A stretch of 64,000 nucleotides of DNA from Candidatus Parcubacteria bacterium (lineage in GTDB: Bacteria; Patescibacteriota; Patescibacteriia; CAIXNZ01), in assembly GCA_026395685.1 (NCBI GenBank), contig JAPLYG010000016.1, forward strand, positions 1,035 through 65,034. Reading direction: 5' to 3'. This document shows, piece after piece, positions 1 to 64,000 of this stretch. A program made the translations under genes and the position numbers. The notes beneath the pieces are model-generated. The model saw only the letters and a list, made by a program, of their open reading frames with translations. It was not told the origin of the DNA and ran no database searches. Positions within the stretch are counted from its first letter, which is position 1, and every line of letters starts with the position of its first letter.

Positions 1-54
1 TACATAGAGATGAATTTTGTTGACTTTCATATTCGAAATTTATTTTTAAAATAC

Positions 55-939
55 TCATTTCCCATTTCTTAATTCATCCAGAAATTTTACCACATTCAAT
101 TCCGGGTAAACGCTTATCCTGGTTAAAGCGAATAAATCATCGGGATTTTGCCAGGCATCCTGATCAAAGGTCAACCCGCTGATGTAACCGGCGCTTTTAG
201 TCTTGTTTTTTATTTCTTCATTATATAGCCCAAAAGGATAAGCCAGGATATTCACCTGTTTATTTAAAAGTTTTTCCAGAAATTCTTTGGAATTAGCCAG
301 CTCAGAATCAATTTCCTCGCTTGTTGCTTTGGTCAATTTCGGATGCCAGACCGTGTGCGAACCGAATTCAACCAGACCGAATTTATCCAATTCTTTTATC
401 TGCTCCTCGGTCAGCCAATCCTCTCCCCTAACCCCTGTCATAATATACATTGATGATTTAACTTGGTACTTCTGCAAAATTGGCCAGGCATTGGTGTAAA
501 AATCCTCATTGCCGTCATCAAAAGTAATGACCATTATTTTATTTTCGGGGATTTGCATTGTCTGCAAATATGAGACAGCCTCGCTGGCAAATACTGCATG
601 GTAACCGTTGTCCATTAAACTTTTAAGCAAAGCTTCAAATTTTTTGGGCTCCAGATAAAAACTTTTACTGATTTTATCAGCGTGCTGAGGGGCTGTACCG
701 ATATGGTGAAAATTTAAAATCGGTAAAAAGGTTGTCTCTCCCGGCTCAATTTTCTTCATTCCGTCATTAATCGCATTTTCTTTTTGCGCTGACGCACTTT
801 CAGTCGAGTCTTGCCAATTATAATCAGAAGGCTGGGATTTAATATTGATAGCCAGATGATCAAGCAAAATAATTATCGCGGCTACCAATAGCCCGATCAT
901 TATATTGATAATTAAATTAAAGTGTTTGTCATTATCCAT
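55..939 (-). CDS. Polysaccharide deacetylase (NodB-homology domain), membrane-anchored
   Basis: N-terminal TM helix; NodB-type motifs 'ITFDDG', 'LNFHHIG', 'YIMTG' in the translation. Confidence 0.6.
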   Translation of the reverse strand: MDNDKHFNLIINIMIGLLVAAIIILLDHLAINIKSQPSDYNWQDSTESASAQKENAINDGMKKIEPGETTFLPILNFHHIGTAPQHADKISKSFYLEPKKFEALLKSLMDNGYHAVFASEAVSYLQTMQIPENKIMVITFDDGNEDFYTNAWPILQKYQVKSSMYIMTGVRGEDWLTEEQIKELDKFGLVEFGSHTVWHPKLTKATSEEIDSELANSKEFLEKLLNKQVNILAYPFGLYNEEIKNKTKSAGYISGLTFDQDAWQNPDDLFALTRISVYPELNVVKFLDELRNGK

Positions 940-1063
940 ATTTTCCTTAATTTTAGCATTGATTAACTTATAAAGGCAAATAAAAGAGCCCCTTTTTAGG
1001 ACTCCTTAATATACCGCTAATCAAATTACCAATTACTGATTACTTATTATTAATTTCCCCTAT

Positions 1064-1528
1064 CTACTTTATTCTATTCAGCTTTTTTATCAACTCATGA
1101 TGATCCATGGTAATAATATGCAAATCATGAATTATATTACAGGCGTTTTGCGTATATTTGCGTCGGGGCAATAATTGCCAATGAATATGAGCGATTGAGC
1201 AGCCAGAATATTGGCCGATATTAATACCGCAATTAAATGAATCAGTCTCAAAAAGCCGGCCCAAAGCTTTTTTACTTTTTTCCAACAATTTAAAAAATTC
1301 CGACTGTTCTTCAGTATTTAAATCTTCCAGCTGACAAATATGACGTTTGGGAATTAACATTAAATTCCCGTCTAAATAAGGATATTTATTGGCAAAAACC
1401 AGCCAGTACTTGCCTTCCAAACTCTTGACTGACTGCTGTTTAATCACTTTAGGATCGCAAAAAGAACAAGTCTTGATTTTATTTTTGATCTTGCGGTATT
1501 GCGCACGACCTTTTTCTAAAACTTTCAT
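1064..1528 (-). CDS. HIT-superfamily protein of the HxHxQ (GalT/Apa2-like) branch
   Basis: 'CSFCDP' Zn-like N-terminus and 'IAHIHWQLLPR' histidine-triad variant. Confidence 0.5.
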   Translation of the reverse strand: MKVLEKGRAQYRKIKNKIKTCSFCDPKVIKQQSVKSLEGKYWLVFANKYPYLDGNLMLIPKRHICQLEDLNTEEQSEFFKLLEKSKKALGRLFETDSFNCGINIGQYSGCSIAHIHWQLLPRRKYTQNACNIIHDLHIITMDHHELIKKLNRIK

Positions 1529-1598
1529 ATTATTTACTAAATTTATTAAATAAAAAAAGCCAGCTATACATATAATATAGCATGGCTAAAATTTTTTG

Positions 1599-2066
1599 TC
1601 AGGACTTTTTAATCCTTTCCATAATCTGCGAAGTGCTCATGTCAGGATGAGAATTACCGAATTCAACGACTTTAATGCCAAGATCACCAGCGATATGGCG
1701 TTTTTCCTCGTTTCTGGCAGCAGAAGTAGTGCTGGAGACAACCAGAATGTCAGGGTTAACCAGCGTAATCAAGAGGTTAATATCGTCAAAAATTACCACA
1801 TTATCCACACCTTTAATGGCTGCTACAACTTCTGCCCGGTATTTTCCCGGAATAATCGGGCGATTCTGCCCCTTCATCTTTTTAACCAAGGCATCGGAAT
1901 TTACGCCCACGACCAGATAGTCCCCCAAAGCAGCTGCATCACACAAATATTTGACATGGCCGACATGAAAAAGATCAAAGACACCGGCAGTTAACACAAT
2001 CTTTTTACCGATTTGTCTTCGCCGGCTAACACTCTCCGATAATTGCGACATCAATAAAACTGCCAT
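1599..2066 (-). CDS. Small cytidylyl/adenylyltransferase (RfaE domain II / TagD-like)
   Basis: 'GVFDLFHVGHVKYL' HxGH nucleotidyltransferase motif, ~155 aa. Confidence 0.6.
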   Translation of the reverse strand: MAVLLMSQLSESVSRRRQIGKKIVLTAGVFDLFHVGHVKYLCDAAALGDYLVVGVNSDALVKKMKGQNRPIIPGKYRAEVVAAIKGVDNVVIFDDINLLITLVNPDILVVSSTTSAARNEEKRHIAGDLGIKVVEFGNSHPDMSTSQIMERIKKS

Positions 2067-2211
2067 CTTACGCCCTCCCTACAATCTGAAAAAGCAAGTT
2101 ATAAGGATAGATTGCCGACAGTTGTTCCTGGAAATATAGTAAAGCTTTTTCTTTTTTTTGACAAGTAAAAACCCCGCAAAGCGGGGTTAATACTTAAAAA
2201 TATAGTGACTT

Positions 2212-2658
2212 TTATTTCACCGTTGCATTAACTGGTGCAGGATTTAATCCTGGCTTCTGTACAGCAACCGGACGAATCTGGATAGTTTCAGCTGAGATAC
2301 TGCCGTCAGAATTTTCTTTTCCGGTTATCATTAAATTTTGGCCGACAGCCAAATCTTCAGCTGTACCATCAACTGACTTTGATATTTTTGTGGAAGCTGA
2401 AAATAAAATTATTTTCGAGCCATTATCACGGATTTTGATAGATAAACTTTGATCATCTTTCGCAATTACTTCCCCGTTGGTAAAATTAGCGCCATTGGCC
2501 TGTCCTCGCATATTTCCGTTTGGACCTTGGCCTGTCATGCCAGGAAAATTACGAGGTCGACTTTGGCTTTTGCCATAAACCATGCCGCCGTAAAATGAAC
2601 CGCAGCCAATGGCAATGACTATGATGATAACTATAACGATGATCGAATTTTTGTTCAT
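2212..2658 (-). CDS. Hypothetical membrane-anchored/secreted protein
   Basis: ORF with N-terminal hydrophobic segment; likely ATG start at 2658 rather than the GTG at 2697. Confidence 0.4.
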   Translation of the reverse strand: MNKNSIIVIVIIIVIAIGCGSFYGGMVYGKSQSRPRNFPGMTGQGPNGNMRGQANGANFTNGEVIAKDDQSLSIKIRDNGSKIILFSASTKISKSVDGTAEDLAVGQNLMITGKENSDGSISAETIQIRPVAVQKPGLNPAPVNATVK

Positions 2659-2688
2659 AAATTTATAATTAATTATTATTGATACTGG

Positions 2689-2739
2689 CTTTGACACTTT
2701 AGTGTCAAAGCTACGACCTCAAACACTAAAGTGTTTGAG
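2689..2739. repeat. Pair of 9-bp-stem hairpins (CTTTGACAC-TTTA-GTGTCAAAG and CTCAAACAC-TAAA-GTGTTTGAG), REP-doublet-like
   Basis: Perfect palindromes read directly; cores ACTTTAGT/ACTAAAGT are inverse of each other. Confidence 0.5.
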
Positions 2740-2757
2740 CCTAAAATTAGATAAATA

Positions 2758-3978
2758 TTATTCATATCTAAGCGCCTCAATCGGATTCAAATTCGCTGCC
2801 CGGCGCGCCGGATAATAACCGAAAATAATACCGATTGCTGCTGAGACACCAAACGCTAATAAAATAGAAGACAGTGAAATACTGGTGGCAATACCACCAA
2901 AAATTCTCATACCAATGGAAATCAGCCAGCCGACTATAATGCCTATAATGCCTCCAAAAAAAGTTAAAGTAATTGCTTCAGCTAAAAACTGGCGGCTGAT
3001 CTCAATCTTCTTAGCTCCGATAGCTTTACGCAAACCTATTTCCCTGGTTCTTTCTGTCACATTGGTCAACATCATATTCATAATACCAATACCTCCGACA
3101 ACTAAAGAAATAGCGGCTACTGATGCTAAAAGCATTGTAAAGGTATTGGTAACAGAAGAAGCGGTTTCCACAATATCCGACTGATTCATGATGCTGAAAT
3201 CCGCTGAATCTGAATCTGTAATATTATGGCGAGACATTAATAAATCAGTAATTTCCTGTTCCAAGTTCGACATTGATTTTTCATCATAAGCCTGGACATT
3301 TATGGAATTGACACGCTGGTTGCCTGCCAAAAATTGCTGGGCGGTTGTCATGGGAACAAAAATAATATCATCCTGATTGCTGAAACCAGTACCTCCCTTA
3401 GAGACTGTAACTCCGACTATTTTAAATTCTATTTTATTGATACGTATTGTCTGGCCGACAGGATCAGCATCTTCACCGAAAAGATCATCTCTGACTGAGG
3501 GACCAAGCACTGCTACCCTAGCCATACTGGTTAAATTTTGAGCCGTAATAAAAACCCCGCTTTCAATTTCAATATTTCTGACTGCCGGGTAATCTGCCGT
3601 AACGCCGCTAACCGAGGTATTAGTATTAGTACCTTTGGCAGTTACCTGATAACGTCCTGATACTACCGGCGCTACAGCCTGGGCAGTGGTTTCAGTTCCT
3701 ATCGCATCAGCATCTTCCAGAGTTAAAGTCTGGGCAGAACCGCGGCCTTGGCTGACTTGAGTTCCAGCTCCCCGCTGAAAACCTGGCTGTACCATAATCA
3801 GATTGGAACCAAGATTTTGAATATTTGACTGAATACTTTGCTGTGAGCCCTGACCGATCGCAATCATCGCAATTACTGAACCGATACCGATAACAATGCC
3901 CAAAATGGTCAGGCCGGAACGGGCTTTATTGGTAATCAAAGCTGAATATGTTTCTGAGATTAAATCAGATGTTTTCAT
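2758..3978 (-). CDS. ABC transporter permease, MacB/FtsX-like
   Basis: N-terminal TM, large extracytoplasmic domain, C-terminal FtsX-type 4-TM bundle; directly downstream of ABC ATPase. Confidence 0.7.
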   Translation of the reverse strand: MKTSDLISETYSALITNKARSGLTILGIVIGIGSVIAMIAIGQGSQQSIQSNIQNLGSNLIMVQPGFQRGAGTQVSQGRGSAQTLTLEDADAIGTETTAQAVAPVVSGRYQVTAKGTNTNTSVSGVTADYPAVRNIEIESGVFITAQNLTSMARVAVLGPSVRDDLFGEDADPVGQTIRINKIEFKIVGVTVSKGGTGFSNQDDIIFVPMTTAQQFLAGNQRVNSINVQAYDEKSMSNLEQEITDLLMSRHNITDSDSADFSIMNQSDIVETASSVTNTFTMLLASVAAISLVVGGIGIMNMMLTNVTERTREIGLRKAIGAKKIEISRQFLAEAITLTFFGGIIGIIVGWLISIGMRIFGGIATSISLSSILLAFGVSAAIGIIFGYYPARRAANLNPIEALRYE

Positions 3979-3981
3979 AAA

Positions 3982-4686
3982 TTATTGTTTTATAATCTTT
4001 TTTTTACCATTTTTATTATCCTGCACAATAAGACCGTCACGAATCTGAATAATCCGATCGGCATGCTCGGCCACATCATGCTCATGAGTAATTAAAATAA
4101 TAGTATGATTTTGCTTTTCATTAAGCTCTTGAAATGTTCCCAATACTATTTCACCGGTTTTGGTATCCAGATTGCCAGTCGGTTCATCAGCCAGAATCAA
4201 TTTGGGGTTATTAACTAAGGCGCGGGCAATGGCAACACGTTGCATCTGGCCACCTGAGAGCTGATTGGATAAATGGTAATAATGAGATTCATCAAGGCCG
4301 ACATTTTTCAAAGCTTGCCTGGCGATCTTTTCCCGATCTTCCCTTTTTACCCCGGAATAGATAAAAGGCAAAAGCACATTACGCATTACCGTAGCGCGCC
4401 GCAATAAATTAAAAGACTGAAATACAAAACCAATCTTATTTTTTCTGATATCTGCCAATTCATCATCGGAAAGTTTGGCGACATCCTGTCCGTCAAAAAA
4501 ATATTGACCAGTCGTCGGCGTATCCAACGCCCCCAGAATGTGCATTAAAGTTGATTTACCAGACCCAGAGGGGCCGATAATAGCTACAAACTCTCCATCT
4601 TTAATAGTAAAAGACAAACCATTAAGCACAACCGTTTCATTATCTCCGTTAATATATTTTTTAGTAATATTTCTACATTCAATCAT
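3982..4686 (-). CDS. ABC transporter ATP-binding protein (MacB/LolD-type)
   Basis: Walker A '[10 protein letters not shown]', signature '[15 protein letters not shown]', Walker B '[11 protein letters not shown]'. Confidence 0.85.
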
Positions 4687-4703
4687 ATAAATAAGCTATT
4701 TTT

Positions 4704-6626
4704 TTATCTGCCGGGAGCGCCGCCGCCCATCATAAACAGGCTACGATTTGACGAAGATTGAGTTGTTGTACTTCTGGCATTGGTAGATGAATTAATAGTT
4801 CGGGTTATGATCTGAGCACCCACTGCCAAACCTTCTGTAATCTCGGTATATGAATCATTTGCTAAGCCGACCTGAACAATTTGCTGTTTGGGAGTTTTCT
4901 TTAAAATAACACCGGAATTATCAGTTGTCACTTCGACTTCTTCATCTGGGATTTCCACATAATTTACTCCGCCTGCTGTTTTAATTGCAGCGTTTGGGAC
5001 CATTAAAACATCCTGTTTAATATCAGTTATTATCGCCGCTGAAACGCTCATCCCTGATTTTACTCTTTCATCTTGAGTATCGAAAACTATTTTGACATTA
5101 TAAGTTACCACGCCCTGACTAACTGTACCGATAATATCAACATCTGCCACTCTTCCGCTGATGCTTAAATCGCTGATTGCGTCAAAAGTCAAAGTAACTT
5201 TCTGATCAACCTTTACTTTGGCGACATCAACTTCATTTAAAGAAATTTCAGCCATAAATTGTTTTGTAATTAATGTAGCTATTGCAGAACCAGCAGTAAC
5301 ATCATCATTAACGTCAATATCAATTGAGGCAATAAGACCGTCAAACGGAGCCCGCACGATATAATCACTTAAAATTTCCTGCGCATCAACCAAATCATTT
5401 TGACGTTGTTGTAAGGTCAGCTCGGCAGCGCGGAGTTCAAGTACATCAGGACCGTCTTTTAATTCCTCTAAATACGCCTCTTTTTCTTTAACTGTTAATT
5501 CTGCTGACTGCAAATCGTAAGGATTATTGTAATCATAATTATCCAAATTTCTAATTGCATCAGTTAAAGCCTGCTCATTATCTCTCAAAGTTGTTTGGCT
5601 TGAAGTTAATTTTGACAAATGATTGTCAATCTGCCCGATATATCCAGCTAAATCAGACTGATAATCCCGCACGGCCTGAAATATCGACTGATCACTCGCA
5701 GAACGAATATCGACCCAAGTATCAATATAGTTCTTTTCACTTTTAGCAGCTTGGGACATAGCCCTTACAGTCTCCAGTGTTTCTGACAAGACTGCTGCAA
5801 TTTCTTCATTATTAGAATAGCGGGTAATCTTTTTATAATTTTCAAAATTTACACTATACTTAGTGCGAGCATTATTATAATCATCTATTGTGCCATTTTG
5901 CAAAATTTCAAACTCAGATTTATCCTTGGCTGAACTAATAGAGTTGATCAAAGAACTTTTATTATCCTGACCCTTGGAAAAAAAATATTCAGCGTTGCTT
6001 AAATCATTACTATAAAGCACATCTTCCAAAGCTGTAATAATCGTCGGCAAATCTATAAAGGCATCGGAAATATTGCTGAAAGCGTCATCATAGCCTTTTT
6101 CTAAATTATCAATGGCGTTTTCTTTGGCAACTTTTGCTTTTTCAATATCCAATGGCTGTGTTTGCTTTAATTGCTCTAAAGTTGCCTTGGCACGCGTTAA
6201 ATCATTTTCAGCCTGTAATAATTCCAAAGCGGTCACAGATTCCTTTAATTTATTTAACGATAACTGCGCAGTTTCCAAATTAACCTGGGCATCACGCAAT
6301 GTTTTATAAGCATCATTGGCATCAATTTTAGCTATAACATCGCCAGCCTTAACCTCCTTTCCCTTTTTTGCTGAAATACCTATTACCGTGCCAGATACTT
6401 TTGACTTTATATCCAGTTCATTTTCTGAAGATACCTGTCCGCTGCCGCTTACTGAAGTAATAATTGTCCCTTTTTCTACAGTTGCAATGACATAACGAGT
6501 CGGCTCTGATTTTCCCGTCATAGACTTTACTAAAAAGTAACCAACAATAATTAAAACGGCAATGATAACCGCAGTAACAATTTTTCTTTTAGCTACAAAC
6601 TGAAAAATTCCATTTAGTATCTTCAT
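4704..6626 (-). CDS. Periplasmic adaptor (HlyD/MacA-like) with unusually long coiled-coil insert
   Basis: N-terminal TM, beta-barrel/lipoyl-like ends, ~350 aa of heptad-rich helix; operon position with ABC ATPase/permease. Confidence 0.55.
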   Translation of the reverse strand: MKILNGIFQFVAKRKIVTAVIIAVLIIVGYFLVKSMTGKSEPTRYVIATVEKGTIITSVSGSGQVSSENELDIKSKVSGTVIGISAKKGKEVKAGDVIAKIDANDAYKTLRDAQVNLETAQLSLNKLKESVTALELLQAENDLTRAKATLEQLKQTQPLDIEKAKVAKENAIDNLEKGYDDAFSNISDAFIDLPTIITALEDVLYSNDLSNAEYFFSKGQDNKSSLINSISSAKDKSEFEILQNGTIDDYNNARTKYSVNFENYKKITRYSNNEEIAAVLSETLETVRAMSQAAKSEKNYIDTWVDIRSASDQSIFQAVRDYQSDLAGYIGQIDNHLSKLTSSQTTLRDNEQALTDAIRNLDNYDYNNPYDLQSAELTVKEKEAYLEELKDGPDVLELRAAELTLQQRQNDLVDAQEILSDYIVRAPFDGLIASIDIDVNDDVTAGSAIATLITKQFMAEISLNEVDVAKVKVDQKVTLTFDAISDLSISGRVADVDIIGTVSQGVVTYNVKIVFDTQDERVKSGMSVSAAIITDIKQDVLMVPNAAIKTAGGVNYVEIPDEEVEVTTDNSGVILKKTPKQQIVQVGLANDSYTEITEGLAVGAQIITRTINSSTNARSTTTQSSSNRSLFMMGGGAPGR

Positions 6627-7169
6627 TTATTTGGCATTAATATTTAAAGTATTATCGAAGGGGGCAGCTTTATCAGGACTATCAATAGGCGCTAAGGGCT
6701 GACCATTTAAATTGTTTTTAGGGGGTTGTGGCATAAGTCTGATCAACCTAGCTTCAATTTGCCCCTGGCTATTCGGGTCACCAATAACAACAATCACCTC
6801 ATCTATTTTTAAATCCGAGATTTTGATTGTTTGATCAAAGCTTTTTATCACTGTCTTATCGTCAGTTGAAATGACTTTTTCAATATCATTTCTTCCTTTA
6901 ATGACAATGCTATTGCCCTCAACTTTTAATATTTGCCCGAAAATCCCGTTTGCTTCCATAAAATCTCGGTCGCGAAAACCCTTTAAAAAACCTTCTTTGG
7001 GTCCGGCGAAATTACGCTGATAATTATCATTCCAATGGCAGGAAAAGTCAGCCTTTTTACCACCTACAATCATCCCCGCTTTAAAAATAAGCAAAACAAT
7101 AATTAAGATACCCAGGATGATAATAATTGCCTGAAAAGATTTGGATTGAAAAATTTTATTAATGTCCAT
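6627..7169 (-). CDS. Hypothetical membrane-anchored protein (first gene of efflux operon)
   Basis: ORF contiguous with adaptor gene; N-terminal TM. Confidence 0.4.
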   Translation of the reverse strand: MDINKIFQSKSFQAIIIILGILIIVLLIFKAGMIVGGKKADFSCHWNDNYQRNFAGPKEGFLKGFRDRDFMEANGIFGQILKVEGNSIVIKGRNDIEKVISTDDKTVIKSFDQTIKISDLKIDEVIVVIGDPNSQGQIEARLIRLMPQPPKNNLNGQPLAPIDSPDKAAPFDNTLNINAK

Positions 7170-7183
7170 ATATTTATAAATTA

Positions 7184-7600
7184 TTAAATAATATTTAATC
7201 TAAATTTTTTCGCGTTATTGGCTAACAATCTGACAGACTCGCAAAAAGCCAGAGTACATACCAACAATAAAACCAAGCTGCTTATCGGCAAGCTTTCAGC
7301 TAAAGACATTAAATAATTCTGCCAATAAGACATCAAAATTTCATGATCTGAAAAAAGCAGGGTAAAAAACTGCCAAAAGCCTGTTTCTGCCAAATTAGAT
7401 CTAAAAACCATAAACGCAAAAACAGCAGCTACAGCCGATACTGTGCTGGAAACTGCAAATAATACTACTTTCAATTTCAATATCCTGGAATTGCTTAAAG
7501 CGTTGATCCTGGAAATTATTATTGCCTGGAGTTCTGCTGGCGGCTGCGGAGAATTTAATTTTGTGAACAATCTTTCAAAATCAGGTCTCATATAACTCAA
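7184..7600 (-). CDS. Putative anti-sigma factor (membrane protein downstream of ECF sigma)
   Basis: Position immediately after ECF sigma gene; single TM region; no recognisable catalytic motifs. Confidence 0.35.
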   Translation of the reverse strand: MSYMRPDFERLFTKLNSPQPPAELQAIIISRINALSNSRILKLKVVLFAVSSTVSAVAAVFAFMVFRSNLAETGFWQFFTLLFSDHEILMSYWQNYLMSLAESLPISSLVLLLVCTLAFCESVRLLANNAKKFRLNII

Positions 7601-7667
7601 ATTAATAATAAAAAAAGACCTCCTACTATATAATACGTGGCAGGTCTTTCTTTTGGTGCAAAGTTGC

Positions 7668-8234
7668 TTACTTTTTGATTAAAAGTCTGCGTAATTGGGT
7701 AATTGCCCGTAGATGCTGGCTTTTGACTGTATTCAAGGGTTTATTTAATATCTCACTAATTTCGAAAAAGGTTAAACCATCCTTATAATGCAGGCTGACT
7801 ACTAAACGGTAACTAAAAGGTAATTTATCTAAAATTCGAGATAGTTCTTCTGCCAGATTCTGCCTATCCCAAATTTCTGATGGCAAGGGCGCCGGATCAG
7901 AATAAGCCTCTTCCAGATTAATATCGTTATAAGACGCATTCAACTCTGAAAAAGTAAGATCTTTTTTCCGCCTAAAAAAATCAAGAGCCGTATTTTTGGC
8001 AATTATATAAAGCCATGATTTAAAATTTTTTTTATGGTCAAATTTTTTCAAATTGCTCCAGACTTTTATAAATGCATTCTGAGTAATATCCTGGGCATCG
8101 GCATTGTTTTTTACAAAATAATAAACAAAACGGTAAACCGCCTGAAAATAACGGCCGATTAAAATTTCCAGAGCAGCCTGGTCATGATTTAAGAGATAAG
8201 CATTAATTAATTTCTGGTCTGTAAAATTATCCAT
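7668..8234 (-). CDS. ECF-type RNA polymerase sigma-70 factor
   Basis: Sigma-70 region 2 and region 4 HTH ('LNTVKSQHLRAITQLRRLL') in 188 aa. Confidence 0.75.
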   Translation of the reverse strand: MDNFTDQKLINAYLLNHDQAALEILIGRYFQAVYRFVYYFVKNNADAQDITQNAFIKVWSNLKKFDHKKNFKSWLYIIAKNTALDFFRRKKDLTFSELNASYNDINLEEAYSDPAPLPSEIWDRQNLAEELSRILDKLPFSYRLVVSLHYKDGLTFFEISEILNKPLNTVKSQHLRAITQLRRLLIKK

Positions 8235-8300
8235 ATAAAATAATTATTTTCAGAATAACATAGAATAAGGCAAATAGAAAGTTAATTCTTTCCCTAAATA

Positions 8301-8328
8301 AAAAAACTCCGTTTTACGGAGCTTTTTT
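8301..8328 (-). terminator. Rho-independent terminator hairpin (ctccgttttacggag) with flanking A/T runs
   Basis: Hairpin plus T-run on minus strand just 3' of the helicase tail ORF. Confidence 0.5.
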
Positions 8329-8340
8329 ATTATTTTATTT

Positions 8341-8700
8341 TTAACGTCTGCGCCTGTTAAATGGTTTTGAGCTGCTGCTGCGATGCGGACGATGAGATCT
8401 TTTAAAATTATGTGAACTCGGCTTATCATTACTTTCCTGCGACTGTGTCTGCCCCTGTTCCCGAAATTTTGGAAACTGTATATTGAATTGGTCACGTTCT
8501 CCTTGAGCCTGAAACGGACGATGTCGACGGCCGCCTTGGAACTGGAAAGGCCGTTCGCGTCTTTCACCTAACGCCTTAAATGTAGATTGTCCCTGTCTGC
8601 TTTGAGCCAAAAATGGACGATCATTTCTAGACTGGCTTCGGAAAGGGCGTTGTCCGCGACCAGCTTGAAATCTAATCTTCAGTATTATCGGGTAAATCAA
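8341..8700 (-). pseudogene. +1-frame continuation of the helicase: degenerate motif VI plus R/G/Q-rich tail with RPF repeats; likely frameshifted 3' part of same gene
   Basis: Frame-2 translation 'KIRFQAGRGQR...' aligns to canonical 'HRIGRTGRAGR'; tail resembles RhlE/DeaD C-terminal extensions. Confidence 0.45.
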
Positions 8701-9709
8701 AATTTATTACATAAGCAATATCAGTAACATCAATGCCGCGGGAAGCAATATCCGTGGCCACTAAAATGCGGTAACGTCCTGTTTTAAAGCCTTTCAAGGC
8801 TTCTGTGCGCTGCGCTAAAGAGCGGTTGGAATGAATTTCAGCAGCCGGAAAGCCCATAGCTTTTAAATTGGCGGTTATTTTTTTGGCGCCAAATTTTGTA
8901 CGGCTAAAAATCAGGACAGTCCCCTGCGTATCAGTCAGCAATTTGTCCAAAAGCCTCATTTTATTTTCCTTCGGTACGATAAATAATTCTTGCTCCACGT
9001 TTTTGGCAGCAGTGCCAGCAGGTGCAACTTCAATTCGCAAAGGCAATTTCAGATAATTGGCAGCCAATTCAGCGATTGATTGCGGCATTGTAGCGGAAAA
9101 CATAAAAGTTTGGCGTTCAGACGGAGTCGCGCTTAAGATTCTTTTAATGTCGGGAATAAAGCCGATATCAAGCATACGATCACCCTCATCTAAGACCACA
9201 ATTTTAACCTGCTGTAAGGTTAAATTTTTTTCCTTCAAATGATTGAGTAAACGGCCGGGAGTGGAAATAATTACATGCGGGTTAGCTTTAATTTTTTGTT
9301 TCTGATCATAAGCAGAAGCACCGCCGATAATAGTCGCTGTTTTCAAACCGATATTTCTACCGATTTGCTGAAAAACATCATCAACCTGCAAAGCTAATTC
9401 GCGGGTCGGCAGTAAAATCAAAGCCTGGCCTTTTTTCTCAGCCAAAATCTGAATAATCGGCAAAGCAAAAGCAAGAGTTTTACCCGTGCCTGTTTGGGCA
9501 ATACCCACGATGTCTTTTCCTGCCAAAGCCAAAGGAATGCATTGTTCCTGAATTGGAGTAGGTTGGGAAAATTTAAGATTGGCCAGAATCTGCAATAATT
9601 TTGGCGAAACGCCTAAATCAGCAAAACTGGCAGTTTTTTTGTTAACTGTTGTCATATTTTTAATTAATTTGACCCGAGTTCCTTGGTGGGCCAAATCAAT
9701 ATGACACAT
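8672..9709 (-). CDS. DEAD-box RNA helicase core (Q, I, Ia, Ib, II='DEGD', III 'SAT', IV, V), ends before motif VI
   Basis: 'AQTGTGKT', 'TPGRL', 'VLDEGDRML', 'FSAT', 'RGIDV' motifs; stop immediately after 'INFDLPDNTED'. Confidence 0.8.
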   Translation of the reverse strand: MCHIDLAHQGTRVKLIKNMTTVNKKTASFADLGVSPKLLQILANLKFSQPTPIQEQCIPLALAGKDIVGIAQTGTGKTLAFALPIIQILAEKKGQALILLPTRELALQVDDVFQQIGRNIGLKTATIIGGASAYDQKQKIKANPHVIISTPGRLLNHLKEKNLTLQQVKIVVLDEGDRMLDIGFIPDIKRILSATPSERQTFMFSATMPQSIAELAANYLKLPLRIEVAPAGTAAKNVEQELFIVPKENKMRLLDKLLTDTQGTVLIFSRTKFGAKKITANLKAMGFPAAEIHSNRSLAQRTEALKGFKTGRYRILVATDIASRGIDVTDIAYVINFDLPDNTED

Positions 9710-10036
9710 TTGAGGTTCGAGTCCTGCAGCAATAAAAGCTGCTTATTTAGTTGAGATATTCATTATACTACATTAAATTGTTATTGTCAATTAAACACCC
9801 CCAAGTCGAGACTTTTAAATGATTTAATACTATTTCTAAATCTTGACTTTCCAAGGTTTTTTGTATAAAATAAGAATAACTGTTTCTGAATATTTTTAGT
9901 GTTTAATATTCAATATTTCAAAATCGGTGGGCTGGTCGGAGCAGGAAAGCGGTTGAACTATAAATTTATAAGACACGTATCACAATTAACGATATACGAA
10001 ACGAACATCGATACCGATTAACGTTTCACGATTTTT

Positions 10037-10108
10037 TGGGGAGTCGCCAAGTGGTAAGGCACCGCCCTTTGGAGGCGGCATTCATAGGTTCGAATCCTAT
10101 CTCCCCAG
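10037..10108 (+). tRNA. tRNA-Gln (anticodon TTG)
   Basis: Cloverleaf folded by hand; near-identical architecture to E. coli tRNA-Gln (UGGGG...CCCCAG), anticodon loop CTTTGGA. Confidence 0.85.
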
Positions 10109-10205
10109 CCTTCGTTCGCCGTAGCCCTGCTCCGCAGGGCGAAGGCGAACCTTCGCTTCAAAGTTTTGCCGGTACTACGGCGAACTTCGGCTGGTTTAGA
10201 CCAGC
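10106..10205. repeat. Copy A of ~100-nt GC-rich structured repeat (20-bp inverted arms CCAGCCTTCGTTCGCCGTAG / CTACGGCGAACTTCGGCTGG plus internal hairpins), overlapping tRNA-Gln 3' end
   Basis: Direct comparison with copy B at 11183-11285 (~95% identical). Confidence 0.7.
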
Positions 10206-10260
10206 TATATGTGGATATAACTTTCGACAGGCTTCGGCTGGCTCGGGCCAGCTAAATTAT

Positions 10261-10500
10261 ATGAAAATAGTTTATATAATTCAAAGTCAAAAAGACTTCA
10301 GTACTTATATCGGTGTTACTTCTGACTTAGAGGATCGTTTAAAACGCCATAACCATGGCGAAGTTTATACAACTAAAACAAGGATACCGTGGAAAATAAT
10401 TTGCTATTTTACTTTTACTTATAATCAGACCACTTACGATTTTGAGAGGTATTTAAAAACAGGAAGTGGTAGAGCTTTTCTTAATAAACATTTGTTATAA
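10261..10500 (+). CDS. Small GIY-YIG nuclease-domain protein (UPF0213/YazA-like)
   Basis: 'IVYIIQSQKDFSTYIGVTSDLEDRLKRHNHG' matches GIY-YIG signature; the longer track ORF 10036-10500 reads through the tRNA and is spurious. Confidence 0.65.
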   Translation: MKIVYIIQSQKDFSTYIGVTSDLEDRLKRHNHGEVYTTKTRIPWKIICYFTFTYNQTTYDFERYLKTGSGRAFLNKHLL

Positions 10501-10576
10501 TCAATCCACAGGACGTACTCTTAAGCGCACATCTGCTTTATTAATTATCTAAGATTAGTAAATCACTTTTTAAGAA

Positions 10577-10601
10577 AAAGGTTCGATTCCTTCCTGGCCT
10601 T
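10577..10601 (+). other. tRNA 3'-end-like fragment (T-arm AAGG-TTCGATT-CCTT + acceptor-like CCTGGCC) without 5' half
   Basis: GGTTCGATTCC T-loop consensus with no matching 5' acceptor strand upstream. Confidence 0.3.
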
Positions 10602-10638
10602 TCTCTAGACAAATTAATTAAATTAATTCAATAAAACC

Positions 10639-11073
10639 ATGGAATTCTTTATGAGTTTTGAAGAAGATGGCACGAAACCAGAGGATAAATGTGGGGAAAA
10701 GGCTCGAGAAGCAAGGATTGCAGTTGAGCCAAAGATTATAGATCTTGTAAAAAATCGAACATACAGCTCAATTATTCATAGAATTGCTATTATACCTGTA
10801 ATATATAGTCAAGAACTTTTAATAAAATTTCCTGCTCCTGAAAGAAAATACATTTCACATAAAAATGGTTTTGCTGATTTTCGTTTGTACGTTGACTATG
10901 AAAAATTTATTAATACCTCAGATGATGGCAGAGTTAAGCTTTTGTTAAAAAATATAATTGATTCAATAAGAATAATTTCAGCACGTCTTAAGAAAGATAT
11001 TAAGGGTGAAGAACTCGAAAATGATATTTTATCTCTATTTAATTATAATTACGAACAACTAAATGCTGTCTAA
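10639..11073 (+). CDS. Hypothetical protein (144 aa) inside repeat-bounded module
   Basis: ORF with upstream AT-rich region; no recognisable motifs. Confidence 0.4.
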   Translation: MEFFMSFEEDGTKPEDKCGEKAREARIAVEPKIIDLVKNRTYSSIIHRIAIIPVIYSQELLIKFPAPERKYISHKNGFADFRLYVDYEKFINTSDDGRVKLLLKNIIDSIRIISARLKKDIKGEELENDILSLFNYNYEQLNAV

Positions 11074-11182
11074 ATTGAAACCGATTTTTATTTTCGGTGG
11101 CAAAATATGAGCTTTTAAATACGAGGATGCGGAAATGTCGTGAGGAATCACTGAAAAAAGTTCTAACAACGTCCATCCTGGG

Positions 11183-11285
11183 CAGCCTTCGTTCGCCGTA
11201 GCCCTGCTCCGCAGGGTGAAGGCGAACCTTCGCTTAAAAATTTTGCCGGTACTACGGCGAACTTCGGCTGGCTTTGGCCAGCCAT
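11183..11285. repeat. Copy B of the ~100-nt structured repeat
   Basis: See copy A; ends with GGCTGGCTTTGGCCAGCC hairpin. Confidence 0.7.
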
Positions 11286-11463
11286 AATTTTAAGCTCTGC
11301 TTGGTGTAAAAAGTCGTCCTCGTTTTGAGGGCGATTTTTTAAAACAAAAAAACACCCGTTTTGATGGTGTTTATTTTTATATAAACAGTAATAGTTAATA
11401 ATCCCTCGGTAAACAGTGGGGGGTGGTTAAATGATATAAATCATTTGCCCCCACAAAAATAAA

Positions 11464-11649
11464 TTATTTAGATTTTGGGTCATAATCTTCAGCAGCATCC
11501 CAAGCCTTAGATAAACCGCTGACAATATTGGTTATTTCCGAATCTATGGAATTTTTAATGTCATGATTCCGTCCCTTAAAAAAAGATTCTAAAATAGCTT
11601 TAAGATATGCCGCCTGAAATTCGCCCTTGTTTTCAAAGCCTAATTTCAT
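11464..11649 (-). CDS. Small hypothetical protein (61 aa)
   Basis: Short ORF followed by hairpin GTGGGGG...CCCCCAC on minus strand. Confidence 0.25.
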   Translation of the reverse strand: MKLGFENKGEFQAAYLKAILESFFKGRNHDIKNSIDSEITNIVSGLSKAWDAAEDYDPKSK

Positions 11650-11903
11650 AGTTTATTCAATTGTTAAATTACCTTAATTAAGTCGACAAATTCTTAATCT
11701 GGTCATTAATTAATACAAACATTATACTTCATTTGAATAATCTTGGCAAGTATCAGGAAAAATAGAGAGTAAAAAGACCCGAAATCCCCAAAAAACAAAT
11801 AAAAACTCCTATTTCTACAATTGACATCCTTGAGCAAAGATGCTAATTTAATTAAAACCGTGACTGAGGGACTTATGTACATTAAATCTTAAGGAGGAGA
11901 AAA

Positions 11904-12458
11904 ATGATCAGCAAGTACAGAATGGAAATCGTATTTTGCATTACCAGCATGATTATTTGGGGAGTATGCAGTATGCTCATTACCGCTGGCAACTTTCACT
12001 ATGCTCTCTCAATGGAAGAAATAAAAGCGCAGAGTGAACTTTTTTGGACTGCCGATAAGTATTGGCACTATATCGGGTATAAAATTGCGGCTTTATATGC
12101 GCTCTTTGGAGGCTGTCTAGGCATCTTTTTAGCGCAATATTATCAAAGCCTGCCAGAAAAGGAAAAACATAGTATTCCGCTATCTGAGCTTAGGCGCAAA
12201 TATTATGGTTTAAAGCATTACATTCCCAGAACCATAGCGGCAAAAAATACTGCTGTAACAGGATTTGCAATCGGGCTAACATTCCTAACGTTTGCTGCAA
12301 TATATATTTTGCCAACTCTGCAAAATGAATTGATATTAGCCAACGAAACGCATATCCGCATAATTATGGGCATAATTGTCGCCTTTGTTATGTCCGGAGC
12401 ACCGGTGTATATTTCCCTGGCATTTTTAAAGAAAAATAGGGATGATGAAGATGTATAA
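11904..12458 (+). CDS. Hypothetical multi-pass membrane protein
   Basis: Strong SD AAGGAGG 8 nt upstream of ATG; TTGACA/TAATTT promoter ~80 bp upstream; 4-5 hydrophobic helices. Confidence 0.5.
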   Translation: MISKYRMEIVFCITSMIIWGVCSMLITAGNFHYALSMEEIKAQSELFWTADKYWHYIGYKIAALYALFGGCLGIFLAQYYQSLPEKEKHSIPLSELRRKYYGLKHYIPRTIAAKNTAVTGFAIGLTFLTFAAIYILPTLQNELILANETHIRIIMGIIVAFVMSGAPVYISLAFLKKNRDDEDV

Positions 12459-12510
12459 TACCAAAAGCCCCCGCACTGTTCGGCATGGGGGCTTTTATAT
12501 TATATTAATT

Positions 12511-13422
12511 TTACACTTTTACATAACGCTTAACCGCAATGTAACTGCTGATCAAGTTCAGTAAAATGGCGCCTAATAGTTCCAAGCCGAAAATCAAAAG
12601 AAAATTCTGATTGAAATATTTTACAATATTGAAATCACCTTCCAGAATAAGCTGTAAATATGGCCGGATAAAACCCAGCAAAGGATAAAGTATTAACAAA
12701 GTAATGACCATGGACATGATGCCGAAAATAACACCCTGAAGCAAAAACGGACCTTCCACAAACCAGTCAGTCGCGCCAATCAGTTTCATGGCAAAAATTT
12801 CCTCACGATGAGTATAGATAGCCATTCTGATGGCATTGAATATGATTAGAATTGAGATCAACGCAAAAACAAGGGCAATAATAATCACCGACCGCCCCAC
12901 CTTCTGGGTAATGCCGTTAATTTTCTCTATTACTGTCTTATGATCGTCAAAATCCTTGCTCTCAATCAAATTGTTGTATTGCGGAGTCTGCAAAATATCT
13001 AAGACTGCGGGGTAATCGCTAGAATTTTTTGCCTTAATTATTAAGCTGGCACCCAAAGGATTTTTCTCAATCTCCTCAACGGACTGGATAATCTTAGGAT
13101 TATCCTGATGTTTATTTTTAAAATTTTCCAGAGCCTGCTCTTTGGAAATATAATCAACGCTTTTAACCTGGGCCAGCCCCTGAATATATTTTTGTACATT
13201 CATCACCTGATCTTCTGATATTTCAGATTTAAAATATATACTGATATCAACCTTATCTTCAATCGTATTAATTGCTGTTTTAGCCACAACATTAAAAATG
13301 ACCAATAAATTAACAGTAACAAGCGCCAAAACTAAAATTGTCAAAGTCACTAAAGACAGCCAAAAATTACGGAAAAAATCCTGCAGAGCAAATTTTGTTA
13401 CCCTAAAAGTGCTGGCAAACAT
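12511..13422 (-). CDS. ftsX: Cell-division ABC permease FtsX
   Basis: ~300 aa, N-terminal TM, extracellular domain, C-terminal FtsX 3-TM bundle; adjacent to FtsE. Confidence 0.7.
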   Translation of the reverse strand: MFASTFRVTKFALQDFFRNFWLSLVTLTILVLALVTVNLLVIFNVVAKTAINTIEDKVDISIYFKSEISEDQVMNVQKYIQGLAQVKSVDYISKEQALENFKNKHQDNPKIIQSVEEIEKNPLGASLIIKAKNSSDYPAVLDILQTPQYNNLIESKDFDDHKTVIEKINGITQKVGRSVIIIALVFALISILIIFNAIRMAIYTHREEIFAMKLIGATDWFVEGPFLLQGVIFGIMSMVITLLILYPLLGFIRPYLQLILEGDFNIVKYFNQNFLLIFGLELLGAILLNLISSYIAVKRYVKV

Positions 13423-13448
13423 TATGATTAAAAATTATCAAATAAAAA

Positions 13449-14129
13449 TTAAAGAATATATTTCCCTTCTTCCTGATCACTTATAATTTCCCCGTGATCC
13501 ATCAGCACTACCCTCTTTTTAATGCGGTTAACTACATCCTTATTATGCGTAACCAGCATAATTGTTGTGCCGAATTCATTTATTTTTAAAAGCAAATCAA
13601 TAATATCCTTGGTGTTTAAACTGTCCAGATTACCAGTCGGCTCATCAGCCAATAATATTTTCGGGCGATGGACTAAAGCTCTGGCAATCGCTGCTCTCTG
13701 GATTTCACCTCCTGAAATCTGATCGGGATAATGGCCGGCTTTTTCTTTTAAGCCTACAATTTTTAAAACCTGCGGAACCACTGAGTTTATTCTTTTATTG
13801 GGAACCCCGCATACTTCTAAGGCAAAAGCTACATTTTCATAAATATTTTTACTGGGTAAAAGCTTAAAATCCTGATAAACAACGCCGATCTGACGTCTTA
13901 ATAAAGGAATTTCCTTCGCTTTAATGTCAGTAATATCCCATCCACCCACAATTATCTGGCCGGAATTTGGCTTCAGCTGGGAAGTTAAAAGCTTGATCAA
14001 GGTACTTTTCCCGGCGCCGCTTTGTCCCACAATTGAAACAAACTCTTTCGGGCGAATGGACAAATTAATATCCTTGACCGCTACTGTTTTGGGATAAAAT
14101 ATTTTACTAATTTTTTTAAATTGAATCAT
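13449..14129 (-). CDS. ftsE: Cell-division ABC ATPase FtsE
   Basis: 'GQSGAGKSTL', 'ISGGEIQRAAIARAL', '[11 protein letters not shown]', 226 aa. Confidence 0.8.
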   Translation of the reverse strand: MIQFKKISKIFYPKTVAVKDINLSIRPKEFVSIVGQSGAGKSTLIKLLTSQLKPNSGQIIVGGWDITDIKAKEIPLLRRQIGVVYQDFKLLPSKNIYENVAFALEVCGVPNKRINSVVPQVLKIVGLKEKAGHYPDQISGGEIQRAAIARALVHRPKILLADEPTGNLDSLNTKDIIDLLLKINEFGTTIMLVTHNKDVVNRIKKRVVLMDHGEIISDQEEGKYIL

Positions 14130-14175
14130 GGGACTTAACCACTAATATTTATTTACAAATTAACACGAATATTGA

Positions 14176-15093
14176 TTATTTAAGGGCGGCGGTAACCGGT
14201 TCAGCAAGTTCAACTTTAACCTTGCATAAACCAGCAGACTTTTTGGCTATCTGTTTAAAAGCGACTACGTCTAAATCGATTACTCGATTGGGATGGACAC
14301 TGCGATCAGGCCCCCAGTCATTAACTTTAACAATAATTGATTTGCCGTTATCAACATTCGTAACTTTTAATTTTGTGCCTTTGGGATAATCGGGCGAAGC
14401 TGCACAATTACAGCTTTTATACTTATACCAGGAAGCAACGCCTTCGGACATAATATTCAAATCATCCAATATTGCTACCTTTGCATATTTGAAATTTGTT
14501 TTGGAAACAATTTTACTCAATCCGTTATTAACTAAAGATTCAATTCCTATCCACTGCAATTTCTGTTCATCGAAATAATACATGGTCTTACGGAAATAAT
14601 CGTTTTCCAAATATCTGACTGAAAACCAAAACGGCTGGGCAAAGGTAACTTCCTGCGCAGTAACCAAATTAAATTCATAAATACGACTGGCAAACTGAAA
14701 ACCTTCCGGAGCTGCCATTATACTTTGCGGACCAAGCGCCAATTCCTTCATTTCCAATGAAGCATCTGAAGCAAAAGTTTCTTTATCTATTTGAAAAATA
14801 AACTGGTTATTGAATGCTTTGAATTTTTTACCTTTTGCCACTTCGTCTTTTTTAAAATCAAACCTTGTAGTATTTAAAACAACAATACCCAAATCCACAG
14901 CCTGAGCCAGTGCCGGAACGCCAATCACCGGGGCTGAATTATTTTCAATTACCGGGTTGCTTGATTCTGTTTGGAACTGGATATTACTTAAATCTGGCTG
15001 GGGGTCAACTGTAAAAACTTCTTGGGCTGAGGCTGGCTTGATAAAAACCAGACTTAATGATAGAATTAATAAAAATATGAGATTTTTTTTCAT
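14176..15093 (-). CDS. Secreted protein with C-terminal RlpA-like double-psi beta-barrel (DPBB) domain
   Basis: Signal peptide; C-terminal 'ASWYKYKSCNCAASPDYPKGTKLKVTNVDNGKSIIVKVNDWGPD...VIDLDVVAF' matches RlpA/3D domain pattern. Confidence 0.6.
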   Translation of the reverse strand: MKKNLIFLLILSLSLVFIKPASAQEVFTVDPQPDLSNIQFQTESSNPVIENNSAPVIGVPALAQAVDLGIVVLNTTRFDFKKDEVAKGKKFKAFNNQFIFQIDKETFASDASLEMKELALGPQSIMAAPEGFQFASRIYEFNLVTAQEVTFAQPFWFSVRYLENDYFRKTMYYFDEQKLQWIGIESLVNNGLSKIVSKTNFKYAKVAILDDLNIMSEGVASWYKYKSCNCAASPDYPKGTKLKVTNVDNGKSIIVKVNDWGPDRSVHPNRVIDLDVVAFKQIAKKSAGLCKVKVELAEPVTAALK

Positions 15094-15149
15094 AATATTT
15101 TATTTTTTATAACATAGTTATATCATGGATTACCTAAACTTCTAACTGG

Positions 15150-15220
15150 GCGGGATTAGTACAGTGGTAGTATATGACCTTCCCAAGGTCGAGACGGGGG
15201 TTCGATTCCCCTATCCCGCT
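15150..15220 (+). tRNA. tRNA-Gly (anticodon CCC)
   Basis: Hand-folded cloverleaf, acceptor GCGGGAT/ATCCCGC, anticodon loop TTCCCAA. Confidence 0.8.
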
Positions 15221-15226
15221 TAAAGT

Positions 15227-15299
15227 GCCCCTTTAGCTCAGTTGGTAGAGCGACGGTATCGTAAACCGTAGGTCGCCGGTTCAATCCCGGCAGGGGGCT
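15227..15299 (+). tRNA. tRNA-Thr (anticodon CGT)
   Basis: GCCCCTT-TA-GCTCAGTTGGTAGAGC..., anticodon loop ATCGTAA, T-loop TTCAATC. Confidence 0.85.
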
Positions 15300-15372
15300 A
15301 TATTTTTATGGGTTTTCCACAGAGTGGAATTCCCTTCTCAGATTACAAAAATTTTATCTTCTTAATTCAAAA

Positions 15373-15759
15373 CTAATTAAAGAAGTACGCCCACCATTTT
15401 TCCGGGTTACTTTTATTTTCCTCTACTACCTTATTTTCTTCACTTGCTAAAATCTCACTATTGGGTATTATTACCAGGTTCTCATTTTCTTTTTTTAAAC
15501 CCAATTTCAATTTAGCTTCCTGTTCAATAAAAGTATCTGTTTTCAAATACTTCACCAATTCCTCAAAATCCCGATTTTGTTTATTTAAATGCGCTATCTC
15601 GTCCTGAAGCAGTACAATGTCGGAATCAATCCGATAATTCCTGACTGATCCTTTGGCTAAACCGCCCAAAATAAATAAAAAAAGAAACAAACAAAAAACC
15701 AGAAAAAATTTTGAAAAAATCAAATCCGGAAAAATTTTCTTGTTTCTCCTTATTAGCAT
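15373..15759 (-). CDS. FtsB/DivIC-like septum-formation initiator
   Basis: Single N-terminal TM, coiled coil, 'IEQEAKLKLGLKKENENLVII' resembles DivIC/FtsB C-terminal motif. Confidence 0.5.
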   Translation of the reverse strand: MLIRRNKKIFPDLIFSKFFLVFCLFLFLFILGGLAKGSVRNYRIDSDIVLLQDEIAHLNKQNRDFEELVKYLKTDTFIEQEAKLKLGLKKENENLVIIPNSEILASEENKVVEENKSNPEKWWAYFFN

Positions 15760-15787
15760 AAAATTATTATATCACAAAATAAGGCTT

Positions 15788-16552
15788 CTATAAACTTTTT
15801 TTCTTAAAATTAGCTCCCATATCGTCATTTTCTTCATTTTTAGAACTATTATCATTATTCTCTTCTGCTTTTTCCAGCTCATCAACCAGCAACTTCTTAA
15901 GGCTTAATTCGCCGAAATTCTCCTTATATTCTGCTAACAATTCATCTAATTTATAATCCTCATACTCAGCCAGCTTGTCCTGATCTAAAAATTCTGACGT
16001 GATTTTATCTTTGCCTTTTTCACCTAAGCTTACTACCTTTTTAACATCAAGCTTCTTCCCTGTTTCTTCATTGATTAAGTCAGCCAAAACCTGATTGACT
16101 TTAGCCGGAAAGGCAATGTTGCCTAACTTTAGAATAGCAGCTTTCGCTTGAATTTTTATATCCCCCAAATGAAAAACAGACTGCATAACACCGCTAACTG
16201 AATATGAAATATCTAAAATTTTATCATAGCTTAAATCAGAGACAATTTTGTGAAAAAACCCCTTTCTATCGACATCAACCAACCTTTTACTAGTTATGAC
16301 GCAAGCATTTGCAAACCAGATATAAAATTCCCGAACTCCATAAAAAAATCCAGTCAATAAAATTGCGCAGAACAAAGCAACTCCAAGCTCACCAAGGCTA
16401 AAGAGCGGAAACATAAAAAAGAAAGCGCCTAAAATTAAAACCGTAGTAACAGCAATTTGCTTAGCATAAGTTATTGGATGATGATGTAACACCGCAATCA
16501 ATTCTTCATTAGCCTGCAAATTTATCTGTTTGGCAAAATATTTGTCTGACAT
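15788..16552 (-). CDS. Membrane protein with bacterial PH (YdbT/DUF304-like) domain
   Basis: Two TM helices flanking a PH-like region; acidic C-terminal tail. Confidence 0.4.
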   Translation of the reverse strand: MSDKYFAKQINLQANEELIAVLHHHPITYAKQIAVTTVLILGAFFFMFPLFSLGELGVALFCAILLTGFFYGVREFYIWFANACVITSKRLVDVDRKGFFHKIVSDLSYDKILDISYSVSGVMQSVFHLGDIKIQAKAAILKLGNIAFPAKVNQVLADLINEETGKKLDVKKVVSLGEKGKDKITSEFLDQDKLAEYEDYKLDELLAEYKENFGELSLKKLLVDELEKAEENNDNSSKNEENDDMGANFKKKSL

Positions 16553-16617
16553 GCTATTGGTAATTAGGAAGTTAGTAATTAGTAATTGGTTGTATAGTTG
16601 TTCAATTGTTAATTTGT

Positions 16618-17778
16618 TCAGTTGTTAATTTCAATAATTTCACAATTCCCCATCGCCTTATCCAATAATTCCTCAAACTTCCAATCTTTTTCAGTATCCA
16701 GAATTAAATTCAAATCAGAGCGGGTAACCGGATGTTGCGGGACATAGAGAGAACAACAATCAGCAAAAGGCTGACTGGAGAGCTCATATGTGCCGATTTG
16801 CCTGGCAATGGTTACTATTTCTTCTTTATTAAAGCCAATCAATGGCCTCAGAATCGGCAAATCAATTGCTTCAGAAATCGCGTGAATATTTTCAACGGTC
16901 TGTGAGGCAACCTGGCCCAGACTGTCTCCGGTAACCAGAGCTAAGACATTTTCCTTTTGGGCAATCAGACTGGCTATTCGCAGCATCATGCGGCGATAAA
17001 AAATTACACGATAAGCTGGCGGTACTTTATTTATTATTTCCTGTTGAATTTTTAAAAAAGGCACAAGATACAAACGACAACCATGCTGATATTCAGCCAA
17101 TACTTTAACCAAGTCCTTTACTTTCTCCTGATTTTCCTTGGGTGTCGCGGGATAAGAATCAAAATTAATAAAGATTATTTTCGCGCCCCGTTTTTGCATC
17201 AAATTAGCTGCCACCGGAGAATCAATGCCGCCAGAGATCAGGCATAACAATTTGTCTGAGACGCCGATCGGCAAACCGCCGCGGCAGATTATTTTATCGA
17301 AATAAATAAAGACAAAATTATTAACTATATCAATACGGCAATTCAAATCAGGCTTATGCAAATCAACTTTCTTTTTCATTGTTTCCAAGACCAATTCGCC
17401 TAACTTCGCACTGACCTGCTGTGAAGTCAAAGCAAAATTCTTATTGGCACGTCGAGTGGTAATACGAAATGTTTTAAATTTTTTATCCTTAAGTAAGGAC
17501 AAAAGATCCTGGCTAAGCTGATCTAAATCTAAAGCAGAATTCCAGGCCATAGCAAAATATTCAATGCCAAAAACCTTTAACAACTTTTCTGTAACCTTAT
17601 CTAAATCCCAGTTTTCCTCAATCAAGACAATAAAACGTCCATGCAAATCAAAAAGTGAAATTTTACCAAACTCCTTAAGCGCAAATTTGATATTATCAGC
17701 TAATTTTTTCTCAAAAAACTGCCTATTTCTCCCCTTCAAGGCAATTTCCCCATAGTGAATAATTATATACCGTAGCAT
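16618..17778 (-). CDS. thiI: tRNA 4-thiouridine synthase ThiI (THUMP + PP-loop)
   Basis: PP-loop 'SGGIDSPVAA'; THUMP-like N-terminus; 386 aa. Confidence 0.8.
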   Translation of the reverse strand: MLRYIIIHYGEIALKGRNRQFFEKKLADNIKFALKEFGKISLFDLHGRFIVLIEENWDLDKVTEKLLKVFGIEYFAMAWNSALDLDQLSQDLLSLLKDKKFKTFRITTRRANKNFALTSQQVSAKLGELVLETMKKKVDLHKPDLNCRIDIVNNFVFIYFDKIICRGGLPIGVSDKLLCLISGGIDSPVAANLMQKRGAKIIFINFDSYPATPKENQEKVKDLVKVLAEYQHGCRLYLVPFLKIQQEIINKVPPAYRVIFYRRMMLRIASLIAQKENVLALVTGDSLGQVASQTVENIHAISEAIDLPILRPLIGFNKEEIVTIARQIGTYELSSQPFADCCSLYVPQHPVTRSDLNLILDTEKDWKFEELLDKAMGNCEIIEINN

Positions 17779-17911
17779 AACTTAAATCATATATCTTAGA
17801 TCTTAAATCATATAATCATTTTAGCAAATTTTAGCCTTTTCGCCAAGAGCTTTTACACAAAAAATCGCCAGACTTTTTATCCTAACGATTTTTAGCTAAA
17901 AAGCTACTAAA

Positions 17912-19234
17912 TTATGATGTTAGTAATTCGCGTAAAACCTCTTTAGTTGCCAATCTGTCATCCCAGGGAGTAACAACGCCATTACTTTTAATGCTCTGCT
18001 CTGTTCCCTTGCCGGTAATTAAAACTAAATCCCCGGGCTGGGCTATTTCACAGGCGTACTTAATCGCTTCCCTGCGATCTGTTATTTTAAATAAAGTCTG
18101 ATTTTCAATTTTTCCTTTTTCGATTGCCCCGGCTGCAATTTCATTTAAAATTTTATCAGTCGTCTCATCATAAGAATCCTCATCAGTCAATATGGTAATA
18201 TCAGCCTCCTCGCCCGAAATCCTGCCCAAAGTCGGACGTTTCGCATGATCACGCACTCCTCCGGCTGAACCAAAAACATGAATAATACGATTTTTAGGAA
18301 ACAGTTTAATAGTATTAAACAAATTGGCAAAAGATACAGGATCATGAGCATAATCAACCAAGACAGAAAAATTCTGGCCTTCAGCAATCGATTCCATGCG
18401 GCCGGGCACACCACTCACCTTGGCTAAAGCTTGCTTACACTGATTTAAATTTAAACCAAATTGCAAGCCGACACAAATTGCGGCCAAACAGTTGTAAACG
18501 TTAAATCTACCAATCATTTTTGTTTTAAAATCTTCAGTACCAACCCGGAAGAAAGTACCATTCACCTGGAGATTTATATCACCAGCCAAAACCGCCTGAG
18601 CATCCGGAAGTTTACTGACAAAGCTTATACCATAGCCATACTTCTTATCAGCGCTAAAATTAAAATAATACTGCCAATGCTGGTCATCTAAATTTACCAC
18701 CAAAGTTTTGGGGATTTCCTTACCGTCGATTTTCTTTCTGGGAAATTTTGCTAAGCTGCTAAAAAGCTGGCCTTTGGCTTTTTTATAATTTTCAAACGAA
18801 CCATGAGCTTCAATGTGTTCCGGAGTTAAATTTGTAAAAACAGCAACATCATAATTTATCCCCCAATTGCGATTTTGCATTATGCCTTCAGAAGATGTTT
18901 CCACAACCGCATATTTACAACCGGCTGTCACCATCTCTCTTAGCATCTTTTGCAAAGCCAACCGGCCCTGCATAGTTTTATGAGTAGCGTTTATCCATTC
19001 CTTATCAGCAATTTTAAAATTCACGGTCGTCATTAAGCCGACTTTAGCGCCAGTTTCTTCCAAAACATTGGCAATCAGATTACTCGTCGTTGATTTACCA
19101 TTAGTGCCGGTAACACCGATGACAATCAATTTATTAGATGGAAAGCCATATCTGTAATTAGCCAAAACAGCCCAGCATTTATGATACGCTAAAAGCCAAT
19201 TTTTAGGGATTAATTTTCTTATTAAAGTTTTCAT
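17912..19234 (-). CDS. Mur ligase family protein (MurE-like)
   Basis: 'IGVTGTNGKSTT' P-loop and 'VDYAHDP' motif typical of MurE. Confidence 0.65.
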   Translation of the reverse strand: MKTLIRKLIPKNWLLAYHKCWAVLANYRYGFPSNKLIVIGVTGTNGKSTTSNLIANVLEETGAKVGLMTTVNFKIADKEWINATHKTMQGRLALQKMLREMVTAGCKYAVVETSSEGIMQNRNWGINYDVAVFTNLTPEHIEAHGSFENYKKAKGQLFSSLAKFPRKKIDGKEIPKTLVVNLDDQHWQYYFNFSADKKYGYGISFVSKLPDAQAVLAGDINLQVNGTFFRVGTEDFKTKMIGRFNVYNCLAAICVGLQFGLNLNQCKQALAKVSGVPGRMESIAEGQNFSVLVDYAHDPVSFANLFNTIKLFPKNRIIHVFGSAGGVRDHAKRPTLGRISGEEADITILTDEDSYDETTDKILNEIAAGAIEKGKIENQTLFKITDRREAIKYACEIAQPGDLVLITGKGTEQSIKSNGVVTPWDDRLATKEVLRELLTS

Positions 19235-19288
19235 TGTAATGTTTATTATTACTAAGTAATAGCTATCTTAGCATAAATAGCCCCAAAA

Positions 19289-21973
19289 TCAAATACTATT
19301 TTCCTTAATATTATTAGCTTTCTTTTCTCTGTATATATAGCTTATTTTGCCCAATTCAATGGCAAATATTTTTACGACAGCAATCCCTATTACAATCAGC
19401 CAGTCGCTAAAAACTATAGCCTTCAGCGCAAAAATATTCTGGATTGCAGGCGTATAAATTATCACAAGCTGCGCAATGAAAGCGGCTAAAACTGCAATAA
19501 TTAAATATTTATTTGACCAGAGCTTAATTCGCCAAATCGGCTGGCGCAAGCTTTTACAGGAAAAAGAATAAATCAGAGAGCTTATTACAATTGAGGTAAA
19601 AATTAAAGTGCGGATATATGCAATCTCATAATGTACACCTAGCAAATAAATAAAAATTATAAATAAAACCATATCAGTTATAATACCGATAAAAAATATT
19701 AGAAAATTCATTTCCTGATTTAAAATTGGTTCGTTTTTCTTACGCGGCCTAAACTTCATTACATCTTTTTCTCCTGGTTCAAAAGTCAAGGCAATATTTG
19801 GGAAACCGTCAGAAATAATATTAACATACAATATCTGCAAAGCAGTCAAAGGTAAAGGCAGACCCGCAACCAAGGAACCAACTACCAGTACCATCTGAGT
19901 AAAACTGTCTGCCAACAAATAAACAACAATCTTCCTGACATTATCAAAAATAACTCTTCCTTGGCGTACTGCATCCACAATTGTTTTAAAATTATCATCT
20001 AACAATATTATATCGGATGCTTCTTTGGCAACATCCGTGCCAGAGCCTAAAGCGACGCCAATATCTGAACTTTTTAAAGCCGGCGCATCATTTACGCCAT
20101 CCCCTAACATCGCCACCACCTCACCGTTTGCCTGCCAGGCATCGACAATTCGTAATTTATGTTTGGGAGAAACGCGGGAATAAATGGTAATTTCTCTTAC
20201 CTTTGCTTTTAATTCATCATCGCTTAATTTATCCAGGTCATCCCCTTCCAGTATATTTTTCTCATTAACTTTGAGTCCGATATCCTCGGCAATTGTTTTG
20301 ACGGTAAGTTTGTGATCACCCGTTATTATAATAGGCCTAATACCTGCTTCTTTACATAAATCAATTGTCATTTTTGCATCCTTACGCAACGGGTCTTTCA
20401 GCCCCAATACACCGGCAAAAATAAGATCAGCAAACTTTTGTTCTGAAAGTTCATTTACTTTGTGATCAACCTCCTTGTAAGCTATGGCTAAAACCCGCAA
20501 ACCCTGTATTGTTAAATTGTTGATATTCGCAATAATTTTCTTCTTCAGATCTTCATCAATTTTTATAATCTGCTCATTAATCTTGATTTCGGAACAAAAA
20601 TCCAAGACTCTTTCAGGAGCACCTTTTAAATAAATTATATTTTTGAGATTATTTATTTTATGAAGCGTTGCCATGTATTTCAAATCCGTACCAAAAGGTA
20701 TTTCATCTAGCCTGGGCAAATTATCTCTTAATTTCTGATAATCAAACCCGATTTCAATGCCTGCCTTTAAAATAGCTGTCTCGGTCGGATCACCTATAAA
20801 TTCTTCCGTTAAATTTTCTTCTGAAGTGCTTAAAGATGCATTATTGCTTATTACTGCCATGGAAAAAAGCTGCATATGATCAGCAATCTTTTTTACTTTC
20901 GTTGGCGAATCGAGCATATCTTTTTCCAAATCACAAAAGCCAGTCAGAGAGTAAGCTACCCTCATCTTACCTTCGGTCAAAGTACCTGTTTTATCGCTGC
21001 AAATCACAGAAGTAGAACCCAAAGTTTCAGCAGCCAATAACTTCCGAACCAAAGCTTTTTTACGTAAAATCTTCTGCATTCCAACGGTTAAAATAATGGT
21101 CAAAGAAACCAAAAGTCCTTCCGGGATTGAAGCCACGGCAATTGCCACAGCTGTTTCAAACATAACAAACAAATCATTGCCTAAAAAAATCCCTAAGATA
21201 AAAATAAATAGACATAATACTAAAATCACCATCCCTAATAAATTGCCAAAATGTTCCAACCCGGCTTGCAACGGGGTAGCCTCGCGTTCAGTTTCTCTTA
21301 TTAAACTGGCAATTTCTCCTAAATGTGTTTTTGTTCCTGTCTCTGTAATTATGACTTTAGCCCTGCCCCGGGTTACTATTGTGCCCATGAAAACTAAATT
21401 TGTTCGTTCAGCCAAATTAATGCCCTTAGCCAAGACTGAAGTATCTTTATTTACCGGCATTGATTCACCGGTAAGTGTTGCCTCGTTAAGCTGTAAATTG
21501 TAACTTTCCAAAATTCTTCCATCTGCGCCGACGCGATCACCCGCTTCTAGCAGTAAAATGTCGCCAATTACCAAATTTTGGCTGGAAATTATTATTTCCT
21601 TATTATCTCTGATCACTTTTGATTTAAAGGTGACTAATTTTCTCAAATGCTCTAGCGTTTTTTCAGCTTTATTTTCTTGTAAAAATCCAACCAAAGAATT
21701 AATCACAACGGCTGATAATATAACACCCGCATCAATAAACTCATGTAAAATAAAAGAAACTAAACCCGCAACGATTAATATATAGATCATCGGGCTTTTA
21801 AACTGCCGTAATAAAATAAAAATCCAAGAGGCTTTGGGGGATTCAGGAAGTTTGTTTATGCCAAATTTAATTAAACGACGGCCAACTTCTTCCTTATTTA
21901 ATCCTGATTCTTTCGCGCCTAAAAGCCGAAAAACCTCATTTAGCTCTAGATTGTGCCATAATAAATTAGGCAT
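19289..21973 (-). CDS. P-type cation-transporting ATPase (type II, Ca2+/Mg2+-like)
   Basis: 'CSDKTGTLT', 'PEGL', 'TGDHKLT', 'GDGVNDAPAL'; 10 predicted TM helices. Confidence 0.85.
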   Translation of the reverse strand: MPNLLWHNLELNEVFRLLGAKESGLNKEEVGRRLIKFGINKLPESPKASWIFILLRQFKSPMIYILIVAGLVSFILHEFIDAGVILSAVVINSLVGFLQENKAEKTLEHLRKLVTFKSKVIRDNKEIIISSQNLVIGDILLLEAGDRVGADGRILESYNLQLNEATLTGESMPVNKDTSVLAKGINLAERTNLVFMGTIVTRGRAKVIITETGTKTHLGEIASLIRETEREATPLQAGLEHFGNLLGMVILVLCLFIFILGIFLGNDLFVMFETAVAIAVASIPEGLLVSLTIILTVGMQKILRKKALVRKLLAAETLGSTSVICSDKTGTLTEGKMRVAYSLTGFCDLEKDMLDSPTKVKKIADHMQLFSMAVISNNASLSTSEENLTEEFIGDPTETAILKAGIEIGFDYQKLRDNLPRLDEIPFGTDLKYMATLHKINNLKNIIYLKGAPERVLDFCSEIKINEQIIKIDEDLKKKIIANINNLTIQGLRVLAIAYKEVDHKVNELSEQKFADLIFAGVLGLKDPLRKDAKMTIDLCKEAGIRPIIITGDHKLTVKTIAEDIGLKVNEKNILEGDDLDKLSDDELKAKVREITIYSRVSPKHKLRIVDAWQANGEVVAMLGDGVNDAPALKSSDIGVALGSGTDVAKEASDIILLDDNFKTIVDAVRQGRVIFDNVRKIVVYLLADSFTQMVLVVGSLVAGLPLPLTALQILYVNIISDGFPNIALTFEPGEKDVMKFRPRKKNEPILNQEMNFLIFFIGIITDMVLFIIFIYLLGVHYEIAYIRTLIFTSIVISSLIYSFSCKSLRQPIWRIKLWSNKYLIIAVLAAFIAQLVIIYTPAIQNIFALKAIVFSDWLIVIGIAVVKIFAIELGKISYIYREKKANNIKENSI

Positions 21974-22066
21974 ATAATTTTGATGCTATTTAACTATTAA
22001 TTAATTATATCAAATATTACAAATTAATTATACTAAAAAAGATTGCCAGTTTTGGCAATCTTTTCT

Positions 22067-22195
22067 TGGTGACCCGGCCTGCCTTCGCTTCCTCCTACGC
22101 CAAGACTTATGCGGACAAGAAAGCTTCGGCAGACAGGCTGGGGCTCGAACCCCCGCCTTCATCCCGCGTTGCGGAATTTCGGCGGGCAGGCAGGA
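22067..22195 (-). ncRNA. tRNA-Lys-derived degenerate element: shares ACCA, acceptor 3' strand, T-loop and downstream terminator with tRNA-Lys but has ~60 nt inserted between T-arm and acceptor and no matching 5' acceptor strand
   Basis: 45-bp block (22034-22078) identical to 22226-22271; 17-bp ggctggggctcgaaccc shared; cloverleaf cannot be completed. Confidence 0.4.
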
Positions 22196-22259
22196 CTATT
22201 CTTATTTTGATTGAAGCAGAGGGTCTAAAAAAAGATTGCCAGTTTTGGCAATCTTTTCT

Positions 22260-22335
22260 TGGTGACCCGGCTGGGGCTCGAACCCAGGACCCTCTGCTTA
22301 AAAGGCAGATGCTCTACCGACTGAGCTACCGAGTC
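22260..22335 (-). tRNA. tRNA-Lys (anticodon TTT), CCA encoded
   Basis: Reverse complement folds as GACTCGG-TA-GCTCAGTCGGTAGAGC-...CTTTTAA...-TTCGAGC-...CCGGGTC-A-CCA. Confidence 0.85.
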
Positions 22336-22505
22336 ATATGTTTAGTTTATAATTCAAAGTTTAAAATGCAAAATTGCAATTTATAATTATAAATTTTGGT
22401 ATTATATTTAAATAAATTTTCCAAAATTTTAAACTATAAATTGTCCCTCAAAGCGGGATGCCGCTTCGCGGCATAACTTTAAACTTTGCACTTTTAACTA
22501 ACTTG

Positions 22506-22579
22506 TTGCGGGGGTCGGATTTGAACCGACGACCTCCGGGTTATGGGCCCGGCGAGCTGCCAGACTGCTCTACCCCGCG
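22506..22579 (-). tRNA. Initiator tRNA-fMet (anticodon CAT)
   Basis: C1xA72 mismatch, three G-C pairs in anticodon stem (CCGGG/CCCGG), loop CCCATAA. Confidence 0.8.
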
Positions 22580-22688
22580 ATGATTAAATAAAAAATAACC
22601 ACTGCTGGTTAACACAATTATAGCAAAAACCACGTAAATCTTAAAGTTTTTATTATTATAATCCCTTTTTCAAAATAAATCAAGTCCG

Positions 22689-23324
22689 CTAACTGCTTTT
22701 TAGCTCAAATTCCAAAAGATCTTTTTTTGTATTCAAAGGCTGCCAAAAACCTTCATGCTTGTATAACTTAAGCTTTAGCTTGGGAAAGACATCATATTCC
22801 AGGCTTCCTTTAGTTGCTAAGAGATTAATTAAGTCGTCTTTATTAAATAAATACCAGCCACAGCTGACCCAATCCTTCAAAACCGGCTTTTCAATGAACT
22901 TGGCATAGCCATTTTCCTCTGTAACCAAACCAAACGGCAATTGCGGATGAGCCACGCAGATCGCGTTTGGTCCTAATGTTTCCAGTTTTTCTAAATTAAT
23001 ATCAGTAATATCGTCACAATTTAAACAAAGAACAAGATCTGAACTTGCCAGGTCAATTGCCTGCCTTAAAGCGCCAGCCGTGCCTAATGGTTCAGTCTCA
23101 ATGGCAAATTCTATAGGATAGTCGGGATAATTAACCTTAACATAATCAATAATCTCCTCAGCTTTATAGCCTAAAGAAAGAATAATCTTAGCTAACTTTT
23201 TGGTTGCGAATAAATAATCAAGCTGATGCCCCAAAATCGCTTTATCTTTGACTTTGACCAGTGGCTTAGGTAAAACATCTTCCATGCGATTGCCTTTGCC
23301 TCCGGCTAAAATAATTGCTTCCAT
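22689..23324 (-). CDS. Small sugar-/phospho-alcohol nucleotidyltransferase (NTP_transferase fold, LicC/GMPP-like)
   Basis: 'MEAIILAGGKGNRM' signature G-rich loop; 211 aa. Confidence 0.65.
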   Translation of the reverse strand: MEAIILAGGKGNRMEDVLPKPLVKVKDKAILGHQLDYLFATKKLAKIILSLGYKAEEIIDYVKVNYPDYPIEFAIETEPLGTAGALRQAIDLASSDLVLCLNCDDITDINLEKLETLGPNAICVAHPQLPFGLVTEENGYAKFIEKPVLKDWVSCGWYLFNKDDLINLLATKGSLEYDVFPKLKLKLYKHEGFWQPLNTKKDLLEFELKSS

Positions 23325-23327
23325 AAT

Positions 23328-24647
23328 TTAGATTAATTTATAGACTTTAGGAATCGGTTTTATAAAATCCTGCGCCCAAGCATAGGTATAAGCGCCCTGA
23401 TTAGGTATGATAATCAAATCATTTTCTGTCATTTTTTGAGCATAGCAATAGTGACCCCAGAAATCTTCAGGCATACATAAATTGCCGTACATCGCCACTT
23501 CTATTTCTTTTAAGGCTGGATGAGTCAAATTAATTACCGGGAAATAGTATGTCGTATAATATTCCCAGCCGACCATATTATTGCCGGCGTTTAAAATTAC
23601 ATTGCCTGAACTTTTAACATCTGCTACCCGCATTACCAGATGCATCGATTTAGCGCTTATTATTCTGCCTGGTTCAAAAAAATAGCTAGACTTAACTATC
23701 GGCTTTAAATGCAAATTAATCGCCTGAAAAATACTCTCTGCATATTGCGACGAGGTTGGAGTTTTGAAAATAAAATACTTATCAAAAAAGTCAAGCCGCT
23801 TATCAAAATATTCAGCCGCCAGCTTTATTATCTCTCCTTGCGGCTCTGCCCAGGGATAATATCCGTCTAAAGCTGTGGGGTAAAATCCGCCGCCCAAATC
23901 AATAAATTTAATTTGCGCTAAGTCAGATTTACTGAAATGAATTTTTAAATATTTCCCCAAAATCCTGATTATTTCCTGATACGGTTGTACTTCCAAATTC
24001 AAACTCATATGGCATTGGATGCCCTGCAATTCAATTTGAGGATATTTTTTTGCCGCTTGCCAGAATCTGGCTAAATCATCAAGAGCAATGCCAAATTTTG
24101 ACCAACTGCCATGCAGTGGGGTATAAATCCTAATACCGGCTCTTATTTTCTCTCCCCTGCCAAGGAGCGCGGCAATTTTTTCTAATTCGCGGAAACTGTC
24201 AATTTGAATAATAACTCTAGCTCGGTTTTTTATGGCTAATTTTAATTCTGACTCGCTTTTACCCGGCCCGCTAAAAATTATTTTCTTAGCCTTGCAGTCC
24301 AAAGCCATTTCTAATTCTCGTCCGCTCGAGACATCAAGGCCCATGCCTTGGCGCACCGCGATTTTCAAAATTTCAGGATAATGATTTGATTTAACCGCAT
24401 AATAAGGCTGCTGATCAAACTTATACTTGCCAAAAGACGATTGAAAGTCTTTAATGCTCGCTATCAGCGATTTAACATCAAACAGATAAAATGGCTCTGA
24501 AGTTTTAGCTGCAATGGCTTTAATCTTTTTCTTTAATTTTAGAGTTTGCCTTACAATTGCTAAAAGACTGCCCCTTTCAGCGGTTACTTTTTGTTTTAGT
24601 AATTTCCAAATTAATTTTTCTTGCGCTGACTGATTCTTTAGCAGCAT
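23328..24647 (-). CDS. PLP-dependent decarboxylase of the Orn/DAP/Arg decarboxylase (alanine-racemase fold) family
   Basis: 'YYAVKSNHYPEILKIAVRQGMGLDVSSGRELEMAL' PLP-lysine motif; 439 aa. Confidence 0.7.
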   Translation of the reverse strand: MLLKNQSAQEKLIWKLLKQKVTAERGSLLAIVRQTLKLKKKIKAIAAKTSEPFYLFDVKSLIASIKDFQSSFGKYKFDQQPYYAVKSNHYPEILKIAVRQGMGLDVSSGRELEMALDCKAKKIIFSGPGKSESELKLAIKNRARVIIQIDSFRELEKIAALLGRGEKIRAGIRIYTPLHGSWSKFGIALDDLARFWQAAKKYPQIELQGIQCHMSLNLEVQPYQEIIRILGKYLKIHFSKSDLAQIKFIDLGGGFYPTALDGYYPWAEPQGEIIKLAAEYFDKRLDFFDKYFIFKTPTSSQYAESIFQAINLHLKPIVKSSYFFEPGRIISAKSMHLVMRVADVKSSGNVILNAGNNMVGWEYYTTYYFPVINLTHPALKEIEVAMYGNLCMPEDFWGHYCYAQKMTENDLIIIPNQGAYTYAWAQDFIKPIPKVYKLI

Positions 24648-24674
24648 AGATTACCCGTTATAACTCCAATAAAT

Positions 24675-27098
24675 CTATTTGGTATTGGCCATTAGATGAA
24701 AATAAGGCGGACGATTTTTATAGCGTTTAATTGCCAAATACATTATTTCTTCAATAAACTGCCCATAATCTTGCCCGGTTAATTCTGCACAATTGGGCAC
24801 GCAATCACCCATATTGATTGAAGGGTTGGGATTTAATTCCAAAACATAAGGGTTGTCATCTTTGTCTACGCGAATTTCTACCCGGCCATAATCATGACAG
24901 TCTAGAATATTGTATGTATCCAAAGCCATTTCGCCCAATAATGTCTCTAACTTTTTACTGATATTGCGTACCGGACGCTGAACAACAATCCCCATCTTTT
25001 CTGCAGAAATATCCGGGGAAAATTTAATATCATGGGTGTAAATGTGCCATTGTCCCTGAGTCATGTCTTTAAAAATTGAGCGGGATAAGGGTAAAACCTT
25101 CAAATCATTTTCTTCACTTCCCAAAATTGAAACATCATATTCATCGCCTTCTATATATTCTTCAATCAAAGCCGGCGAGCCTAAGTCGATAATTACTTTT
25201 TTCAGTTGTTTAGTTAGCTCTTCAGTATTAGTCACAACCGACTCATTAGTAATGCCGATGGAATTATCGGTATTTGAAGGCTTAACAATCAGCGGATAAC
25301 GCAAATTCTGATCAATTTCATCGTCCATTGAATAGACATAATCCCATTTGGGGGTTGGAATGCCATGAAAAGCCAATAACTTTTTAACTCTAATTTTATC
25401 AATACATAAACTTAATGTTGACGGATTCGAACCAGTATAAGGTATTTGCAATATATCCAGCAAGGCGGCGGCATGCGGTTCCAGCAGACTGGAATCATTA
25501 ATCCTTTCACAGACATTAAATACCAAATCCACATCGCTTTCACTTAATTCCTTAAAAGCTTTCTGAATATTATTAAAATCAAAAAAGGTAACTTTATATC
25601 CCCGATCCTTTAAAGTTTTTTCTATATTGCGTCCGACTGACATCAAATCAGCATTGACCAAATTTTCCCCTTCTTCAAAAATATTACAGGCTATGCCTAC
25701 GTGCAATTTCTTTTGTTCAGACTTAGACATCCTTCTGATTTTTTCAATTCTGGCCGCCCGAACAAATAAATCAGGTTTAATAGCTGCTAAAGAAAGACTA
25801 TTTTTTCTGGAAGTTTTACCAAAAGAAGATTCTGGGGCAAACTTTGCCACTTCAAATTTTACATATTTCATCGCCTCTCTCAGATTATCCTGAGCGTCAA
25901 GCAAGCTGTAGCCTGAAGCTGTAATCCAACCCAAATTATCATAGCCTTCAGGAGGAGCAAAAATCGGATCACCTATCTCCTTATAAAAATGCATTTCCCC
26001 GATTGACGGCCATTTTTCAATTTCATAATCAATATTAGCGGAAATCAACACCCCGGAATAATCGGGACGAAAATCCTGACCAATAATATATTTTAAAGGA
26101 TTGTCCGGTTTTTTTATTTTAATGAAGTAACCCAAAGCAACTTTAACCGCATACTCAATCAAATCTACGCCCCAACAGCCTTTAATATAGGAGTAAATAT
26201 AATCACCGCCCATACGCAGATTAATTTCAATTGGCACCGGGCCATGAGGGGTGGATTTTGCCTCCCAATGCACAATGCCATTTTGCAAGCCCAGTTTTTC
26301 CAATGTTTCTTCAGCCTGCTCAAATAATTCCTGCTGTTGCAAAGCTGGCAAACTTGAAGGGATTGATTGCCCAACTTCTACAAAAAATGGCTCCTGCGTC
26401 TGAAAATTATCAGAAATAGACCAAAATTTTACTTTGCCGTTCTGGATAATAATATCAATATCGACTTCATCGCCGTCAATATATTCTTCCACGAAAATAT
26501 CCAGGCCGTCAGCCAAAGCGCTTTCAGTCGTAGTCGAAATATTTTTTTTAATATAATTGTAGGTATTTGCCAAATCATCCTTGCCATTTACCTTGATAAC
26601 AAAAGCGCTGGAAGCGCCATAAGCCGGCTTAATTACTACAGGAAATTTAAAATCATCAGGCAAATTTTGAATTTCAGCCACTGATTTCAGTAAAACATGC
26701 TTTGGCGTAGCAATACCGTTTTGTTCGCAAAAATCCCTGAATAAATATTTATTCCTGACTTTTTTGGCAATATTATAAGGGATGCCTACCCAATTAAATT
26801 TATCAGCAATTTTGGCAGTCAATAAAACATCATCCTCCCAAAAAGTTACCACGCCGCTAATCTTAACTTCCGGATTACTGGCGATAAATTCCTTAATTGC
26901 GTTGATGCATTCAGTCTGATTGGTATTATCCGCCAAAATCCAATGATCAATATATGGCGCTGCCCAATTTTTTTCTTTATTGAGACAAACGACTTTCAAG
27001 CCAAGCCTTTTTAATTTTTGCAGAATAAAACGCTTTTTTATTGACCCGGTATTAACGACCAGAATTGTTTTGTCCTCAAAATTATTTCCGTTTCTCAT
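24675..27098 (-). CDS. Large protein with two tandem ATP-grasp (Ddl-like) ligase domains
   Basis: Two copies of 'G(I)(A/P)TPK...(F/Y)P(V/L)(V/I)(I/V)KP' ATP-grasp cores at ~aa 120-330 and ~aa 560-790. Confidence 0.6.
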   Translation of the reverse strand: MRNGNNFEDKTILVVNTGSIKKRFILQKLKRLGLKVVCLNKEKNWAAPYIDHWILADNTNQTECINAIKEFIASNPEVKISGVVTFWEDDVLLTAKIADKFNWVGIPYNIAKKVRNKYLFRDFCEQNGIATPKHVLLKSVAEIQNLPDDFKFPVVIKPAYGASSAFVIKVNGKDDLANTYNYIKKNISTTTESALADGLDIFVEEYIDGDEVDIDIIIQNGKVKFWSISDNFQTQEPFFVEVGQSIPSSLPALQQQELFEQAEETLEKLGLQNGIVHWEAKSTPHGPVPIEINLRMGGDYIYSYIKGCWGVDLIEYAVKVALGYFIKIKKPDNPLKYIIGQDFRPDYSGVLISANIDYEIEKWPSIGEMHFYKEIGDPIFAPPEGYDNLGWITASGYSLLDAQDNLREAMKYVKFEVAKFAPESSFGKTSRKNSLSLAAIKPDLFVRAARIEKIRRMSKSEQKKLHVGIACNIFEEGENLVNADLMSVGRNIEKTLKDRGYKVTFFDFNNIQKAFKELSESDVDLVFNVCERINDSSLLEPHAAALLDILQIPYTGSNPSTLSLCIDKIRVKKLLAFHGIPTPKWDYVYSMDDEIDQNLRYPLIVKPSNTDNSIGITNESVVTNTEELTKQLKKVIIDLGSPALIEEYIEGDEYDVSILGSEENDLKVLPLSRSIFKDMTQGQWHIYTHDIKFSPDISAEKMGIVVQRPVRNISKKLETLLGEMALDTYNILDCHDYGRVEIRVDKDDNPYVLELNPNPSINMGDCVPNCAELTGQDYGQFIEEIMYLAIKRYKNRPPYFHLMANTK

Positions 27099-28369
27099 AT
27101 GAGTGTTTTTAATTCCTCCTGATAAATATTTAGTAACTTAGTTTGTAAATGTTTGGGCGCAGTACGCATGGGATAAACTTTAAAAAATTTATGATGCAGC
27201 ATTTTTTCCTGCTTAATGGTTTTATCCAGATACTTTTTCTTAAATAGCTCCATCAAGTCGCCATGGTGCCCTAAGCGATAAGCCATTAAAAAGGCCAAAC
27301 GTTGTTCGTCTTTAACAGCCGAAGGCATTTCATAAGCGCGTGTAATTTTCTTGGCGAAAAGCGGATATAAATCCCTATATTTAATATTAAAAAAGTCTTT
27401 GTTAAATCCGATTTTTTTGGGGTCACCGCCGACAGCAACTGAATACAGGTAAGCTTTGGCGCACATCGGGCAATGATAGCACCATCTATCCCTTGACGCC
27501 GTATCCAAGGAACAGGACATTAAATATTTTAAAAGCTTGGGATATCGATGGTATAATATTTTCATTTCCGCCAAATTATAAATCCCTTCCACCAGACTAA
27601 CAGCCTGAAAATTTCCTGAACTAAACTTATCAAAATATTTATTCATGGGACTCAAATAAACCGAAGACTGGTCAAATGACGGATAAGATTTAACACCCTG
27701 CTCCATCCAATAATCGTCAAAATTCTTTTCATTGCCTAGAATTAAATATTTTGCCTGGTAATGATAAGAAAAAGGCAACAACTCTAAAGCAAAAATCAAC
27801 ATACCGTTAGCGCTATCCCAGCCTTTTATTTTAATTGGCAAAGCCTTATTGAGATAAATTGCGTCCAAATTATCTTCAAAATATTCTATTTGCTTATGTT
27901 GTTCCCGGCAAAATTGGCTGATTATTCTTTTCTTAAATTTGTGTTCTAAGCTCTGCTCATCCTCCTTTTCAATAACGTATATCAGCCGGCAAGCTAAGCC
28001 TATTTCTTCGGCCAAACCATAAGAAAGCAAGCTGTCCTTGCCAAATGACAAAGCTAAAATCGCCTGAGACTCAACATTCGCCTGAGACGGGAGTTTTGTT
28101 TTTTCTTTTGGAATATGTAAAAAATCTTCTTGGCGATTTTTAATATATAATCCCAGCTGTTTAGTTTTAATTTTATTTAAATAGGCAACTCTGCCTAAGT
28201 CACCAAACAAACCATAATCAACTATTTTTCTGATGACCGGGTTGTTAAATCCAAATTGTATATTAATTTTACCGGAAGCAGCTATCGGCGCTGCACTCGC
28301 ATAAATAAAATTTTCAATTAAAAAATTTTTGGCTTTAAAATCTTTCCAGACACTGCGAGGATAAACCAT
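27095..28369 (-). CDS. Hypothetical protein with PP-loop-like 'SFGKDS' (adenine-nucleotide alpha-hydrolase-like) and C-terminal CxxCPxC
   Basis: Motif-level only; 4-bp overlap with upstream ATP-grasp gene. Confidence 0.35.
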   Translation of the reverse strand: MVYPRSVWKDFKAKNFLIENFIYASAAPIAASGKINIQFGFNNPVIRKIVDYGLFGDLGRVAYLNKIKTKQLGLYIKNRQEDFLHIPKEKTKLPSQANVESQAILALSFGKDSLLSYGLAEEIGLACRLIYVIEKEDEQSLEHKFKKRIISQFCREQHKQIEYFEDNLDAIYLNKALPIKIKGWDSANGMLIFALELLPFSYHYQAKYLILGNEKNFDDYWMEQGVKSYPSFDQSSVYLSPMNKYFDKFSSGNFQAVSLVEGIYNLAEMKILYHRYPKLLKYLMSCSLDTASRDRWCYHCPMCAKAYLYSVAVGGDPKKIGFNKDFFNIKYRDLYPLFAKKITRAYEMPSAVKDEQRLAFLMAYRLGHHGDLMELFKKKYLDKTIKQEKMLHHKFFKVYPMRTAPKHLQTKLLNIYQEELKTLI

Positions 28370-28474
28370 CGGATAAGAATCCTTGCCGTTAATCAGGATA
28401 TTAAAGCCTGAAGGATTAATTGAATATGAAATTTTTACCTGGGAATTTTTGATATTATTAAATTAATTCGCGGC

Positions 28475-28888
28475 TTATTGATACTTATAATCATAGGTTG
28501 AATATGCGACTGTCAATTCCTCGCCTTTTTTTATATTTCTGATGGTTACGAATTTTTCTCCGCCGTCAATTGTTTTCAAATTTGGCGTAGTAGAATTATT
28601 CACAAAAAAAGAAATATCCATGCCATTGAATCCGGTTTCCGGAATATAAACGGAACGATCTTCTTCAATCACGCAAAAATCGTCAACCAATTTTAAGATT
28701 TCTTCATCCAAATCCTTGAGCTCATCCATTTGAAATTTAATCCACTCCAGGCTTTCATTGCCAAAAGGATCAGTCCCTTCAGGAATATCGCGGATGGCAA
28801 AAACGCCCACGCCTTCAACCGCAGACGGCCTCAGCCGGCAATATGTATTTTTTATTTTATTTAAAAGCGTTTCTTTATCAAGAGCCAT
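28475..28888 (-). CDS. Small SET-domain-like protein (tentative)
   Basis: 'GVGVFAIRDIPEGT' and C-terminal 'IKKGEELTVAYSTY' resemble SET N- and C-motifs. Confidence 0.3.
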   Translation of the reverse strand: MALDKETLLNKIKNTYCRLRPSAVEGVGVFAIRDIPEGTDPFGNESLEWIKFQMDELKDLDEEILKLVDDFCVIEEDRSVYIPETGFNGMDISFFVNNSTTPNLKTIDGGEKFVTIRNIKKGEELTVAYSTYDYKYQ

Positions 28889-28928
28889 GACATTAAAATA
28901 AATTATTAATTCGAGTTTCTAATAAAGT

Positions 28929-29831
28929 TTACTCCCGTTTTAAACATATTACTAAACTATATATTGTATTTGGTAAATATTTTTTTTGAGTCGGCAAGAC
29001 TACTTTTTTAAAAATCTCGCCCAGTTGATCACCATCTTCAAAATTATAGTCTCCTTCTTCAGGCGGAGGAATCGGACCAGCTTCCTGCAAAATTACTAAA
29101 TGGTCAGCGGGCATATCTTTTAAAGGCGGGGTAACTCCGCAATCAGCATAGTCTTTCAATAATGCCCGGCTTATTTTTTCAATCATAGCCTGCTCTCTAG
29201 AAGTGCCCCGATCATTCAAATTTTCATTTTTATAACCGCAATAAAATCCATTGTAACCGTTTTCACGACCGACGTTCAGCTGTTTTTTAACAGCGCCTGG
29301 TGTTGTTGAACAGCTGACAACCGCATCATAATTTCCCCGTAGAAACATTTGCCGATATAAATCTTCACAAACGCCCTGATTGCGGTTTTTAAATTTTGTA
29401 AATACTAAATTAACTAAAAAACCCTTTTTATTTCCCGGCACATCAATATTTTTTCCAGTTAAAAAGCCGGCTAGTTTGCCATTTTTTACCGTCAGATAAA
29501 TTGAGTCAGAATCGCCGAAGTCGCCTTCTTTTATATTCTCTATTGCCTCATCCCTATTTGTTTTATCTTTCATGTCAAACCTAACATTTTTATTGCGCGG
29601 GCCAAAAGCCTGAAGCACTGATTCACCAAAAATATTACACAATTTTTCTAATTGAGCAGGAGATTCCCAAGCATCTCGATCCACTATGTCTAATTTCAAT
29701 AATTCAATATTTTTATTTTCCGGATCAGGTTTTTGAATAATCTCAATTTTTACACCTGCTAAACTATTTTCCAGTTTGCTGCCAAATGATTCCCCAAATA
29801 TCTTCCCCATCGACTTTTCATTAATATTCAT
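28929..29831 (-). CDS. Hypothetical protein, possibly GNAT-like fold
   Basis: 'NRNQGVCEDLYRQ' weak acyl-CoA-binding motif A. Confidence 0.25.
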   Translation of the reverse strand: MNINEKSMGKIFGESFGSKLENSLAGVKIEIIQKPDPENKNIELLKLDIVDRDAWESPAQLEKLCNIFGESVLQAFGPRNKNVRFDMKDKTNRDEAIENIKEGDFGDSDSIYLTVKNGKLAGFLTGKNIDVPGNKKGFLVNLVFTKFKNRNQGVCEDLYRQMFLRGNYDAVVSCSTTPGAVKKQLNVGRENGYNGFYCGYKNENLNDRGTSREQAMIEKISRALLKDYADCGVTPPLKDMPADHLVILQEAGPIPPPEEGDYNFEDGDQLGEIFKKVVLPTQKKYLPNTIYSLVICLKRE

Positions 29832-30001
29832 TTAAAAAAATTATTATTAAAAAATTTTAATCTTATTTTATATTTTAAGTATATGACTAGTGATTTTGAT
29901 TGTCAATGATTTTTTGAATCTTTTTGTAAAATTAAAATTTATTTTTAAAAATGCTATTGCTAATAAAAAAGAGTCTCAACCGATGAGACTCTTAGTTGCC
30001 C

Positions 30002-31051
30002 TCACTGCAACTGATAACGAGCTGCTGCTGATAAAATAATTGCTTTCAGCATTTGAGAATATTTCCGACTGGTTAAATTCCAGATCTTTGCCAAATGTCC
30101 GTCCCAGCACCAGCCGGGATTAGGATTGACTTCCAAAATGCGCGGGAAACCCTTGGCATCAAGACGCCAATCAATACGTGCATAATCTTGGCAACACAAA
30201 GCCGTAAACATCAGTTTGGAATAAGAAGCAATTATATTTCTAGTTGACGCGGGAATATTTGCCAAACGACTTTTCACCTGCCAATATGGCGAATCAGGCA
30301 ACCATTTGGCTTCCCAACCCTGAATCGGCGGCAAGTTAGACGGCAAACAGGAATAATCTTCTTCGATAATCGGTAATACTTCAGAACCGATTATCCCGCA
30401 GGTCAGATCTTGTCCTGTCAAAAATTCCTGAAAAATAACCTCATCATTATAATGAGCTTCTTCTCTGAGGAATTTCAGGCTCCGTAAAAGCTCTGCGCTA
30501 TTATAAACCACATTTTGCGCAAAAATTCCCATTCCGCCATCACCACACCTGGGTTTGATAATGATCGGATAATGACAAATTTCTTCCCAAGACTGGTAAG
30601 TTTTCGGAAAAGGCACTCCCAGCAATTGTGCTAATCTAAAAACACCGGCCTTGTCATAACATTGCTCCATACACTCAGCTCCGGCACCGGTATATGGCAA
30701 GTTCAATTCTTCCAATATTAAAGGGATTGCCTTTTCCTGTCGCGGATTATTAAACAAACCCTCGTCGCACAAATTTACCACTAGCCACACATCGCTTTTT
30801 ATCGCCTTCAAATCTCCAATTAAGCTTCTGTGATTATCCAATAAAACAAAATCAAATTCTTGCAGCTGCCGCGAAGCATCTTCAAGAACATTGATTGTCT
30901 TTAAATCTTCGTCATTAAATTGACCACCTCGCTTAATCTGATCAGGGAAACGATGATCGCCCAGAATAACGGCAATTAATTTCGGCTCGACTGCAGATAA
31001 TTCAGACTCAAAACTTCCTGTCATTTGCTTTCCCCTGAATATCTTTGACAT
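30002..31051 (-). CDS. D-alanine--D-alanine ligase-family ATP-grasp enzyme
   Basis: N-terminal 'LILEELNLPYTGAGAECMEQCYDKAGVFRLAQLLGVPFP' matches Ddl N/central pattern; 'YPIIIKPRCGDGGMGIF' ATP-grasp core. Confidence 0.6.
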   Translation of the reverse strand: MSKIFRGKQMTGSFESELSAVEPKLIAVILGDHRFPDQIKRGGQFNDEDLKTINVLEDASRQLQEFDFVLLDNHRSLIGDLKAIKSDVWLVVNLCDEGLFNNPRQEKAIPLILEELNLPYTGAGAECMEQCYDKAGVFRLAQLLGVPFPKTYQSWEEICHYPIIIKPRCGDGGMGIFAQNVVYNSAELLRSLKFLREEAHYNDEVIFQEFLTGQDLTCGIIGSEVLPIIEEDYSCLPSNLPPIQGWEAKWLPDSPYWQVKSRLANIPASTRNIIASYSKLMFTALCCQDYARIDWRLDAKGFPRILEVNPNPGWCWDGHLAKIWNLTSRKYSQMLKAIILSAAARYQLQ

Positions 31052-31137
31052 GATGATGTAAAGAACTGATTAGGCAGTATATATTTTTGTAACAAAAAAG
31101 TCAAGACAAAAATCCTGACTATTTAAATTTATATCAG

Positions 31138-31659
31138 TTAAACTAGAAAATTCTTTTCCTTTAACTTCTTCAGCGCGGTTAATGTAAGTCTCTTTTTCTG
31201 CGTCTGATAAATTTTTCCCGCAAATTTTTTTGCCTCGTCATAATCAGCCCAGAGATAATCATCAAATTCTGTTTGGGCAATATCCAGATCTTTAATTTTG
31301 CTTTGCACGGCAACTAAATAATATCTCTTGCCTTTCATTTGAATATTCTCGCCGGCTATTGTTTTTATTTCTCTCGTCCCCTGAGCTGCTGCCGGAAAAG
31401 TTATGACCTCAGTATCGAGAAATTCTATTTGTTCAGTTTTAATATTTAAATCCAGCCCTAATTCTTCTTTTATTTCACGATTCAATGTATCTGCTAATGA
31501 CTCACCTATTTCAATTCCGCCCTGAGGCAATTGCCACAATTCATGTTCCTTTTTATACACCAGCAGGATCTTCTGATCATTAATAATACAAGCAACAGCC
31601 ACGGGACGATAACCCCGCTCTTTCACTTCTTCGATTTCCTGATCAAACTTAGTTGCCAT
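31138..31659 (-). CDS. NUDIX hydrolase
   Basis: Nudix box 'GGIEIGESLADTLNREIKEELGL'. Confidence 0.75.
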   Translation of the reverse strand: MATKFDQEIEEVKERGYRPVAVACIINDQKILLVYKKEHELWQLPQGGIEIGESLADTLNREIKEELGLDLNIKTEQIEFLDTEVITFPAAAQGTREIKTIAGENIQMKGKRYYLVAVQSKIKDLDIAQTEFDDYLWADYDEAKKFAGKIYQTQKKRLTLTALKKLKEKNFLV

Positions 31660-32755
31660 GGATGTTTAAATGCTGAAAAATTAAATCAACATATTTTCGG
31701 GCAGCATCTCCTGCCATAAGCTGGAAAATATTTCTGCCTAAGGCTAAACGATCCCCTGAATTTCGCATAAAATATTCAATCACTTCTACCAGACTATCTT
31801 TATTTAACTGTGATTGTGCGAGAATTTTGACCGCATTATTTTTGGCAAAATACTTGGCATTAATCTCCTGATGGCCGGGAATGGGTATGACAACAGCAGG
31901 CTTGCCCAAAACTGCAAATTCTGTCAGCGCAGAAAAGCCTGCCCTGCTAATTATCAAATCAGCCGCAGCCAAAGCATCAAAGATTTCCCTATTTAAAAAA
32001 CCATACTCTCGATAACGCATAGTGACTAACTTCATTTGCTCACGGCTATAATAATTCAAAAGGTGTCCGCTGATTGTTTTGCCTTTACCGGCAAGATGAA
32101 TAACCTGATACTTTGACGCCAAATACCCGATAGACTCCAATACTGCCTGATTAAGGGTCTGAGCGCCTGTTCCTCCCCCGATGATTAATATTATTGGCAA
32201 ATCAGAATTTAATTGAAAAAGATGGATAGCCTTTTCCCGGCTGCCGGAAAAAATTTCAGTTCTGACCGGATTGCCAATGCAAACTGTTTTCTTTTTATCA
32301 AAACTTTCAATCTGTTCCGGAAAAGTAACGGTAATTACATCAGCCTTTTTAGCCATCAGTTTATTTGCCAGACCTATTTCCAAATCCTGCTGATGAACGA
32401 AAATTTTAATTTTTAAAAATCTGGCAGCATATACAACAGGCACCGCCACAAAGCTGCCGGCGGTTAAAATCACCTCGGGTTTAAATTTACGCAAAATAAA
32501 GAATGACTTAACAAATCCGCAGATAAAAATAAAGGGAGCAATAATATTCCATCCGGAAAAATAACGGCGTAATTTGGCAGCGCTAATGGTTTTAAAAGGA
32601 ATAGAGTATTTGGCTATTAATTCTTTTTCGGGACCGTTTTTGGTTCCCAACCATAAAACTTCCAGGCTTGGCTCCCTGGTTTTTAATTCTTCATAAATTG
32701 CCACAAGCGGAGAAACACTACCCATCGTGCCCCCTCCGGAAAATAGTATCTTCAT
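31649..32755 (-). CDS. murG: MurG-like UDP-GlcNAc:lipid I GlcNAc transferase (GT28)
   Basis: 'KILFSGGGTMGSVSPLVAI' N-terminal G-loop; C-terminal GT-B domain; context with ftsW/murD. Confidence 0.75.
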   Translation of the reverse strand: MKILFSGGGTMGSVSPLVAIYEELKTREPSLEVLWLGTKNGPEKELIAKYSIPFKTISAAKLRRYFSGWNIIAPFIFICGFVKSFFILRKFKPEVILTAGSFVAVPVVYAARFLKIKIFVHQQDLEIGLANKLMAKKADVITVTFPEQIESFDKKKTVCIGNPVRTEIFSGSREKAIHLFQLNSDLPIILIIGGGTGAQTLNQAVLESIGYLASKYQVIHLAGKGKTISGHLLNYYSREQMKLVTMRYREYGFLNREIFDALAAADLIISRAGFSALTEFAVLGKPAVVIPIPGHQEINAKYFAKNNAVKILAQSQLNKDSLVEVIEYFMRNSGDRLALGRNIFQLMAGDAARKYVDLIFQHLNIHGN

Positions 32756-32879
32756 AGTTTTTTTAATTTACAATAACCAATAACACAATCATCAAACAAT
32801 AATTAATAACCAATTCCTAAAAACTATTTGCTATTAGAATTTAAAATTTGTTTGATTATCGGTGATTGATTATTGATTA

Positions 32880-33995
32880 TTATTCACGTGTCTGACGGGA
32901 GACATTAACTACAATCCCACACGCAGCCATTAAAACAGCCAACGACGTACCGCCATAACTGATGAATGGCAAAGGCACTCCGGTCAAAGGTAAAAGACCG
33001 ACCATAGCACCAATATTAACAAAAGTTTGAATAAGAATCCAGCTGACAATGCCGATAACCAGCAATTTTCCAAAATTATCCTGCGCTAGCTGGGCGATTT
33101 TCAAACCTCTCAATAATAAGAATATATAACCGCCGATTAATAATGTAACGACTAAAAAACCTAATTCTTCGGCAATAATGGCAAAAATTGAATCTCCGGA
33201 AACTTCCGGTAAATACTGAAATTTTTGACGCGACATTCCAAAGCCCCTGCCCCAAATTCCGCCGGAGCCGATTGCCAAAAAAGCCTGGTTGATATGATAG
33301 CCAATACCTTGAGGGTCTAATTCAGGATGTAAAAATATTGAAAGACGCGCTGCGCGATAAGGAGCAATTCTTATTAATACCCAAAGTCCGACTATAGAAC
33401 CAAGACCGACTCCAACCATATGCATTAAATTAGCTCCTCCGATAAAATATATTGTTAAAGAAATCAAGGCAATAATAGTCATTGTTCCCAAATCTGGCTG
33501 CAAAACAAGCAAAAAAGTAATAATACCCAAAACACTTAAAAAAGGAACCAATCCTTCCGAAAAATCACCTGCTCTTTTATGTCCTCTGTTTTCCAGCCAT
33601 GAAGCAAGATAAATAACAAAAGTAAGCTTTACTAATTCTGAAGGCTGGAACGAAGCACCCAGAATATTTATCCAACTTTTCGCGGTGCCGTAACCAGAGC
33701 CGATACCGGGAATGAAAACCATAACTAATAAACCGATCGAAACAAGCAGCATCCAGAAGGAAATTTTTTTAAAAATACGGTAATCTATAAAAGAAAAAAT
33801 TATAAAAGCAATAAGACCGGGCAAAGCTCCCCAGAGAATCTGATGTTTTAATAAATAGTAGCTATCACCAAATTTTTCATAAGACAAAGAAACGCTGGCC
33901 GAAGATAGCATTATTAAACCAAAAATAATAATACAAGCCAGCGTAATAATAAAGCCGTAATCAGGCTGATGCCAGTTTTTTGCAGAAAAACGCAT
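32880..33995 (-). CDS. ftsW: SEDS-family peptidoglycan polymerase FtsW/RodA
   Basis: 10-TM protein with conserved SEDS loop motifs; between murG and murD. Confidence 0.8.
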   Translation of the reverse strand: MRFSAKNWHQPDYGFIITLACIIIFGLIMLSSASVSLSYEKFGDSYYLLKHQILWGALPGLIAFIIFSFIDYRIFKKISFWMLLVSIGLLVMVFIPGIGSGYGTAKSWINILGASFQPSELVKLTFVIYLASWLENRGHKRAGDFSEGLVPFLSVLGIITFLLVLQPDLGTMTIIALISLTIYFIGGANLMHMVGVGLGSIVGLWVLIRIAPYRAARLSIFLHPELDPQGIGYHINQAFLAIGSGGIWGRGFGMSRQKFQYLPEVSGDSIFAIIAEELGFLVVTLLIGGYIFLLLRGLKIAQLAQDNFGKLLVIGIVSWILIQTFVNIGAMVGLLPLTGVPLPFISYGGTSLAVLMAACGIVVNVSRQTRE

Positions 33996-33998
33996 AAT

Positions 33999-35396
33999 TT
34001 ATTTTATTTTTTTTACAGCTGAGTTAAACTGGTCTCCCCTGTCAAATTCATTAATAAAAAGCCCAAAGCTGGCAGCCCCGGGAGAAAGCAAAAAGGTATC
34101 GCCTTTTTTTAAAATATACTTAGCTTGTTTAAAAGCTTCACTCATAGAATCTACAAAAACTAAATTTTCATTAAAATTTATCTTATTTAGCTCTTTCACT
34201 AATTTTTCAGTTGCTGTACCTTCAAATAAAATCAAAGCCTTTACTTTACTTTTCAGCACCCGAGCCATATCTTTAAATTCTAATTTTTTATCCGTTCCAC
34301 CTGCCAGCAACACAACCTTTTGCTCTAAAGAATTCAAGGCGGCAATAACCGCGTCCGGGGTGGTTGCCGTCGTGTCATTAATATATTTAATGCCCTTATA
34401 AGCACGAACCAATTGCATCCGGCCTTCGATACCGTTAAATCCGGCAACAACTTTTTTTATAATCAAAAATGGCACTCCAAAAACTCGGGTTAAAACAACA
34501 GCCCCCATGATATTTAATAAATTATGTTCGCCTTTTAACTTCAGCTCGCCTACATTAATAACTTTTTCTCTTTTGCCGTTGCGCTGATAATAAATCCAGC
34601 CATCTGATATATATGCCCCGTTTTCTTGAATTTTTAATTTATTTAAGCTAAACCAAAAAACCTGAGACTTGGCTTTTGAGCCCATCTGCCTGGTATAGTT
34701 ATTATCTTTATTCAAAACAATGAAATTATCACGAGTTTGGTATTTCCAAATCAATGATTTGGCCGCTGTATAATCAGCCATGCCCCTATAAGTGTTTAAA
34801 TGATCGCGCATTACATTAGTCACCAACGCATACTTTGGACTAGTTTTTGTTTCCCCCAGACCTTCTAATTGCCAGGAAGACAATTCCAAAATTACAGGAA
34901 TGTCTTTCTTAATCTTAGATAGATAGTCTAAGGGAGAAACTCTGATATTGCCTCCCATGATTGCACCTTTTTTATAGGCTTTTATAATCTTGTATACCAA
35001 TGAAGTAGTTGTACTTTTGCCTTTGGTGCCGGTAATGCCTAAAATCCGATCAGACTGACAAAGTTTAAAGAAGAGGCTTAAATCAGTTTCAATTAAAACT
35101 TTATGGGCAATGGCAGCCTGTAAATATTTGGAATCACGCCTCACTCCGGGATTTTTAATTATCATGTCGGCTTTAATAAAGTCAGCTATACGATGTTCTC
35201 CCAGTACGTATTTAATATTCTTTTTATATTTTTTTAACTGATTAAGTGAATTTGCCAGCAATTTTGCGGATCTTAAATCTGTCACGGTTAATAACGCGCC
35301 TTTTTGGGCTAAAAACTTCGTGACAGCTAATCCGCCGCCATGGACGCCAAGCCCCATTATGGTTATTTTCTTACCTTTAAAATCCAGGTTTTGCAT
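33999..35396 (-). CDS. murD: UDP-N-acetylmuramoylalanine--D-glutamate ligase MurD
   Basis: Rossmann N-domain 'GLGVHGGG', 'ITGTKGKSTTTSLV' P-loop, 465 aa. Confidence 0.8.
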   Translation of the reverse strand: MQNLDFKGKKITIMGLGVHGGGLAVTKFLAQKGALLTVTDLRSAKLLANSLNQLKKYKKNIKYVLGEHRIADFIKADMIIKNPGVRRDSKYLQAAIAHKVLIETDLSLFFKLCQSDRILGITGTKGKSTTTSLVYKIIKAYKKGAIMGGNIRVSPLDYLSKIKKDIPVILELSSWQLEGLGETKTSPKYALVTNVMRDHLNTYRGMADYTAAKSLIWKYQTRDNFIVLNKDNNYTRQMGSKAKSQVFWFSLNKLKIQENGAYISDGWIYYQRNGKREKVINVGELKLKGEHNLLNIMGAVVLTRVFGVPFLIIKKVVAGFNGIEGRMQLVRAYKGIKYINDTTATTPDAVIAALNSLEQKVVLLAGGTDKKLEFKDMARVLKSKVKALILFEGTATEKLVKELNKINFNENLVFVDSMSEAFKQAKYILKKGDTFLLSPGAASFGLFINEFDRGDQFNSAVKKIK

Positions 35397-35493
35397 AGTA
35401 TAAATATTATTGCTATATCTAATATCTTAGCAAAATTTAAGCAAAAAGAAAATCCTTCGCAAAAAGCGACGAAGGATTTTCCAAACTATCATT

Positions 35494-35712
35494 TTATTTA
35501 AGGATCGCAGAAATTACCAATGCAACACTATACATAAAAGCTGCCAATACAATGGCGATAGCAATAGGCCTTTTGGCGACCCCGCGCAAATACTTGACCT
35601 CGACAATCATCTTGTCAAAAATCCAGATAGAAAATCCATACGCCACTGCCATTGTTAATGCAATCACAATTGACCAGGCTAAAATGAAAAAATAGCTTTC
35701 GAAATTTTGCAT
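35494..35712 (-). CDS. Small two-TM membrane protein
   Basis: 72-aa ORF, two hydrophobic helices. Confidence 0.35.
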   Translation of the reverse strand: MQNFESYFFILAWSIVIALTMAVAYGFSIWIFDKMIVEVKYLRGVAKRPIAIAIVLAAFMYSVALVISAILK

Positions 35713-35774
35713 ATTCTATTACCCCGCGCCCTCTGTAGCTTTAGCGTAAGAGGGCTTAATATTTAATTTTTATA

Positions 35775-36650
35775 TTAAAATTTAACCGGCACTGAAACTA
35801 AATCCTTTTCTGTTTGACCGTCCATTAAAAATACCTCAACAAAACCTTCTTTCGTTGTGGAAAATTCATAACTAACCTTTAAACTAAAATCTCCATACCC
35901 GTCTGAACCGACATTTTTTACAGATCCTGAAATATTTATCAGAGGTTGCCCACTCGCACTTTTTACCCGGACATAGACTTTATTGTCAGTAGCTTTAGCT
36001 CTGCCTTCTATCTGAATCGGAGAACTCAATTGCTGATCAGCAACCGGCATCGTCACAGTCAGATCCTTGGTTGATGTAATATTAGTTGAAGTAATGTTCT
36101 CTTTAGCTGGATCCTGTGCGCAATCTTCATATCTTATTAAAACATTATCACAGGTGTTATACCACCCTTCACTTCTGGTTCCAATTAAGCGGCATTCTTT
36201 AAAACATTTACCCTTGAGGCATTCACCGCGAAAATATGCCCATTCATCACAAATACTTTGGTCACTAAAAACACACAGGCCAGCCTCTCCGCCTGTTGTC
36301 TGATAATTTTCAGATTTGCCGCCGTCAGCCTGACATTTTACAGATGCCGGATTTGCGATCTGAGTGTTAACATTCGTATTAACATTTGAATTGGCATCCT
36401 TATTCTCATTAATATTTACCTTCTCTGTTTCAGTTTCTTTTACATTATCCTCCTTGATCATTACCTTCAAGGTACACCAACCGGGCAAATAATCATCGCC
36501 CTGAAAAGCGTTAATTACGCTGCATAAAGGTGAAAATGCTTTGGCCCAAACACCGCCGGGTGAAAAAGGTACGCAAAAATAAACAACAAAAAAAAGAATC
36601 AACAGAATATTTAATAAAATAGACAATTTACTTGCTGTTTTTGATTTCAT
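35775..36650 (-). CDS. Secreted Cys-rich protein with DUF333-like (putative hemolysin) segment
   Basis: Signal/TM N-terminus; 'GLCVFSDQSICDEWAYFRGEC' resembles DUF333; TATAAT -10 on minus strand at ~36680. Confidence 0.4.
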   Translation of the reverse strand: MKSKTASKLSILLNILLILFFVVYFCVPFSPGGVWAKAFSPLCSVINAFQGDDYLPGWCTLKVMIKEDNVKETETEKVNINENKDANSNVNTNVNTQIANPASVKCQADGGKSENYQTTGGEAGLCVFSDQSICDEWAYFRGECLKGKCFKECRLIGTRSEGWYNTCDNVLIRYEDCAQDPAKENITSTNITSTKDLTVTMPVADQQLSSPIQIEGRAKATDNKVYVRVKSASGQPLINISGSVKNVGSDGYGDFSLKVSYEFSTTKEGFVEVFLMDGQTEKDLVSVPVKF

Positions 36651-36788
36651 ATTTTTTCAAATTTAATAATTAAGGCTGAATATATTATAGCACAAATCCT
36701 TTAAAAATGTTAATTAGTTTATTAGTTAATTGGTATATTCGTAGCTAATTCGTAACAATAATAAAAGCCCGTCGGTTTCCCGCGGGCA

Positions 36789-37325
36789 TTATTTTTCTAA
36801 TCTAAGACAACATTTTCCATATTCGCTTTCAATCTGTTGCAGTATTTGAGCAACCACATCCTCTGGTTTCAAGGAAGAAGTATCAAACAATGTTTCTCCA
36901 GGCAATCTAAAAGTCTTATACCAATCAATCGTCAGTTCTTTAGGGCTAAACCTATACCGGACATCCAAAAGGGGCCGGGCCTGATCTCTCTGCAAAATAG
37001 TGGTTAACGGAGGATAAAGCAAAAAAGAAAATAGTTTGTAATAATGTATCTTGGCTAATCTTTGATAACCCTGATACTGGTATTTCTGATGGGAATGAAT
37101 GTCGGCTATTATACTACGCCGGACTTGCATTAACTCTTCAGCTAAAAACATCGCTGTTTTATAAGCCAAACGGGTGCGCCAGGTACTGCGCTTAGTCCAA
37201 TCAATGCCTCTTTTAAAAGCATCAAAATCAATGTGGCTAATGTCAGCAATTTTTTCCTTTAGCAAGGAGACTACAGTAGATTTGCCTGCACAGATAGGGC
37301 CTCTGATTAATATAATCATGGGCAT
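36789..37325 (-). CDS. P-loop NTPase/kinase-like protein
   Basis: 'MPMIILIRGPICAGKSTVV' Walker A at probable true start (track ORF extends to 37439). Confidence 0.45.
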   Translation of the reverse strand: MPMIILIRGPICAGKSTVVSLLKEKIADISHIDFDAFKRGIDWTKRSTWRTRLAYKTAMFLAEELMQVRRSIIADIHSHQKYQYQGYQRLAKIHYYKLFSFLLYPPLTTILQRDQARPLLDVRYRFSPKELTIDWYKTFRLPGETLFDTSSLKPEDVVAQILQQIESEYGKCCLRLEK

Positions 37326-37452
37326 AATTTCTCTCGTCCCTACTTTTTCCTTTCGCATGGCACCTCCTTTCAAAGATCGATCCTGGGTTTTTAGCATCTT
37401 GGCATAACCCCTTTTATAATGCAACTTATCAATCCACAAATCTTAATTCAAA

Positions 37453-38133
37453 TTACTTTTCCGACAGCACCTTTTCTGCAACTCTCAACCCTTCAATACT
37501 ATTTATCTGCAGCCACTTGGTGGCTTTGATTATCTTAACCGGGTAATCCCTGGAAACTACAACCAGTGTCTGGGGCAAGCCAAACTCCTCCTTATCTTTT
37601 AGCTTGACCAATGGATATTTGAAAAATTTATCAGTCAGAACATATAAGCCAGTATTAACCAGGCTCTGTTTGCGGTTATGCACACCTTCCACTATATCAG
37701 CCAAATTGCCGGCTTCATCCGTGACAATCCTGCCACCCAGGTATTTACCGTTTATTTCTGAAACCAGCATGCATTGTTCATGAACCAAAGATTTATTCAT
37801 ATCTGAAAAGGAATAAATATCATCACCCATCATAACCATGAACCTATTGTTCAGGATATCCCTGCATTCATGCAAAGCATTGCCGGTACCCAACAATTTC
37901 TTTTGTTTTACATAGGTAATCTTACAACACTTATAATTATTGCCGAAATGATTAATTATCTGTTGCCCCATATATCCGATAACCAACACTATTTCATCTA
38001 TCTCTTTCGGCAAGTTATCCAAATTATGTTCCAGCAAGTTTTTCCCGGCCACGCGAATCATGGGTTTGGGGACATGCCAAGTTAATGGTCTTAATCTAGT
38101 GCCGGCTCCTGCGGCTAAAATAACGCATTGCAT
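37453..38133 (-). CDS. Sugar-phosphate nucleotidyltransferase
   Basis: 'MQCVILAAGAGTRLRPLT' signature. Confidence 0.65.
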   Translation of the reverse strand: MQCVILAAGAGTRLRPLTWHVPKPMIRVAGKNLLEHNLDNLPKEIDEIVLVIGYMGQQIINHFGNNYKCCKITYVKQKKLLGTGNALHECRDILNNRFMVMMGDDIYSFSDMNKSLVHEQCMLVSEINGKYLGGRIVTDEAGNLADIVEGVHNRKQSLVNTGLYVLTDKFFKYPLVKLKDKEEFGLPQTLVVVSRDYPVKIIKATKWLQINSIEGLRVAEKVLSEK

Positions 38134-38136
38134 AAA

Positions 38137-38877
38137 TTATTTAAGTAAATCCCAAAGTCTTAAAAAAATTATTTTTTGAGTTTCGCAAATCATCTTATTC
38201 TCAATAATAACTCCAACAGGGTTGCCTTTGGCGTCGCGGGAGATAAACGCACACTTATTATTATAAATTAAAATGAATGTAGCTGATTGATTTTTGGTGC
38301 CCAACCATCTTCTTTCATCAAGTCCGTGAGTGGCCCCGCCTTCGGCTAAAGAGATAGCTTTTACCTGGATCCCCTTTTTAATGCGCTGTTTGGTAAAATC
38401 AGGAAAGGCCTGATTCAAATCATCACTGGCTTCAGTTGCAGAATAGACAAAATACTCCCTAGATTCCTGTTCTGACATGGTAATTAGTAAATCATCTAGT
38501 ATTTCTCTTATGCCTTTTGTCCCCTCATAAAACTTTGTAGTAGGCAAATTTTCGCCCTTATCCTGCAAAGCTTTTAACTCAGGAATCAAATCACTAAAAT
38601 TATCTTTTATCTTTAGCAATTCCTGTTCTTTATTTTCTACCAGCTTAACCAAACTAGACGGATTTTCAGCCACAAACTTTTGTTTGGTATCCTGATGAAA
38701 ATAAGAGACCAGTCCTTTTTCCTGCAAGCTTTTTAAAATGTCATAAGCTGAACCGCGGTTTAAATCAGCGAGTTCTGCCAATGAACGGACGGAAATTGCC
38801 CCGTATTCCAAAAGAGTCAGATAAACTTTAATTTCTTTGTCATTTAAACCCAACTTTTTAAAAATTGATAAGTCCAT
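38137..38877 (-). CDS. TrmB-family transcriptional regulator
   Basis: N-terminal winged HTH 'IKVYLTLLEYGAISVRSLAELADLNRGSAYDILKSLQEKGLV'. Confidence 0.6.
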   Translation of the reverse strand: MDLSIFKKLGLNDKEIKVYLTLLEYGAISVRSLAELADLNRGSAYDILKSLQEKGLVSYFHQDTKQKFVAENPSSLVKLVENKEQELLKIKDNFSDLIPELKALQDKGENLPTTKFYEGTKGIREILDDLLITMSEQESREYFVYSATEASDDLNQAFPDFTKQRIKKGIQVKAISLAEGGATHGLDERRWLGTKNQSATFILIYNNKCAFISRDAKGNPVGVIIENKMICETQKIIFLRLWDLLK

Positions 38878-38912
38878 AAAAATGTAATTAGCAATAAAAT
38901 GAAAGTTAAAAA

Positions 38913-39027
38913 GGCCTGGAGGGATACTGGGTGGTTAAGAAGTTAGTAAGATCATTTAGTTATATACGCGTGTATATAAGACTAAACAAACTCACTACTT
39001 CTCACCAACCCAGTCCCTCCAGAGGCC
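38913..39027. repeat. ~115-nt structured element: ~37-bp imperfect inverted arms flanking a central TATATACGCGTGTATATA palindrome
   Basis: Arms ggcctggagggatactgggtggttaagaagttagtaag / ctcactacttctcaccaacccagtccctccagaggcc are reverse complements with few mismatches. Confidence 0.5.
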
Positions 39028-39210
39028 TTAATTTAATGTACCACGCCCTCCATTTATCAATATTCCTACTTTAAGTATATGACCCCAACAAATTATTGTC
39101 AAATATTTCTCTACAACATATAGCTATTACTCATTATTTTATTTAATTTTAGCATTATTTTATATATTATTTTGTCAACTATTTATTCGAATGTAAAAAG
39201 TTATCCACAA

Positions 39211-39238
39211 CCAAAAAAGAGGGCAAATACCCTCTTTA
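39211..39238 (-). terminator. Rho-independent terminator downstream of mraY (AAGAGGG-caaata-CCCTCTT + T-run)
   Basis: Perfect 7-bp GC-rich stem followed by U-run on minus strand. Confidence 0.55.
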
Positions 39239-39374
39239 AACTTCAACCTTCATACTTCAGACTTTGGCCTTAAAAATATTACTCCTAAATTATATCAGCC
39301 AAAGGCTGATCCGCCTCTGGCGGAAACTTCCAATTGTAATTTTACATTTTACATTTTGCACTTTAAACTTTTAA

Positions 39375-40424
39375 CTAATAAATTTTATCCATCAAACTAA
39401 TCACCACCCCAATCACCGCCATGACCGTAGCAATCAGCCAAAAACGCATAACAATCTTGCATTCTGGCCAGCCCTGAGCTTCCAAGTGATGATGAATGGG
39501 CGCGGAAATAAAGACTTTACGCTTAAAAAATCTTTTTGAAGTCAATTGAATCGCAGAAGATGAAACTTCAATTACAAATAGAAAACCGATTATCGGTAAT
39601 AATAAAACTGAATTAGTGAGCATAGCCACAATACCCAAGGTTATTCCCAACCCCATGGAGCCGGTATCACCCATATAAAAACGAGCTGGATTGATGTTAA
39701 ACCATAAAAAGGCTAAGAGTGCGCCTACAATTACCCCGCAAAAAGCGGATAAATCATAATTACCCTGCGTAAATGCAATAATGCCAAAAGCGGCAAAAGA
39801 GGAAGCCAAAAGTCCGCCTGCCAAACCATCCAATCCGTCAGTAATATTAACCGCATTTGAAGTAGCTACCATGATAAAAACCGAAACCGGAATGAACCAC
39901 CAGCCAATTTCAAAATTATTAATAAATGGTATGCGAATAACGTCCCAATCAAGTTTAAAATAAAACCAAAAAGCTCCCACCAGGGCAATTACTGTATAAA
40001 TCAGCAATTTATAGCGCATTTGCAAACCTCCGCCTTTGGAGCCTATACCTTTAATATTTAAAATATCATCAACCACACCGACAAGAGCGGCAGCCACTAA
40101 TGCGCCTAAAGGCAAATAAGTTTCTGAACGAGTTAAAAAATTCAATTTATCAAAAATTCCCCAGTCAGTCCACATGGCTAAACCATAAAAAGCCAGAGCC
40201 AAAACTAAAGTTGTTACCCAAATTAAAATCCCGCCCATGGTCGGCGTTCCTGCTTTATGTGCATGTAATTGTGACATGACCGGCGCACCCGATTCAGCTG
40301 GTCGTATATTCTTGCCCCATTTATATTTATACATGAAATGGGTCAAAAGCGGGGTTGATAAAAGTGCAACGATAAAAGCTAAGGCGGTTAAAAATAAAAT
40401 CTTAATGACGCTGAAATTATCCAT
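39375..40424 (-). CDS. mraY: Phospho-MurNAc-pentapeptide translocase MraY
   Basis: 10-TM protein with MraY loop motifs ('NAVNITDGLDGLA', 'GDTGSMGLG'-like 'MGDTGSMGLG'). Confidence 0.85.
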   Translation of the reverse strand: MDNFSVIKILFLTALAFIVALLSTPLLTHFMYKYKWGKNIRPAESGAPVMSQLHAHKAGTPTMGGILIWVTTLVLALAFYGLAMWTDWGIFDKLNFLTRSETYLPLGALVAAALVGVVDDILNIKGIGSKGGGLQMRYKLLIYTVIALVGAFWFYFKLDWDVIRIPFINNFEIGWWFIPVSVFIMVATSNAVNITDGLDGLAGGLLASSFAAFGIIAFTQGNYDLSAFCGVIVGALLAFLWFNINPARFYMGDTGSMGLGITLGIVAMLTNSVLLLPIIGFLFVIEVSSSAIQLTSKRFFKRKVFISAPIHHHLEAQGWPECKIVMRFWLIATVMAVIGVVISLMDKIY

Positions 40425-40439
40425 ATTATTAATTTTAAA

Positions 40440-40826
40440 CTAAATATTTAATAAAATCACAAAAATCCCGGCGGCAAATAAAATCAGCTGCAAAGCTGTC
40501 TGGGAGAAAACTAGAAAATGACTGATCATTTTCTCCTGCAGATAAAACAAATAAGCCAAAATATTATTAAAAATCAAAATAAACAAACCGAAGGCGGGAA
40601 TTATCAACGCCTGATACCAAGGTCCGACTTTATCAATGCCAAAATAAACATTATAATGCAGAGCAATCTGGCCCGAATCAGACAAATATGAAAAAGGTGA
40701 CAGCTTAAAATAAAGCGCTCCCCACAAGGTAACATTAATCAATATTCCTATAACCAAATTAATTTTGAACCAAATATCTTCGCGAAACGGATGCTCCAGA
40801 AATTTTGATATGCTATATAGCCACAT
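40440..40826 (-). CDS. Hypothetical 4-TM membrane protein
   Basis: Hydrophobic 128-aa ORF. Confidence 0.4.
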   Translation of the reverse strand: MWLYSISKFLEHPFREDIWFKINLVIGILINVTLWGALYFKLSPFSYLSDSGQIALHYNVYFGIDKVGPWYQALIIPAFGLFILIFNNILAYLFYLQEKMISHFLVFSQTALQLILFAAGIFVILLNI

Positions 40827-40954
40827 GGATTTAAGTCTAAAGTTAAAAGTCTAAAGTCTAAAGTTGTGAGAATTTACTTTATTTTAGCACAATACCTCTA
40901 AAAATAAAAGTCCCGATTTCCCAGAGTTCTTATTTGTATTCTAAATATTTTTAC

Positions 40955-42214
40955 TCAATTTTTTCGTTTTAAGGGCGACATTTCACGCAGCCTTTTTACA
41001 ATAGCCGGCAAAACTTCGATTACCCTGTCAATTTCCTTGGCAGTAGTTCCCTTGCCCAGGGTAAAGCGCAAAGATGCGTGGCAATCTTCAGCCGGAATAT
41101 CCATGGCGCGTAAAACATGAGAGGGTTCCAAGGAGCCGGAAGCGCAGGCTGAACCAGTAGAAACCGCAATACCTTCCAAATCAAGCATCAAAAGCATACT
41201 CTCCCCTTCAGCACCTAAAAAGCTGATATTCGCATTGCCTGGTACGCGTTTTTCCAAATTACCGTTAATTTGAGTATCGGGAATTTTCTTCGTTAAACCC
41301 GCAATCAATTTATCCCTTAATTTTCCAATTTTATCGTTTATTTCTGTTTGCTCTTTATTTACCAATTCTATTGCCACGCCCAAACCGACAATTCCAGCGA
41401 CATTATAAGTCCCCGGCCTGATATTATATTCCTGATGTCCACCAAAAATAATGGACTTAATCGGCGTGCCTTCTTTGATGTACAAAGCTCCAATTCCTTT
41501 GGGTCCGTAAATTTTATGTCCGGAAATTGTAATAAAATCAGTTTTTAAATAATCCGCCTTCATCGGGCAATAATTAACCGCCTGCACTGCATCAGTGTGA
41601 AAATAAATCTTATCATACAAATCCTTCGGACTTCGTACTTCGGACTTCGGCCTTCGTTTTAAGTTCGCCTTTTCAACAATTTCCCCGATTTTACGGATGG
41701 GCTGAATCGTTCCGATCTCATTATTAACATACATAATGGAAACCAAAATCGTATTGTCTTTAATTGCTTCTTTTATTTCATTTATTTTAACAACCCCATT
41801 AGAATCAACATTAACGAAAGTCACTTCAGCTAATCCTTCTTTTACCAATTCCTGACAAACCTCCAAAATTGCCGGGTGTTCAATTTTTGAAGTAATAATA
41901 TGAAATTTCTTGTCCTCCGGAGCTTTAGCGGAGGAGGATTCTTTTTTAGCGTTGCGAAATGCCATGAGCAAGCCGCGCAAGACCAGATTATTGCTTTCAG
42001 TCGCTCCGGAAGTAAAAATTACCTCCTTGAACTTGCAGCCAAAAAGATTAGCCAGCTGTTCCCTGGCCCAATCAACACCTTTAATCGCTTCTTGACCAAA
42101 GGAATGCAATGAGGACGCATTACCAAAAATATCAGTAAGATATGGCTGCATTTTTTTTAGAACTTGCGGATCAAGCGGCGTAGTCGCAGAATGATCCAAA
42201 TATATCTTTTCCAT
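40955..42214 (-). CDS. iscS: Cysteine desulfurase (IscS/NifS class V aminotransferase) with short repeat-encoded insertion
   Basis: 'ITSKIEHPAILE', PLP-lysine 'ISGHKIYGPKGIGALYI', active-site 'SGSACAS'; ~19-aa insertion encoded by ACTTCG microrepeat at 41620-41660. Confidence 0.8.
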   Translation of the reverse strand: MEKIYLDHSATTPLDPQVLKKMQPYLTDIFGNASSLHSFGQEAIKGVDWAREQLANLFGCKFKEVIFTSGATESNNLVLRGLLMAFRNAKKESSSAKAPEDKKFHIITSKIEHPAILEVCQELVKEGLAEVTFVNVDSNGVVKINEIKEAIKDNTILVSIMYVNNEIGTIQPIRKIGEIVEKANLKRRPKSEVRSPKDLYDKIYFHTDAVQAVNYCPMKADYLKTDFITISGHKIYGPKGIGALYIKEGTPIKSIIFGGHQEYNIRPGTYNVAGIVGLGVAIELVNKEQTEINDKIGKLRDKLIAGLTKKIPDTQINGNLEKRVPGNANISFLGAEGESMLLMLDLEGIAVSTGSACASGSLEPSHVLRAMDIPAEDCHASLRFTLGKGTTAKEIDRVIEVLPAIVKRLREMSPLKRKN

Positions 42215-42335
42215 ATTAGTTTATTAGTTAATTGGTTAATCAGTTTATTAGTCAAGCAACCTTATACAACTTTATAAAACCTAATACAACCTCATATAAC
42301 TTCCTTTTTCATACTTCGGCCTTCATCCTTAGGCC

Positions 42336-42560
42336 TTAAACCGCAATCACCTCTTTGACGCCTTTAACCTCTTTTTTAATCTGAGCCTCAATCCCCATCT
42401 TCAAAGTCATCTGCGACATGGGACAGTGAGCGCAGTGGCCGAGCAATTTAACTTTCACAATCCCCTTTTTTTCATCAACATCAACCAACTCCACATCCCC
42501 TCCATCCATCTGAAGTCCCGGCCTGACTTCTTCTAAAATTTTCTCAATTTGTTTTTTCAT
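42336..42560 (-). CDS. Nfu/NifU C-terminal-domain Fe-S carrier protein
   Basis: 'VRPGLQMDGGDVELVDVD...GHCAHCPMSQMTLK' CxxC Nfu signature. Confidence 0.7.
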   Translation of the reverse strand: MKKQIEKILEEVRPGLQMDGGDVELVDVDEKKGIVKVKLLGHCAHCPMSQMTLKMGIEAQIKKEVKGVKEVIAV

Positions 42561-42577
42561 AATGTTGTATTATTACA

Positions 42578-43149
42578 GGGGACTTTAGTCCCCGTTTGAT
42601 TTATTTAATATTTATATTTTTCAACAGGCAAATTCAATTCCCAATTTAAATTTTTCACATTTCCAATAATTTCCAAGATTGATTTTTTCTCATATTTCGT
42701 TAACAAATTATTATAATTTGAATACTCATATTTATTTAGATCATAAATATCCTCAACCAATCCATGTTTCCAGGGGTTCCCCAGTATATACCCCATAACC
42801 TTATAATATGCTTCCTGATTAAAAACATTACTAATATAATAACTATCCCAAATTGGTTTTGATATATTTTCCAGTAAAAAAGAAACACCACCATTAATCT
42901 TTTGAATAATTTTTGGCACATCCTTACCAGTCTTTAAGTAAAAAAGAATATGGTAATGATTCCTTAAAATACAATAAGAGTCATAAGAAAAATCATAAAT
43001 TGATTGCATTGATAAAATTTTTCCCAAAAGAAGCTTCCTATTATCTTCATTCTCAAAACAATTCAGACCATCAATAGTTCTACTTGTTAAAAAATAATAG
43101 TTATAGTCAAGATAGAATTTCATATTGTCTTACGCAGACTAAAGTCTGC
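42578..43149 (-). mobile_element. IS200/IS605-family-like unit: Y1 (HUH) transposase/RAYT-like ORF (42605-43123) flanked by subterminal hairpins GGGGACTTTAGTCCCC (42578-42593) and GCAGACTAAAGTCTGC (43134-43149)
   Basis: Translation shows 'NHYHIL' HUH motif, 'YILGNPWKHGLV' and C-terminal Tyr-rich helix typical of IS200-like/REP-associated tyrosine transposases; flanking palindromes share the GACT-TTA-AGTC core in opposite orientation. Confidence 0.5.
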
Positions 43150-43163
43150 TATAATAATTCATA

Positions 43164-43586
43164 TTAACAGTGCGCATGTTCCTCTTCTTCCAATTTTTCC
43201 GTAAAAGTCTCCCCGCGATAATCAGCCACGGCTTTTTTCAGTCCAGCTGCCGCCAAAACAGAACAGTGAATTTTTTCTTTGGGCATACCGCCAAGCTTTT
43301 CCGCAATCTGCTCGCGGGTAATTTTTAAAGCCTCTTCAATTGTTTTACCTTTTGCCATTTCAGTCAGCATCGAAGATGAGGCAATGGCAGCGCCGCAGCC
43401 TAGAGTTTGGAATTTAATGTCTTTGATAATTTCTTCGCCTTTCTCGTTTTTATCAACCTCAATATAAATCTTCATCATATCACCGCAGACAGGATTACCT
43501 ACTTCGCCCACGCCATCAGGACTTGCTAATTCGCCCTGATTGCGCGGATTTTTGAAATGGTCCATTAAAATTTGAGTGTATTGCAT
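43164..43586 (-). CDS. iscU: Fe-S cluster scaffold IscU
   Basis: 'GNPVCGDMMKIYI', 'LGCGAAIASSS', 'HC' C-terminus. Confidence 0.85.
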   Translation of the reverse strand: MQYTQILMDHFKNPRNQGELASPDGVGEVGNPVCGDMMKIYIEVDKNEKGEEIIKDIKFQTLGCGAAIASSSMLTEMAKGKTIEEALKITREQIAEKLGGMPKEKIHCSVLAAAGLKKAVADYRGETFTEKLEEEEHAHC

Positions 43587-43674
43587 ATTTTTTAAGGCCG
43601 AGGTCTCAAGGATGAAGTCTGGATTATTTTATAATCTTCAAATTACTTCATACTTCGTACTTCGTGCTTCATAC

Positions 43675-44118
43675 TTATTTAATTAAATCGCTTAATTTAA
43701 TTGAATTCAAAGTTTTACTAATGCCCTGATCCAGCTTTTGCCACACAATCTTACTCTGGCAATCACATCCTTTTTTTGCGCATAAACCGCCGATCCCGGC
43801 GCAAACATATGGGGCCAAACTACCTTCTAACGCTGTAAGAATATCCTTTACTGAAATCCTTAGCGCAGGCTTGGCTAATTTATATCCGCCGTTAACGCCT
43901 TTAACACTCACCACTATCTTGGCCCTTTTCAATTTGGCAAAAAGACGCTCCAAATAAGCCAAAGAGATTTTTTCTTCCTTGGCAATTTTAGCTAGTGAAT
44001 AAGGCACATTTCCCTGATTTTTCGACAAATTTACCAATGCCCTTAATCCGTATTCAGATTTTGTGGAAAACATCATATCTTTCGGCCTTTGGACTTCATC
44101 CTTCGGCCTTAATTCCAA
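43675..44118 (-). CDS. iscR: Rrf2-family regulator (IscR-like) with C-terminal Cys cluster
   Basis: 'SEYGLRALVNL' Rrf2 HTH; 'CAGIGGLCAKKGCDC'. Confidence 0.75.
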   Translation of the reverse strand: MELRPKDEVQRPKDMMFSTKSEYGLRALVNLSKNQGNVPYSLAKIAKEEKISLAYLERLFAKLKRAKIVVSVKGVNGGYKLAKPALRISVKDILTALEGSLAPYVCAGIGGLCAKKGCDCQSKIVWQKLDQGISKTLNSIKLSDLIK

Positions 44119-44307
44119 CCAATTTAGTTGGTATTCATATTATATCCGCTTATAACCAGATAGTCAAGCCAACTTATTGACAGCCATTTCAAAATCTGTT
44201 AAACTATTTTTATAAAATATTAAGGTGCAGAGGCAGTTTACGGCAGACGCTTTACCGTCAGACGAAACAGCCATCAAAACCTTTTAACAATTAATGATCT
44301 AAAAGAT

Positions 44308-44592
44308 ATGTCACATAAAAAAGCAGGTGGTAGTTCCGCCAATGGACGGGATTCAAATTCCCAAAGACTGGGCGTAAAACGCTACGAAGGTCAGCTTGTC
44401 ACTGCAGGAAATATTCTGGTTCGACAAAGAGGCGTGGCAATCAGACCCGGACAAAATGTAATGAAAGGCAAAGACGATACTCTCTTTACTATAATTGACG
44501 GCATTGTTAAATTTACTGAACGCAAAGTGCGCAGATTTAATAACCATCTATTAAAAGCAAAATTTGTCAGTGTTTTACCGGTAAAAAAATAA
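44308..44592 (+). CDS. rpmA: Ribosomal protein L27
   Basis: '[28 protein letters not shown]...VRQRG' near-identical pattern to bacterial L27; TTGACA-17-TAAACT promoter at ~44180. Confidence 0.85.
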
Positions 44593-44653
44593 TATCGTAA
44601 TATAAAAGAACGACGCAGCCAATGTGTCGTTCTTTTTATTTGTAATAATTCTT

Positions 44654-45328
44654 TTATTCTAACAGAGGTGATGTCAGATCATTAATTTCCGCTGTTTCGG
44701 GGATTTTAAACATAATATCTTCTATCCGGTTAAAATTAAATTTCTCATAAGTTGTTATGCTTTTGCCGTCAGTTGTTTCAGCTTCAACCTTGACTGGCAA
44801 ACCATACTTTTGCCAAAGCCAGACTCTAGTTAAGTATGCTCCATCTTTATATTGCACAAGCAAACAATTTATATTATCAACGACTTCTTTGCCCACGATT
44901 TCCAAATTATATTTTTCCAGCCCAGCTGCCAAATCCATTGCTGTTGCATCTGCCCGAGCCCCCAAGCTCAAGATCATTTTGTCGGCTGTATTATTTTCAG
45001 GATTGTAAAGATAAAAAATATTATTTTCCTGGTCAGAAATCGAAATCGTCTTTTTCCCGTTTTTTTCTTTCTCTATCCTAATCTTTTCTTTATTTTGCCA
45101 ATATTTTCCCTTAGACACCTGCCCGTTTTCAGTTTGAACGTTAAAATCATAATAAATATTTTTTATATTTTTTGCCCGGCTAATTAATTCCTCAACCTTA
45201 TCTGTTTCTGTAAGCTCTGATGTCTTGATTACTAATTTTGAATCGCCATCCTGTACATAAACCTTCTTACAGGCGCTTAAACTGACAACAATCAAAAGAC
45301 ACAAAATTAGAAATAAATACTTCTTCAT
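44654..45328 (-). CDS. Lipoprotein (lipobox LSAC), function unknown
   Basis: 'MKKYLFLILCLLIVVSLSAC' signal peptidase II motif. Confidence 0.45.
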   Translation of the reverse strand: MKKYLFLILCLLIVVSLSACKKVYVQDGDSKLVIKTSELTETDKVEELISRAKNIKNIYYDFNVQTENGQVSKGKYWQNKEKIRIEKEKNGKKTISISDQENNIFYLYNPENNTADKMILSLGARADATAMDLAAGLEKYNLEIVGKEVVDNINCLLVQYKDGAYLTRVWLWQKYGLPVKVEAETTDGKSITTYEKFNFNRIEDIMFKIPETAEINDLTSPLLE

Positions 45329-45370
45329 ATCTATACTTTATAATTAATCATAAAAATAAAAGCCTGTAAT

Positions 45371-46219
45371 TTATTGAATAGTATATTCGACTTTTGACTG
45401 CTGACCATCAGACAAAATGATGACTATCGAGTATTTGCCAACTGGCCAACTTGTAACCGGCTTAGAAAATGAAAAATTTGAAATAATATCTCCGCCCTGT
45501 TTAACCTCATCAGTTACCGGCCCGACCTGATCTCCGGTTGGCAAATAAGTCATTACAGCCTCAATCAGTAAACCGGGCGTTGTTTTGGTAATATATGCTG
45601 AAACCAGTATTTTCTCGGTCTCGGGCGCAAAAACGTCTTTTGACTGACTAACTACTCCACGCTGATCAACTTTATCACCCACTTTAACTTCCATTATTTT
45701 CGTCTCCTTGCCAGACAATTCAGGATTTAGCTGTAAAATATCGGCGTTCAACAAACTCTCTATCTGCGGAAAAGAAAATCCCTGTTTTTCCTGAGCTGGC
45801 TCCATATTAATAGCAGAAATTTTCCATTCCTTTCCTTCCCTAATAAAACTGAATTCAACTGTTTTACTCAAGCCGTTATTGGAATTTAAATTAACCACCA
45901 ATAATCCGGTGTCTTTGGTAATTTTTCTTTTGGTAACCGCATAATGGTTATAATTGGCTAGCACGGGATACTGCTCAATAAAAGCCTTGAACTGGTCCAA
46001 AGAAGTAGCTTTTTGAAAATCTTGTGCTGTCAAACTGTAGGCATTGGCAAAATCCTTATTTTTTATAAATTCTAATTGCTTGGCTGTTACATTCTCCAAC
46101 GCAGCTGAAGCCCAATACAATACTAATCCGCTAAGGAGAATAAACCCCACCAAAAATGCCAGAATTTGCAACGTCAAGATTAATTTTTTATTGGAAAAAA
46201 TTTGGAAAATTTGAGTCAT
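45371..46219 (-). CDS. Hypothetical membrane-anchored extracytoplasmic protein
   Basis: N-terminal TM then soluble domain. Confidence 0.4.
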   Translation of the reverse strand: MTQIFQIFSNKKLILTLQILAFLVGFILLSGLVLYWASAALENVTAKQLEFIKNKDFANAYSLTAQDFQKATSLDQFKAFIEQYPVLANYNHYAVTKRKITKDTGLLVVNLNSNNGLSKTVEFSFIREGKEWKISAINMEPAQEKQGFSFPQIESLLNADILQLNPELSGKETKIMEVKVGDKVDQRGVVSQSKDVFAPETEKILVSAYITKTTPGLLIEAVMTYLPTGDQVGPVTDEVKQGGDIISNFSFSKPVTSWPVGKYSIVIILSDGQQSKVEYTIQ

Positions 46220-46233
46220 AACTATAATATTTT

Positions 46234-48321
46234 TTACTGGACAGAATAAAATTCAAAATCATTTACCTTTTCCCAGTCGCGCTCATTCAAGACAGTAATT
46301 TTCTCATTGCTGATTATATATAAATAATCATTTAAATATAAAGCGCGTTTAACCCCCTGATCACTGACAGCTTTAACCAGCTTCAGTTGGTCATTTTTAT
46401 AGGAAAAGACATACCCGCCCTTGCCGCCTGGCAGGAAAAAGACCTCATACTTGGAATCCATTAAAAAGGCGTGATGATTCGTTACTGCCTCTGACCAATA
46501 TTCCTCCAGCAGATATTTTGCCAATTCTTTGGGATCAGACGGATTGGAAACATCAAAAATGGCGACTTTAACCTTATTATTTTCCTCGCCAATGCCGATA
46601 ATCTTATCTTTATTAATCGGGTGCAGATAGCCTGAATAGCCGGGGATCTTTAGTTCACCTTTTAATTCCGGCTTTTTGGGATTTGATAAATCAATCACAT
46701 AAAAAGGATCGGTCTGGCGAAAAGTAACCACATAACCTTTATCTTCAATAAATCTGGCTGAATATATCCTTTCTGTTAAGCCCAGATCCAAAACTGAACC
46801 GATAACCTTTAAATCCTTATCTAAAACATAAACATCATTGGCGCTTTCACTCGTACCGCCGCCAACCATGCCGAACCAGGATTGGCCGACTGTTGTGGCC
46901 ACGCGCAGATTGCCATTATATTCATCGAGGCTGAACTGATTCAGCGGTTTTCCCGGCACACTGCCATTGGCAGTAATTTTAAAACCATCTATCGCGATTT
47001 TAAAAATGCCTGATTGTTCCAGTTCCCGGCGATGTGCCTTGCCATAAGTTTGCATTCTATTAGTCATTTCATTTTCCAAAAGCATGCGGTCATCATCGTT
47101 AAGTGAACTGATCCAACGCTCCATAACAGTGTTTAATTCCGCCATTTTAGCCTGAGAACCCAAATCATAAGTTTGTAATTTCTGTAATTTATCAGTCACC
47201 CAGCTAGGTACTATGTCGGAATTTTCCTTGAAAAAATTAAACAAATATCTGACCATGTCCCCCGGATAATAATAAGTGACAAAAATATTGTCCTTAGACA
47301 CATAGATGATTGACTGAGAATTTGACCCGACAAAAGATACAGTTTTTTCTACTTTTCCATCAGCAGGATTTATGGCCATGACCGTAAAAGTTGCATCTGT
47401 CGGCACAATTACTTCGGGATGATAAATATCGGTACAGCTGATAGACACCCCGCTACCGTCAATTTTAAGAGGTTCATATGGACAAGGCTGGTCATATTTA
47501 ATATTATTTCTGGTAATCACATATATTTTGTCCTGATACAGCCGGCTGGTTAAAATATAGCTGTTATCACCCGCTTCTGCGGTCCATTTAACCGCTGGCT
47601 TTGCTTTGTCGGAAATATCATAGCCGTAAATTTTCCTGTTATCATCGCTAAAAACCGTTAAAATATTATTTTTTAAAAGCATTGAGCCGTTAATTTCCAA
47701 TTCTGAATCAAGCTTTAAATCAGCCGGCGGATAAGCCTTAACCAGTTTTATTCCGTTTTTAATTTCACGGGATATCGGAGGTACCGGAGCAATTTCAGTG
47801 TTTACATCTGGTGCAAACTCGATCATTGGTACTGATACCGGGATTTGCCTATAGGGCTGAAACCAGCGATCACCGGAAAAATATATTTCTTTGCCGTCAG
47901 TTTTGACAATATCAGGCTCATCAATGCCGCTAACCTGGACATTGGTCTCGGAAACTCTGTCTGCGCCAATACTGCCGGTAGACAACCCGGTGCTTTCACT
48001 AAATGAGCCCAAATCATCCAAGGCAAATTCTCCCCCACTATTTGAAGCTGGAGAAGTAAATTCACGTATTACAGTACTACTATATCCTGTCTGAGACGAG
48101 ACGCTTGCTTCTTCCAGATATTTTTTAAATTCATCATTAGAGGTAAATTTTTTAATGCCCTTTAACTGGCCGGATAAATCATTTTGACTGTTTAGATTTA
48201 AAAAACTGAAGTTCTGCTGATTGTTGTTTTTATAATTTAAAACAAAATACAGCAAAGCGCCATTTATTACTACCAAAAGCAGAATAATCACAATAAATAA
48301 AATCTTTAAATTTTTGTTCAT
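46234..48321 (-). CDS. Large secreted/membrane-anchored beta-propeller-domain protein
   Basis: N-terminal TM; C-terminal half with repeated beta-strand blades ('YVTFRQTDPFYVIDLSNPKKPELKGELKIPGYSGYLHP'). Confidence 0.5.
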   Translation of the reverse strand: MNKNLKILFIVIILLLVVINGALLYFVLNYKNNNQQNFSFLNLNSQNDLSGQLKGIKKFTSNDEFKKYLEEASVSSQTGYSSTVIREFTSPASNSGGEFALDDLGSFSESTGLSTGSIGADRVSETNVQVSGIDEPDIVKTDGKEIYFSGDRWFQPYRQIPVSVPMIEFAPDVNTEIAPVPPISREIKNGIKLVKAYPPADLKLDSELEINGSMLLKNNILTVFSDDNRKIYGYDISDKAKPAVKWTAEAGDNSYILTSRLYQDKIYVITRNNIKYDQPCPYEPLKIDGSGVSISCTDIYHPEVIVPTDATFTVMAINPADGKVEKTVSFVGSNSQSIIYVSKDNIFVTYYYPGDMVRYLFNFFKENSDIVPSWVTDKLQKLQTYDLGSQAKMAELNTVMERWISSLNDDDRMLLENEMTNRMQTYGKAHRRELEQSGIFKIAIDGFKITANGSVPGKPLNQFSLDEYNGNLRVATTVGQSWFGMVGGGTSESANDVYVLDKDLKVIGSVLDLGLTERIYSARFIEDKGYVVTFRQTDPFYVIDLSNPKKPELKGELKIPGYSGYLHPINKDKIIGIGEENNKVKVAIFDVSNPSDPKELAKYLLEEYWSEAVTNHHAFLMDSKYEVFFLPGGKGGYVFSYKNDQLKLVKAVSDQGVKRALYLNDYLYIISNEKITVLNERDWEKVNDFEFYSVQ

Positions 48322-48460
48322 AGTCCTAATTATTAATTAAATATCTTATATTATTAATCCACGAGAAAGGCACCTTAAGGTAACATTAAGCTGAATATAT
48401 TATATCATTTTTCTTTAACAATAAAAAAAGGTTATACACCGCTACAAAATTGCCGCAAAC

Positions 48461-48499
48461 AAAAAATCACGAAAGCGCTTGGACATTTCGTGATTTTTA
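48461..48499. terminator. Bidirectional terminator hairpin (ATCACGAAA-loop-TTTCGTGAT) with A- and T-runs
   Basis: 9-bp perfect stem flanked by A6/T5. Confidence 0.55.
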
Positions 48500-48519
48500 A
48501 TTTGAATTAAAGAGTATTT

Positions 48520-49821
48520 TTATAGCTGTTCATCTTCATACCATTTTATATTGCGGGAAATATACATCACAACTGCCAATATCATAAACAGAAAAACACT
48601 TCCCATCAAAAAGGCGTAATCTTCCGACTGCAAAATAACATACATAAAAATATAGAGCAAAGCCAGAATTCCGCCGATAACCAGGGCCATATTATTTTTT
48701 TTGAAAATTGCCCTGGAGTAAAGGGAAATAAGCAAGGTGGTAGCAAGGGAGGCTATTAAATAAGCTATATTGAAATTAATATTTTCAGCCAAGGACAATA
48801 ATAAGGCGTAAAAAATTACCAGGGCCAGCCCAACCAAAAGATACTGAAACGGATGAATCCTTTTCTTATAAATAACTTCCACAAAAAAATAGGCTAAAAA
48901 AGTAAGGAAGATGACTAAAATCGCATATTTAACCGAACGTTGGGTCTTTTGATAATGATCAGCCGGTATTAGTAAATCCACGCCAAATTCCGCATTATCA
49001 ATATCATAAGCTTTATCCTGCCAAATCTGAGGAAAATTACGGTTTAAATCAAGTACTTTCCAGTTAGCCGTAAAGCCTTGGGCAGTCACTTCCCGGCTAT
49101 CAGGCAAAAATTTACCCGCGAAACTTGGACTTGGCCAATCAGACTTTATGCTGACTTGAGTCTCTTTGCCCAAGGGAGAAAAATATAAATATTCACTGCC
49201 ATTTATTTTCACTTCCAGATTAAAATCAAAAGTTTGCTCAGCGCTCTCAGCCGTCAGAATAAGCGGGGCACTGACACCTGATTCAAAAAGATCCTTTGCC
49301 TTGGCGCCAGATTCAAAAGTTAGCTCTTTACTGCCGAAATTCATGACAATAGTTTCTTTGATACCTCTCATATCGGGTATGCCTAAAGAAATATAAGCGT
49401 CATGCCACTGGATATTTTCAGACGAGATCCCTAAGTCACTGTAACTAATCCCTTTAAACTGTCCGCTGATTTTCAAATTTGATTTATAGACTGCGGCTTC
49501 AAAAATACCCCGTTTAAGTATTTCCGGCTTAATTTCGCCATCTACTTTCAAAACATCAGGTAACACATAGATAAATCCTTTGATATTAGACATCTTAGTT
49601 TTGTCAAAAGTCAAATAAGGAATTGAAATTACCGGGCCGACAATAGTTTGCGCATTGCCCCATTTTTCGCTAACCTCGCTGATAGCTTCGCTCTGGCGCT
49701 GTTTTCTTTCATAAACCAGACCATAAAGCATTAAAGTGGGAATTAATAAAACTAAAATCAAACAGCCTATTACCACCAATTTAACGCTGATTGACTTTCG
49801 AAACCATTGGCTTGCAGACAT
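48520..49821 (-). CDS. CreD-like inner-membrane protein
   Basis: N-terminus aligns with E. coli CreD pattern (TM, 'YERKQRQSEAISEVSEKWGNAQTIVGPVISIPY'), C-terminal multi-TM. Confidence 0.6.
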   Translation of the reverse strand: MSASQWFRKSISVKLVVIGCLILVLLIPTLMLYGLVYERKQRQSEAISEVSEKWGNAQTIVGPVISIPYLTFDKTKMSNIKGFIYVLPDVLKVDGEIKPEILKRGIFEAAVYKSNLKISGQFKGISYSDLGISSENIQWHDAYISLGIPDMRGIKETIVMNFGSKELTFESGAKAKDLFESGVSAPLILTAESAEQTFDFNLEVKINGSEYLYFSPLGKETQVSIKSDWPSPSFAGKFLPDSREVTAQGFTANWKVLDLNRNFPQIWQDKAYDIDNAEFGVDLLIPADHYQKTQRSVKYAILVIFLTFLAYFFVEVIYKKRIHPFQYLLVGLALVIFYALLLSLAENINFNIAYLIASLATTLLISLYSRAIFKKNNMALVIGGILALLYIFMYVILQSEDYAFLMGSVFLFMILAVVMYISRNIKWYEDEQL

Positions 49822-49963
49822 ATTTTCACAATTAATAATTAGCTAAATTGAGATTCCCCCTACCAAGAGTAAGAAGACTTCTAATGTAGAATAATTCTAA
49901 AACAAAACTGAAATAAAATCAAGAACCGACCCCGCGATGCAAAGCCGGTCTTATTGATACCTA

Positions 49964-50210
49964 TTGACAATTTTCTCAAGCTATGCTAGTATACCACTAC
50001 GTCTGGGCAGGCTGATGGCAGACATTGGCTGGGCCGAGTAAGGTCGCCTTGGACCGAGTGGCAAAGCAACAAAGCAAGGCTGCGGTCAAGAAAACGTCGG
50101 AATATCTTGACCTAAGCGAAAAAAGGATCCGGCTTACTCCCTAGGCTTGCCCGGCCTTTGGAGGACCAACATGACAGGGCAACCCCGGGACTGCAAACCG
50201 GGGCTTTTTA
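49964..50210 (+). ncRNA. Candidate ~210-nt structured small RNA with its own TTGACA-17-TAGTAT promoter and CCCCGG...CCGGGG+U-run terminator; identity unknown
   Basis: GC ~55% in AT-rich genome, multiple internal stems (e.g. GGTCAAGA...TCTTGACC), no ORF, no plus-strand gene downstream. Confidence 0.35.
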
Positions 50211-50307
50211 TTTTCTACAAATTTAATGCGAATATACTAAAAACACCCCACAGAGCGGAGTGTTTTTTTGCAACCTCATAAAACTTAATATAACTTCATA
50301 CAACCGC

Positions 50308-51936
50308 TCAAGAGATCGCCGCCTTAATAAACTCTTTAAAAAGCGGATGCGGCTTCAACGGTCTTGACTTGAATTCAGGATGAAATTGTGTGGCCACAAA
50401 AAATTTATGATTCGGCACTTCAATGATTTCTACTAAATTATTATCAGGAGAAGTTCCGGCAATGCGCAAACCTTTTTCTTCCAGTAACTTCCTGTATTGA
50501 TTATTAAATTCATAACGATGGCGATGGCGTTCGGAAATTTCTTTTTGTCCATATGCTTTATAGCTGACAGAATCTTTATTTAAAACACAAGGATAAGCTC
50601 CCAAGCGCATAGTACCGCCCATTTTCTTGGTTTTAATTTTCTCAATTTGATCTTCCATAGTATGAACCACAGGGTAAGGCGTATTTTCATCAACTTCCGG
50701 AGTATTAGCATTTTCCAAACCAGCCACATGGCGGGCAAATTCAATTGTCGCCAATTGCATGCCATAGCATAAGCCTAAATATGGAATATTATTTTCCCGA
50801 CAATATTTAATAGCCTGAATTTTGCCTTCAATGCCTCTCATGCCAAAACCGCCCGGCACAATAATGCCGTCGTATTTTTTTAATTCAGCCAGTTTGGCAG
50901 GATCTTTTTCGTATTCCTCAGAATTTATCCAGCAAAGTACGGGCTGACGATTATTGGCCCAAGCCGCATGCTTAATTGCTTCAATTACTGAAATGTAAGA
51001 ATCTGACAAAGTAAAATTGCCTGTGGCAAAATATTTGCCGACAATGCCGATATTTACTTTTTCTTTGCTGGCCTTAATTACTTCCACCAATTTTTCCCAA
51101 TCTTTCAGATCTTTCCCCTTATCTTTTAAGCCAAACTTTTCCAGAATTCTATTGCCAAGCTCGTCTTTCTCAAAATTTAAAGGAATTTCATAAATAGTAT
51201 CGACATCCGGGGCTGAAATGGCGTTTCCTTTTGGTATATTACAAAAAGTAGCCAATTTTTCCTTGCGTACTTCATCCAAAGGAACCTCTGCCCGGCATAA
51301 AATAAAATCGGGAAAAATACCAGTGCTGTTTAAGGCACGTACGGCTGTTTGCGTTGGCTTAGTCTTCATTTCACCTATTTTTGAAGGTATGGGCAGATAG
51401 CTGACCAGAATGACAATAACATCATTGGGCGTTTCGGTTCTCATCATGCGGGCTGCTTCCAAAAACAAAATATTCTGATATTCGCCGACAGTACCGCCGA
51501 TTTCAATAATAGTAAAATCAGATTTTGCCAATTCAGAAGCTTTTTTAATACGGTTAATGACTTCCTGCGGCACATGTGGCACAACTTCCACGCATTTTCC
51601 GCCATATTCTAAATTCCTTTCCCGCTGAATCACGCTTAAATAAACACGACCGGTTGTCATATAATTTGTTGACAGAATATCCTGATCTAAAAATCTTTCA
51701 TAATTACCGATATCCTGGTCGGTTTCATCGCCGTCATCAGTTACAAAAACTTCGCCGTGTTCAGTCGGATTCATTGTTCCGGCATCAACATTGATATAGG
51801 GATCAATTTTAATAGCTGTAACTTTATAGCCTTTGCTTTGTAAAATTTTACCGATTGAAGCGCAGGAAACACCCTTGCCTACTCCGGACATCACGCCACC
51901 GGCAACAAAAATGTATTTGGGGGTCATATCTTCCAA
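50308..51936 (-). CDS. pyrG: CTP synthase
   Basis: 'YIFVAGGVMSGVGKG' synthetase domain, C-terminal class-I glutamine amidotransferase 'GLCYGMQ'. Confidence 0.9.
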   Translation of the reverse strand: MEDMTPKYIFVAGGVMSGVGKGVSCASIGKILQSKGYKVTAIKIDPYINVDAGTMNPTEHGEVFVTDDGDETDQDIGNYERFLDQDILSTNYMTTGRVYLSVIQRERNLEYGGKCVEVVPHVPQEVINRIKKASELAKSDFTIIEIGGTVGEYQNILFLEAARMMRTETPNDVIVILVSYLPIPSKIGEMKTKPTQTAVRALNSTGIFPDFILCRAEVPLDEVRKEKLATFCNIPKGNAISAPDVDTIYEIPLNFEKDELGNRILEKFGLKDKGKDLKDWEKLVEVIKASKEKVNIGIVGKYFATGNFTLSDSYISVIEAIKHAAWANNRQPVLCWINSEEYEKDPAKLAELKKYDGIIVPGGFGMRGIEGKIQAIKYCRENNIPYLGLCYGMQLATIEFARHVAGLENANTPEVDENTPYPVVHTMEDQIEKIKTKKMGGTMRLGAYPCVLNKDSVSYKAYGQKEISERHRHRYEFNNQYRKLLEEKGLRIAGTSPDNNLVEIIEVPNHKFFVATQFHPEFKSRPLKPHPLFKEFIKAAIS

Positions 51937-52024
51937 AATTAAAAATTAAAAATTTAAAATTAAAAATTGCCGAAAGTAATTTTTAAATTTAAGTTTTCAA
52001 TCAAGCAACAAAAAAGAGAGGCTA

Positions 52025-52471
52025 TTATTCCTCTCTGGCGACAGTAAGTCCAATCTTGGCAGTTACTCCTGTGCCAAAATCAACTAAGACATCATAATAT
52101 CCTAAACTTTTAATAGGTTGCTCTAATTTAATATATTTAGTGTCAATAACAAATTTGCGCTCTTTCAATTCCTCGGCAATTTTTACGGCGTTTATGGAGC
52201 CGAATAAAGTTTTCTTTTCGTCTGCTTTTGCCTTGATGGTAATTTTTATATTATTTATTTTTCTGGCAATTTCTTTATTTTTTTTAGCTCTATTTTCCAC
52301 TTTTTTGATCTGCTGTCTCTTTTTAGTTTCCATTTCGTTTATTGTCGCATCCGAAGCGATTTTAACCAAACCATTAGGCAATAAATAATTGCGGGCAAAG
52401 CCTTCACTCACCTCTTTTACTTCCCCGGTTTTACCCAAATTTGGGACAGTTTTTATTAAAATCACTTTCAT
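52025..52471 (-). CDS. rplI: Ribosomal protein L9
   Basis: 'MKVILIKTVPNLGKTGEVKEVSEGFARNYLLPNGLV'. Confidence 0.85.
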   Translation of the reverse strand: MKVILIKTVPNLGKTGEVKEVSEGFARNYLLPNGLVKIASDATINEMETKKRQQIKKVENRAKKNKEIARKINNIKITIKAKADEKKTLFGSINAVKIAEELKERKFVIDTKYIKLEQPIKSLGYYDVLVDFGTGVTAKIGLTVAREE

Positions 52472-52576
52472 ATTATTATAAATAAAACATGTTTTGAACT
52501 GTGAGCCTTGAGCATAAAGCTCTAAGCCCCAAGCCCGAAGCTCTAAGCTTACGAAATTATTCTACACTAAAAAATA

Positions 52577-52975
52577 TTAATTGCCAAATAATCCTGCCCA
52601 AAAGCCCTTGCTCTCCGAAGCTTTAGCAGAGGAGGGTTTTTCAGATTCAGAATCGTTTTCATCATCTGACGCTTTATCTGCAGCTAGAACTATATTATAG
52701 ATTCGCTGCGCTTCTTGCTTTACCAAATCTGAATCATAATCTCCGCTATGAGCGGTATAACCTTCGTATGAAACTTTTTTCTGGTCCAAATGCAAACTCA
52801 AAATTAACGGATCTTCGGAATTAATATACATATGAAAACGCGGATAAAAATCAGAACGCAATCTTTTTACGTAACTGGTTTCTCTGGTGCGCGAATCTCT
52901 AATCTGGCCATAACCGCAGCGTCTGACCAAAAAATCAGCATTTTTATTAAATTTTTGGTTAAATGGAATTTTCAT
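52577..52975 (-). CDS. Hypothetical protein with acidic Ser/Asp-rich tail
   Basis: ORF only. Confidence 0.35.
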   Translation of the reverse strand: MKIPFNQKFNKNADFLVRRCGYGQIRDSRTRETSYVKRLRSDFYPRFHMYINSEDPLILSLHLDQKKVSYEGYTAHSGDYDSDLVKQEAQRIYNIVLAADKASDDENDSESEKPSSAKASESKGFWAGLFGN

Positions 52976-52982
52976 TATAATT

Positions 52983-53336
52983 TTATTTAACTTTTTGAAA
53001 TTTTACGATAATTATCGGATCATATTTATTTCCCAATTCATCCAAAATTTCCACTTTTTCACCCTTTATTAGCCTATTAAAAGCCAAATCACTGATCATT
53101 TCATTGTCTGCATCTATATCCAGCTTCAAATCTTCCAATTTCTCAAAATCTTTAATCATCGCTGATTTAACGGTTGATTCAATCTCTTTTTTATGAATTT
53201 TCAATTTTTCAATTTCATCTTTAACTTCCTGATACTCGCTGCTGTGTGATAATTCGCTTTTATAAGCGTCGCGAATCACTTTCTGGTCTGCTTTAAACTT
53301 TTTAACACGATCAAAAATTTCTTGGATGTCCTGCAT
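52983..53336 (-). CDS. Hypothetical coiled-coil protein
   Basis: ORF only. Confidence 0.35.
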   Translation of the reverse strand: MQDIQEIFDRVKKFKADQKVIRDAYKSELSHSSEYQEVKDEIEKLKIHKKEIESTVKSAMIKDFEKLEDLKLDIDADNEMISDLAFNRLIKGEKVEILDELGNKYDPIIIVKFQKVK

Positions 53337-53754
53337 AGGATTTTTAAAAATTATTAATCAAAAATACCATTTTATTATAACCTATTTTACTAACCGCATC
53401 AATTGTTGATAAGTCTTTTATTTTGCTGTAAACTATTAAAAAACAAATGCCTTTTAAAAATCCATTATTTTAATCCAATTATACTTAAACTCTGAGTAAA
53501 GAGCAACCTCACAAATATAATATACAATAAATGCTTTTATCTTGACAAAATAACTATTTTATGTCGTAAGTCAATATTCGCAAAAAATGACTTGACAATT
53601 ATTTACGAAGTTGCTAAGGTATCATATGGTTTAAATACAGAGGCCAAAGAGGCCGCGTACCTTTTTAATATATATAAGGCAAGGGGAGGCAAACAAAGAT
53701 TCAAAACAGCTCTGCATTGCGGAGCCAAACCGTCTGAAAAAGGAGACCTGACAG

Positions 53755-54924
53755 ATGAAGAAAATCACCGCATTCACGGCCATGGCGGTCATGATTCTCA
53801 TGACCATGCTCTCGGGCTGCACCAAGCCCGCCCCCGGCAACGGCAACAACCCCATCGGCGCCCAGCCCAACGACCCCCGCGCGTCCGAAATGACCGTCTC
53901 GTGGACCTACGACACCCCCGGCTCGCTCAAGTGGGAATCCGGAGACCTGACCCCCATCAAGGACAGCGACGACGGCCTCTGGAAAATGCTCTACGACCCG
54001 GCCGGCGTCAGCCCGACCGCCATTACCCCCGGCTTTCCGCCGGGCTACGTGGCCATCGGTGGTGACGCGATCAACCCGACCTGCAATAACCCGTACAACC
54101 CCGCGTGTCGGACGGACATCTCGTCCAACTGCACCAACGGCGTCTGCACGGCGTCCGTGAATCTGCCCATCGGCTCCTGGAACGGCATCTGGTTCTGGTA
54201 TGATGGTCAGGTACGCGTCGACCACATCACGCTTTCCGCCGGGACCCAGTCCTGGCCGCTCGTCAACTACTCCGTGATCGCCGGCGATACCGCTCCGACT
54301 ACCAATCCGCTGCACCAGTCCTGGGTCGCAGCCTGTGTCCGCATCGACAGACCCACGCCCACGACCATCGACGTCAACCGCGACGTCGCCAATAACGCCA
54401 GGTGCCAGGAAGTGATCTACAACATCGAAATCTGGGCCAACGGCGACTCCAGCGTGAACGTCCTCGACGACAAGTTCGTTCCCTGGAACGGTCTGCAGGC
54501 TCACGAAGGAGACATGAAGATCAAGTCAACGCTTCTGCCTCCGACCGTACAGTCCGGCAGTACCCTATTCCCGAGAATCGTGTGGAACACCAACGCGTAC
54601 ATCCACCGCATCTCGAGCGTGGCCGCTTCGAGTTCCTGGTGGCTCGCCTTCTACAGCCATGACCGGGGCGACACCGCGCCGCCCAATCTGCTGTCCCCGA
54701 TCCACGGCGGCGTGTCCATTCGCACCTACCGCTACGGCGCCGGCTGGGCCATCCCGACCACGCCCAACTGCACCACCGAGCTCCAGAACATGATCAACCT
54801 GAATACGATCAACCCGCTGCTCGAGCCATTCTACGTCCTGCAAGTGACGGGTATCAACACCACGTCCAACTGCGTCACCCAGGGCGTGGACACCCGAAGC
54901 CAGATCTTCGGATTCGCAAATTAG
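53755..54924 (+). CDS. High-GC lipoprotein of unknown function (lipobox LSGC), Cys/Trp/Pro/Thr-rich, compositionally foreign
   Basis: RBS AAAGGAG 9 nt upstream; 'MKKITAFTAMAVMILMTMLSGC' signal; GC ~65% with third positions almost all G/C versus ~33% GC flanks; two hairpins after stop. Confidence 0.6.
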   Translation: MKKITAFTAMAVMILMTMLSGCTKPAPGNGNNPIGAQPNDPRASEMTVSWTYDTPGSLKWESGDLTPIKDSDDGLWKMLYDPAGVSPTAITPGFPPGYVAIGGDAINPTCNNPYNPACRTDISSNCTNGVCTASVNLPIGSWNGIWFWYDGQVRVDHITLSAGTQSWPLVNYSVIAGDTAPTTNPLHQSWVAACVRIDRPTPTTIDVNRDVANNARCQEVIYNIEIWANGDSSVNVLDDKFVPWNGLQAHEGDMKIKSTLLPPTVQSGSTLFPRIVWNTNAYIHRISSVAASSSWWLAFYSHDRGDTAPPNLLSPIHGGVSIRTYRYGAGWAIPTTPNCTTELQNMINLNTINPLLEPFYVLQVTGINTTSNCVTQGVDTRSQIFGFAN

Positions 54925-55006
54925 GGGTTGCCTCCCCCTACTTGACCAAAAGCCCCAGGTACTTCGGTACTTGGGGCTTTAAAATTGATTTTTTAGGCTA
55001 ATATCT

Positions 55007-56275
55007 TTATTTTTTCAATAAAATTTCCAGAGCTTTATCCATTTGAGGATCTTTATCTTTATTAAAATCATCCGGTGTCAATTTTACTTCAATATCCGGT
55101 AAAATACCTTCACCATCTATTAAATTCTCGTGTGGAGTAAGCCATAAGGCAATTGTCAATTTAATTGAAGATCCATCGTCTAAGGGAAATATTGTTTGCA
55201 CAGAACCTTTGCCAAAACTTTTTTCGCCGATTAAAGTAGCCAGCTTATAATCCTTTAATGCGCCGGCAACGATTTCCGAGCCAGAGGCACTGCCTCCGTT
55301 AATCAAAACTACGGTGGGAAAATCTTTTAATCTGGCCTGACCAGTGCTTTTATTTTCCTTCAAACTGCCGTCGCTGGCTTTTTCATAAACCACGACTCCA
55401 TTTTCCACCCATTCACTCGTGACATTTATTGCAGTGTCCAAAAATCCGCCCGGGTTATTTCTTAAATCCAAAATAATGCCCTGGGGATTTTTTTGCACGA
55501 TTTCCATTACTGCTTTTTTAAATGCCGCATCAGTATCCTCATTAAAATAGCGTAATTCTAAATATGCGATATTATTATCCAGCATTTTCCATTTTACGCT
55601 TTCTATTTTAATCTTGGAACGGATTATTTTATATTCCTTGGGGTCGTTTATGCCGTTGCGCCCAATCAATAAATTTACTTCTGTGCCCTTAGGCCCTCTG
55701 ATTTTGCTGACTGCAAAATCTAAACTCATACCAGAAGTATCTGCGCCGTCAATAGCTAAAATTGTATCTCCGCTCAACAACCCGGCTTTTTCCGCAGGTG
55801 AATCGGGCAAGGGCGCGACAATGGTGATCTTATCATTTTTAACTGCTATTTCTGCGCCTATTCCTTCAAAATTACCTTTTAATTCTTCGGTAAATTCTTT
55901 GCTGGTATCCGGGTCAAAAAAAACTGAATGCGGATCGCCTAAAGCGGCAACACTGCCGGCCATAGCCCCATAAAAAAGCTCTGTTTCATTGACCGGCTGC
56001 TTAACATAATTATTTTCGATAATTTCCCAGGCATCCCAAAACAAATTAAAATTGACCTTATTGCTTAAAAAATCAGGCTTTGCTTTCTTATTAAAAACAA
56101 CTCCCATTTTTTCACCATCGACCGAATCACTCACTACTTTGTATGTCTGCCGTCCGGCAATTAGGCCTAAAATAAATGATAAAAAAATAAGCAATAAAAC
56201 AGCATAGAACTTAACAAATCGCCGAAAAAATTTTTTTTCAGATTTTGGCACATCTAAAAGACTTGGCCGTTCCAT
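55007..56275 (-). CDS. ctpA: C-terminal processing (S41, tail-specific) protease with PDZ domain
   Basis: PDZ 'AEKAGLLSGDTILAIDG'; S41 'LINGGSASGSEIVAGAL', 'GEKSFGKGSVQ'. Confidence 0.8.
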   Translation of the reverse strand: MERPSLLDVPKSEKKFFRRFVKFYAVLLLIFLSFILGLIAGRQTYKVVSDSVDGEKMGVVFNKKAKPDFLSNKVNFNLFWDAWEIIENNYVKQPVNETELFYGAMAGSVAALGDPHSVFFDPDTSKEFTEELKGNFEGIGAEIAVKNDKITIVAPLPDSPAEKAGLLSGDTILAIDGADTSGMSLDFAVSKIRGPKGTEVNLLIGRNGINDPKEYKIIRSKIKIESVKWKMLDNNIAYLELRYFNEDTDAAFKKAVMEIVQKNPQGIILDLRNNPGGFLDTAINVTSEWVENGVVVYEKASDGSLKENKSTGQARLKDFPTVVLINGGSASGSEIVAGALKDYKLATLIGEKSFGKGSVQTIFPLDDGSSIKLTIALWLTPHENLIDGEGILPDIEVKLTPDDFNKDKDPQMDKALEILLKK

Positions 56276-56437
56276 AAATTTTTATTATGAATAAAATATC
56301 CAATCCTAAAATGGACTTATTATATTAATATTAACAAAATTCTACGGAATTAGCAATCTTGATTTAATTGCACTCTTACGCTATAATCAAAACAATTATA
56401 TTATTAACATTTCTACCGTAACATTAACTAAATTTAT

Positions 56438-57817
56438 ATGAATTTAAAAACCAGGCGTATAATCATGTACAGTTTTATACTGGCATTTTTAATTTTAGCG
56501 CCGATAGTGATATTCTATTCTTCTGGCTACCGTTTTGATTTAAAAAGGCATCAAGTGCTCAAGACGGGCACTCTTTTTCTGGAAGCCAAAGAAATAAACA
56601 AGGCAAATTTATATGTAAATAACAAATTAATTGAAGATCCTTTTAGCAATAAAAAATATATTTATAACCTTTTACCCGGTGAATATTTGGTTAAATTATC
56701 GAAATCAGGCTATCACGACTGGCAAAAAAAAGCCATAATTTACAGCGGGCTGACCACTTTTATTAAAGATGCGATATTATTCAAAAAAGACGTTCCCCTG
56801 CAGATAGCGGATGGGAATATTTCCGAATTATATCTTTCACCTGATTCTTCTAAAATTGCCTACCTGGAAAAAAATGATACTTTTTCTGAAATATACCTTT
56901 TAGATCTATCCAGTAACAACACTGATTTAATTTATCGATTTACCAGTAAAGATCAAACAACAAGCTTAAGCTGGGCGGCAAGCAGCAAAAAAATAATGCT
57001 TAGTTATGACAGTACCCATATAATTATTGACACTAATAATCCGAAAAATATTTTTAGCCTTAACGCAGTTACCAATTTCAAAGCCCAAAATATTATCTGG
57101 GATATAAACAGCGACAATATTCTGTTCACGGAGTATCAAGACAGCATTTATCGCATAGATCTATACAATAAAAAATCAGAAAAGATATTTTCTTCGCCCG
57201 ATACCCAAATTAACCCGACGTTTTTTATTGAAGGCAATGATATTTTTTATATCTCAGAACAAATCGGCCAAAACAGCTTAAATAAATACAATCTCCAGTT
57301 TAAAACCGAGAAACAAATCATAGAATTAAGTAAAAACAGCAACTATAAGTTTATCAAGAGCACCAATAACTATTTAGGGCTGATTGATCTGGATCAACAG
57401 AATTTATTGCTTATTAAAAAGATAGATGCCGACTATGTTACTAGCCTCCAGAACCAAACTAAAAACTTTAATGCTAAGGAAGCTTTCTGGGATGATAAAC
57501 AGAATCAACTGCTCATTTATGATGATTTTGAAATTAAAATTTATAATACGGATGCTAATAAAGAACTTTTTATAAACCGCTATGGCAACCCCATTAAAAA
57601 AATAAGCTGGTATCCCGATCTGAGCCATCTATTAATTTTATTTGATAATAATATTGAAATAATAGATATTACCCAGGAAGTCGGGACAAGAAACTATATA
57701 GAAATTGCCAAATTTGACCAAATCTCAAATTTTGCCGTAACGCCCGACGGAAAAGCTGTATACTTTTCCGGCCAAATCGGCAAACAACAAGGTTTGTATC
57801 GTCTCAATCTGCAGTAA
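56438..57817 (+). CDS. Membrane-anchored PEGA-domain protein with repeat-rich C-terminal region
   Basis: N-terminal TM; 'NLLPGEYLVKLSKSGYHDWQKKA' PEGA-like segment. Confidence 0.5.
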   Translation: MNLKTRRIIMYSFILAFLILAPIVIFYSSGYRFDLKRHQVLKTGTLFLEAKEINKANLYVNNKLIEDPFSNKKYIYNLLPGEYLVKLSKSGYHDWQKKAIIYSGLTTFIKDAILFKKDVPLQIADGNISELYLSPDSSKIAYLEKNDTFSEIYLLDLSSNNTDLIYRFTSKDQTTSLSWAASSKKIMLSYDSTHIIIDTNNPKNIFSLNAVTNFKAQNIIWDINSDNILFTEYQDSIYRIDLYNKKSEKIFSSPDTQINPTFFIEGNDIFYISEQIGQNSLNKYNLQFKTEKQIIELSKNSNYKFIKSTNNYLGLIDLDQQNLLLIKKIDADYVTSLQNQTKNFNAKEAFWDDKQNQLLIYDDFEIKIYNTDANKELFINRYGNPIKKISWYPDLSHLLILFDNNIEIIDITQEVGTRNYIEIAKFDQISNFAVTPDGKAVYFSGQIGKQQGLYRLNLQ

Positions 57818-57876
57818 ACTCATTATTATAAAAAATAAAAAAGACTCCTTGCCGCGGGGTCTTTTTGTTATTTATA

Positions 57877-58593
57877 TTATTTTAATTTTGACTCAGCCCA
57901 AATACTGGCGCGCAATAATTCCGTATAATTATCAACATCAAACCAATCCCCTTCCAGCAATCCATAGCTAAGCTGATTATTCCGCAGATAATAGTTATTA
58001 ACATCAATCAATTCCAATTCACCTCTTAATGAAGGTTGTAGGCTGGGAATTACCTGCCAGACTTGCTTGTCATAAAAACTTAATCCCGTAACGGCCAAAT
58101 CGCTTTTTGCTGAAAACGGCCGATCTTCAAACCCGGTAATTTTCTGGTTCTCAATTTTGGCAACAGTGAATAATTCAGGCCGGCTTACGCTCTTTAATAA
58201 TATTTTGGCGCCACTGCCGTTGTTTTCATAATCGGAAACATCATTAGAGATATCAGATGCAAAAATATTATCTCCAAGTATCATGGCAATTTTTTGCTCC
58301 TGCGCAAAAGCCTGCCCCAAGCCCAAAGCCTGAGCAATGCCCCCGGCTTCTTTCTGGACACCAAATTCGAAATTTATCTCGGGGAAATAATGGGGATTTA
58401 ATAATTTTTTAAATTGCTCAATGCTTTCTTTGCCCGTAACCACCATGATCTCGCGGATGCCTGCCTTGGTTAAAGTTTCAATCGGATAATAAACCATCGG
58501 CTTATTAAAAACCGGCAGAAGATGCTTATTTATTACCGCGGTGCAAGGATACATGCGCGATCCCATGCCGCCGGCTAAAATTATTCCCTTCAT
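57877..58593 (-). CDS. RmlA-like glucose-1-phosphate nucleotidyltransferase (short form), paralog 1
   Basis: 'MKGIILAGGMGSRMYPCT'. Confidence 0.65.
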   Translation of the reverse strand: MKGIILAGGMGSRMYPCTAVINKHLLPVFNKPMVYYPIETLTKAGIREIMVVTGKESIEQFKKLLNPHYFPEINFEFGVQKEAGGIAQALGLGQAFAQEQKIAMILGDNIFASDISNDVSDYENNGSGAKILLKSVSRPELFTVAKIENQKITGFEDRPFSAKSDLAVTGLSFYDKQVWQVIPSLQPSLRGELELIDVNNYYLRNNQLSYGLLEGDWFDVDNYTELLRASIWAESKLK

Positions 58594-59315
58594 ATGATTA
58601 AATTTTGATGCAATTTTTCCTTGGCTAAGTTCTGCGCCCGCAGCAAACTGTCAAAAGTACCGGCATCAATCCACTCCCCCTGTACCAAAGCGACTTCTAG
58701 TTCCCCTTTTTCTAAATACCAATTATGCAAATCAACAATCTCCAGTTCATTGCGCTGGCTGGGTTTCAGATTTTTAGCAACTTCAACTACACGATGATCA
58801 TAAAGATAAAGGCCGGTAACAGCATAGTCACTTACCCACTCTTTAGGCTTCTCCACTATTTTTTCAGCTTTCATCCTGCTGTCCATTTTTACCACTCCAA
58901 ACCTTTCCGGATCTGTTACTTTTTTGGCAAAAACTTTAGCGCCGCTTTTAAAATTTTTAATATCTTCGCTAAAATCATCCTCGAAAATATTATCGCCTAA
59001 AATCATGGCCACATTTTCCTGGTCGATGAAATTTTCACCGATGATAAATGCCTCAGGCAATCCGCCCGGCTTGTCCTGGATTTCATAGGTAAATTTTACA
59101 CCGAACTCTTTACCGCTGCCCAAAAGATTAAGATAATCACCCGCTCTTTCCGGTGAGACAATTATTAAAATCTCCTTGATTCCCGCCTTGATCAAAGTAT
59201 TTAAAGGATAATAAATCATCGGCCGATTATAAATCGGTAAAAGTTGTTTGCTGGTAATTTTGGTGCAGGGACGCAGCCTGGTAGCTGCTCCGCCTGATAA
59301 GATTATTCCTCTCAT
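58590..59315 (-). CDS. RmlA-like nucleotidyltransferase, paralog 2 (tandem)
   Basis: 'MRGIILSGGAATRLRPCT'; 4-bp overlap with paralog 1. Confidence 0.65.
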   Translation of the reverse strand: MRGIILSGGAATRLRPCTKITSKQLLPIYNRPMIYYPLNTLIKAGIKEILIIVSPERAGDYLNLLGSGKEFGVKFTYEIQDKPGGLPEAFIIGENFIDQENVAMILGDNIFEDDFSEDIKNFKSGAKVFAKKVTDPERFGVVKMDSRMKAEKIVEKPKEWVSDYAVTGLYLYDHRVVEVAKNLKPSQRNELEIVDLHNWYLEKGELEVALVQGEWIDAGTFDSLLRAQNLAKEKLHQNLII

Positions 59316-59327
59316 ATTTTTTAAATT

Positions 59328-60185
59328 TTAATCATTAACCTTTAATTCTAAATATTCTCTTAAAGCCTCCTCCCAATTTTTCAAAGGAGGCAATTTACTG
59401 TTAATCAAAGCTGAGTGAGCCGGACGTTTTGCCGGTCTCAGAAATTCAGAGGATGCGCAAGGCTCTACCATAACTGCTAAATGAGCCAGTTCAAATATTT
59501 TTTGAGCAAAGTCATACCAGGAGATGCCGCCTTCTTTTGTTTCATTAGTTGCATGATAAACGCCAAAAGCTAAATTATTACTTAAAATATAAACTATTTG
59601 TTTGGCCAAATCAAGTGCGCTCGTCGGCTTGCCGAATTGATCATTTACAACCTTTATTTCCTTCTTATCTTGTCCCAATTTCAGCATGGTTTTCACGAAG
59701 TTATTGCCGTTTTTGCCGTAAAGCCATGATGTTCTGATTAAATAATATCGGTCACTGATATTCTGCAAAGTTTTTTCGCCTAAGAGTTTGGAATCACCGT
59801 AGAAATTAACCGGGCCGAACTCTTTAGAATCCTCAGCATAGCCTTTTTTATTTTGACCATTAAACACATAATCCGTAGAAATATGAACCAGCACCGCACC
59901 GCATTTTTTGGCAGTCAAAGCCAGATAGCCGACGGCCTGATTATTTACCTGCAAAGCCAGGTCTTTTTTCATCTCGCAATCATCAACTGCAGTAAAAGCC
60001 GCGCAATTAATAATTATCTCGGGCTTTAACATGGTGATTTTATCATTAACCTGATTATGATCAGCAATATCTATTTCTTCACGGTCCCACAAGGTGGGCT
60101 TTTGGTCGGCTAATAAAACTGCCAATTCCGATCCCAACATTCCCTTGGCTCCCAATATTAAAATTTTTTTATTATTCTGTCCCAT
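59328..60185 (-). CDS. rmlD: dTDP-4-dehydrorhamnose reductase
   Basis: 'ILILGAKGMLGSEL' NAD(P) loop, 'YHATNETKEGGISWYDFA' RmlD motif. Confidence 0.8.
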   Translation of the reverse strand: MGQNNKKILILGAKGMLGSELAVLLADQKPTLWDREEIDIADHNQVNDKITMLKPEIIINCAAFTAVDDCEMKKDLALQVNNQAVGYLALTAKKCGAVLVHISTDYVFNGQNKKGYAEDSKEFGPVNFYGDSKLLGEKTLQNISDRYYLIRTSWLYGKNGNNFVKTMLKLGQDKKEIKVVNDQFGKPTSALDLAKQIVYILSNNLAFGVYHATNETKEGGISWYDFAQKIFELAHLAVMVEPCASSEFLRPAKRPAHSALINSKLPPLKNWEEALREYLELKVND

Positions 60186-60254
60186 GCATTAAATTTAGCT
60201 CAAATAGCAAATTTCTGCAAATAAAAAACCCCAAAATGCACAAACACTTCGGGG

Positions 60255-60605
60255 CTAGTTTTCTGTTTTTTTCTGTTGCTCATAAAGCTCCAGCGTCATC
60301 TTAAGCCTTAGAGTCTGCCAAAACTCCGCAAGTTTTGGGAAATCATTTTCAGCCTTGGTAATATTCTGGTGAGCCTCCTCGGGAGTGGAGTAAAGGAAAC
60401 TGATGGTAAAAAGAATGCCATTACTCATTGGCAAATCTTGCGCTAAATCATATAGACAGGAAGTTATTCCTTGCAGGTATCCGGCATTTATTAAAGATCT
60501 AAGATAGCGATAAAGCATGCAAAACTCTTTTTCAGTAAAATGTTCATTTAAAGAACTAAGCTGCAGGGTAATTTTAGCTTTCAGTTCAGCTGTGAGCTGC
60601 ATCAT
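60255..60605 (-). CDS. Hypothetical protein (116 aa), divergent from plus-strand operon
   Basis: ORF only. Confidence 0.35.
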   Translation of the reverse strand: MMQLTAELKAKITLQLSSLNEHFTEKEFCMLYRYLRSLINAGYLQGITSCLYDLAQDLPMSNGILFTISFLYSTPEEAHQNITKAENDFPKLAEFWQTLRLKMTLELYEQQKKTEN

Positions 60606-60658
60606 GTGAAATCCCCCTTTATTAGATGTATATTTTATGATACCCTATATTTATAAGC

Positions 60659-60703
60659 TTGTCAATATAAGGAGTTGACAAATCTTATTTTTTATGTTAG
60701 TAT
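60659..60703 (+). promoter_or_regulatory. Sigma-70-like promoter (TTGACA 60675-60680, 17-bp spacer, TAGTAT 60698-60703) overlapped by palindrome TTGTCAA-N9-TTGACAA (60659-60681)
   Basis: Read directly; palindrome half-site coincides with -35 box. Confidence 0.45.
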
Positions 60704-60733
60704 ATAGTATAAACCTACTAATTAGCTAAATTT

Positions 60734-61363
60734 ATGGACAATAAAAATATCCCTACTTTCGCACTTACCTCAGCTAGCACAAATATTGCTTCCCAGGCAA
60801 TTGTATTAAATTTTGATAAAATATTTTCCGATGAACAAGAAAAACACAAAGAAATTGGCAAAGAAAAAACTGGGGATTTAAGAACTTTCAAAACAACTAA
60901 AGAATTACTCCATGAATTTGAGGGACAAATGACTAGCTGGCCAATTGAAAATTTTCCCTCTTTTATTGAATTTACTAAAAAAATGATCGGGGACAAGTCA
61001 CAGGAATTGTTTATGGATGATTTTGCTTTTTCTCAACAAAAAGCCTGCCAGGCTCTGATTAAAAAAATTGAATCTTATTTCTCAAATTTACGAATCAAAA
61101 CAATGGAAAAAGGTAAAATCGTAACAAGCTTAAATACGGATAAAGTCCTACCTGAGACTTTGGCTAACTATAAAAAATATCTTATTTTGGCACTAAAAAC
61201 TACAAATGAAAGAATAGCCCTCTTTAAAAGTGAAATTGAAATGGCGCAGAACAATAATGATCCGACAAATGAAAGCAAATTTAATTATGCTTATCTTGAA
61301 GATCTTGCGACAAAATCTGATGCAGGCAACTTATTAAAAGAATTAATTCTTACTAAAACTTAA
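60734..61363 (+). CDS. Hypothetical protein (209 aa)
   Basis: ORF downstream of promoter/operator; no motif recognised. Confidence 0.4.
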   Translation: MDNKNIPTFALTSASTNIASQAIVLNFDKIFSDEQEKHKEIGKEKTGDLRTFKTTKELLHEFEGQMTSWPIENFPSFIEFTKKMIGDKSQELFMDDFAFSQQKACQALIKKIESYFSNLRIKTMEKGKIVTSLNTDKVLPETLANYKKYLILALKTTNERIALFKSEIEMAQNNNDPTNESKFNYAYLEDLATKSDAGNLLKELILTKT

Positions 61364-61375
61364 ATTTGCTCAAAT

Positions 61376-61936
61376 ATGCCTCAATATGAAAGAGAAGATA
61401 AAGAAACTCCTCAATCCGCCTTAAAAAAAATGCTTACTTTTGAGGATCAATGGCTACCGAAAGATAGGCTAGCACAAAAAGGCAACCAACTTTTAAAACA
61501 AATAAATCGAACCCGGGACGTAAACGGTGAATTTTCGCCGGAAGCTGTCGGGAAAATTGAACGAATTATTCAGGTATTTGAAGAAAATATAGATAAAATA
61601 TATAATAGTGGAGAGGCTACCGAGCTAGTGAATCAAGACAAAATGAAACTTTATAATTTTGAAAAAGTTCGAGCCCTGTCATTTTTACCCGATGAAGCAA
61701 TCCCGGCGCTCGAAGATGAAATAAGAAAATCAAAAAATGATTTTAATAAAATGCAAGATCTGCAAGCAAATATCGGGCTGATAATGCAGTATTGGCAAAA
61801 CCAATTACGAGTCATAAATTTAAAGGAAATTCCGACAGAACAAGACAGAAGGAGAGAAGATAAACTAAAAGATAAGCTCGTTGAGCTGCAAAAATTACTT
61901 TTTAAAAATTTTCCTAAGGAATCAAAACAATCATGA
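61376..61936 (+). CDS. Hypothetical coiled-coil protein (186 aa)
   Basis: ORF; charged heptad-rich sequence. Confidence 0.4.
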   Translation: MPQYEREDKETPQSALKKMLTFEDQWLPKDRLAQKGNQLLKQINRTRDVNGEFSPEAVGKIERIIQVFEENIDKIYNSGEATELVNQDKMKLYNFEKVRALSFLPDEAIPALEDEIRKSKNDFNKMQDLQANIGLIMQYWQNQLRVINLKEIPTEQDRRREDKLKDKLVELQKLLFKNFPKESKQS

Positions 61937-62091
61937 ACTCTAAACAACAAAAACTTTTACTAATCCTAAAAAGTCTTAGATCAAAGCTGGCGCTGATCCG
62001 CCGACAGGTTCTTGCAGATAAAAAAGGGCAGGAATCCGTTGATGCGCAAAAGCAGGCAGCTGATCTGCGGGCAAAAATAAAAAATCTTTAA
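61933..62091 (+). CDS. Small cationic amphipathic-helix peptide (52 aa), translationally coupled (ATGA overlap)
   Basis: ATG overlaps upstream stop; 'KLLLILKSLRSKLALIRRQVL'. Confidence 0.3.
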   Translation: MNSKQQKLLLILKSLRSKLALIRRQVLADKKGQESVDAQKQAADLRAKIKNL

Positions 62092-62100
62092 CCAAAAATT

Positions 62101-62199
62101 ATGACCTCAAACAAACAAAATTGCCAAAAAATCGCCAAAGTTCTCAGCAAATTCAAAACCAAACTGATGAAAATAAGAACTAAGCTACTTAATTCTTAA
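62101..62199 (+). CDS. Second small cationic peptide (32 aa), paralog-like to the 52-aa peptide
   Basis: 'IAKVLSKFKTKLMKIRTKLL' shares pattern with preceding peptide. Confidence 0.25.
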   Translation: MTSNKQNCQKIAKVLSKFKTKLMKIRTKLLNS

Positions 62200-62214
62200 A
62201 TATAATATAAATAT

Positions 62215-62676
62215 ATGAACCGACCACAAGCAGAAAAAAAGCAGGCACAGGAAACAATATTTTTAAAACCAGGTGAAGATTTTGACCAGCAACTGGCAAA
62301 ATTGCTTGGAGAATTTGAGTCTGAAACGAGAGAGACCGTTGAACTAGTTGACCCGACAAACCCAAAGCATAGAAAACAGCTGGGGGAAATTTCCTTGGCC
62401 CTTAAAGAAGCAGAAAATGAAGTGGATAAACTTGATTTTGACGAATCATTAGATGCAAGAAAAAAACTTAAGCAATTGGCAACAAAATTAAGAAAACTTC
62501 AGCAGCTACAGGCGGAAGAAGACCAACTCCAGGCACACATTGAACAAACCAATAAAAATCTCAAGAGCAGACTCAAGGGAGACCCCACAGACCCTCTACG
62601 CATAAGAAAAAGATCGTTAGAACAGCAATTACAAAAGGTAAGGGGAGCAATCAGCGAAACCCGACAGGCAATATAA
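62215..62676 (+). CDS. Hypothetical coiled-coil protein (153 aa)
   Basis: ORF; K/E/Q-rich heptads. Confidence 0.4.
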   Translation: MNRPQAEKKQAQETIFLKPGEDFDQQLAKLLGEFESETRETVELVDPTNPKHRKQLGEISLALKEAENEVDKLDFDESLDARKKLKQLATKLRKLQQLQAEEDQLQAHIEQTNKNLKSRLKGDPTDPLRIRKRSLEQQLQKVRGAISETRQAI

Positions 62677-62697
62677 ATATTAAAAAGGACGAAGTTT

Positions 62698-63183
62698 TTA
62701 CTCCGTCTTTTTTAGTATCTTGGTAATCTTTTTAATAATATTTCTGCTTTCCATGATTCTACGATGGTGATAATCAAGCAAAATAAACCAAACAGCCACT
62801 ATGATGCCGAGGGAGTCAATAAGCACGTCGCGATAAGTGCCTACCCTGCCATAAATAAAAGTCTGATGATACTCATCGGAAATCGCATATAAAAGCGTAA
62901 AAACAAAACTCCAAAATATATCCCAGTAAATATGCCTCTCTTCTGTCTGATGCAAAATCCTGAAAATCAAAAAGGTCAAAACAGCATATTCAAACATATG
63001 GGCAATCTTTCTGATTATAAAAGTGTACAAGTCAAAACCGCCTAAAAAGCCCAGGGATTGATTTGATAAATAATATATGGCCAGCATCCAGAGAATCAAA
63101 CTGACATACTTTTCATATTTCTGAAAATGACGATGATTTATCAGATTTAAAATTGCAGATTTAAAATTATTGACTATTTTCAT
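62698..63183 (-). CDS. VanZ-family membrane protein
   Basis: 'HMFEYAVLTFLIFRIL...YAISDEYHQTFIYGRVGTYRDVLIDSLG' matches VanZ-like signature. Confidence 0.6.
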   Translation of the reverse strand: MKIVNNFKSAILNLINHRHFQKYEKYVSLILWMLAIYYLSNQSLGFLGGFDLYTFIIRKIAHMFEYAVLTFLIFRILHQTEERHIYWDIFWSFVFTLLYAISDEYHQTFIYGRVGTYRDVLIDSLGIIVAVWFILLDYHHRRIMESRNIIKKITKILKKTE

Positions 63184-63184
63184 A

Positions 63185-64000
63185 TTAGATTTTTTTATAA
63201 TTTTCTACAAAACCTTTGCCTAAAAGCGGTCGCCACCAGCTTTCATTTTTAACATACCAATCAACAACCTGATCAATGCCCGCTTCAAATTCAATTTCAG
63301 GCTGCCAACCCAGTTCTGCTCTTATTTTAGTGGTGTCTAATAAATAACGACGATCATGACCAGGACGATCCTCAACATAGACTTTTAAGGTTTCAGGTTT
63401 ATTTAAACGTCTTAAAACTGCTGCGGCAATTTCTTCAACGCTTTTTTCCACTCCGCTGCCAATATTATAAGCTTCGCCGACCTTTCCTTTCTTTATGATT
63501 AAATCAATGGCCTTGCAATGATCTAGAGTATGCAGCCATTCCCTTCTGTTCTGACTGCTCTTAAACAAAGGCAATTCCTGATCCTGCAAAGCATTAGTCA
63601 CAAATCGAGGAATTACCTTTTCAGGAAACTGATAAGGGCCGTAATTATTAGCGCAATGGCTAATTGTTATCGGGAGCTTAAAAGTATGGTAATAAGCCAT
63701 AACTTCGTGATTAGCGCCGGCTTTAGAAGCGTTATAGGGGGTTTTAGGCATGTATGGGTCTTCCTCCTTAAATGAGCGTTTTTCCTCCAATGCCAAATCT
63801 CCAAAGACCTCACAAGTAGAAATATGATGGAAACGATCAACCCCGGCGTCCTTAGCCGCCTCCAAAAGCATCTGAGTGCCCAAAACATTAGTTTTAACAA
63901 AGATATCAGGCTCAACCATAGCCCGTCCATTATGAGATTCAGCCGCAAAATTTACCACGACATTAATTTTTTCATCGTTAAACAACTTTTTATTTCGCTC
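63185..64000 (-). CDS. rmlB: dTDP-glucose 4,6-dehydratase (C-terminal ~270 aa; N-terminus beyond window)
   Basis: 'YNASKAGANHEV' YxxxK, 'HISTCEVFGDL', 'CANNYGPYQFPEKVIPRF'. Confidence 0.8.
   Translation of the reverse strand, partial: ERNKKLFNDEKINVVVNFAAESHNGRAMVEPDIFVKTNVLGTQMLLEAAKDAGVDRFHHISTCEVFGDLALEEKRSFKEEDPYMPKTPYNASKAGANHEVMAYYHTFKLPITISHCANNYGPYQFPEKVIPRFVTNALQDQELPLFKSSQNRREWLHTLDHCKAIDLIIKKGKVGEAYNIGSGVEKSVEEIAAAVLRRLNKPETLKVYVEDRPGHDRRYLLDTTKIRAELGWQPEIEFEAGIDQVVDWYVKNESWWRPLLGKGFVENYKKI

Follow-up and report, generated by a model that had tools for sequence, protein, structure and literature searches.

The unit at 42573-43154 of the DNA analysed here, a stretch of 64 kb from a Candidatus Parcubacteria contig (hereafter the window), is best read as a compact REPtron-like RAYT with hairpins of a non-canonical REP type, whose foot is TTAYA and not GT[AG]G and which are barely dispersed; we assign this reading a probability of about 0.68. 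A preliminary description of the same DNA had left open whether a compact insertion sequence (IS) or a domesticated RAYT is present, and the evidence leans towards a RAYT/REPtron. By sequence and predicted fold, the protein falls, within the Y1 superfamily, on the side of TnpA_REP, and the locus would work like a REPtron. New here are the REP type, the minimal architecture, the position within an operon and the host with its reduced genome.

Work on RAYTs and REPs has so far dealt almost wholly with Proteobacteria and their GTAG-type REPs. Canonical REPs carry the foot GT[AG]G (PMC6006769). Y1 genes flanked by non-canonical structures without GT[AG]G were reported by Quentin et al. 2018 as subclass 2.6 and as class 3, the latter with a CnGA foot, and atypical REPtron-like TnpA_Y1 groups have been described as IS/REPtron intermediates (PMC6006769). 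This 2018 survey of Y1 proteins covered complete genomes, and its text names neither Parcubacteria nor Patescibacteria (PMC6006769). A literature search found no paper joining RAYT or REPIN with Patescibacteria. The persistence of single-copy RAYTs is regarded as an open question in the literature (PMC5581495).

Gene context within the isc operon

The RAYT-like gene is located between iscU and nfu, with all neighbours on the minus strand (Table 1), and its co-directional seat inside an isc operon is as the preliminary description had it. The promoter-like element upstream of iscR is the sole strong candidate for driving the operon including the RAYT gene, and no strong promoter was found directly upstream of the RAYT ORF. 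Transcription of the RAYT gene probably occurs by read-through from the iscR promoter.

Table 1. Features of the RAYT-like locus, the isc operon and the distant hairpin doublet, with positions in the window
Feature	Position	Strand	Basis or remark
Doublet of hairpins, GCTTTGACAC-TTTA-GTGTCAAAGC / CTCAAACAC-TAAA-GTGTTTGAG	2688..2739		Between two co-directional minus-strand genes
iscS (class-V aminotransferase/cysteine desulfurase), last isc gene	40955..42214	-	6.4e-77
nfu (NifU C-terminal-type domain), downstream neighbour	42336..42560	-	2.2e-28
3' REP-like hairpin: foot TTACA (42573-42577), then GGGGAC-TTTA-GTCCCC (42578-42593)	42573..42593	+	11 nt past the stop codon
HUH/Y1 gene, RAYT-like/TnpA_REP-like, 172 aa	42605..43123	-	Pfam, NCBIfam, PDB, fold, alignment
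5' REP-like hairpin: foot TTATA (43150-43154), then GCAGAC-TTTA-GTCTGC (43134-43149)	43134..43154	-	10 nt before the ATG
iscU (NifU_N scaffold), upstream neighbour	43164..43586	-	1.2e-47
iscR (Rrf2 regulator), first operon gene	43675..44076	-	Start probably ATG at 44076 (133 aa), as in relatives
Promoter-like TTGACT-17-TATAAT, 11/12, upstream of iscR	44139..44167	-	Consensus match only

Family and fold of the encoded protein

The preliminary description had placed the ORF in the IS200/REP-associated Y1 family on account of an HUH signature, a conserved segment and a helix containing a tyrosine. All of these are found (NHYHIL at aa 55-60, GNPWKHGLV at aa 115-123 and Y112 on a predicted helix), and the family assignment is borne out. 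The Y1_Tnp model of Pfam (PF01797), which had been named there as the profile to search with, is matched over residues 23-107 with 26.0 bits (E 1.1e-5), above the cut-off of 23. Among the NCBIfam models, REP_Tyr_transpos is the sole match (2e-18, 66.6 bits). This score misses the equivalog cut-off of NF047646 (80 bits), and by the NCBI rule the sequence would count as that of a divergent relative and not of an equivalog. REP_Tyr_transpos is also matched by all 15 aligned homologues (best 2e-25), and eight of these match transpos_IS200 as well, more weakly (best 3e-7).

A PDB profile search, with the profile made from the closest homologues, returned TnpA_REP (4ER8, E 1e-7) as the sole Y1 match, and the HUH motif and the helix Y-x-x-x-N-P-x-K-H-G-x-V align with the catalytic motifs of that structure. 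An AF2 model of moderate confidence (pLDDT 71), for which the input was a shallow alignment of five sequences, places H56-Y-H58 in a predicted strand (56-62) and Y112 in a predicted helix (103-119). When this model was compared with the PDB using Foldseek, 4ER8 was again the best match (E 6e-8, TM 0.65/0.68), with the TnpA proteins of ISDra2 and IS608 (TM 0.49/0.6) and also that of IS200 ranking behind it; every one of the 27 matches with E <= 0.001 is a Y1 transposase (4ER8, ISDra2, IS608, IS200 and Sulfolobus). H56, H58 and Y112 are invariant across the 15 homologues. Profile searches and model together show that the protein has a Y1 fold, that its HUH motif is intact and that it carries a catalytic-type tyrosine, Y112; it is nearer to TnpA_REP, its closest characterised relative, than to the IS200-type TnpA.

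As read from the PDB profile alignment, E. coli W94 has its counterpart in W92, and the positions of E. coli Q95, E100, H101 and R104 look different in the window protein. The latter four are among the residues by which the E. coli protein reads GTAG (PMC6006769), and such differences at these positions would fit a different foot.

The window contains one copy of the RAYT gene, the product of which is annotated as 'transposase' in the source MAG. Some relatives are labelled 'REP element-mobilizing transposase RayT' by JGI, so that the protein class is already annotated. The clade amounts to 19 clusters at E<=1e-30 and 281 at E<=1e-10 in a set of 1.84 billion representatives, and the source names of the relatives are mostly those of Patescibacteria (Parcubacteria, Falkowbacteria, Magasanikbacteria, Paceibacterota). 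Plasmid and phage collections contained no close homologue, with two remote matches among plasmids (27-28% identity) and zero among phages.

Hairpins flanking the gene

Both flanking hairpins have perfect 6-bp stems, and the plus-strand reading of the 5' hairpin (43134-43149) is GCAGAC-TAAA-GTCTGC. They are mutually inverted, with the form TTAYA-stem-TTTA lying on opposite strands at the two ends. The preliminary description had reported palindromes with a shared core in opposite orientations, each 11 bp away from the ORF; both palindromes, their common core and the inversion stand, with the distances corrected to 11 and 10 nt. It had further likened them to the LE/RE hairpins recognised by TnpA. 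This likeness extends to the presence of subterminal hairpins near an ORF and is imperfect beyond that, because the two hairpins are inverted and hence on opposite strands.

The core common to both hairpins, GACTTTAGTC, occurs exactly twice in the 64 kb, compared to 0.06 expected occurrences, and two or more matches were obtained in 0 of 100 shuffles. Folded as ssDNA, the hairpins reach -5.3 and -5.7 kcal/mol (z -4.2 and -3.7). With one stem mismatch allowed, the window contains four GC-containing hairpins with a C-TTTA-G/C-TAAA-G apex, which are the flanking pair and the two halves of the doublet at 2688-2739, and the flanking 16-mers occur once each. In a syntenic relative, L001, the 5' hairpin is identical, and the 3' hairpin, GGAGAC..GTCTCC, differs from that of the window by one compensatory change from G-C to A-T. 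A search of 42200-43700 against Rfam gave no match. No T-run follows either hairpin on the operon (minus) strand, and a terminator-like score was obtained for the hairpin at 42578-42593 on the plus strand only, antisense to the operon.

Hairpins beside homologous genes elsewhere

Related loci were gathered by exact-protein look-up and by pattern scans, the latter giving a small sample of 16 loci in genome contigs and at least 8 in metagenome contigs. In 18 of 19 related loci, mostly from Patescibacteria, the homologues are flanked by the same hairpin anatomy, consisting of a foot TTAYA, a stem of 5-6 bp and a C-TTTA-G loop on the 5' side, with an inverted copy on the 3' side. Hairpins of this kind accompany the gene independently of its surroundings, in L001-L009, L021-L027 and L033-L036; among the neighbours are isc genes, a HIT/RF-1/epimerase string, glycosyltransferases, a PEP-utilising enzyme and an LTD-domain protein. 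L037/L038, near an rRNA adenine dimethylase gene, have imperfect TAAA-loop variants only. On the coding strand the orientation is TTTA 5' and TAAA 3' in most loci and reversed in L003/L004.

In a census of GC-rich hairpins with TTTA or TAAA loops at 15 loci, 50 were counted within 350 nt of gene ends (10.2 kb) compared to 3 in the other 145 kb, corresponding to a ~240-fold enrichment beside the genes (Poisson p ~1e-39). Two of the three gene-distant hairpins make up the doublet at 2688-2739 of the window. Additional TTTA/TAAA doublets are often stacked beside the homologous genes, and the one doublet tested for its fold, which carries feet and belongs to L024, forms a single long REPIN-like hairpin of -12.5 kcal/mol.

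For a consensus, 57 distinct hairpins from 19 sources were oriented on the TTTA loop, having been selected for perfect stems. The closing C-G pair is present in 57/57, a pair identity which the selection did not impose, and each position of the foot T-T-A-T-A, which was not imposed either, is found in 43-48 of the 57. The distance from foot to loop is fixed, for stems of 5 and of 6 bp alike. Below the closing pair, the stems of the 57 hairpins vary by paired changes (A-T/G-C, G-C/C-G/T-A etc.); covariation statistics on these stems were dropped as evidence, since the selection for perfect stems makes the test circular. In the TTTA orientation, the element reads 5'-TTAYA, one variable/pairing base, a 5-bp variable GC-rich stem, the closing C-G and the TTTA loop. 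That the hairpins might be ubiquitous terminators, a possibility raised in the preliminary description, does not agree with their accompanying the homologues into unrelated contexts or with their strong enrichment beside these genes. The flanking hairpins belong to the RAYT gene.

The doublet at 2688-2739

The two halves of the doublet (2688-2711 and 2718-2739) have stems of 10 and 9 bp and the loops TTTA and TAAA. The doublet shares with the family the B-type CAC-TTTA-GTG apex and the TTTA/TAAA inversion, carries no TTAYA foot and folds as two separate hairpins. It had been described earlier, at 2689-2739, as a recurrence of the flanking hairpin type that fits RAYT-mobilised REPs. The doublet is real, but with the family's hairpins it has only the apex in common, and its designation as a RAYT-mobilised REP is unsupported because it lacks the conserved foot. 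A link between this doublet and the RAYT is possible.

History of the iscU-nfu site

In L001 the gene order is iscR-iscU-RAYT-nfu-iscS, as in the window, at protein identities to the window of 63% for the RAYT, 86% for IscU, 85% for Nfu, 82% for IscR, 71% for L27 and 59% for a beta-propeller protein. Between these two loci, the RAYT gene has a dS of 1.71, compared to 0.89-1.80 in the flanking genes, and a dN/dS of 0.155; the gene thus has the age of the split, and purifying selection has acted on it. In L033/L034, a second syntenic pair, the RAYT proteins are 65% identical and their neighbours 61-89%. Predominantly vertical inheritance under purifying selection, as expected of a RAYT, is thus seen in two syntenic pairs and, for the window and L001, in a dS similar to that of the neighbours and in the low dN/dS. 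A search of 5.8 billion proteins gave no closer RAYT.

A comparison of the isc operon in relatives for presence or absence of the insert, proposed in the preliminary description, gave both outcomes. The site is filled in L001 and empty in L029, L030, L031 and L032, in which IscU is 96, 94, 91 and 91% identical to that of the window and iscU and nfu are separated by a spacer of 58-71 nt. Such hairpins were found neither in these spacers nor elsewhere in the 1.9-8.4 kb of these contigs. The spacers of L031 and L032 are identical and their isc proteins near-identical, so the four empty contigs represent at least three relatives. For each of L27, IscR, IscU and Nfu, the window is nearer to the empty relatives than to L001, and a neighbour-joining tree of IscU and IscS places L001 basal to the window and the empty relatives in 184 of 200 bootstraps; this host tree rests on isc genes only, with 354 aligned columns shared with L024. 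Insertion polymorphism at the iscU-nfu site is seen, and the polarity of the tree is that of loss and not of gain. The isc sequences favour, as the simplest history, a unit that was present in the ancestor and was later lost as a whole by some lineages.

When the filled and empty spacers were aligned, only ~5 nt before the nfu ATG (ACATT) were common to both, the rest being unalignable at such divergence. A candidate decayed hairpin in the empty spacers of L030/L031 (GTCTAAAGT, TAAAGTC) was rejected, as the same AAGTCTA heptamer array fills the spacer between iscS and the 128-aa gene, both in the window and in L029-L031. Spacers here generally contain heptamer arrays.

In the distant locus L024 (IscU 59% identical), a RAYT of a different subclade is located directly downstream of iscU. 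A preference for sites downstream of iscU was considered on this basis; with two of ~13 independent contexts, the coincidence would arise by chance with a probability of ~0.06-0.12, and a site preference is therefore not claimed.

Alternative explanations

The unit could be an active compact IS200-like insertion sequence of ~580 bp, consisting of hairpin, tnpA and hairpin, that inserted independently in the lineages of the window and L001 or was transferred between them, the doublets being MITE/PATE-like derivatives. The presence or absence of the whole unit among near relatives, hairpins included, is also expected of an insertion sequence. Furthermore, the arrangement hairpin-gene-hairpin recurs with fixed short distances in ~13 genomic contexts, from which it follows that the hairpins moved with the gene, a homologue of another RAYT subclade is found next to iscU in L024, and transpos_IS200 is matched by 8 of the 15 homologues. 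The main argument against an insertion sequence is the placement of the hairpins on opposite strands. Peel-and-paste of IS200/IS605 elements requires both ends on one strand (PMC6006769), whereas the hairpins are inverted in the window and at almost every homologous locus, and co-orientation was not found; with hairpins on opposite strands, single-strand excision of the gene-bearing unit in the manner of IS200/IS605 is not expected. The single copy without near-identical others in the 64-kb window, a dS equal to that of the neighbours, the two syntenic pairs kept across 60-90% protein divergence, an isc-gene host tree that favours loss, and a sequence and fold nearer to TnpA_REP than to the TnpA of IS608 and ISDra2 likewise speak against it, and two of ~13 sites coinciding is compatible with chance. 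An active insertion sequence is in our judgement unlikely. Some findings are at odds with a typical RAYT, too. The foot is TTATA/TTACA (43-48/57) and not the canonical GT[AG]G, and dispersal, a hallmark of REPs, is limited to 3 of 53 hairpins found in the 145 kb of flanks beyond 350 nt of a gene and, within the 64 kb of the window, to one extra doublet without a foot. A related and equally doubtful view takes the unit as an IS/REPtron intermediate, an 'autonomous REPIN' of 0.58 kb with a RAYT gene in the spacer A(TTTA)...B(TAAA), which would still change its place now and then, favouring to some degree the spacer immediately downstream of iscU, and leave gene-less doublets as non-autonomous offspring.

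Two further explanations dispense with mobility of the hairpins. If the Y1 protein had been exapted for a host function, in the operon or in the handling of ssDNA or RNA, with DNA mobilisation ceased, the hairpins would serve as operators or as signals for processing or stabilising mRNA. Purifying selection (dN/dS 0.155), long residence in an essential operon in two lineages and beside iscU in a third, the near absence of dispersed hairpin copies, the co-directional position in tight operons at most loci and a RAYT gene without a strong promoter of its own are consistent with such a role. Yet HUH and tyrosine are invariant, the majority of homologues are located away from isc genes, close relatives dispense with the gene, and the local stacks of doublets beside many homologues resemble products of ongoing DNA activity, which makes exaptation quite improbable. 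Least credible by far is that the hairpins are ordinary operon punctuation, i.e. terminators, attenuators or RNA stabilisers, which are unrelated to the ORF and alike by coincidence. REP-type hairpins stabilise upstream mRNA in E. coli, and the hairpin at 42578-42593 is terminator-like on the plus strand, though this is antisense to the operon, and on the operon strand neither hairpin is followed by a T-run. Rfam gave no match, the empty iscU-nfu spacers of relatives have no hairpin, and homologues in unrelated contexts carry the same combination of foot, loop and closing pair, with ~240-fold enrichment. The empty spacers, the enrichment and the conservation of foot, loop and closing pair effectively refute mere punctuation.

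Possible mechanism and significance

For the favoured reading as a compact REPtron-like RAYT, a mechanism can be proposed on the model of TnpA_REP and of the TnpA of IS608. The protein would bind the hairpin in ssDNA, for instance at a replication fork, and would recognise it by its TTTA loop, by the pair that closes the stem and by the TTAYA foot on the 5' side. The ssDNA might then be cut and rejoined via a 5'-phosphotyrosine on Y112, and this cutting and rejoining could generate or mobilise the neighbouring hairpin doublets. It is plausible that the two stable hairpins double as protectors of mRNA 3' ends within the operon.

The clade combines a predicted recognition element of great simplicity with almost no dispersed copies and with a gene in tight operons of very small genomes. 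It yields a clean sequence-level prediction of protein-DNA specificity and offers, for one site, a natural series of presence and absence. In practical terms the gain is modest: an annotation as 'transposase' can be replaced by that of a RAYT-like gene with defined hairpins, and one REP type is added. Should the unit be an 'autonomous REPIN' instead, the Patescibacteria clade would be a minimal tractable model for the origin of RAYTs from IS200-like elements and for the movement of Y1 elements with inverted ends.

Comparison with known Y1 systems

The closest known counterpart is TnpA_REP of E. coli (YafM/RayT; 4ER8; PMC3479197, PMC6006769), with which the window protein shares the HUH-Y1 fold and the aligned catalytic motifs. 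In the E. coli REPtron, too, small hairpins with a conserved single-stranded foot on the 5' side lie to the left and right of a single gene, in inverted orientation and with doublets next to it; both systems seem to be inherited vertically and to be lost now and then. In contrast, the window protein is only ~19% identical to TnpA_REP and scores under the equivalog cut-off of NCBIfam. TTAYA replaces GTAG as the foot, and short perfect stems of 5-6 bp carrying a fixed TTTA tetraloop take the place of the long imperfect palindromes of E. coli. The window has one hairpin on each side of the gene, and hundreds of dispersed copies as in E. coli are not in evidence in its 64 kb. Finally, the host here is a Patescibacteria member with a reduced genome, and the gene is located within an operon.

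The TnpA proteins of IS200/IS605 elements (IS608, ISDra2, IS200) belong to the same superfamily and have the same fold (Foldseek E 1e-5 to 1e-4), with a similarity to the window protein that is weaker than that of TnpA_REP. An element of ~0.6 kb, subterminal hairpins near the ORF ends and presence/absence polymorphism are common to both. The end hairpins are inverted here, whereas they are co-oriented on one strand in IS200/IS605, and the window differs further in its one copy in 64 kb, the lack of tnpB, the old synteny and a dS like that of the host genes.

Among the Y1 groups of Quentin et al. 2018, subclass 2.5 has a constraint on the combined length of foot and stem (PMC6006769), which resembles the foot at a fixed distance from the loop observed here. 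The atypical groups of that survey (PMC6006769) differ from the present unit in foot sequence, loop and host phyla.

In the REPIN-RAYT systems of Pseudomonas and Enterobacteria (Bertels and Rainey; PMC3116915, PMC5581495), a single-copy, vertically inherited RAYT is flanked by its elements, similar to the one copy seen here in 64 kb, and inverted REP doublets can fold into one long hairpin, as does the doublet of L024. These REPINs number tens to hundreds per genome, whereas hardly any copy of the present hairpins is found farther than 350 nt from the gene. For RAYT Groups 1 and 4, low counts of flanking 16-mers were reported, with 12 and 14 occurrences (PMC5581495), and in their few hairpin copies the loci described here resemble these two groups more than Groups 2 and 3 (PMC5581495).

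RAYT homologues in relatives

A second instance of relatives that retain the unit of the RAYT gene (REP-associated tyrosine transposase type) at the same site was found in two contigs, L033 and L034, in which the gene order is HIT, RF-1-domain protein, hypothetical protein, RAYT, epimerase and VanZ. The intergenic gaps measure just 16–40 nt there and are nearly filled by the two hairpins. In the homologue on L036, another relative's contig, an in-frame ATG ~50 nt upstream of the called TTG recovers the conserved N-terminus MKYYLDK....

Two MAG records with homologues, L005 (CAYNWH010000003.1) and L006 (CAZFGO010000053.1), bear the title 'uncultured Gammaproteobacteria'. Both loci have a GC content of 34–39% and possess the same Patescibacteria-type RAYT (49% and 44% identity, respectively) together with TTATAC-foot hairpins; their taxonomic label may be erroneous.

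Coordinates of RAYT homologues, tandem repeats and the tRNA-Lys gene
Feature	Sequence	Position	Strand	Remark
RAYT homologue	L036	3440-3956		called start is an internal TTG, giving 151 aa
RAYT unit	L033	3465-4013
RAYT unit	L034	1288-1847
CTTCGGA x4.7 array	window	41624-41656		within iscS coding sequence
TTCGGCC x4.3 array	window	44081-44110		iscR leader / N-terminal extension
Spacer tandem repeats	window	40833-40864; 42214-42300; 43644-43676
Further spacer tandem repeats	window	39234-39264; 39339-39365; 51935-51968; 52517-52549
Spacer tandem repeats	L024 (with RAYT homologue)	1500-1560; 2180-2260
Spacer tandem repeats	L030 (iscU-nfu spacer empty)	4424-4494
Spacer tandem repeats	L031 (iscU-nfu spacer empty)	1496-1553
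tRNA-Lys(ttt)	window	22260-22335	-	adjoined by second segment copy, 22223-22269

Tandem repeats in spacers and isc genes

In the lineage of the window, tandem repeats of short units, in most cases 7 nt long, make up many intergenic spacers, the isc operon's own spacers among them. The repeat unit varies from spacer to spacer and from relative to relative, examples being AAGTCTA (4.6 copies), TACTTCA (4.7), TATTAGTT (4.9) and CAACCTTATA (4.4). Compared with the dimer of the AAGTCTA heptamer, GTCTAAAGTC, the hairpin apex GACTAAAGTC differs by one substitution. Two related heptamer arrays lie in the window within iscS and in the leader or N-terminal extension of iscR; the iscS stretch holding the former differs in length between relatives, with IscS proteins of 402–423 aa.

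Duplicated segment at tRNA-Lys

A segment of ~45 nt is present twice in the window (22030-22076 and 22223-22269) and combines the hairpin AAAAGATTGCCA-GTTT-TGGCAATCTTTT, with a 12-bp stem, with the initial 12 nt of the tRNA-Lys 3′ end. After the first copy, GC-rich sequence with no match to tRNA or Rfam runs for ~165 nt. This arrangement may be a scar left when a sequence integrated or was duplicated at the tRNA-Lys gene.

Follow-up and report, generated by a model that had tools for sequence, protein, structure and literature searches.

The gap between creD and pyrG in the 64,000-nt stretch of Candidatus Parcubacteria DNA analyzed here (termed the window) very likely holds a genuine non-coding RNA gene of a new family, as judged by comparison with related loci. 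Our preferred reading of positions 49964-50214 (plus strand), i.e. a separate gene whose product, a structured non-coding RNA of ~215 nt, belongs to an undescribed, narrowly distributed family and acts as a decoy by means of a conserved module, is moderately probable as a whole. Judging from the shared sequence blocks, the family is under selection in at least three species. A preliminary description of this DNA had proposed an orphan plus-strand unit, possibly a lineage-specific sRNA, and our results agree with it: the unit has its own promoter and terminator, matches no known family, and occurs in three related species of Parcubacteria.

Genomic context of the RNA gene

An ORF-poor gap (49822-50307) separates creD from pyrG (Table 1). 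The preliminary description placed the RNA in a convergent gap between two minus-strand genes, which is correct for pyrG; the RNA gene is divergent from creD, not convergent with it. On the creD side, a minus-strand terminator-like hairpin and a promoter-like site (49894-49950 together) insulate creD from transcription across the RNA element. On the other side, the bidirectional terminator at the end of pyrG, composed of an A-run, a hairpin, and a T-run, doubles as a back-stop for the RNA gene; its AAAAACACCCC...GGAGTGTTTTT sequence is invariant in the window and in the two related loci L086 and L087. The mechanical ORF of pyrG starts at a TTG codon (542 aa; window 51927-51936), and the homologs and the database PyrG protein begin nine bases downstream, at MTPKY (539 aa). 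The closest relatives of this PyrG are all Patescibacteria/CPR MAGs.

Table 1 Features of the creD-pyrG locus, with positions in the window.
Feature	Position	Strand	Evidence
creD	48520-49821	minus	Pfam CreD, E = 4e-159
Promoter-like site ahead of creD, downstream of the terminator-like hairpin	49922-49894	minus	Promoter scan
Terminator-like hairpin ahead of creD	49950-49924	minus	Terminator scan
Sigma-70-type promoter: TTGACA (49964-49969), 17 nt, TG-extended TAGTAT (49987-49992)	49964-49992	plus	10/12 match plus TG
5' hairpin P1 region, CGUCU...GGCUGGGCCGAGU	50000-50039	plus	MFE and centroid folds (hairpin), RNAalifold
Block B, GGUCGCCUUGGACC, small hairpin GGUC/GACC	50042-50055	plus	Identical in L087
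Mini-hairpin GCA-AGGC-UGC, hairpin C (GGUCAAGA / UCUUGACC, 13-nt loop), then conserved ACCUAAGC	50074-50117	plus	Covariation with L086
Hallmark module	50134-50182	plus	Pattern, covariation, covariance model
Intrinsic terminator: CCCCGG (50183-50188), 9-nt loop, CCGGGG (50198-50203), CUUUUUAUUUU	50183-50214	plus	dG -11.7 kcal/mol
Bidirectional terminator at the end of pyrG (A-run, hairpin, T-run)	about 50236-50266		Minus-strand terminator 50257-50244 in scan
pyrG	50308-51936	minus	CTP synthase domains

The proteins encoded nearby are CreD, a beta-propeller protein, a DUF4864 protein, and a DUF4412/LolA-like protein. The genes for the first three (the beta-propeller protein being PF09826) form a block at 45371-49821, a window-specific insertion that separates the RNA gene from the DUF4412/LolA-like gene; the orthologous pyrG-L27 interval of L086 and L087 has no creD block, and these two genes are immediate neighbors there. 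This pyrG-L27 interval is a hotspot for changes in gene content, and almost every relative carries a different set of genes in it. Upstream of L9-pyrG, some of the close relatives (L172, positions 43-288; P0003 contig) have a HicA-toxin-like gene that the window lacks.

Homologs and distribution

Homologs of the RNA gene, identically placed and oriented beside pyrG, were found in L086 and L087 (the latter being the same as L088, from two different metagenomes), so that the comparison base consists of three independent sequences. The PyrG proteins of L086 and L087 are 94% and 91% identical to that of the window, respectively, and those of same-clade relatives 91-96%. In both loci, the gap after pyrG that holds the RNA gene measures 540-640 nt, and nhmmer matched the window element to L086 with E = 5e-4 and to L087 with E = 4e-5. 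The RNAs are ~215 nt (window), ~325 nt (L086), and ~455 nt (L087) long, the longer ones having extra 3' domains, with whole domains gained or lost. The three RNAs share one block order, colinear from P1 through block B, hairpin C with ACCUARGC, and one or two modules to the terminator. Since the fourfold-degenerate sites of pyrG show only 40-45% identity among the window, L086, and L087, neutral sites are essentially saturated, and the shared RNA blocks therefore point to selection. Conservation beside pyrG, which had been suggested as a check, was borne out by these colinear homologs in two other species, with their conserved promoter and terminator and their compensatory changes.

Long-range helices were noticed in the two longer RNAs. 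In L086, a ~17-bp helix joins about 2175-2158 with about 2010-1990 (minus strand), and in L087, GACCUAGC pairs with GCUAGGUC (about 2795-2787 with about 2570-2562, minus strand); the window copy has neither. Because these helices enclose the module region, the longer RNAs may differ in global fold.

At the post-pyrG locus, the one to which these absences refer, the RNA gene is missing from the equally close relatives L091, L171 (same strain as L091), and L172, as well as from a sister clade of five loci (L081, L082, L084, L089, and L090); in all of these, protein genes directly follow pyrG. Among 160 distant CPR pyrG loci (80 from genomes and 80 from metagenomes), no homolog was retrieved by blastn, nhmmer, pattern, or covariance model.

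Promoter and terminator

The TTGACA-17-TAGTAT promoter of the preliminary description is present, near-consensus, and kept at the orthologous site in L086 and L087. Its score alone could arise by chance, as 1.1 kb contained 2 promoter-like sites and shuffles 2.5 ± 1.8; TTGACAA, the TG-extended -10 element (TG.TA), and a CGTCT ~7-8 nt past the -10 do not vary among the window, L086, and L087. We infer a transcription start around 49999-50000, just before CGUCU.

The clean intrinsic terminator reported earlier was confirmed as a hairpin followed by a T-run, and it is conserved in both homologs, where the CC..GGGG stem ends and TTTTTAT are retained. It was missed by the scan tool, whose loop limit is 3-8 nt, because the actual loop measures 9 nt. 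As no A-tract lies upstream, this terminator acts on the plus strand only. Its hairpin (50183-50203, CCCCGG GACUGCAAA CCGGGG) resembles the 5' half of the second L087 module; the similar stretch of that module is CCUGCGG ACUGCCCAA CCCG (about 2666-2640, minus strand). From this resemblance, a second module copy may perhaps have been converted into the terminator in the short RNA of the window.

Composition and structure of the RNA body

The RNA body (~215 nt) has 56% GC, and the segment 50000-50199 has 57%, close to the ~55% first reported; the background of ~33% reported with it has to be corrected, the window mean being 37.4% (sd 6.7%, 150-nt windows). The unit had also been said to contain no ORF. 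Mechanical ORFs (39 and 44 aa) are present, but none of them is conserved.

In L086 and L087, the 5' hairpin P1 spans 29 nt, pairs cleanly around a UUUG or UUCG loop, and is seen in both MFE and centroid folds; it aligns without gaps between these two RNAs with three consecutive double-compensatory pairs (U-A/G-C, G-C/A-U, and C-G/U-A). In the P1 alignment, pairs 19-37, 20-36, and 21-35 vary on both sides, and pair 23-32 is G.U in two sequences and A-U in one. RNAalifold recovers P1 independently, and the P1 pattern occurs, among the searched loci, in L086, L087, and L088 only. The P1 of the window is less regular, with an 11-nt insertion or duplication, a G.G mismatch, and imperfect pairing. 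Block B (GGTCGCCTTGGACC as DNA) is identical at 14 of 14 positions between the window and L087, against the 40-45% seen at pyrG fourfold sites. Hairpin C shows two compensatory pairs between the window and L086, 114-137 (C-G to U-A) and 117-134 (G-C to A-U). The motif ACCUARGC (ACCTARGC as DNA) is found in all three RNAs, and GGCTTACTCC is another conserved block.

Of the two stems quoted in the preliminary description, GGTCAAGA (50084-50091) / TCTTGACC (50105-50112) is real and covaries with L086. The other, GUCUG (50001-50005) / CAGAC (50019-50023), exists in the window only; it is not conserved because CAGAC sits in the 11-nt insertion that the homologs lack. Folding, which had been named as a further check, gave a divided result, in that the L086 and L087 RNAs fold better than shuffles (z = -3.75 and -3.3, respectively) but the MFE of the whole window RNA does not (z = -1.0). 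The whole-RNA MAFFT/RNAalifold alignment is reliable only in P1, block B, hairpin C, and the module, and the long-range pairs that it suggests (columns 3-6 with 380-383) are probably artifacts.

Other stretches of the window drew attention for their composition or lack of ORFs. A second ORF-free gap of 830 nt (11074-11903) contains an island of 59% GC (about 11105-11340, plus strand) and ends in two terminator-like hairpins, GTCGTCCTCGTTTTGAGGGCGATTTTTT and then AAAAACACCCGTTTTGATGGTGTTTATTTTT; it has no Rfam match even at E<1 and may be another unannotated structured RNA. The 1.3-kb GC-rich stretch at 53681-55001 is open on both strands. Its plus-strand ORF 53755-54924 (389 aa) has a lipoprotein-like signal (MKKITAFTAMAVMILMTMLSGC) at its start and no Pfam match, and in L081, L082, and L089 the corresponding position holds an unannotated gene of 363-378 aa. 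Another ORF-free gap, at 61951-62214, has a local GC peak of 52% near 61976.

The conserved module

The hallmark module of 45-50 nt has the order (U)UA, CUCC, 5' strand of the inner stem, loop (Y)GCCC-RR, 3' strand of the inner stem, GGRG, GAC, a linker of 5-11 nt, and GGGY(AA). In the window, its hairpin S1 consists of an outer stem CUCC (50137-50140) / GGAG (50160-50163) and an inner stem AGGC (50143-50146) / GCCU (50154-50157); the loop bears GCCC (50149-50152), and GAC, the linker, and GGGCA (50177-50181) lie downstream. The window and L086 have one copy of the module each, that of L086 being a GGGGGAC variant, and L087 has two tandem copies. The module pattern matched once in the window and in 0 of 100 shuffles; outside these RNAs, no match to it was obtained among 186 other loci (about 1.3 Mb), those with the module being L086, L087, and L088. 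A covariance model of the module (R1) matches with 40 bits (E = 4e-8), and an Infernal search with it returned the known copies only.

In a four-copy alignment, in which a placeholder N after GCCC in the window copy mends a register shift of one nucleotide, 88% of the S1 cells are paired, as compared with 28-62% when the partner strand is slid. Six of the 10 S1 pairs are changed on both sides, and the observed values were reached by 5-8 of 500 shuffles. In all four copies, S1 is the MFE structure of the segment, with GCCC unpaired in the loop. This GCCC could possibly pair with the downstream GGGY (GGGC in the window), giving an H-type pseudoknot with a second stem, S2; S2 is putative because it never varies, apart from one G.U.

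Functional strand

The window copy folds better in antisense than in sense (z = -3.3 vs -1.0), L086 favors sense (z = -3.75 vs -1.96 in antisense), and L087 is neutral; folding energy does not decide the functional strand. On the sense strand, the proposed helices comprise 123 pairs with 7 G.U and 0 mismatches. The plus strand is supported by the conserved promoter, by the U-tracts that follow the terminator hairpins in sense only, and by the G.U pairs, because these 7 pairs would become C.A mismatches on the antisense strand.

Comparison with known RNA families and elements

An Rfam/Infernal scan had been proposed, and it matched the element to no known family. At the gathering threshold, Rfam 15 detected five tRNAs in the whole window and nothing else. 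With the threshold relaxed to E<10, both strands of the element, L086, and L087 (three versions of the RNA, in a search space under 1 kb) gave chance-level matches only, and ARAGORN found no tRNA or tmRNA at the element in the window, L086, or L087. The earlier failure to recognize RNase P RNA, SRP RNA, tmRNA, or tRNA in this sequence is thus upheld, with Rfam empty even at E<10 and ARAGORN negative.

Bacterial housekeeping RNAs have recognizable architectures. The 6S RNA is rod-like, with its ends paired around a large central bubble, binds the sigma-70 holoenzyme, and templates pRNA synthesis. RNase P RNA has a P4 helix formed from CR-I (GAGGAAAGUCCGG) and CR-V (ACAGAAxCCGGCUUA) and a P1 helix joining its 5' and 3' ends, SRP RNA has a helix 8 that is capped by a GNAR tetraloop and interrupted by conserved loops, both symmetric and asymmetric, and tmRNA combines a tRNA-like domain with a tag reading frame. 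All four RNAs close with a terminal helix between the 5' and 3' ends. The earlier suggestion of a 6S-like RNA did not hold: L086 and L087 have a local hairpin at the 5' end and neither a closing helix nor a central bubble, the RNAs form a row of hairpins of variable total length (215-455 nt), and RF00013 and related models are unmatched. For SRP RNA, no model matched even at E<10 and the terminal helix is missing in L086 and L087. For RNase P RNA, GAGUAAGGUCGCC and CCGGCUUACUC recall CR-I and CR-V only loosely and by eye, are unconserved in L086, and gave no model match; tmRNA had neither an ARAGORN nor an Rfam match in the window, L086, or L087. These four RNAs were excluded because the model searches are negative and the 5' end forms a local hairpin.

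Other candidates found no support. A Csr-type sponge is not indicated by the number of GGA motifs (26 observed vs 22.5 expected, z = 1.1) or by any Rfam Csr/Rsm model; GGAC is mildly enriched (z = 3.6). CsrA was not detected by tblastn with the E. coli and B. subtilis queries in the window and about 1.3 Mb of loci, and Hfq was not detected in the window and the locus sequence searched, which is a limited sample. The layout does not suit a riboswitch or other cis-regulatory leader, since in each of the three loci the next gene on the plus-strand side is the convergent pyrG, encoded on the other strand; no known aptamer class was matched. For a repeat, a DGR template, or a mobile element, the window contains no second copy and no adjacent mobile-element genes. 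As to a phage origin, blastn found no match in a phage collection, and the pattern matches in viral contigs are chance matches inside coding sequence. In the literature, we found no description of CPR/Patescibacteria sRNAs fitting this RNA.

Discussion

The RNA is likely to act in trans rather than in cis, as none of the loci has a same-strand gene after it. It has the generic features of a trans-encoded sRNA, i.e. its own promoter, a Rho-independent terminator, a non-coding body, and conservation between species. It would be abundant and stable, stability being suggested by the 5' hairpin and the terminator, and its function would reside in the conserved module. The module, possibly folded as an H-type pseudoknot, might bind and titrate a protein or the 30S subunit by mimicking a translation-initiation region. 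Titration is preferred because a Shine-Dalgarno-like GGRGG sits in the CUCC/GGAG helix and the module copy number varies, these two features being the sole source of the decoy idea. As a specific mechanism, a decoy or sponge is tentative and has a rather low probability. A more elaborate form of it, in which a CPR-specific RNP or decoy with a tandem-capable pseudoknot module sequesters the anti-Shine-Dalgarno end of the 30S subunit or a translational repressor, or in which the module is instead a new ligand-binding pseudoknot class, is unlikely.

Several known systems resemble the RNA in part. Like CsrB, RsmY, and RsmZ, it is a stand-alone structured sRNA with its own terminator and a Shine-Dalgarno-like GGRGGAC, in 1, 1, or 2 copies depending on the species; unlike in those RNAs, GGRGG lies in the 3' strand of a stem or a possible pseudoknot rather than in hairpin loops, the motif copies number 1-2 rather than 5-20, and GGA is not enriched. 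With H-type pseudoknots such as preQ1-I/II, SAM-II, guanidine-III, and the rpsO/S15 operator, the module shares its compact size (~45-50 nt), a loop GCCC complementary to a downstream GGGC, an embedded Shine-Dalgarno-like sequence, and covarying stems around invariant nucleotides. In contrast to these aptamers and operators, it is not located in a 5' UTR, no gene follows it, its pseudoknot stem has no covariation support, and neither its sequence nor a covariance model matches their families. The window copy recalls 6S RNA in being ~200 nt long, GC-rich, and stand-alone, with a strong promoter, but it lacks the closing helix and the bubble and leaves RF00013 unmatched. Weinberg et al. in 2017 reportedly assembled motif collections of GC-rich intergenic structured RNA candidates from AT-rich genomes by comparative genomics. 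The present RNA is similar in being a GC-rich intergenic island with covarying stems in an AT-rich genome, and differs from those of their families now in Rfam 15 in having no match there and in its distribution, i.e. three species of one Parcubacteria clade.

Other explanations have to be weighed against a titrating RNA. In a base-pairing sRNA, an unpaired seed (e.g. the GCCC-RR loop, ACCUARGC, or UACUCC) would pair with mRNAs encoded elsewhere and the hairpins would serve for stability only. The layout is the classic one of trans-encoded sRNAs (own promoter, 5' hairpin, and intrinsic terminator) and short conserved single-stranded motifs are present, but what is conserved is a module with covarying stems and not one linear seed, a varying module number is more typical of titrating RNAs, and the limited sample of sequence searched contains no Hfq homolog. 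Such an sRNA is rather doubtful, and seed pairing and titration by a decoy are about equally plausible. If the module were a small-molecule aptamer, with an H-type pseudoknot as in preQ1, SAM-II, or guanidine-III and one or two copies on a stand-alone RNA, then its size, its possible topology, the strict GCCC, GGRGGAC, and GGGY around covarying stems, and the tandem copies in L087 would be accounted for; with no same-strand gene after the RNA in any locus, and so no expression platform, no Rfam riboswitch match, and a putative pseudoknot stem, this is very unlikely. Very little probability likewise attaches to function on the minus strand, as a cis-acting leader or attenuator of creD or as a structured 3' UTR or read-through product of pyrG. 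It draws on the better antisense fold of the window and on the minus-strand terminator-like hairpin between the element and creD, and it is opposed by the far better sense fold of L086, by the conserved promoter and U-tract terminators found in sense only, by the G.U pairs, by the promoter-like site that creD has of its own past the terminator-like hairpin, and by the neighbor in L086 and L087, which is the DUF4412/LolA-like gene and not creD.

A diverged housekeeping RNA (6S, SRP/4.5S, RNase P RNA, or tmRNA), unrecognized by the Rfam models in CPR, where RNAs are often atypical, would fit the strong promoter and GC-rich body, as in stable RNAs, and the loose likeness to CR-I and CR-V; the negative searches of three versions of the RNA, the local 5' hairpin in L086 and L087, the size range with gain and loss of domains, and the absence at the locus in close relatives make it highly improbable. 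We also considered whether the variable region after pyrG might hold a remnant (e.g. of a larger RNA gene or a mobile element) that is decaying or has lost its function, with the window copy as a truncated relic. That copy is indeed the shortest, with a degenerate P1 (G.G mismatch and 11-nt insertion) and an unremarkable fold, at a variable locus where close relatives have no RNA gene; however, the core blocks, promoter, and terminator have all been kept despite saturated synonymous sites, and the window shows no repeats or second copies and no adjacent mobile-element genes, which leaves a remnant hardly probable. Least probable of all is a small protein translated from the 36-aa ORF that starts at the AUG 5 nt after a GGAGGA (50160-50174). 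The Shine-Dalgarno-AUG spacing is good in the window and a 21-aa peptide resembles L087, but this ORF, the sole one with a Shine-Dalgarno sequence and AUG, extends across the terminator, in L086 a start codon is missing and a stop immediately follows the module, the two L087 modules lie in different frames, and the 21-aa similarity coincides with the module nucleotides.

The CPR/Patescibacteria represent a large part of bacterial diversity and are mostly uncultured; to our knowledge, almost nothing is known of their regulatory RNAs. The RNA gene described here is a solid but narrow candidate, so far from three species of uncultured Parcubacteria. With its covarying, copy-number-variable module, it provides a concrete handle, i.e. 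a covariance-model seed for CPR and a target in metatranscriptomes from groundwater and sediment. If the module does mimic a Shine-Dalgarno region or form a pseudoknot, it would point to a lineage-specific mode of translational control, and the more elaborate decoy reading, if true, would mean that these episymbionts, with their reduced genomes, possess an RNA for global control of translation that is unrelated to Csr/Rsm.

Follow-up and report, generated by a model that had tools for sequence, protein, structure and literature searches.

A lineage-restricted cluster of genes for small helical proteins between rmlD and vanZ in Parcubacteria

Gene set and transcription units of the block

The window, a 64,000-nucleotide stretch of Parcubacteria DNA taken as a whole, contains a block of six open reading frames (ORFs) at 60255-62676, one on the minus strand and five on the plus strand, in agreement with the sequence-only reading of this DNA. 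As that reading also reported, the block is located inside an rml neighbourhood, with rmlD on one side and vanZ-rmlB on the other. The flanking RmlD and VanZ match Pfam, and rmlB and both copies of rmlA are recognised from similarity to Pfam-annotated genes of relatives. The genes and features of the block are as follows.

60227-60256, minus strand: intrinsic terminator of A116, with a stem of 13 pairs and a T run behind it, setting A116 apart from rmlD
60255-60605, minus strand: A116, 116 aa, an acidic five-helix protein with one TPR-like motif (family A), in its own transcription unit
60637-60665, minus strand: A116 promoter, TTGACA-17 nt-TATCAT, 11 of 12 consensus positions
60659-60681: palindrome TTGTCAA (60659-60665)-N9-TTGACAA (60675-60681), made up of two -35 boxes back to back, one for each divergent promoter
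60675-60703, plus strand: promoter of the B209-F153 operon, TTGACA (60675)-17 nt-TAGTAT, with a TG extended -10
60734-61363, plus strand: B209, 209 aa, soluble and helical, probably a divergent T2 member
61376-61936, plus strand: C186, 186 aa, family T1, a predicted compact seven-helix bundle
61933-62091, plus strand: D52, 52 aa, a basic (+9) helical peptide, family S long form, with C-terminal KIKNL
62101-62199, plus strand: E32, 32 aa, a basic (+9) helical peptide, family S short form
62215-62676, plus strand: F153, 153 aa, charged, probably coiled-coil, the last gene of the operon
62688-62707: hairpin common to the convergent F153 and vanZ, a putative bidirectional terminator

The operon B209-C186-D52-E32-F153 is oriented opposite to the flanking genes. 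Within it, the stop codon of C186 and the start codon of D52 overlap in the ATGA at 61933-61936, as previously described. B209 and C186 lie in one reading frame, and D52, E32 and F153 in another. A pseudogene or stop-codon read-through was considered and rejected; the shared frames are a coincidence, because the frames of B/C and F differ in the related locus L098 while all ORFs are kept. No recognisable domain is found in any of the six ORFs with Pfam, NCBIfam, PHROG or PADLOC, consistent with the earlier description, and searches of the block that also included PDB and viral structures yielded no match that we accepted. In addition, Rfam at E≤1 returned nothing inside the block, none of the six proteins matches any sugar-nucleotide enzyme family, including the dTDP-L-rhamnose enzymes (RmlA/B/C/D), and nothing on these genes was found in the literature on Parcubacteria, rhamnose and the cell wall.

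The block comprises two independent transcription units with back-to-back sigma-70-type promoters, A116 alone in one direction and B209-F153 in the other, the latter extending up to the hairpin shared with vanZ. A promoter of the form TTGAC-N17-(TG)TATAAT, homologous to that of the operon, is conserved in relatives. A116 possesses a strong Shine-Dalgarno sequence (aaagggggat), and hairpins equivalent to its terminator are located 3' of the A-like genes in L001, L089, L086 and L096. The hairpin at 62688-62707 was detected by the scan on the minus strand only, and its plus-strand sequence, aaaaaggacg..cgtctttttt, was read by eye.

The TTGACA/TAGTAT promoter overlaps the perfect TTGTCAA-N9-TTGACAA palindrome exactly as the sequence-only reading had it, but the repressor-operator layout proposed there is not supported. 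The half-sites are two -35 hexamers, TTGACAA being the usual -35 in the source genome, and the spacing of the -35 boxes is not conserved among relatives, amounting to 3, 9 or 13 bp where there is not one box only. Moreover, when the 128-bp intergenic region is shuffled, 37% of the shuffles contain a perfect 7-bp inverted repeat whose spacer is at most 20 bp, so that the palindrome is well within chance. These observations bear directly on a regulatory role of the block, in which A116 would govern the expression of the divergent operon or of rmlD-rmlA, acting either at the palindrome or, at the protein level, by sequestration of a factor. TPR proteins can act as regulators, and the divergent arrangement around an inverted repeat, as well as the position of A116 directly upstream of rmlD, would suit such a role. 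However, A116 contains no helix-turn-helix or other DNA-binding domain in Pfam, NCBIfam and PDB profile searches, and its predicted fold is TPR-like. It also ends at its own terminator, rmlD has a separate promoter-like motif, and three relatives (L081, L099 and L100) keep a T gene without an A gene. We therefore consider regulation by A116 very unlikely.

The slot between rmlD and vanZ in related genomes

When genome and metagenome collections were scanned directly with C186 and F153, no relatives were found; the syntenic loci were retrieved through RmlD and VanZ. In these loci, which come from related Parcubacteria metagenome-assembled genomes (MAGs) and metagenome contigs, some of them labelled Falkowbacteria, Uhrbacteria or Buchananbacteria, the slot is occupied by homologous genes. 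The gene order rmlB-vanZ-[slot]-rmlD-rmlA(-rmlA)-hyp459 is kept in L001, L003, L081, L086, L087, L089, L092-L094, L096, L099 and L100, within the limits of each contig. The content of the slot ranges from one helical protein up to the full A+T+D+E+F set. The element present in every occupied slot is a helical protein of about 190 aa (T1/T2) or, in L087 and L096, an unclassified 285-aa protein. Relatives have gained and lost the A protein and the D-E-F trio, members of the families are also duplicated, and several loci contain the T protein alone, without any peptide. In a more distant relative, L090, the slot is empty and the gap between vanZ and rmlD measures 66 bp. The empty slot and the variable content together indicate that the lineage acquired the block at some time.

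The closest relative, L098, carries orthologues of B209, C186, D52, E32 and F153. The dN/dS ratios against these orthologues are 0.24 for B209 (41% identical), 0.18 for C186, 0.29 for D52 and 0.43 for E32, with F153 saturated; judged from these ratios, the genes are under purifying selection. Divergence is nevertheless much faster than in the flanking genes: between the window and L001, RmlD is 76% identical and C186 31%. The window and the related loci together amount to 1.55 Mb with 11,426 ORFs, and within them the family profiles match only ORFs of the slot. Together, these sequence comparisons identify the block as an old, vertically inherited, lineage-restricted and fast-evolving cluster of a Parcubacteria clade.

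This history revises the earlier view of the block as an inserted accessory module. Its variable part stands, in that the content of the slot differs, the slot is empty in L090 and the genes were acquired sometime. A recent insertion, by comparison, is contradicted by the homologous genes in the same slot of every related locus retrieved, by a GC content like that of the neighbours, and by the lack of flanking repeats, an integrase or a tRNA. The sequence-only reading had named, as the finding that would contradict it, an orthologous block at a conserved position with a housekeeping function; the orthologous genes and their conserved position are observed across the lineage, but no housekeeping function can be assigned to them.

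The same evidence applies to a phage-derived or mobile insertion interrupting the rml operon. The 66-bp gap in L090, the orientation of the plus-strand operon against its flanking genes, and one nominal PHROG match of C186 (phrog_5567, a family of unknown function, E=5.7e-5) can be read in its favour. Against this, the surroundings contain no integrase, no flanking direct or inverted repeats and no tRNA within 37 kb, and the promoters carry the TTGACAA -35 consensus of the host. Searched against PHROG, the proteins give no significant match to families with an assigned function; 2.9 million viral contigs (IMG/VR) yielded no relative of the C186 family, and BFVD no structural match. The same families occupy the same slot in differently labelled MAGs. 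The suggestion of a phage origin thus finds neither a significant phage-family match nor a viral sequence relative of the C186 family nor a viral structural relative; we regard this origin as exceedingly improbable, and a recent phage or mobile event is largely refuted.

The slot resembles the variable cassettes of surface-polysaccharide loci in that rmlB, rmlD and rmlA bracket a segment with differing content. It differs from them in two respects. The slot genes encode small soluble helical proteins without an enzymatic signature, not glycosyltransferases, polymerases or flippases, and they are homologous across genomes, unlike unrelated cassettes that are swapped. The fast divergence, together with the gain, loss and duplication of family members in a hypervariable slot, could also point to host-interaction or interbacterial-conflict proteins of an episymbiont, and the N-terminal MPxFE-like motif conserved in both the T1 and the T2 proteins could then be a recognition signal. 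However, neither a signal peptide nor a known secretion signal is found, no secretion genes are located nearby, and dN/dS is well below 1. The restriction of the families to one slot is also unlike typical polymorphic cassettes, and we hold a role in conflict or host interaction to be unlikely.

The encoded proteins

Eight members of family A adjoin rmlD in related loci, and the family profile retrieves 8 proteins only from 5.8 billion. The AlphaFold model of A116 contains five helices (pLDDT 94.3, pTM 0.85). Its best Foldseek matches in PDB are TPR domains (3rkv, Fis1, PelB and AIPL1), with a probability of ~0.9, E>0.2 and TM-score ≤0.55, and the best PDB sequence match of the family profile is the consensus TPR protein CTPR3 (E=0.029). 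The conserved G, L, F-P and W positions of A116 fit one TPR-type helix pair, forming a single motif with a G/L...F-P...W signature, in contrast to the usual TPR superhelix built from three or more 34-residue helix-turn-helix repeats in tandem. No Pfam family, TPR included, matches A116 at E≤1. Being small and all-helical, A116 is similar to small TPR adaptors and chaperones such as Fis1, FKBP-type TPR domains and class II type III secretion chaperones, and it is likewise encoded beside small helical proteins that are potential clients. The differences are the single recognisable repeat without a Pfam match, structural matches that are non-significant and a neighbourhood without a secretion system or known client.

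C186 has just 4 relatives among 1.84 billion representative proteins, and all of those with visible context are located in the same rmlD/vanZ slot. It is predicted as a compact 7-helix bundle (AlphaFold pLDDT 85.9, pTM 0.81) that has no match in PDB or among viral structures (BFVD), the TM-score being ≤0.35 among the top-ranked matches. B209 matches only itself in a search of 5.8 billion proteins. It is probably a divergent member of the helical family T2, as suggested by a weak link (HMM E=0.0014; hhalign E=8.7e-4, probability 23%). Homology between T1 and T2 was also considered and is not supported (hhalign E=0.34).

E32 is absent from the public annotation, and its exact sequence is absent from the protein collection. 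Its paralogy with the N-terminal half of D52 is supported by a family-S profile from which E32 was left out and which still recovers it at E=2e-5, in line with the paralogy noticed earlier. L098 encodes a 32-aa orthologue of E32 (44% identity), and short-form genes are found at the same position in L081, L001 and L094. Homologues of D52 ending in KIKNL or KIENL are present in L001, L002/L094, L081 and L098. Members of family S have a net charge of +4 to +17, and their conserved residues are hydrophobic, with a 3-4 (heptad) spacing, and flanked by Lys/Arg. An assignment of D52 as ribosomal protein uL29, suggested by a helical hairpin containing G-Q and by a basic helix at the C-terminus, was rejected, as neither Pfam nor PDB supports it.

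F153 is 30% identical to its L098 orthologue, and its positional counterparts in L001, L094 and L081 have no detectable similarity. Its matches are weak and of coiled-coil type only (SMC/Rad50 and the MvaT dimerisation region), and sub-threshold coiled-coil matches of F153 to LmuB (E=0.011) are all that the block gives in PADLOC. Among relatives, the D, E and F genes always co-occur and are tightly spaced. Heptad periodicity is modestly significant for E32 and F153 only (p about 0.04 for F153). The earlier label of coiled-coil proteins is accordingly kept in part, for these two, and does not extend to C186 with its predicted compact bundle (pTM 0.81). The more general description, an operon of small uncharacterised helical proteins, two of them amphipathic peptides with a strongly basic charge, is borne out.

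The charge and chemistry of the peptides bring two further explanations into consideration. In the first, D52 and E32 would be small basic RNA- or DNA-binding proteins, associated with the ribosome or nucleoid, and the larger helical proteins would be their partners or chaperones. The positive charge conserved across family S, the strong promoter and the weak matches of F153 to SMC/Rad50 coiled coils and the MvaT dimerisation region are in line with this. Nevertheless, no ribosomal, histone-like or RNA-binding family is matched, the conserved residues of family S are those at hydrophobic heptad positions, which fits helix packing better than a motif for binding nucleic acids, and the S genes are missing from many genomes that keep the T gene; nucleic-acid binding is accordingly an unlikely account of the peptides.

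In the second, the block would be a toxin-antitoxin or toxin-immunity cassette, with D52 and E32 membrane-active or otherwise toxic and neutralised by a neighbouring helical protein. As in type II toxin-antitoxin operons, the genes are small, uncharacterised and tightly coupled through the ATGA overlap, and a promoter overlaps an inverted repeat; the peptides are strongly basic and amphipathic, and the slot content differs among relatives. The peptides are, however, hydrophilic (GRAVY -0.50 for D52 and -0.57 for E32) and contain no transmembrane helix, their maximal Kyte-Doolittle(19) values being 0.80 and 0.05, compared with 2.11 for VanZ. Their hydrophobic moments, 0.41 for D52 and 0.58 for E32 at a mean hydrophobicity of about -0.08, are below what we take to be the Eisenberg surface boundary, so that neither peptide has the transmembrane or high-moment, surface-seeking helix of a type I toxin or membrane-active peptide. 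No type II toxin fold (RelE/ParE, MazF, PIN, HipA or Doc) is found in the six proteins or their homologues with Pfam, NCBIfam and PADLOC, and Pfam and PADLOC give no significant match to a toxin-antitoxin, defence or immunity family. In addition, the proteins have neither invariant residues of catalytic type nor a DNA-binding antitoxin-like domain, and the palindrome, being two -35 hexamers with variable spacing in relatives, does not appear to be an autoregulatory operator. The families are confined to and inherited with one fixed chromosomal slot, neither scattered nor mobile, and the T protein occurs without a peptide in several loci. Together with the purifying selection, these results speak against the toxin/immunity-like character suggested by the sequence-only reading, and we attach very little likelihood to it.

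A possible helical assembly and its envelope neighbourhood

No transmembrane segment or signal peptide is found in the products of the block, whose maximal Kyte-Doolittle(19) value is ≤1.02, compared with 2.11 for VanZ. None of the invariant residues is a His, Cys, Asp or Glu, and they appear structural, not catalytic; the products are predicted to be soluble and non-enzymatic. As an overall explanation we tentatively favour, short of calling it probable, a lineage-specific cluster that encodes a hetero-oligomeric assembly of helical, non-enzymatic proteins, with a possible link to the envelope. From the composition, heptad spacing and operon packing we infer that the products would act through helix-helix protein binding. 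The basic S peptides would pack against helical partners of neutral or acidic charge among the T, F or A proteins, and the TPR-like A protein would serve as an adaptor or chaperone.

The S peptides may be compared, from general knowledge, with heterodimeric acid/base coiled coils such as bZIP-type zippers and designed E/K coils, with which they share the hydrophobic 3-4 spacing and the Lys/Arg flanks. As in such coils, a strong positive charge disfavours self-association and favours a less basic helix as partner. The S peptides differ in having no sequence relationship to these coils, and the candidate partners in the window are dissimilar too, the T and F proteins being near neutral, not acidic, which weakens a simple acid-base pairing model.

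The cluster is linked with the dTDP-rhamnose genes, vanZ, the gene of a PEGA-domain membrane protein and ctpA, as well as murA in relatives. In view of this strict linkage with rhamnose and wall genes, the assembly may serve the organisation of envelope glycopolymers or the wall. A role in the cell envelope, rather than in defence, toxicity or transcription control, is a speculative reading of this neighbourhood, and the linkage may be historical, because the whole region is syntenic in these small genomes. A stronger version, in which T1/T2, S, F and A proteins together would form an undescribed Parcubacteria-specific assembly, such as a cytoplasmic scaffold or a cytoskeleton-like adaptor, for building rhamnose glycopolymers and the wall, with C186 as a new fold and E32 as a true subunit, seems to us unlikely as a whole.

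For half of the genes in candidate-phyla-radiation bacteria no function is known, and to our knowledge almost nothing is known of envelope organisation in these tiny episymbionts. The finding is a well-delimited unknown rather than a demonstrated new mechanism. It adds the new protein families A, T1, T2 and S, all four confined to a single conserved chromosomal slot next to genes for rhamnose and the wall, together with confident structure models of A116 and C186, which represent two of these families, and a conserved, unannotated gene of 32 codons. If the envelope-linked assembly is real, it would represent a lineage-specific piece of cell biology; if it is not, the slot exemplifies very fast protein evolution under purifying selection, with a rigid gene order around it.

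The block and its gene neighbourhood

The block (60255-62676) lies on a contig of ~35% GC content with locus tags NTZ49_044xx, from a Candidatus Parcubacteria MAG, and is flanked by rmlD on one side and by vanZ and rmlB on the other. The far side of rmlD carries two rmlA paralogues, a PEGA/beta-propeller membrane protein (hyp459), and the S41 peptidase ctpA. The six ORFs described in the sequence-only reading were all found: A116 on the minus strand, and B209, C186, D52, E32, and F153 on the plus strand, named by their lengths in amino acids. The ATGA overlap is also present, the C186 stop and the D52 start sharing 61933-61936. Five of the six proteins are hypothetical proteins in the NCBI annotation, while E32 is absent from the protein collection. 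In line with the earlier claim that no domain is recognisable, the six proteins have no meaningful match in Pfam, NCBIfam, PHROGs, or PADLOC.

Features of the block and its flanks (promoters and hairpins located by consensus scan)
59328-60185, minus strand: rmlD, one flank of the block
60256-60227: 13-pair terminator, right after A116
60665, minus strand: A116 promoter, TTGACA-17-TATCAT, near-perfect, divergent
60675, plus strand: operon promoter, TTGACA-17-TAGTAT with TG extension, near-perfect
62688-62707: hairpin between the convergent F153 and vanZ
62698-63183, minus strand: vanZ, the other flank
63185-63985, minus strand: rmlB, next after vanZ

The block forms two transcription units with strong host-type promoters, and its T1 gene (C186), D52, E32, and F153 are tightly packed and coupled. 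The sequence-only reading had taken the palindrome TTGTCAA-N9-TTGACAA for an operator, which is unsupported on several grounds. The palindrome consists of both divergent -35 hexamers, each with a seventh A, and TTGACAA(T) is the form that -35 boxes commonly take elsewhere in the window. Moreover, when the 128-bp intergenic region is shuffled, 37% of the shuffled versions contain a perfect 7-bp inverted repeat whose spacer is at most 20 bp. Back-to-back GTCAA/TTGAC boxes, each with a suitable -10, recur in related loci (L numbers, from MAGs or metagenome contigs), and their gap is 9 bp in the window, L001, L003, L092, and L093, 3 bp in L086 and L089, and 13 bp in L087, with one box only in L002 and L094. 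A fixed half-site spacing is expected of a dimeric repressor site and is not required of two independent promoters. In addition, Pfam and PDB profile searches found no DNA-binding domain in A116, and the tested defining features of a repressor-operator pair were absent.

Several observations concern the surrounding genes. The tandem rmlA paralogues (glucose-1-phosphate thymidylyltransferase-like; 57877-58593 and 58590-59315) are ~40% identical to each other and stay together in several relatives (L001, L003, L092, L093). The window RmlB is ~91% identical to that of L081 and L089 and 45-50% identical to that of L001, L003, L092-L094, L099, and L100, whereas RmlD identity to every one of these loci is in the range 66-78%, which suggests that two differing rmlB alleles or paralogues were exchanged at one position. 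A murA-type gene (EPSP_synthase family, ~418 aa) separates hyp459 from ctpA in L092-L094; in the window the two are just 163 bp apart (56275-56438) with no murA between them, so that murA either relocated or was lost here. Within a GC-rich island (about 53500-55000), the plus-strand gene 53755-54924 encodes a predicted 389-aa lipoprotein (lipobox LSGC) with no Pfam match. It has 62% GC and a GC3 of 0.86, versus 0.27-0.38 in neighbouring genes. Its homologues lie at the same position after ctpA and are also GC-rich (L093, L089, L001, L003), which rules out an assembly chimera or recent transfer. The homologues in L092 (57% GC, GC3 0.71) and L093 (52% GC) sit in loci of ~33% overall, and throughout the lineage the GC content of this gene remains much higher than that of the genome.

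A conserved slot with variable content

Direct searches with the block proteins were nearly empty: B209 matched only itself and the A116-family profile retrieved eight proteins (5.8 billion proteins searched), and C186 found four relatives among 1.84 billion representative proteins. Related loci were reached via RmlD and VanZ together with these few matches. The order rmlB-vanZ-slot-rmlD-rmlA(-rmlA)-hyp459 is kept in all relatives reached, as far as contigs extend, followed by murA and ctpA in L092-L094. The MAGs are labelled Falkowbacteria (L001; placed by NCBI in the Parcubacteria group), Uhrbacteria (L002), and Buchananbacteria (L092).

Slot lengths are 1.2-3.6 kb, and the genes are homologous yet very divergent. 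Family A (A116-like) genes always adjoin rmlD in the same direction. Genes of T1 (C186-like) and T2, a second helical family, encode helical proteins of ~145-205 aa and are divergent from A or rmlD. Family S comprises small basic peptides, a long D52-like form ending in KIKNL or KIENL and a short E32-like form. The last gene encodes a charged F153-like protein with no detectable similarity across loci.

Slot content in the window and relatives
Empty (66 bp): L090, a more distant relative (VanZ 48%)
T1 alone: L099, L100 (RmlD 78% and 74%)
A + T2: L003, L092, L093, L086, L089
A + 285-aa protein: L087, L096
T2 + D + E + F: L081
Full set, A + T + D + E + F: window, L001, L002/L094
B-C-D-E-F: L098 (1.7-kb contig ending within the B gene, so the A position is not covered)

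Of the 11,426 ORFs on 1.55 Mb (the window plus 100 loci), the four family profiles match slot ORFs only. The GC content of the block is similar to that of its neighbours, and we found no flanking repeats, no tRNA nearby, no ncRNA within it, and no viral relatives of the C186 family in viral-contig and viral-structure searches. These observations contradict the proposal of a recently inserted module: the position of the slot is conserved, which counts against a recent insertion, while presence and absence do vary in its content, and L090 is empty. With the conserved slot and order, the restriction of the families to the slot, and the lack of mobility signs, it is nearly certain that the block is an old, vertically inherited, non-mobile cluster, which is lineage-specific and subject to gene gain and loss. 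The defining features tested for a toxin-antitoxin cassette and for a phage insertion were lacking, and the suggested toxin/immunity-like or phage-derived origin finds no support. Separately, C186 residues 43-98 (gene 61376-61936) match phrog_5567, a phage family of unknown function, at nominal significance (E=5.7e-5, 23.8 bits), with no confirmation in either viral search.

Selection and translation of the block genes

The closest relative, L098, carries orthologues of all five plus-strand genes.

Comparison with L098 orthologues
B209: 41% identity, dN/dS 0.24
C186: 58% identity, dN/dS 0.18
D52: 62% identity, dN/dS 0.29, ATGA overlap kept
E32: 44% identity, dN/dS 0.43, same 32-aa length and C-terminal NS
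F153: 30% identity, dN/dS not estimable (dS saturated)

The block genes are under purifying selection. An arms-race or host-interaction role of their products is disfavoured by dN/dS values well below 1 and by the lack of any secretion signal found in them. A read-through or decayed long gene is ruled out, as the shared frames of B/C and D/E/F are not kept in L098. E32 is recovered at E=2e-5 by a family-S profile built without it, which bears out the proposed D52/E32 paralogy: E32 corresponds to the N-terminal half of D52, as its paralogue, and is a genuine gene missing from the annotation.

A Shine-Dalgarno-like sequence precedes only 9 of 56 long genes in the window, so it is missing from most. 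In its place, an A/T-rich motif such as (g)CTAAATTT stands upstream of many starts, 0-6 nt from the ATG (e.g. upstream of 60734, 60185, and 56438). A116-family genes depart from this pattern, their sites being strong AAGGAGG in most relatives and aaagggggat in the window, an indication that this organism initiates translation in two modes. The D52-E32 junction aaaaataaaaaatctttaaccaaaaattATG is identical in nucleotides between the window (62062-62103) and L098 (about 1100-1131), and its flanking coding sequence is just 67-72% identical; the junction may represent a conserved signal for termination and reinitiation at the 32-aa gene.

Protein properties and a possible assembly

The AlphaFold model of A116 (8-sequence alignment; pLDDT 94.3, pTM 0.85) has five helices, and F23, L51, G63, L65, F89, P90, and W96 are invariant. 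The best PDB sequence match of its profile is the consensus TPR CTPR3 (E=0.029), and its best Foldseek matches are TPR domains (3rkv, RabGGTase alpha, Fis1, PelB, AIPL1; probability ~0.9, E>0.2). A116 appears TPR-like, yet it falls outside the family in a strict membership test. The C186 model (pLDDT 85.9, pTM 0.81) has seven helices and no structural match in PDB or BFVD (TM-score ≤0.35 among top-ranked matches). No His, Cys, Asp, or Glu is among its invariant residues (P2, K29, R47, K89, P105, N132, Q138, W140, N142, Q143, K163, and several Leu/Ala), which argues against a metal or acid-base enzyme. MPxFE-like residues often open both T1 and T2 proteins, and relatedness between the two families is not detectable. 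The match of B209, possibly a divergent T2 member, to the core motif of that family is weak (HMM E=0.0014; hhalign E=8.7e-4, probability 23%). In these searches, no described family or solved structure proved related to A, T1, T2, or S, and the families are new in that sense.

No transmembrane segments or signal peptides were found in the block proteins (maximum Kyte-Doolittle(19) ≤1.02, versus 2.11 for VanZ). In all genomes the net charge of S peptides is +4 to +17, in contrast to acidic A proteins and neutral-to-acidic T and F proteins. Conservation in family S falls on hydrophobic residues spaced 4-3-4-3 and bordered by Lys; heptad periodicity is modestly significant in E32 and F153 (p ~0.04) and borderline in C186. 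Such hydrophobic heptad positions count against nucleic-acid binding by the basic S peptides. It is plausible that the block products are soluble, non-enzymatic helical proteins acting by mutual binding, in which S peptides would dock on helical partners less basic than themselves and the TPR-like A protein would serve as adaptor or chaperone.

A role in envelope or rhamnose-glycopolymer organisation is speculative and the weak part of the explanation; it is suggested by the genes that invariably lie nearby, namely the rml genes, vanZ, the gene of the PEGA membrane protein, ctpA, and, in relatives, murA. The composite of vertical cluster, helical assembly, and envelope link is a tentative reading that we hold somewhat less probable than its failure. 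A new kind of mechanism is not among the results, and uncharacterised lineage-specific proteins are common in such genomes. Among known patterns, the closest is a cassette of variable content within a conserved neighbourhood of polysaccharide genes, with the difference that the cassette here would hold helical binding proteins instead of enzymes.
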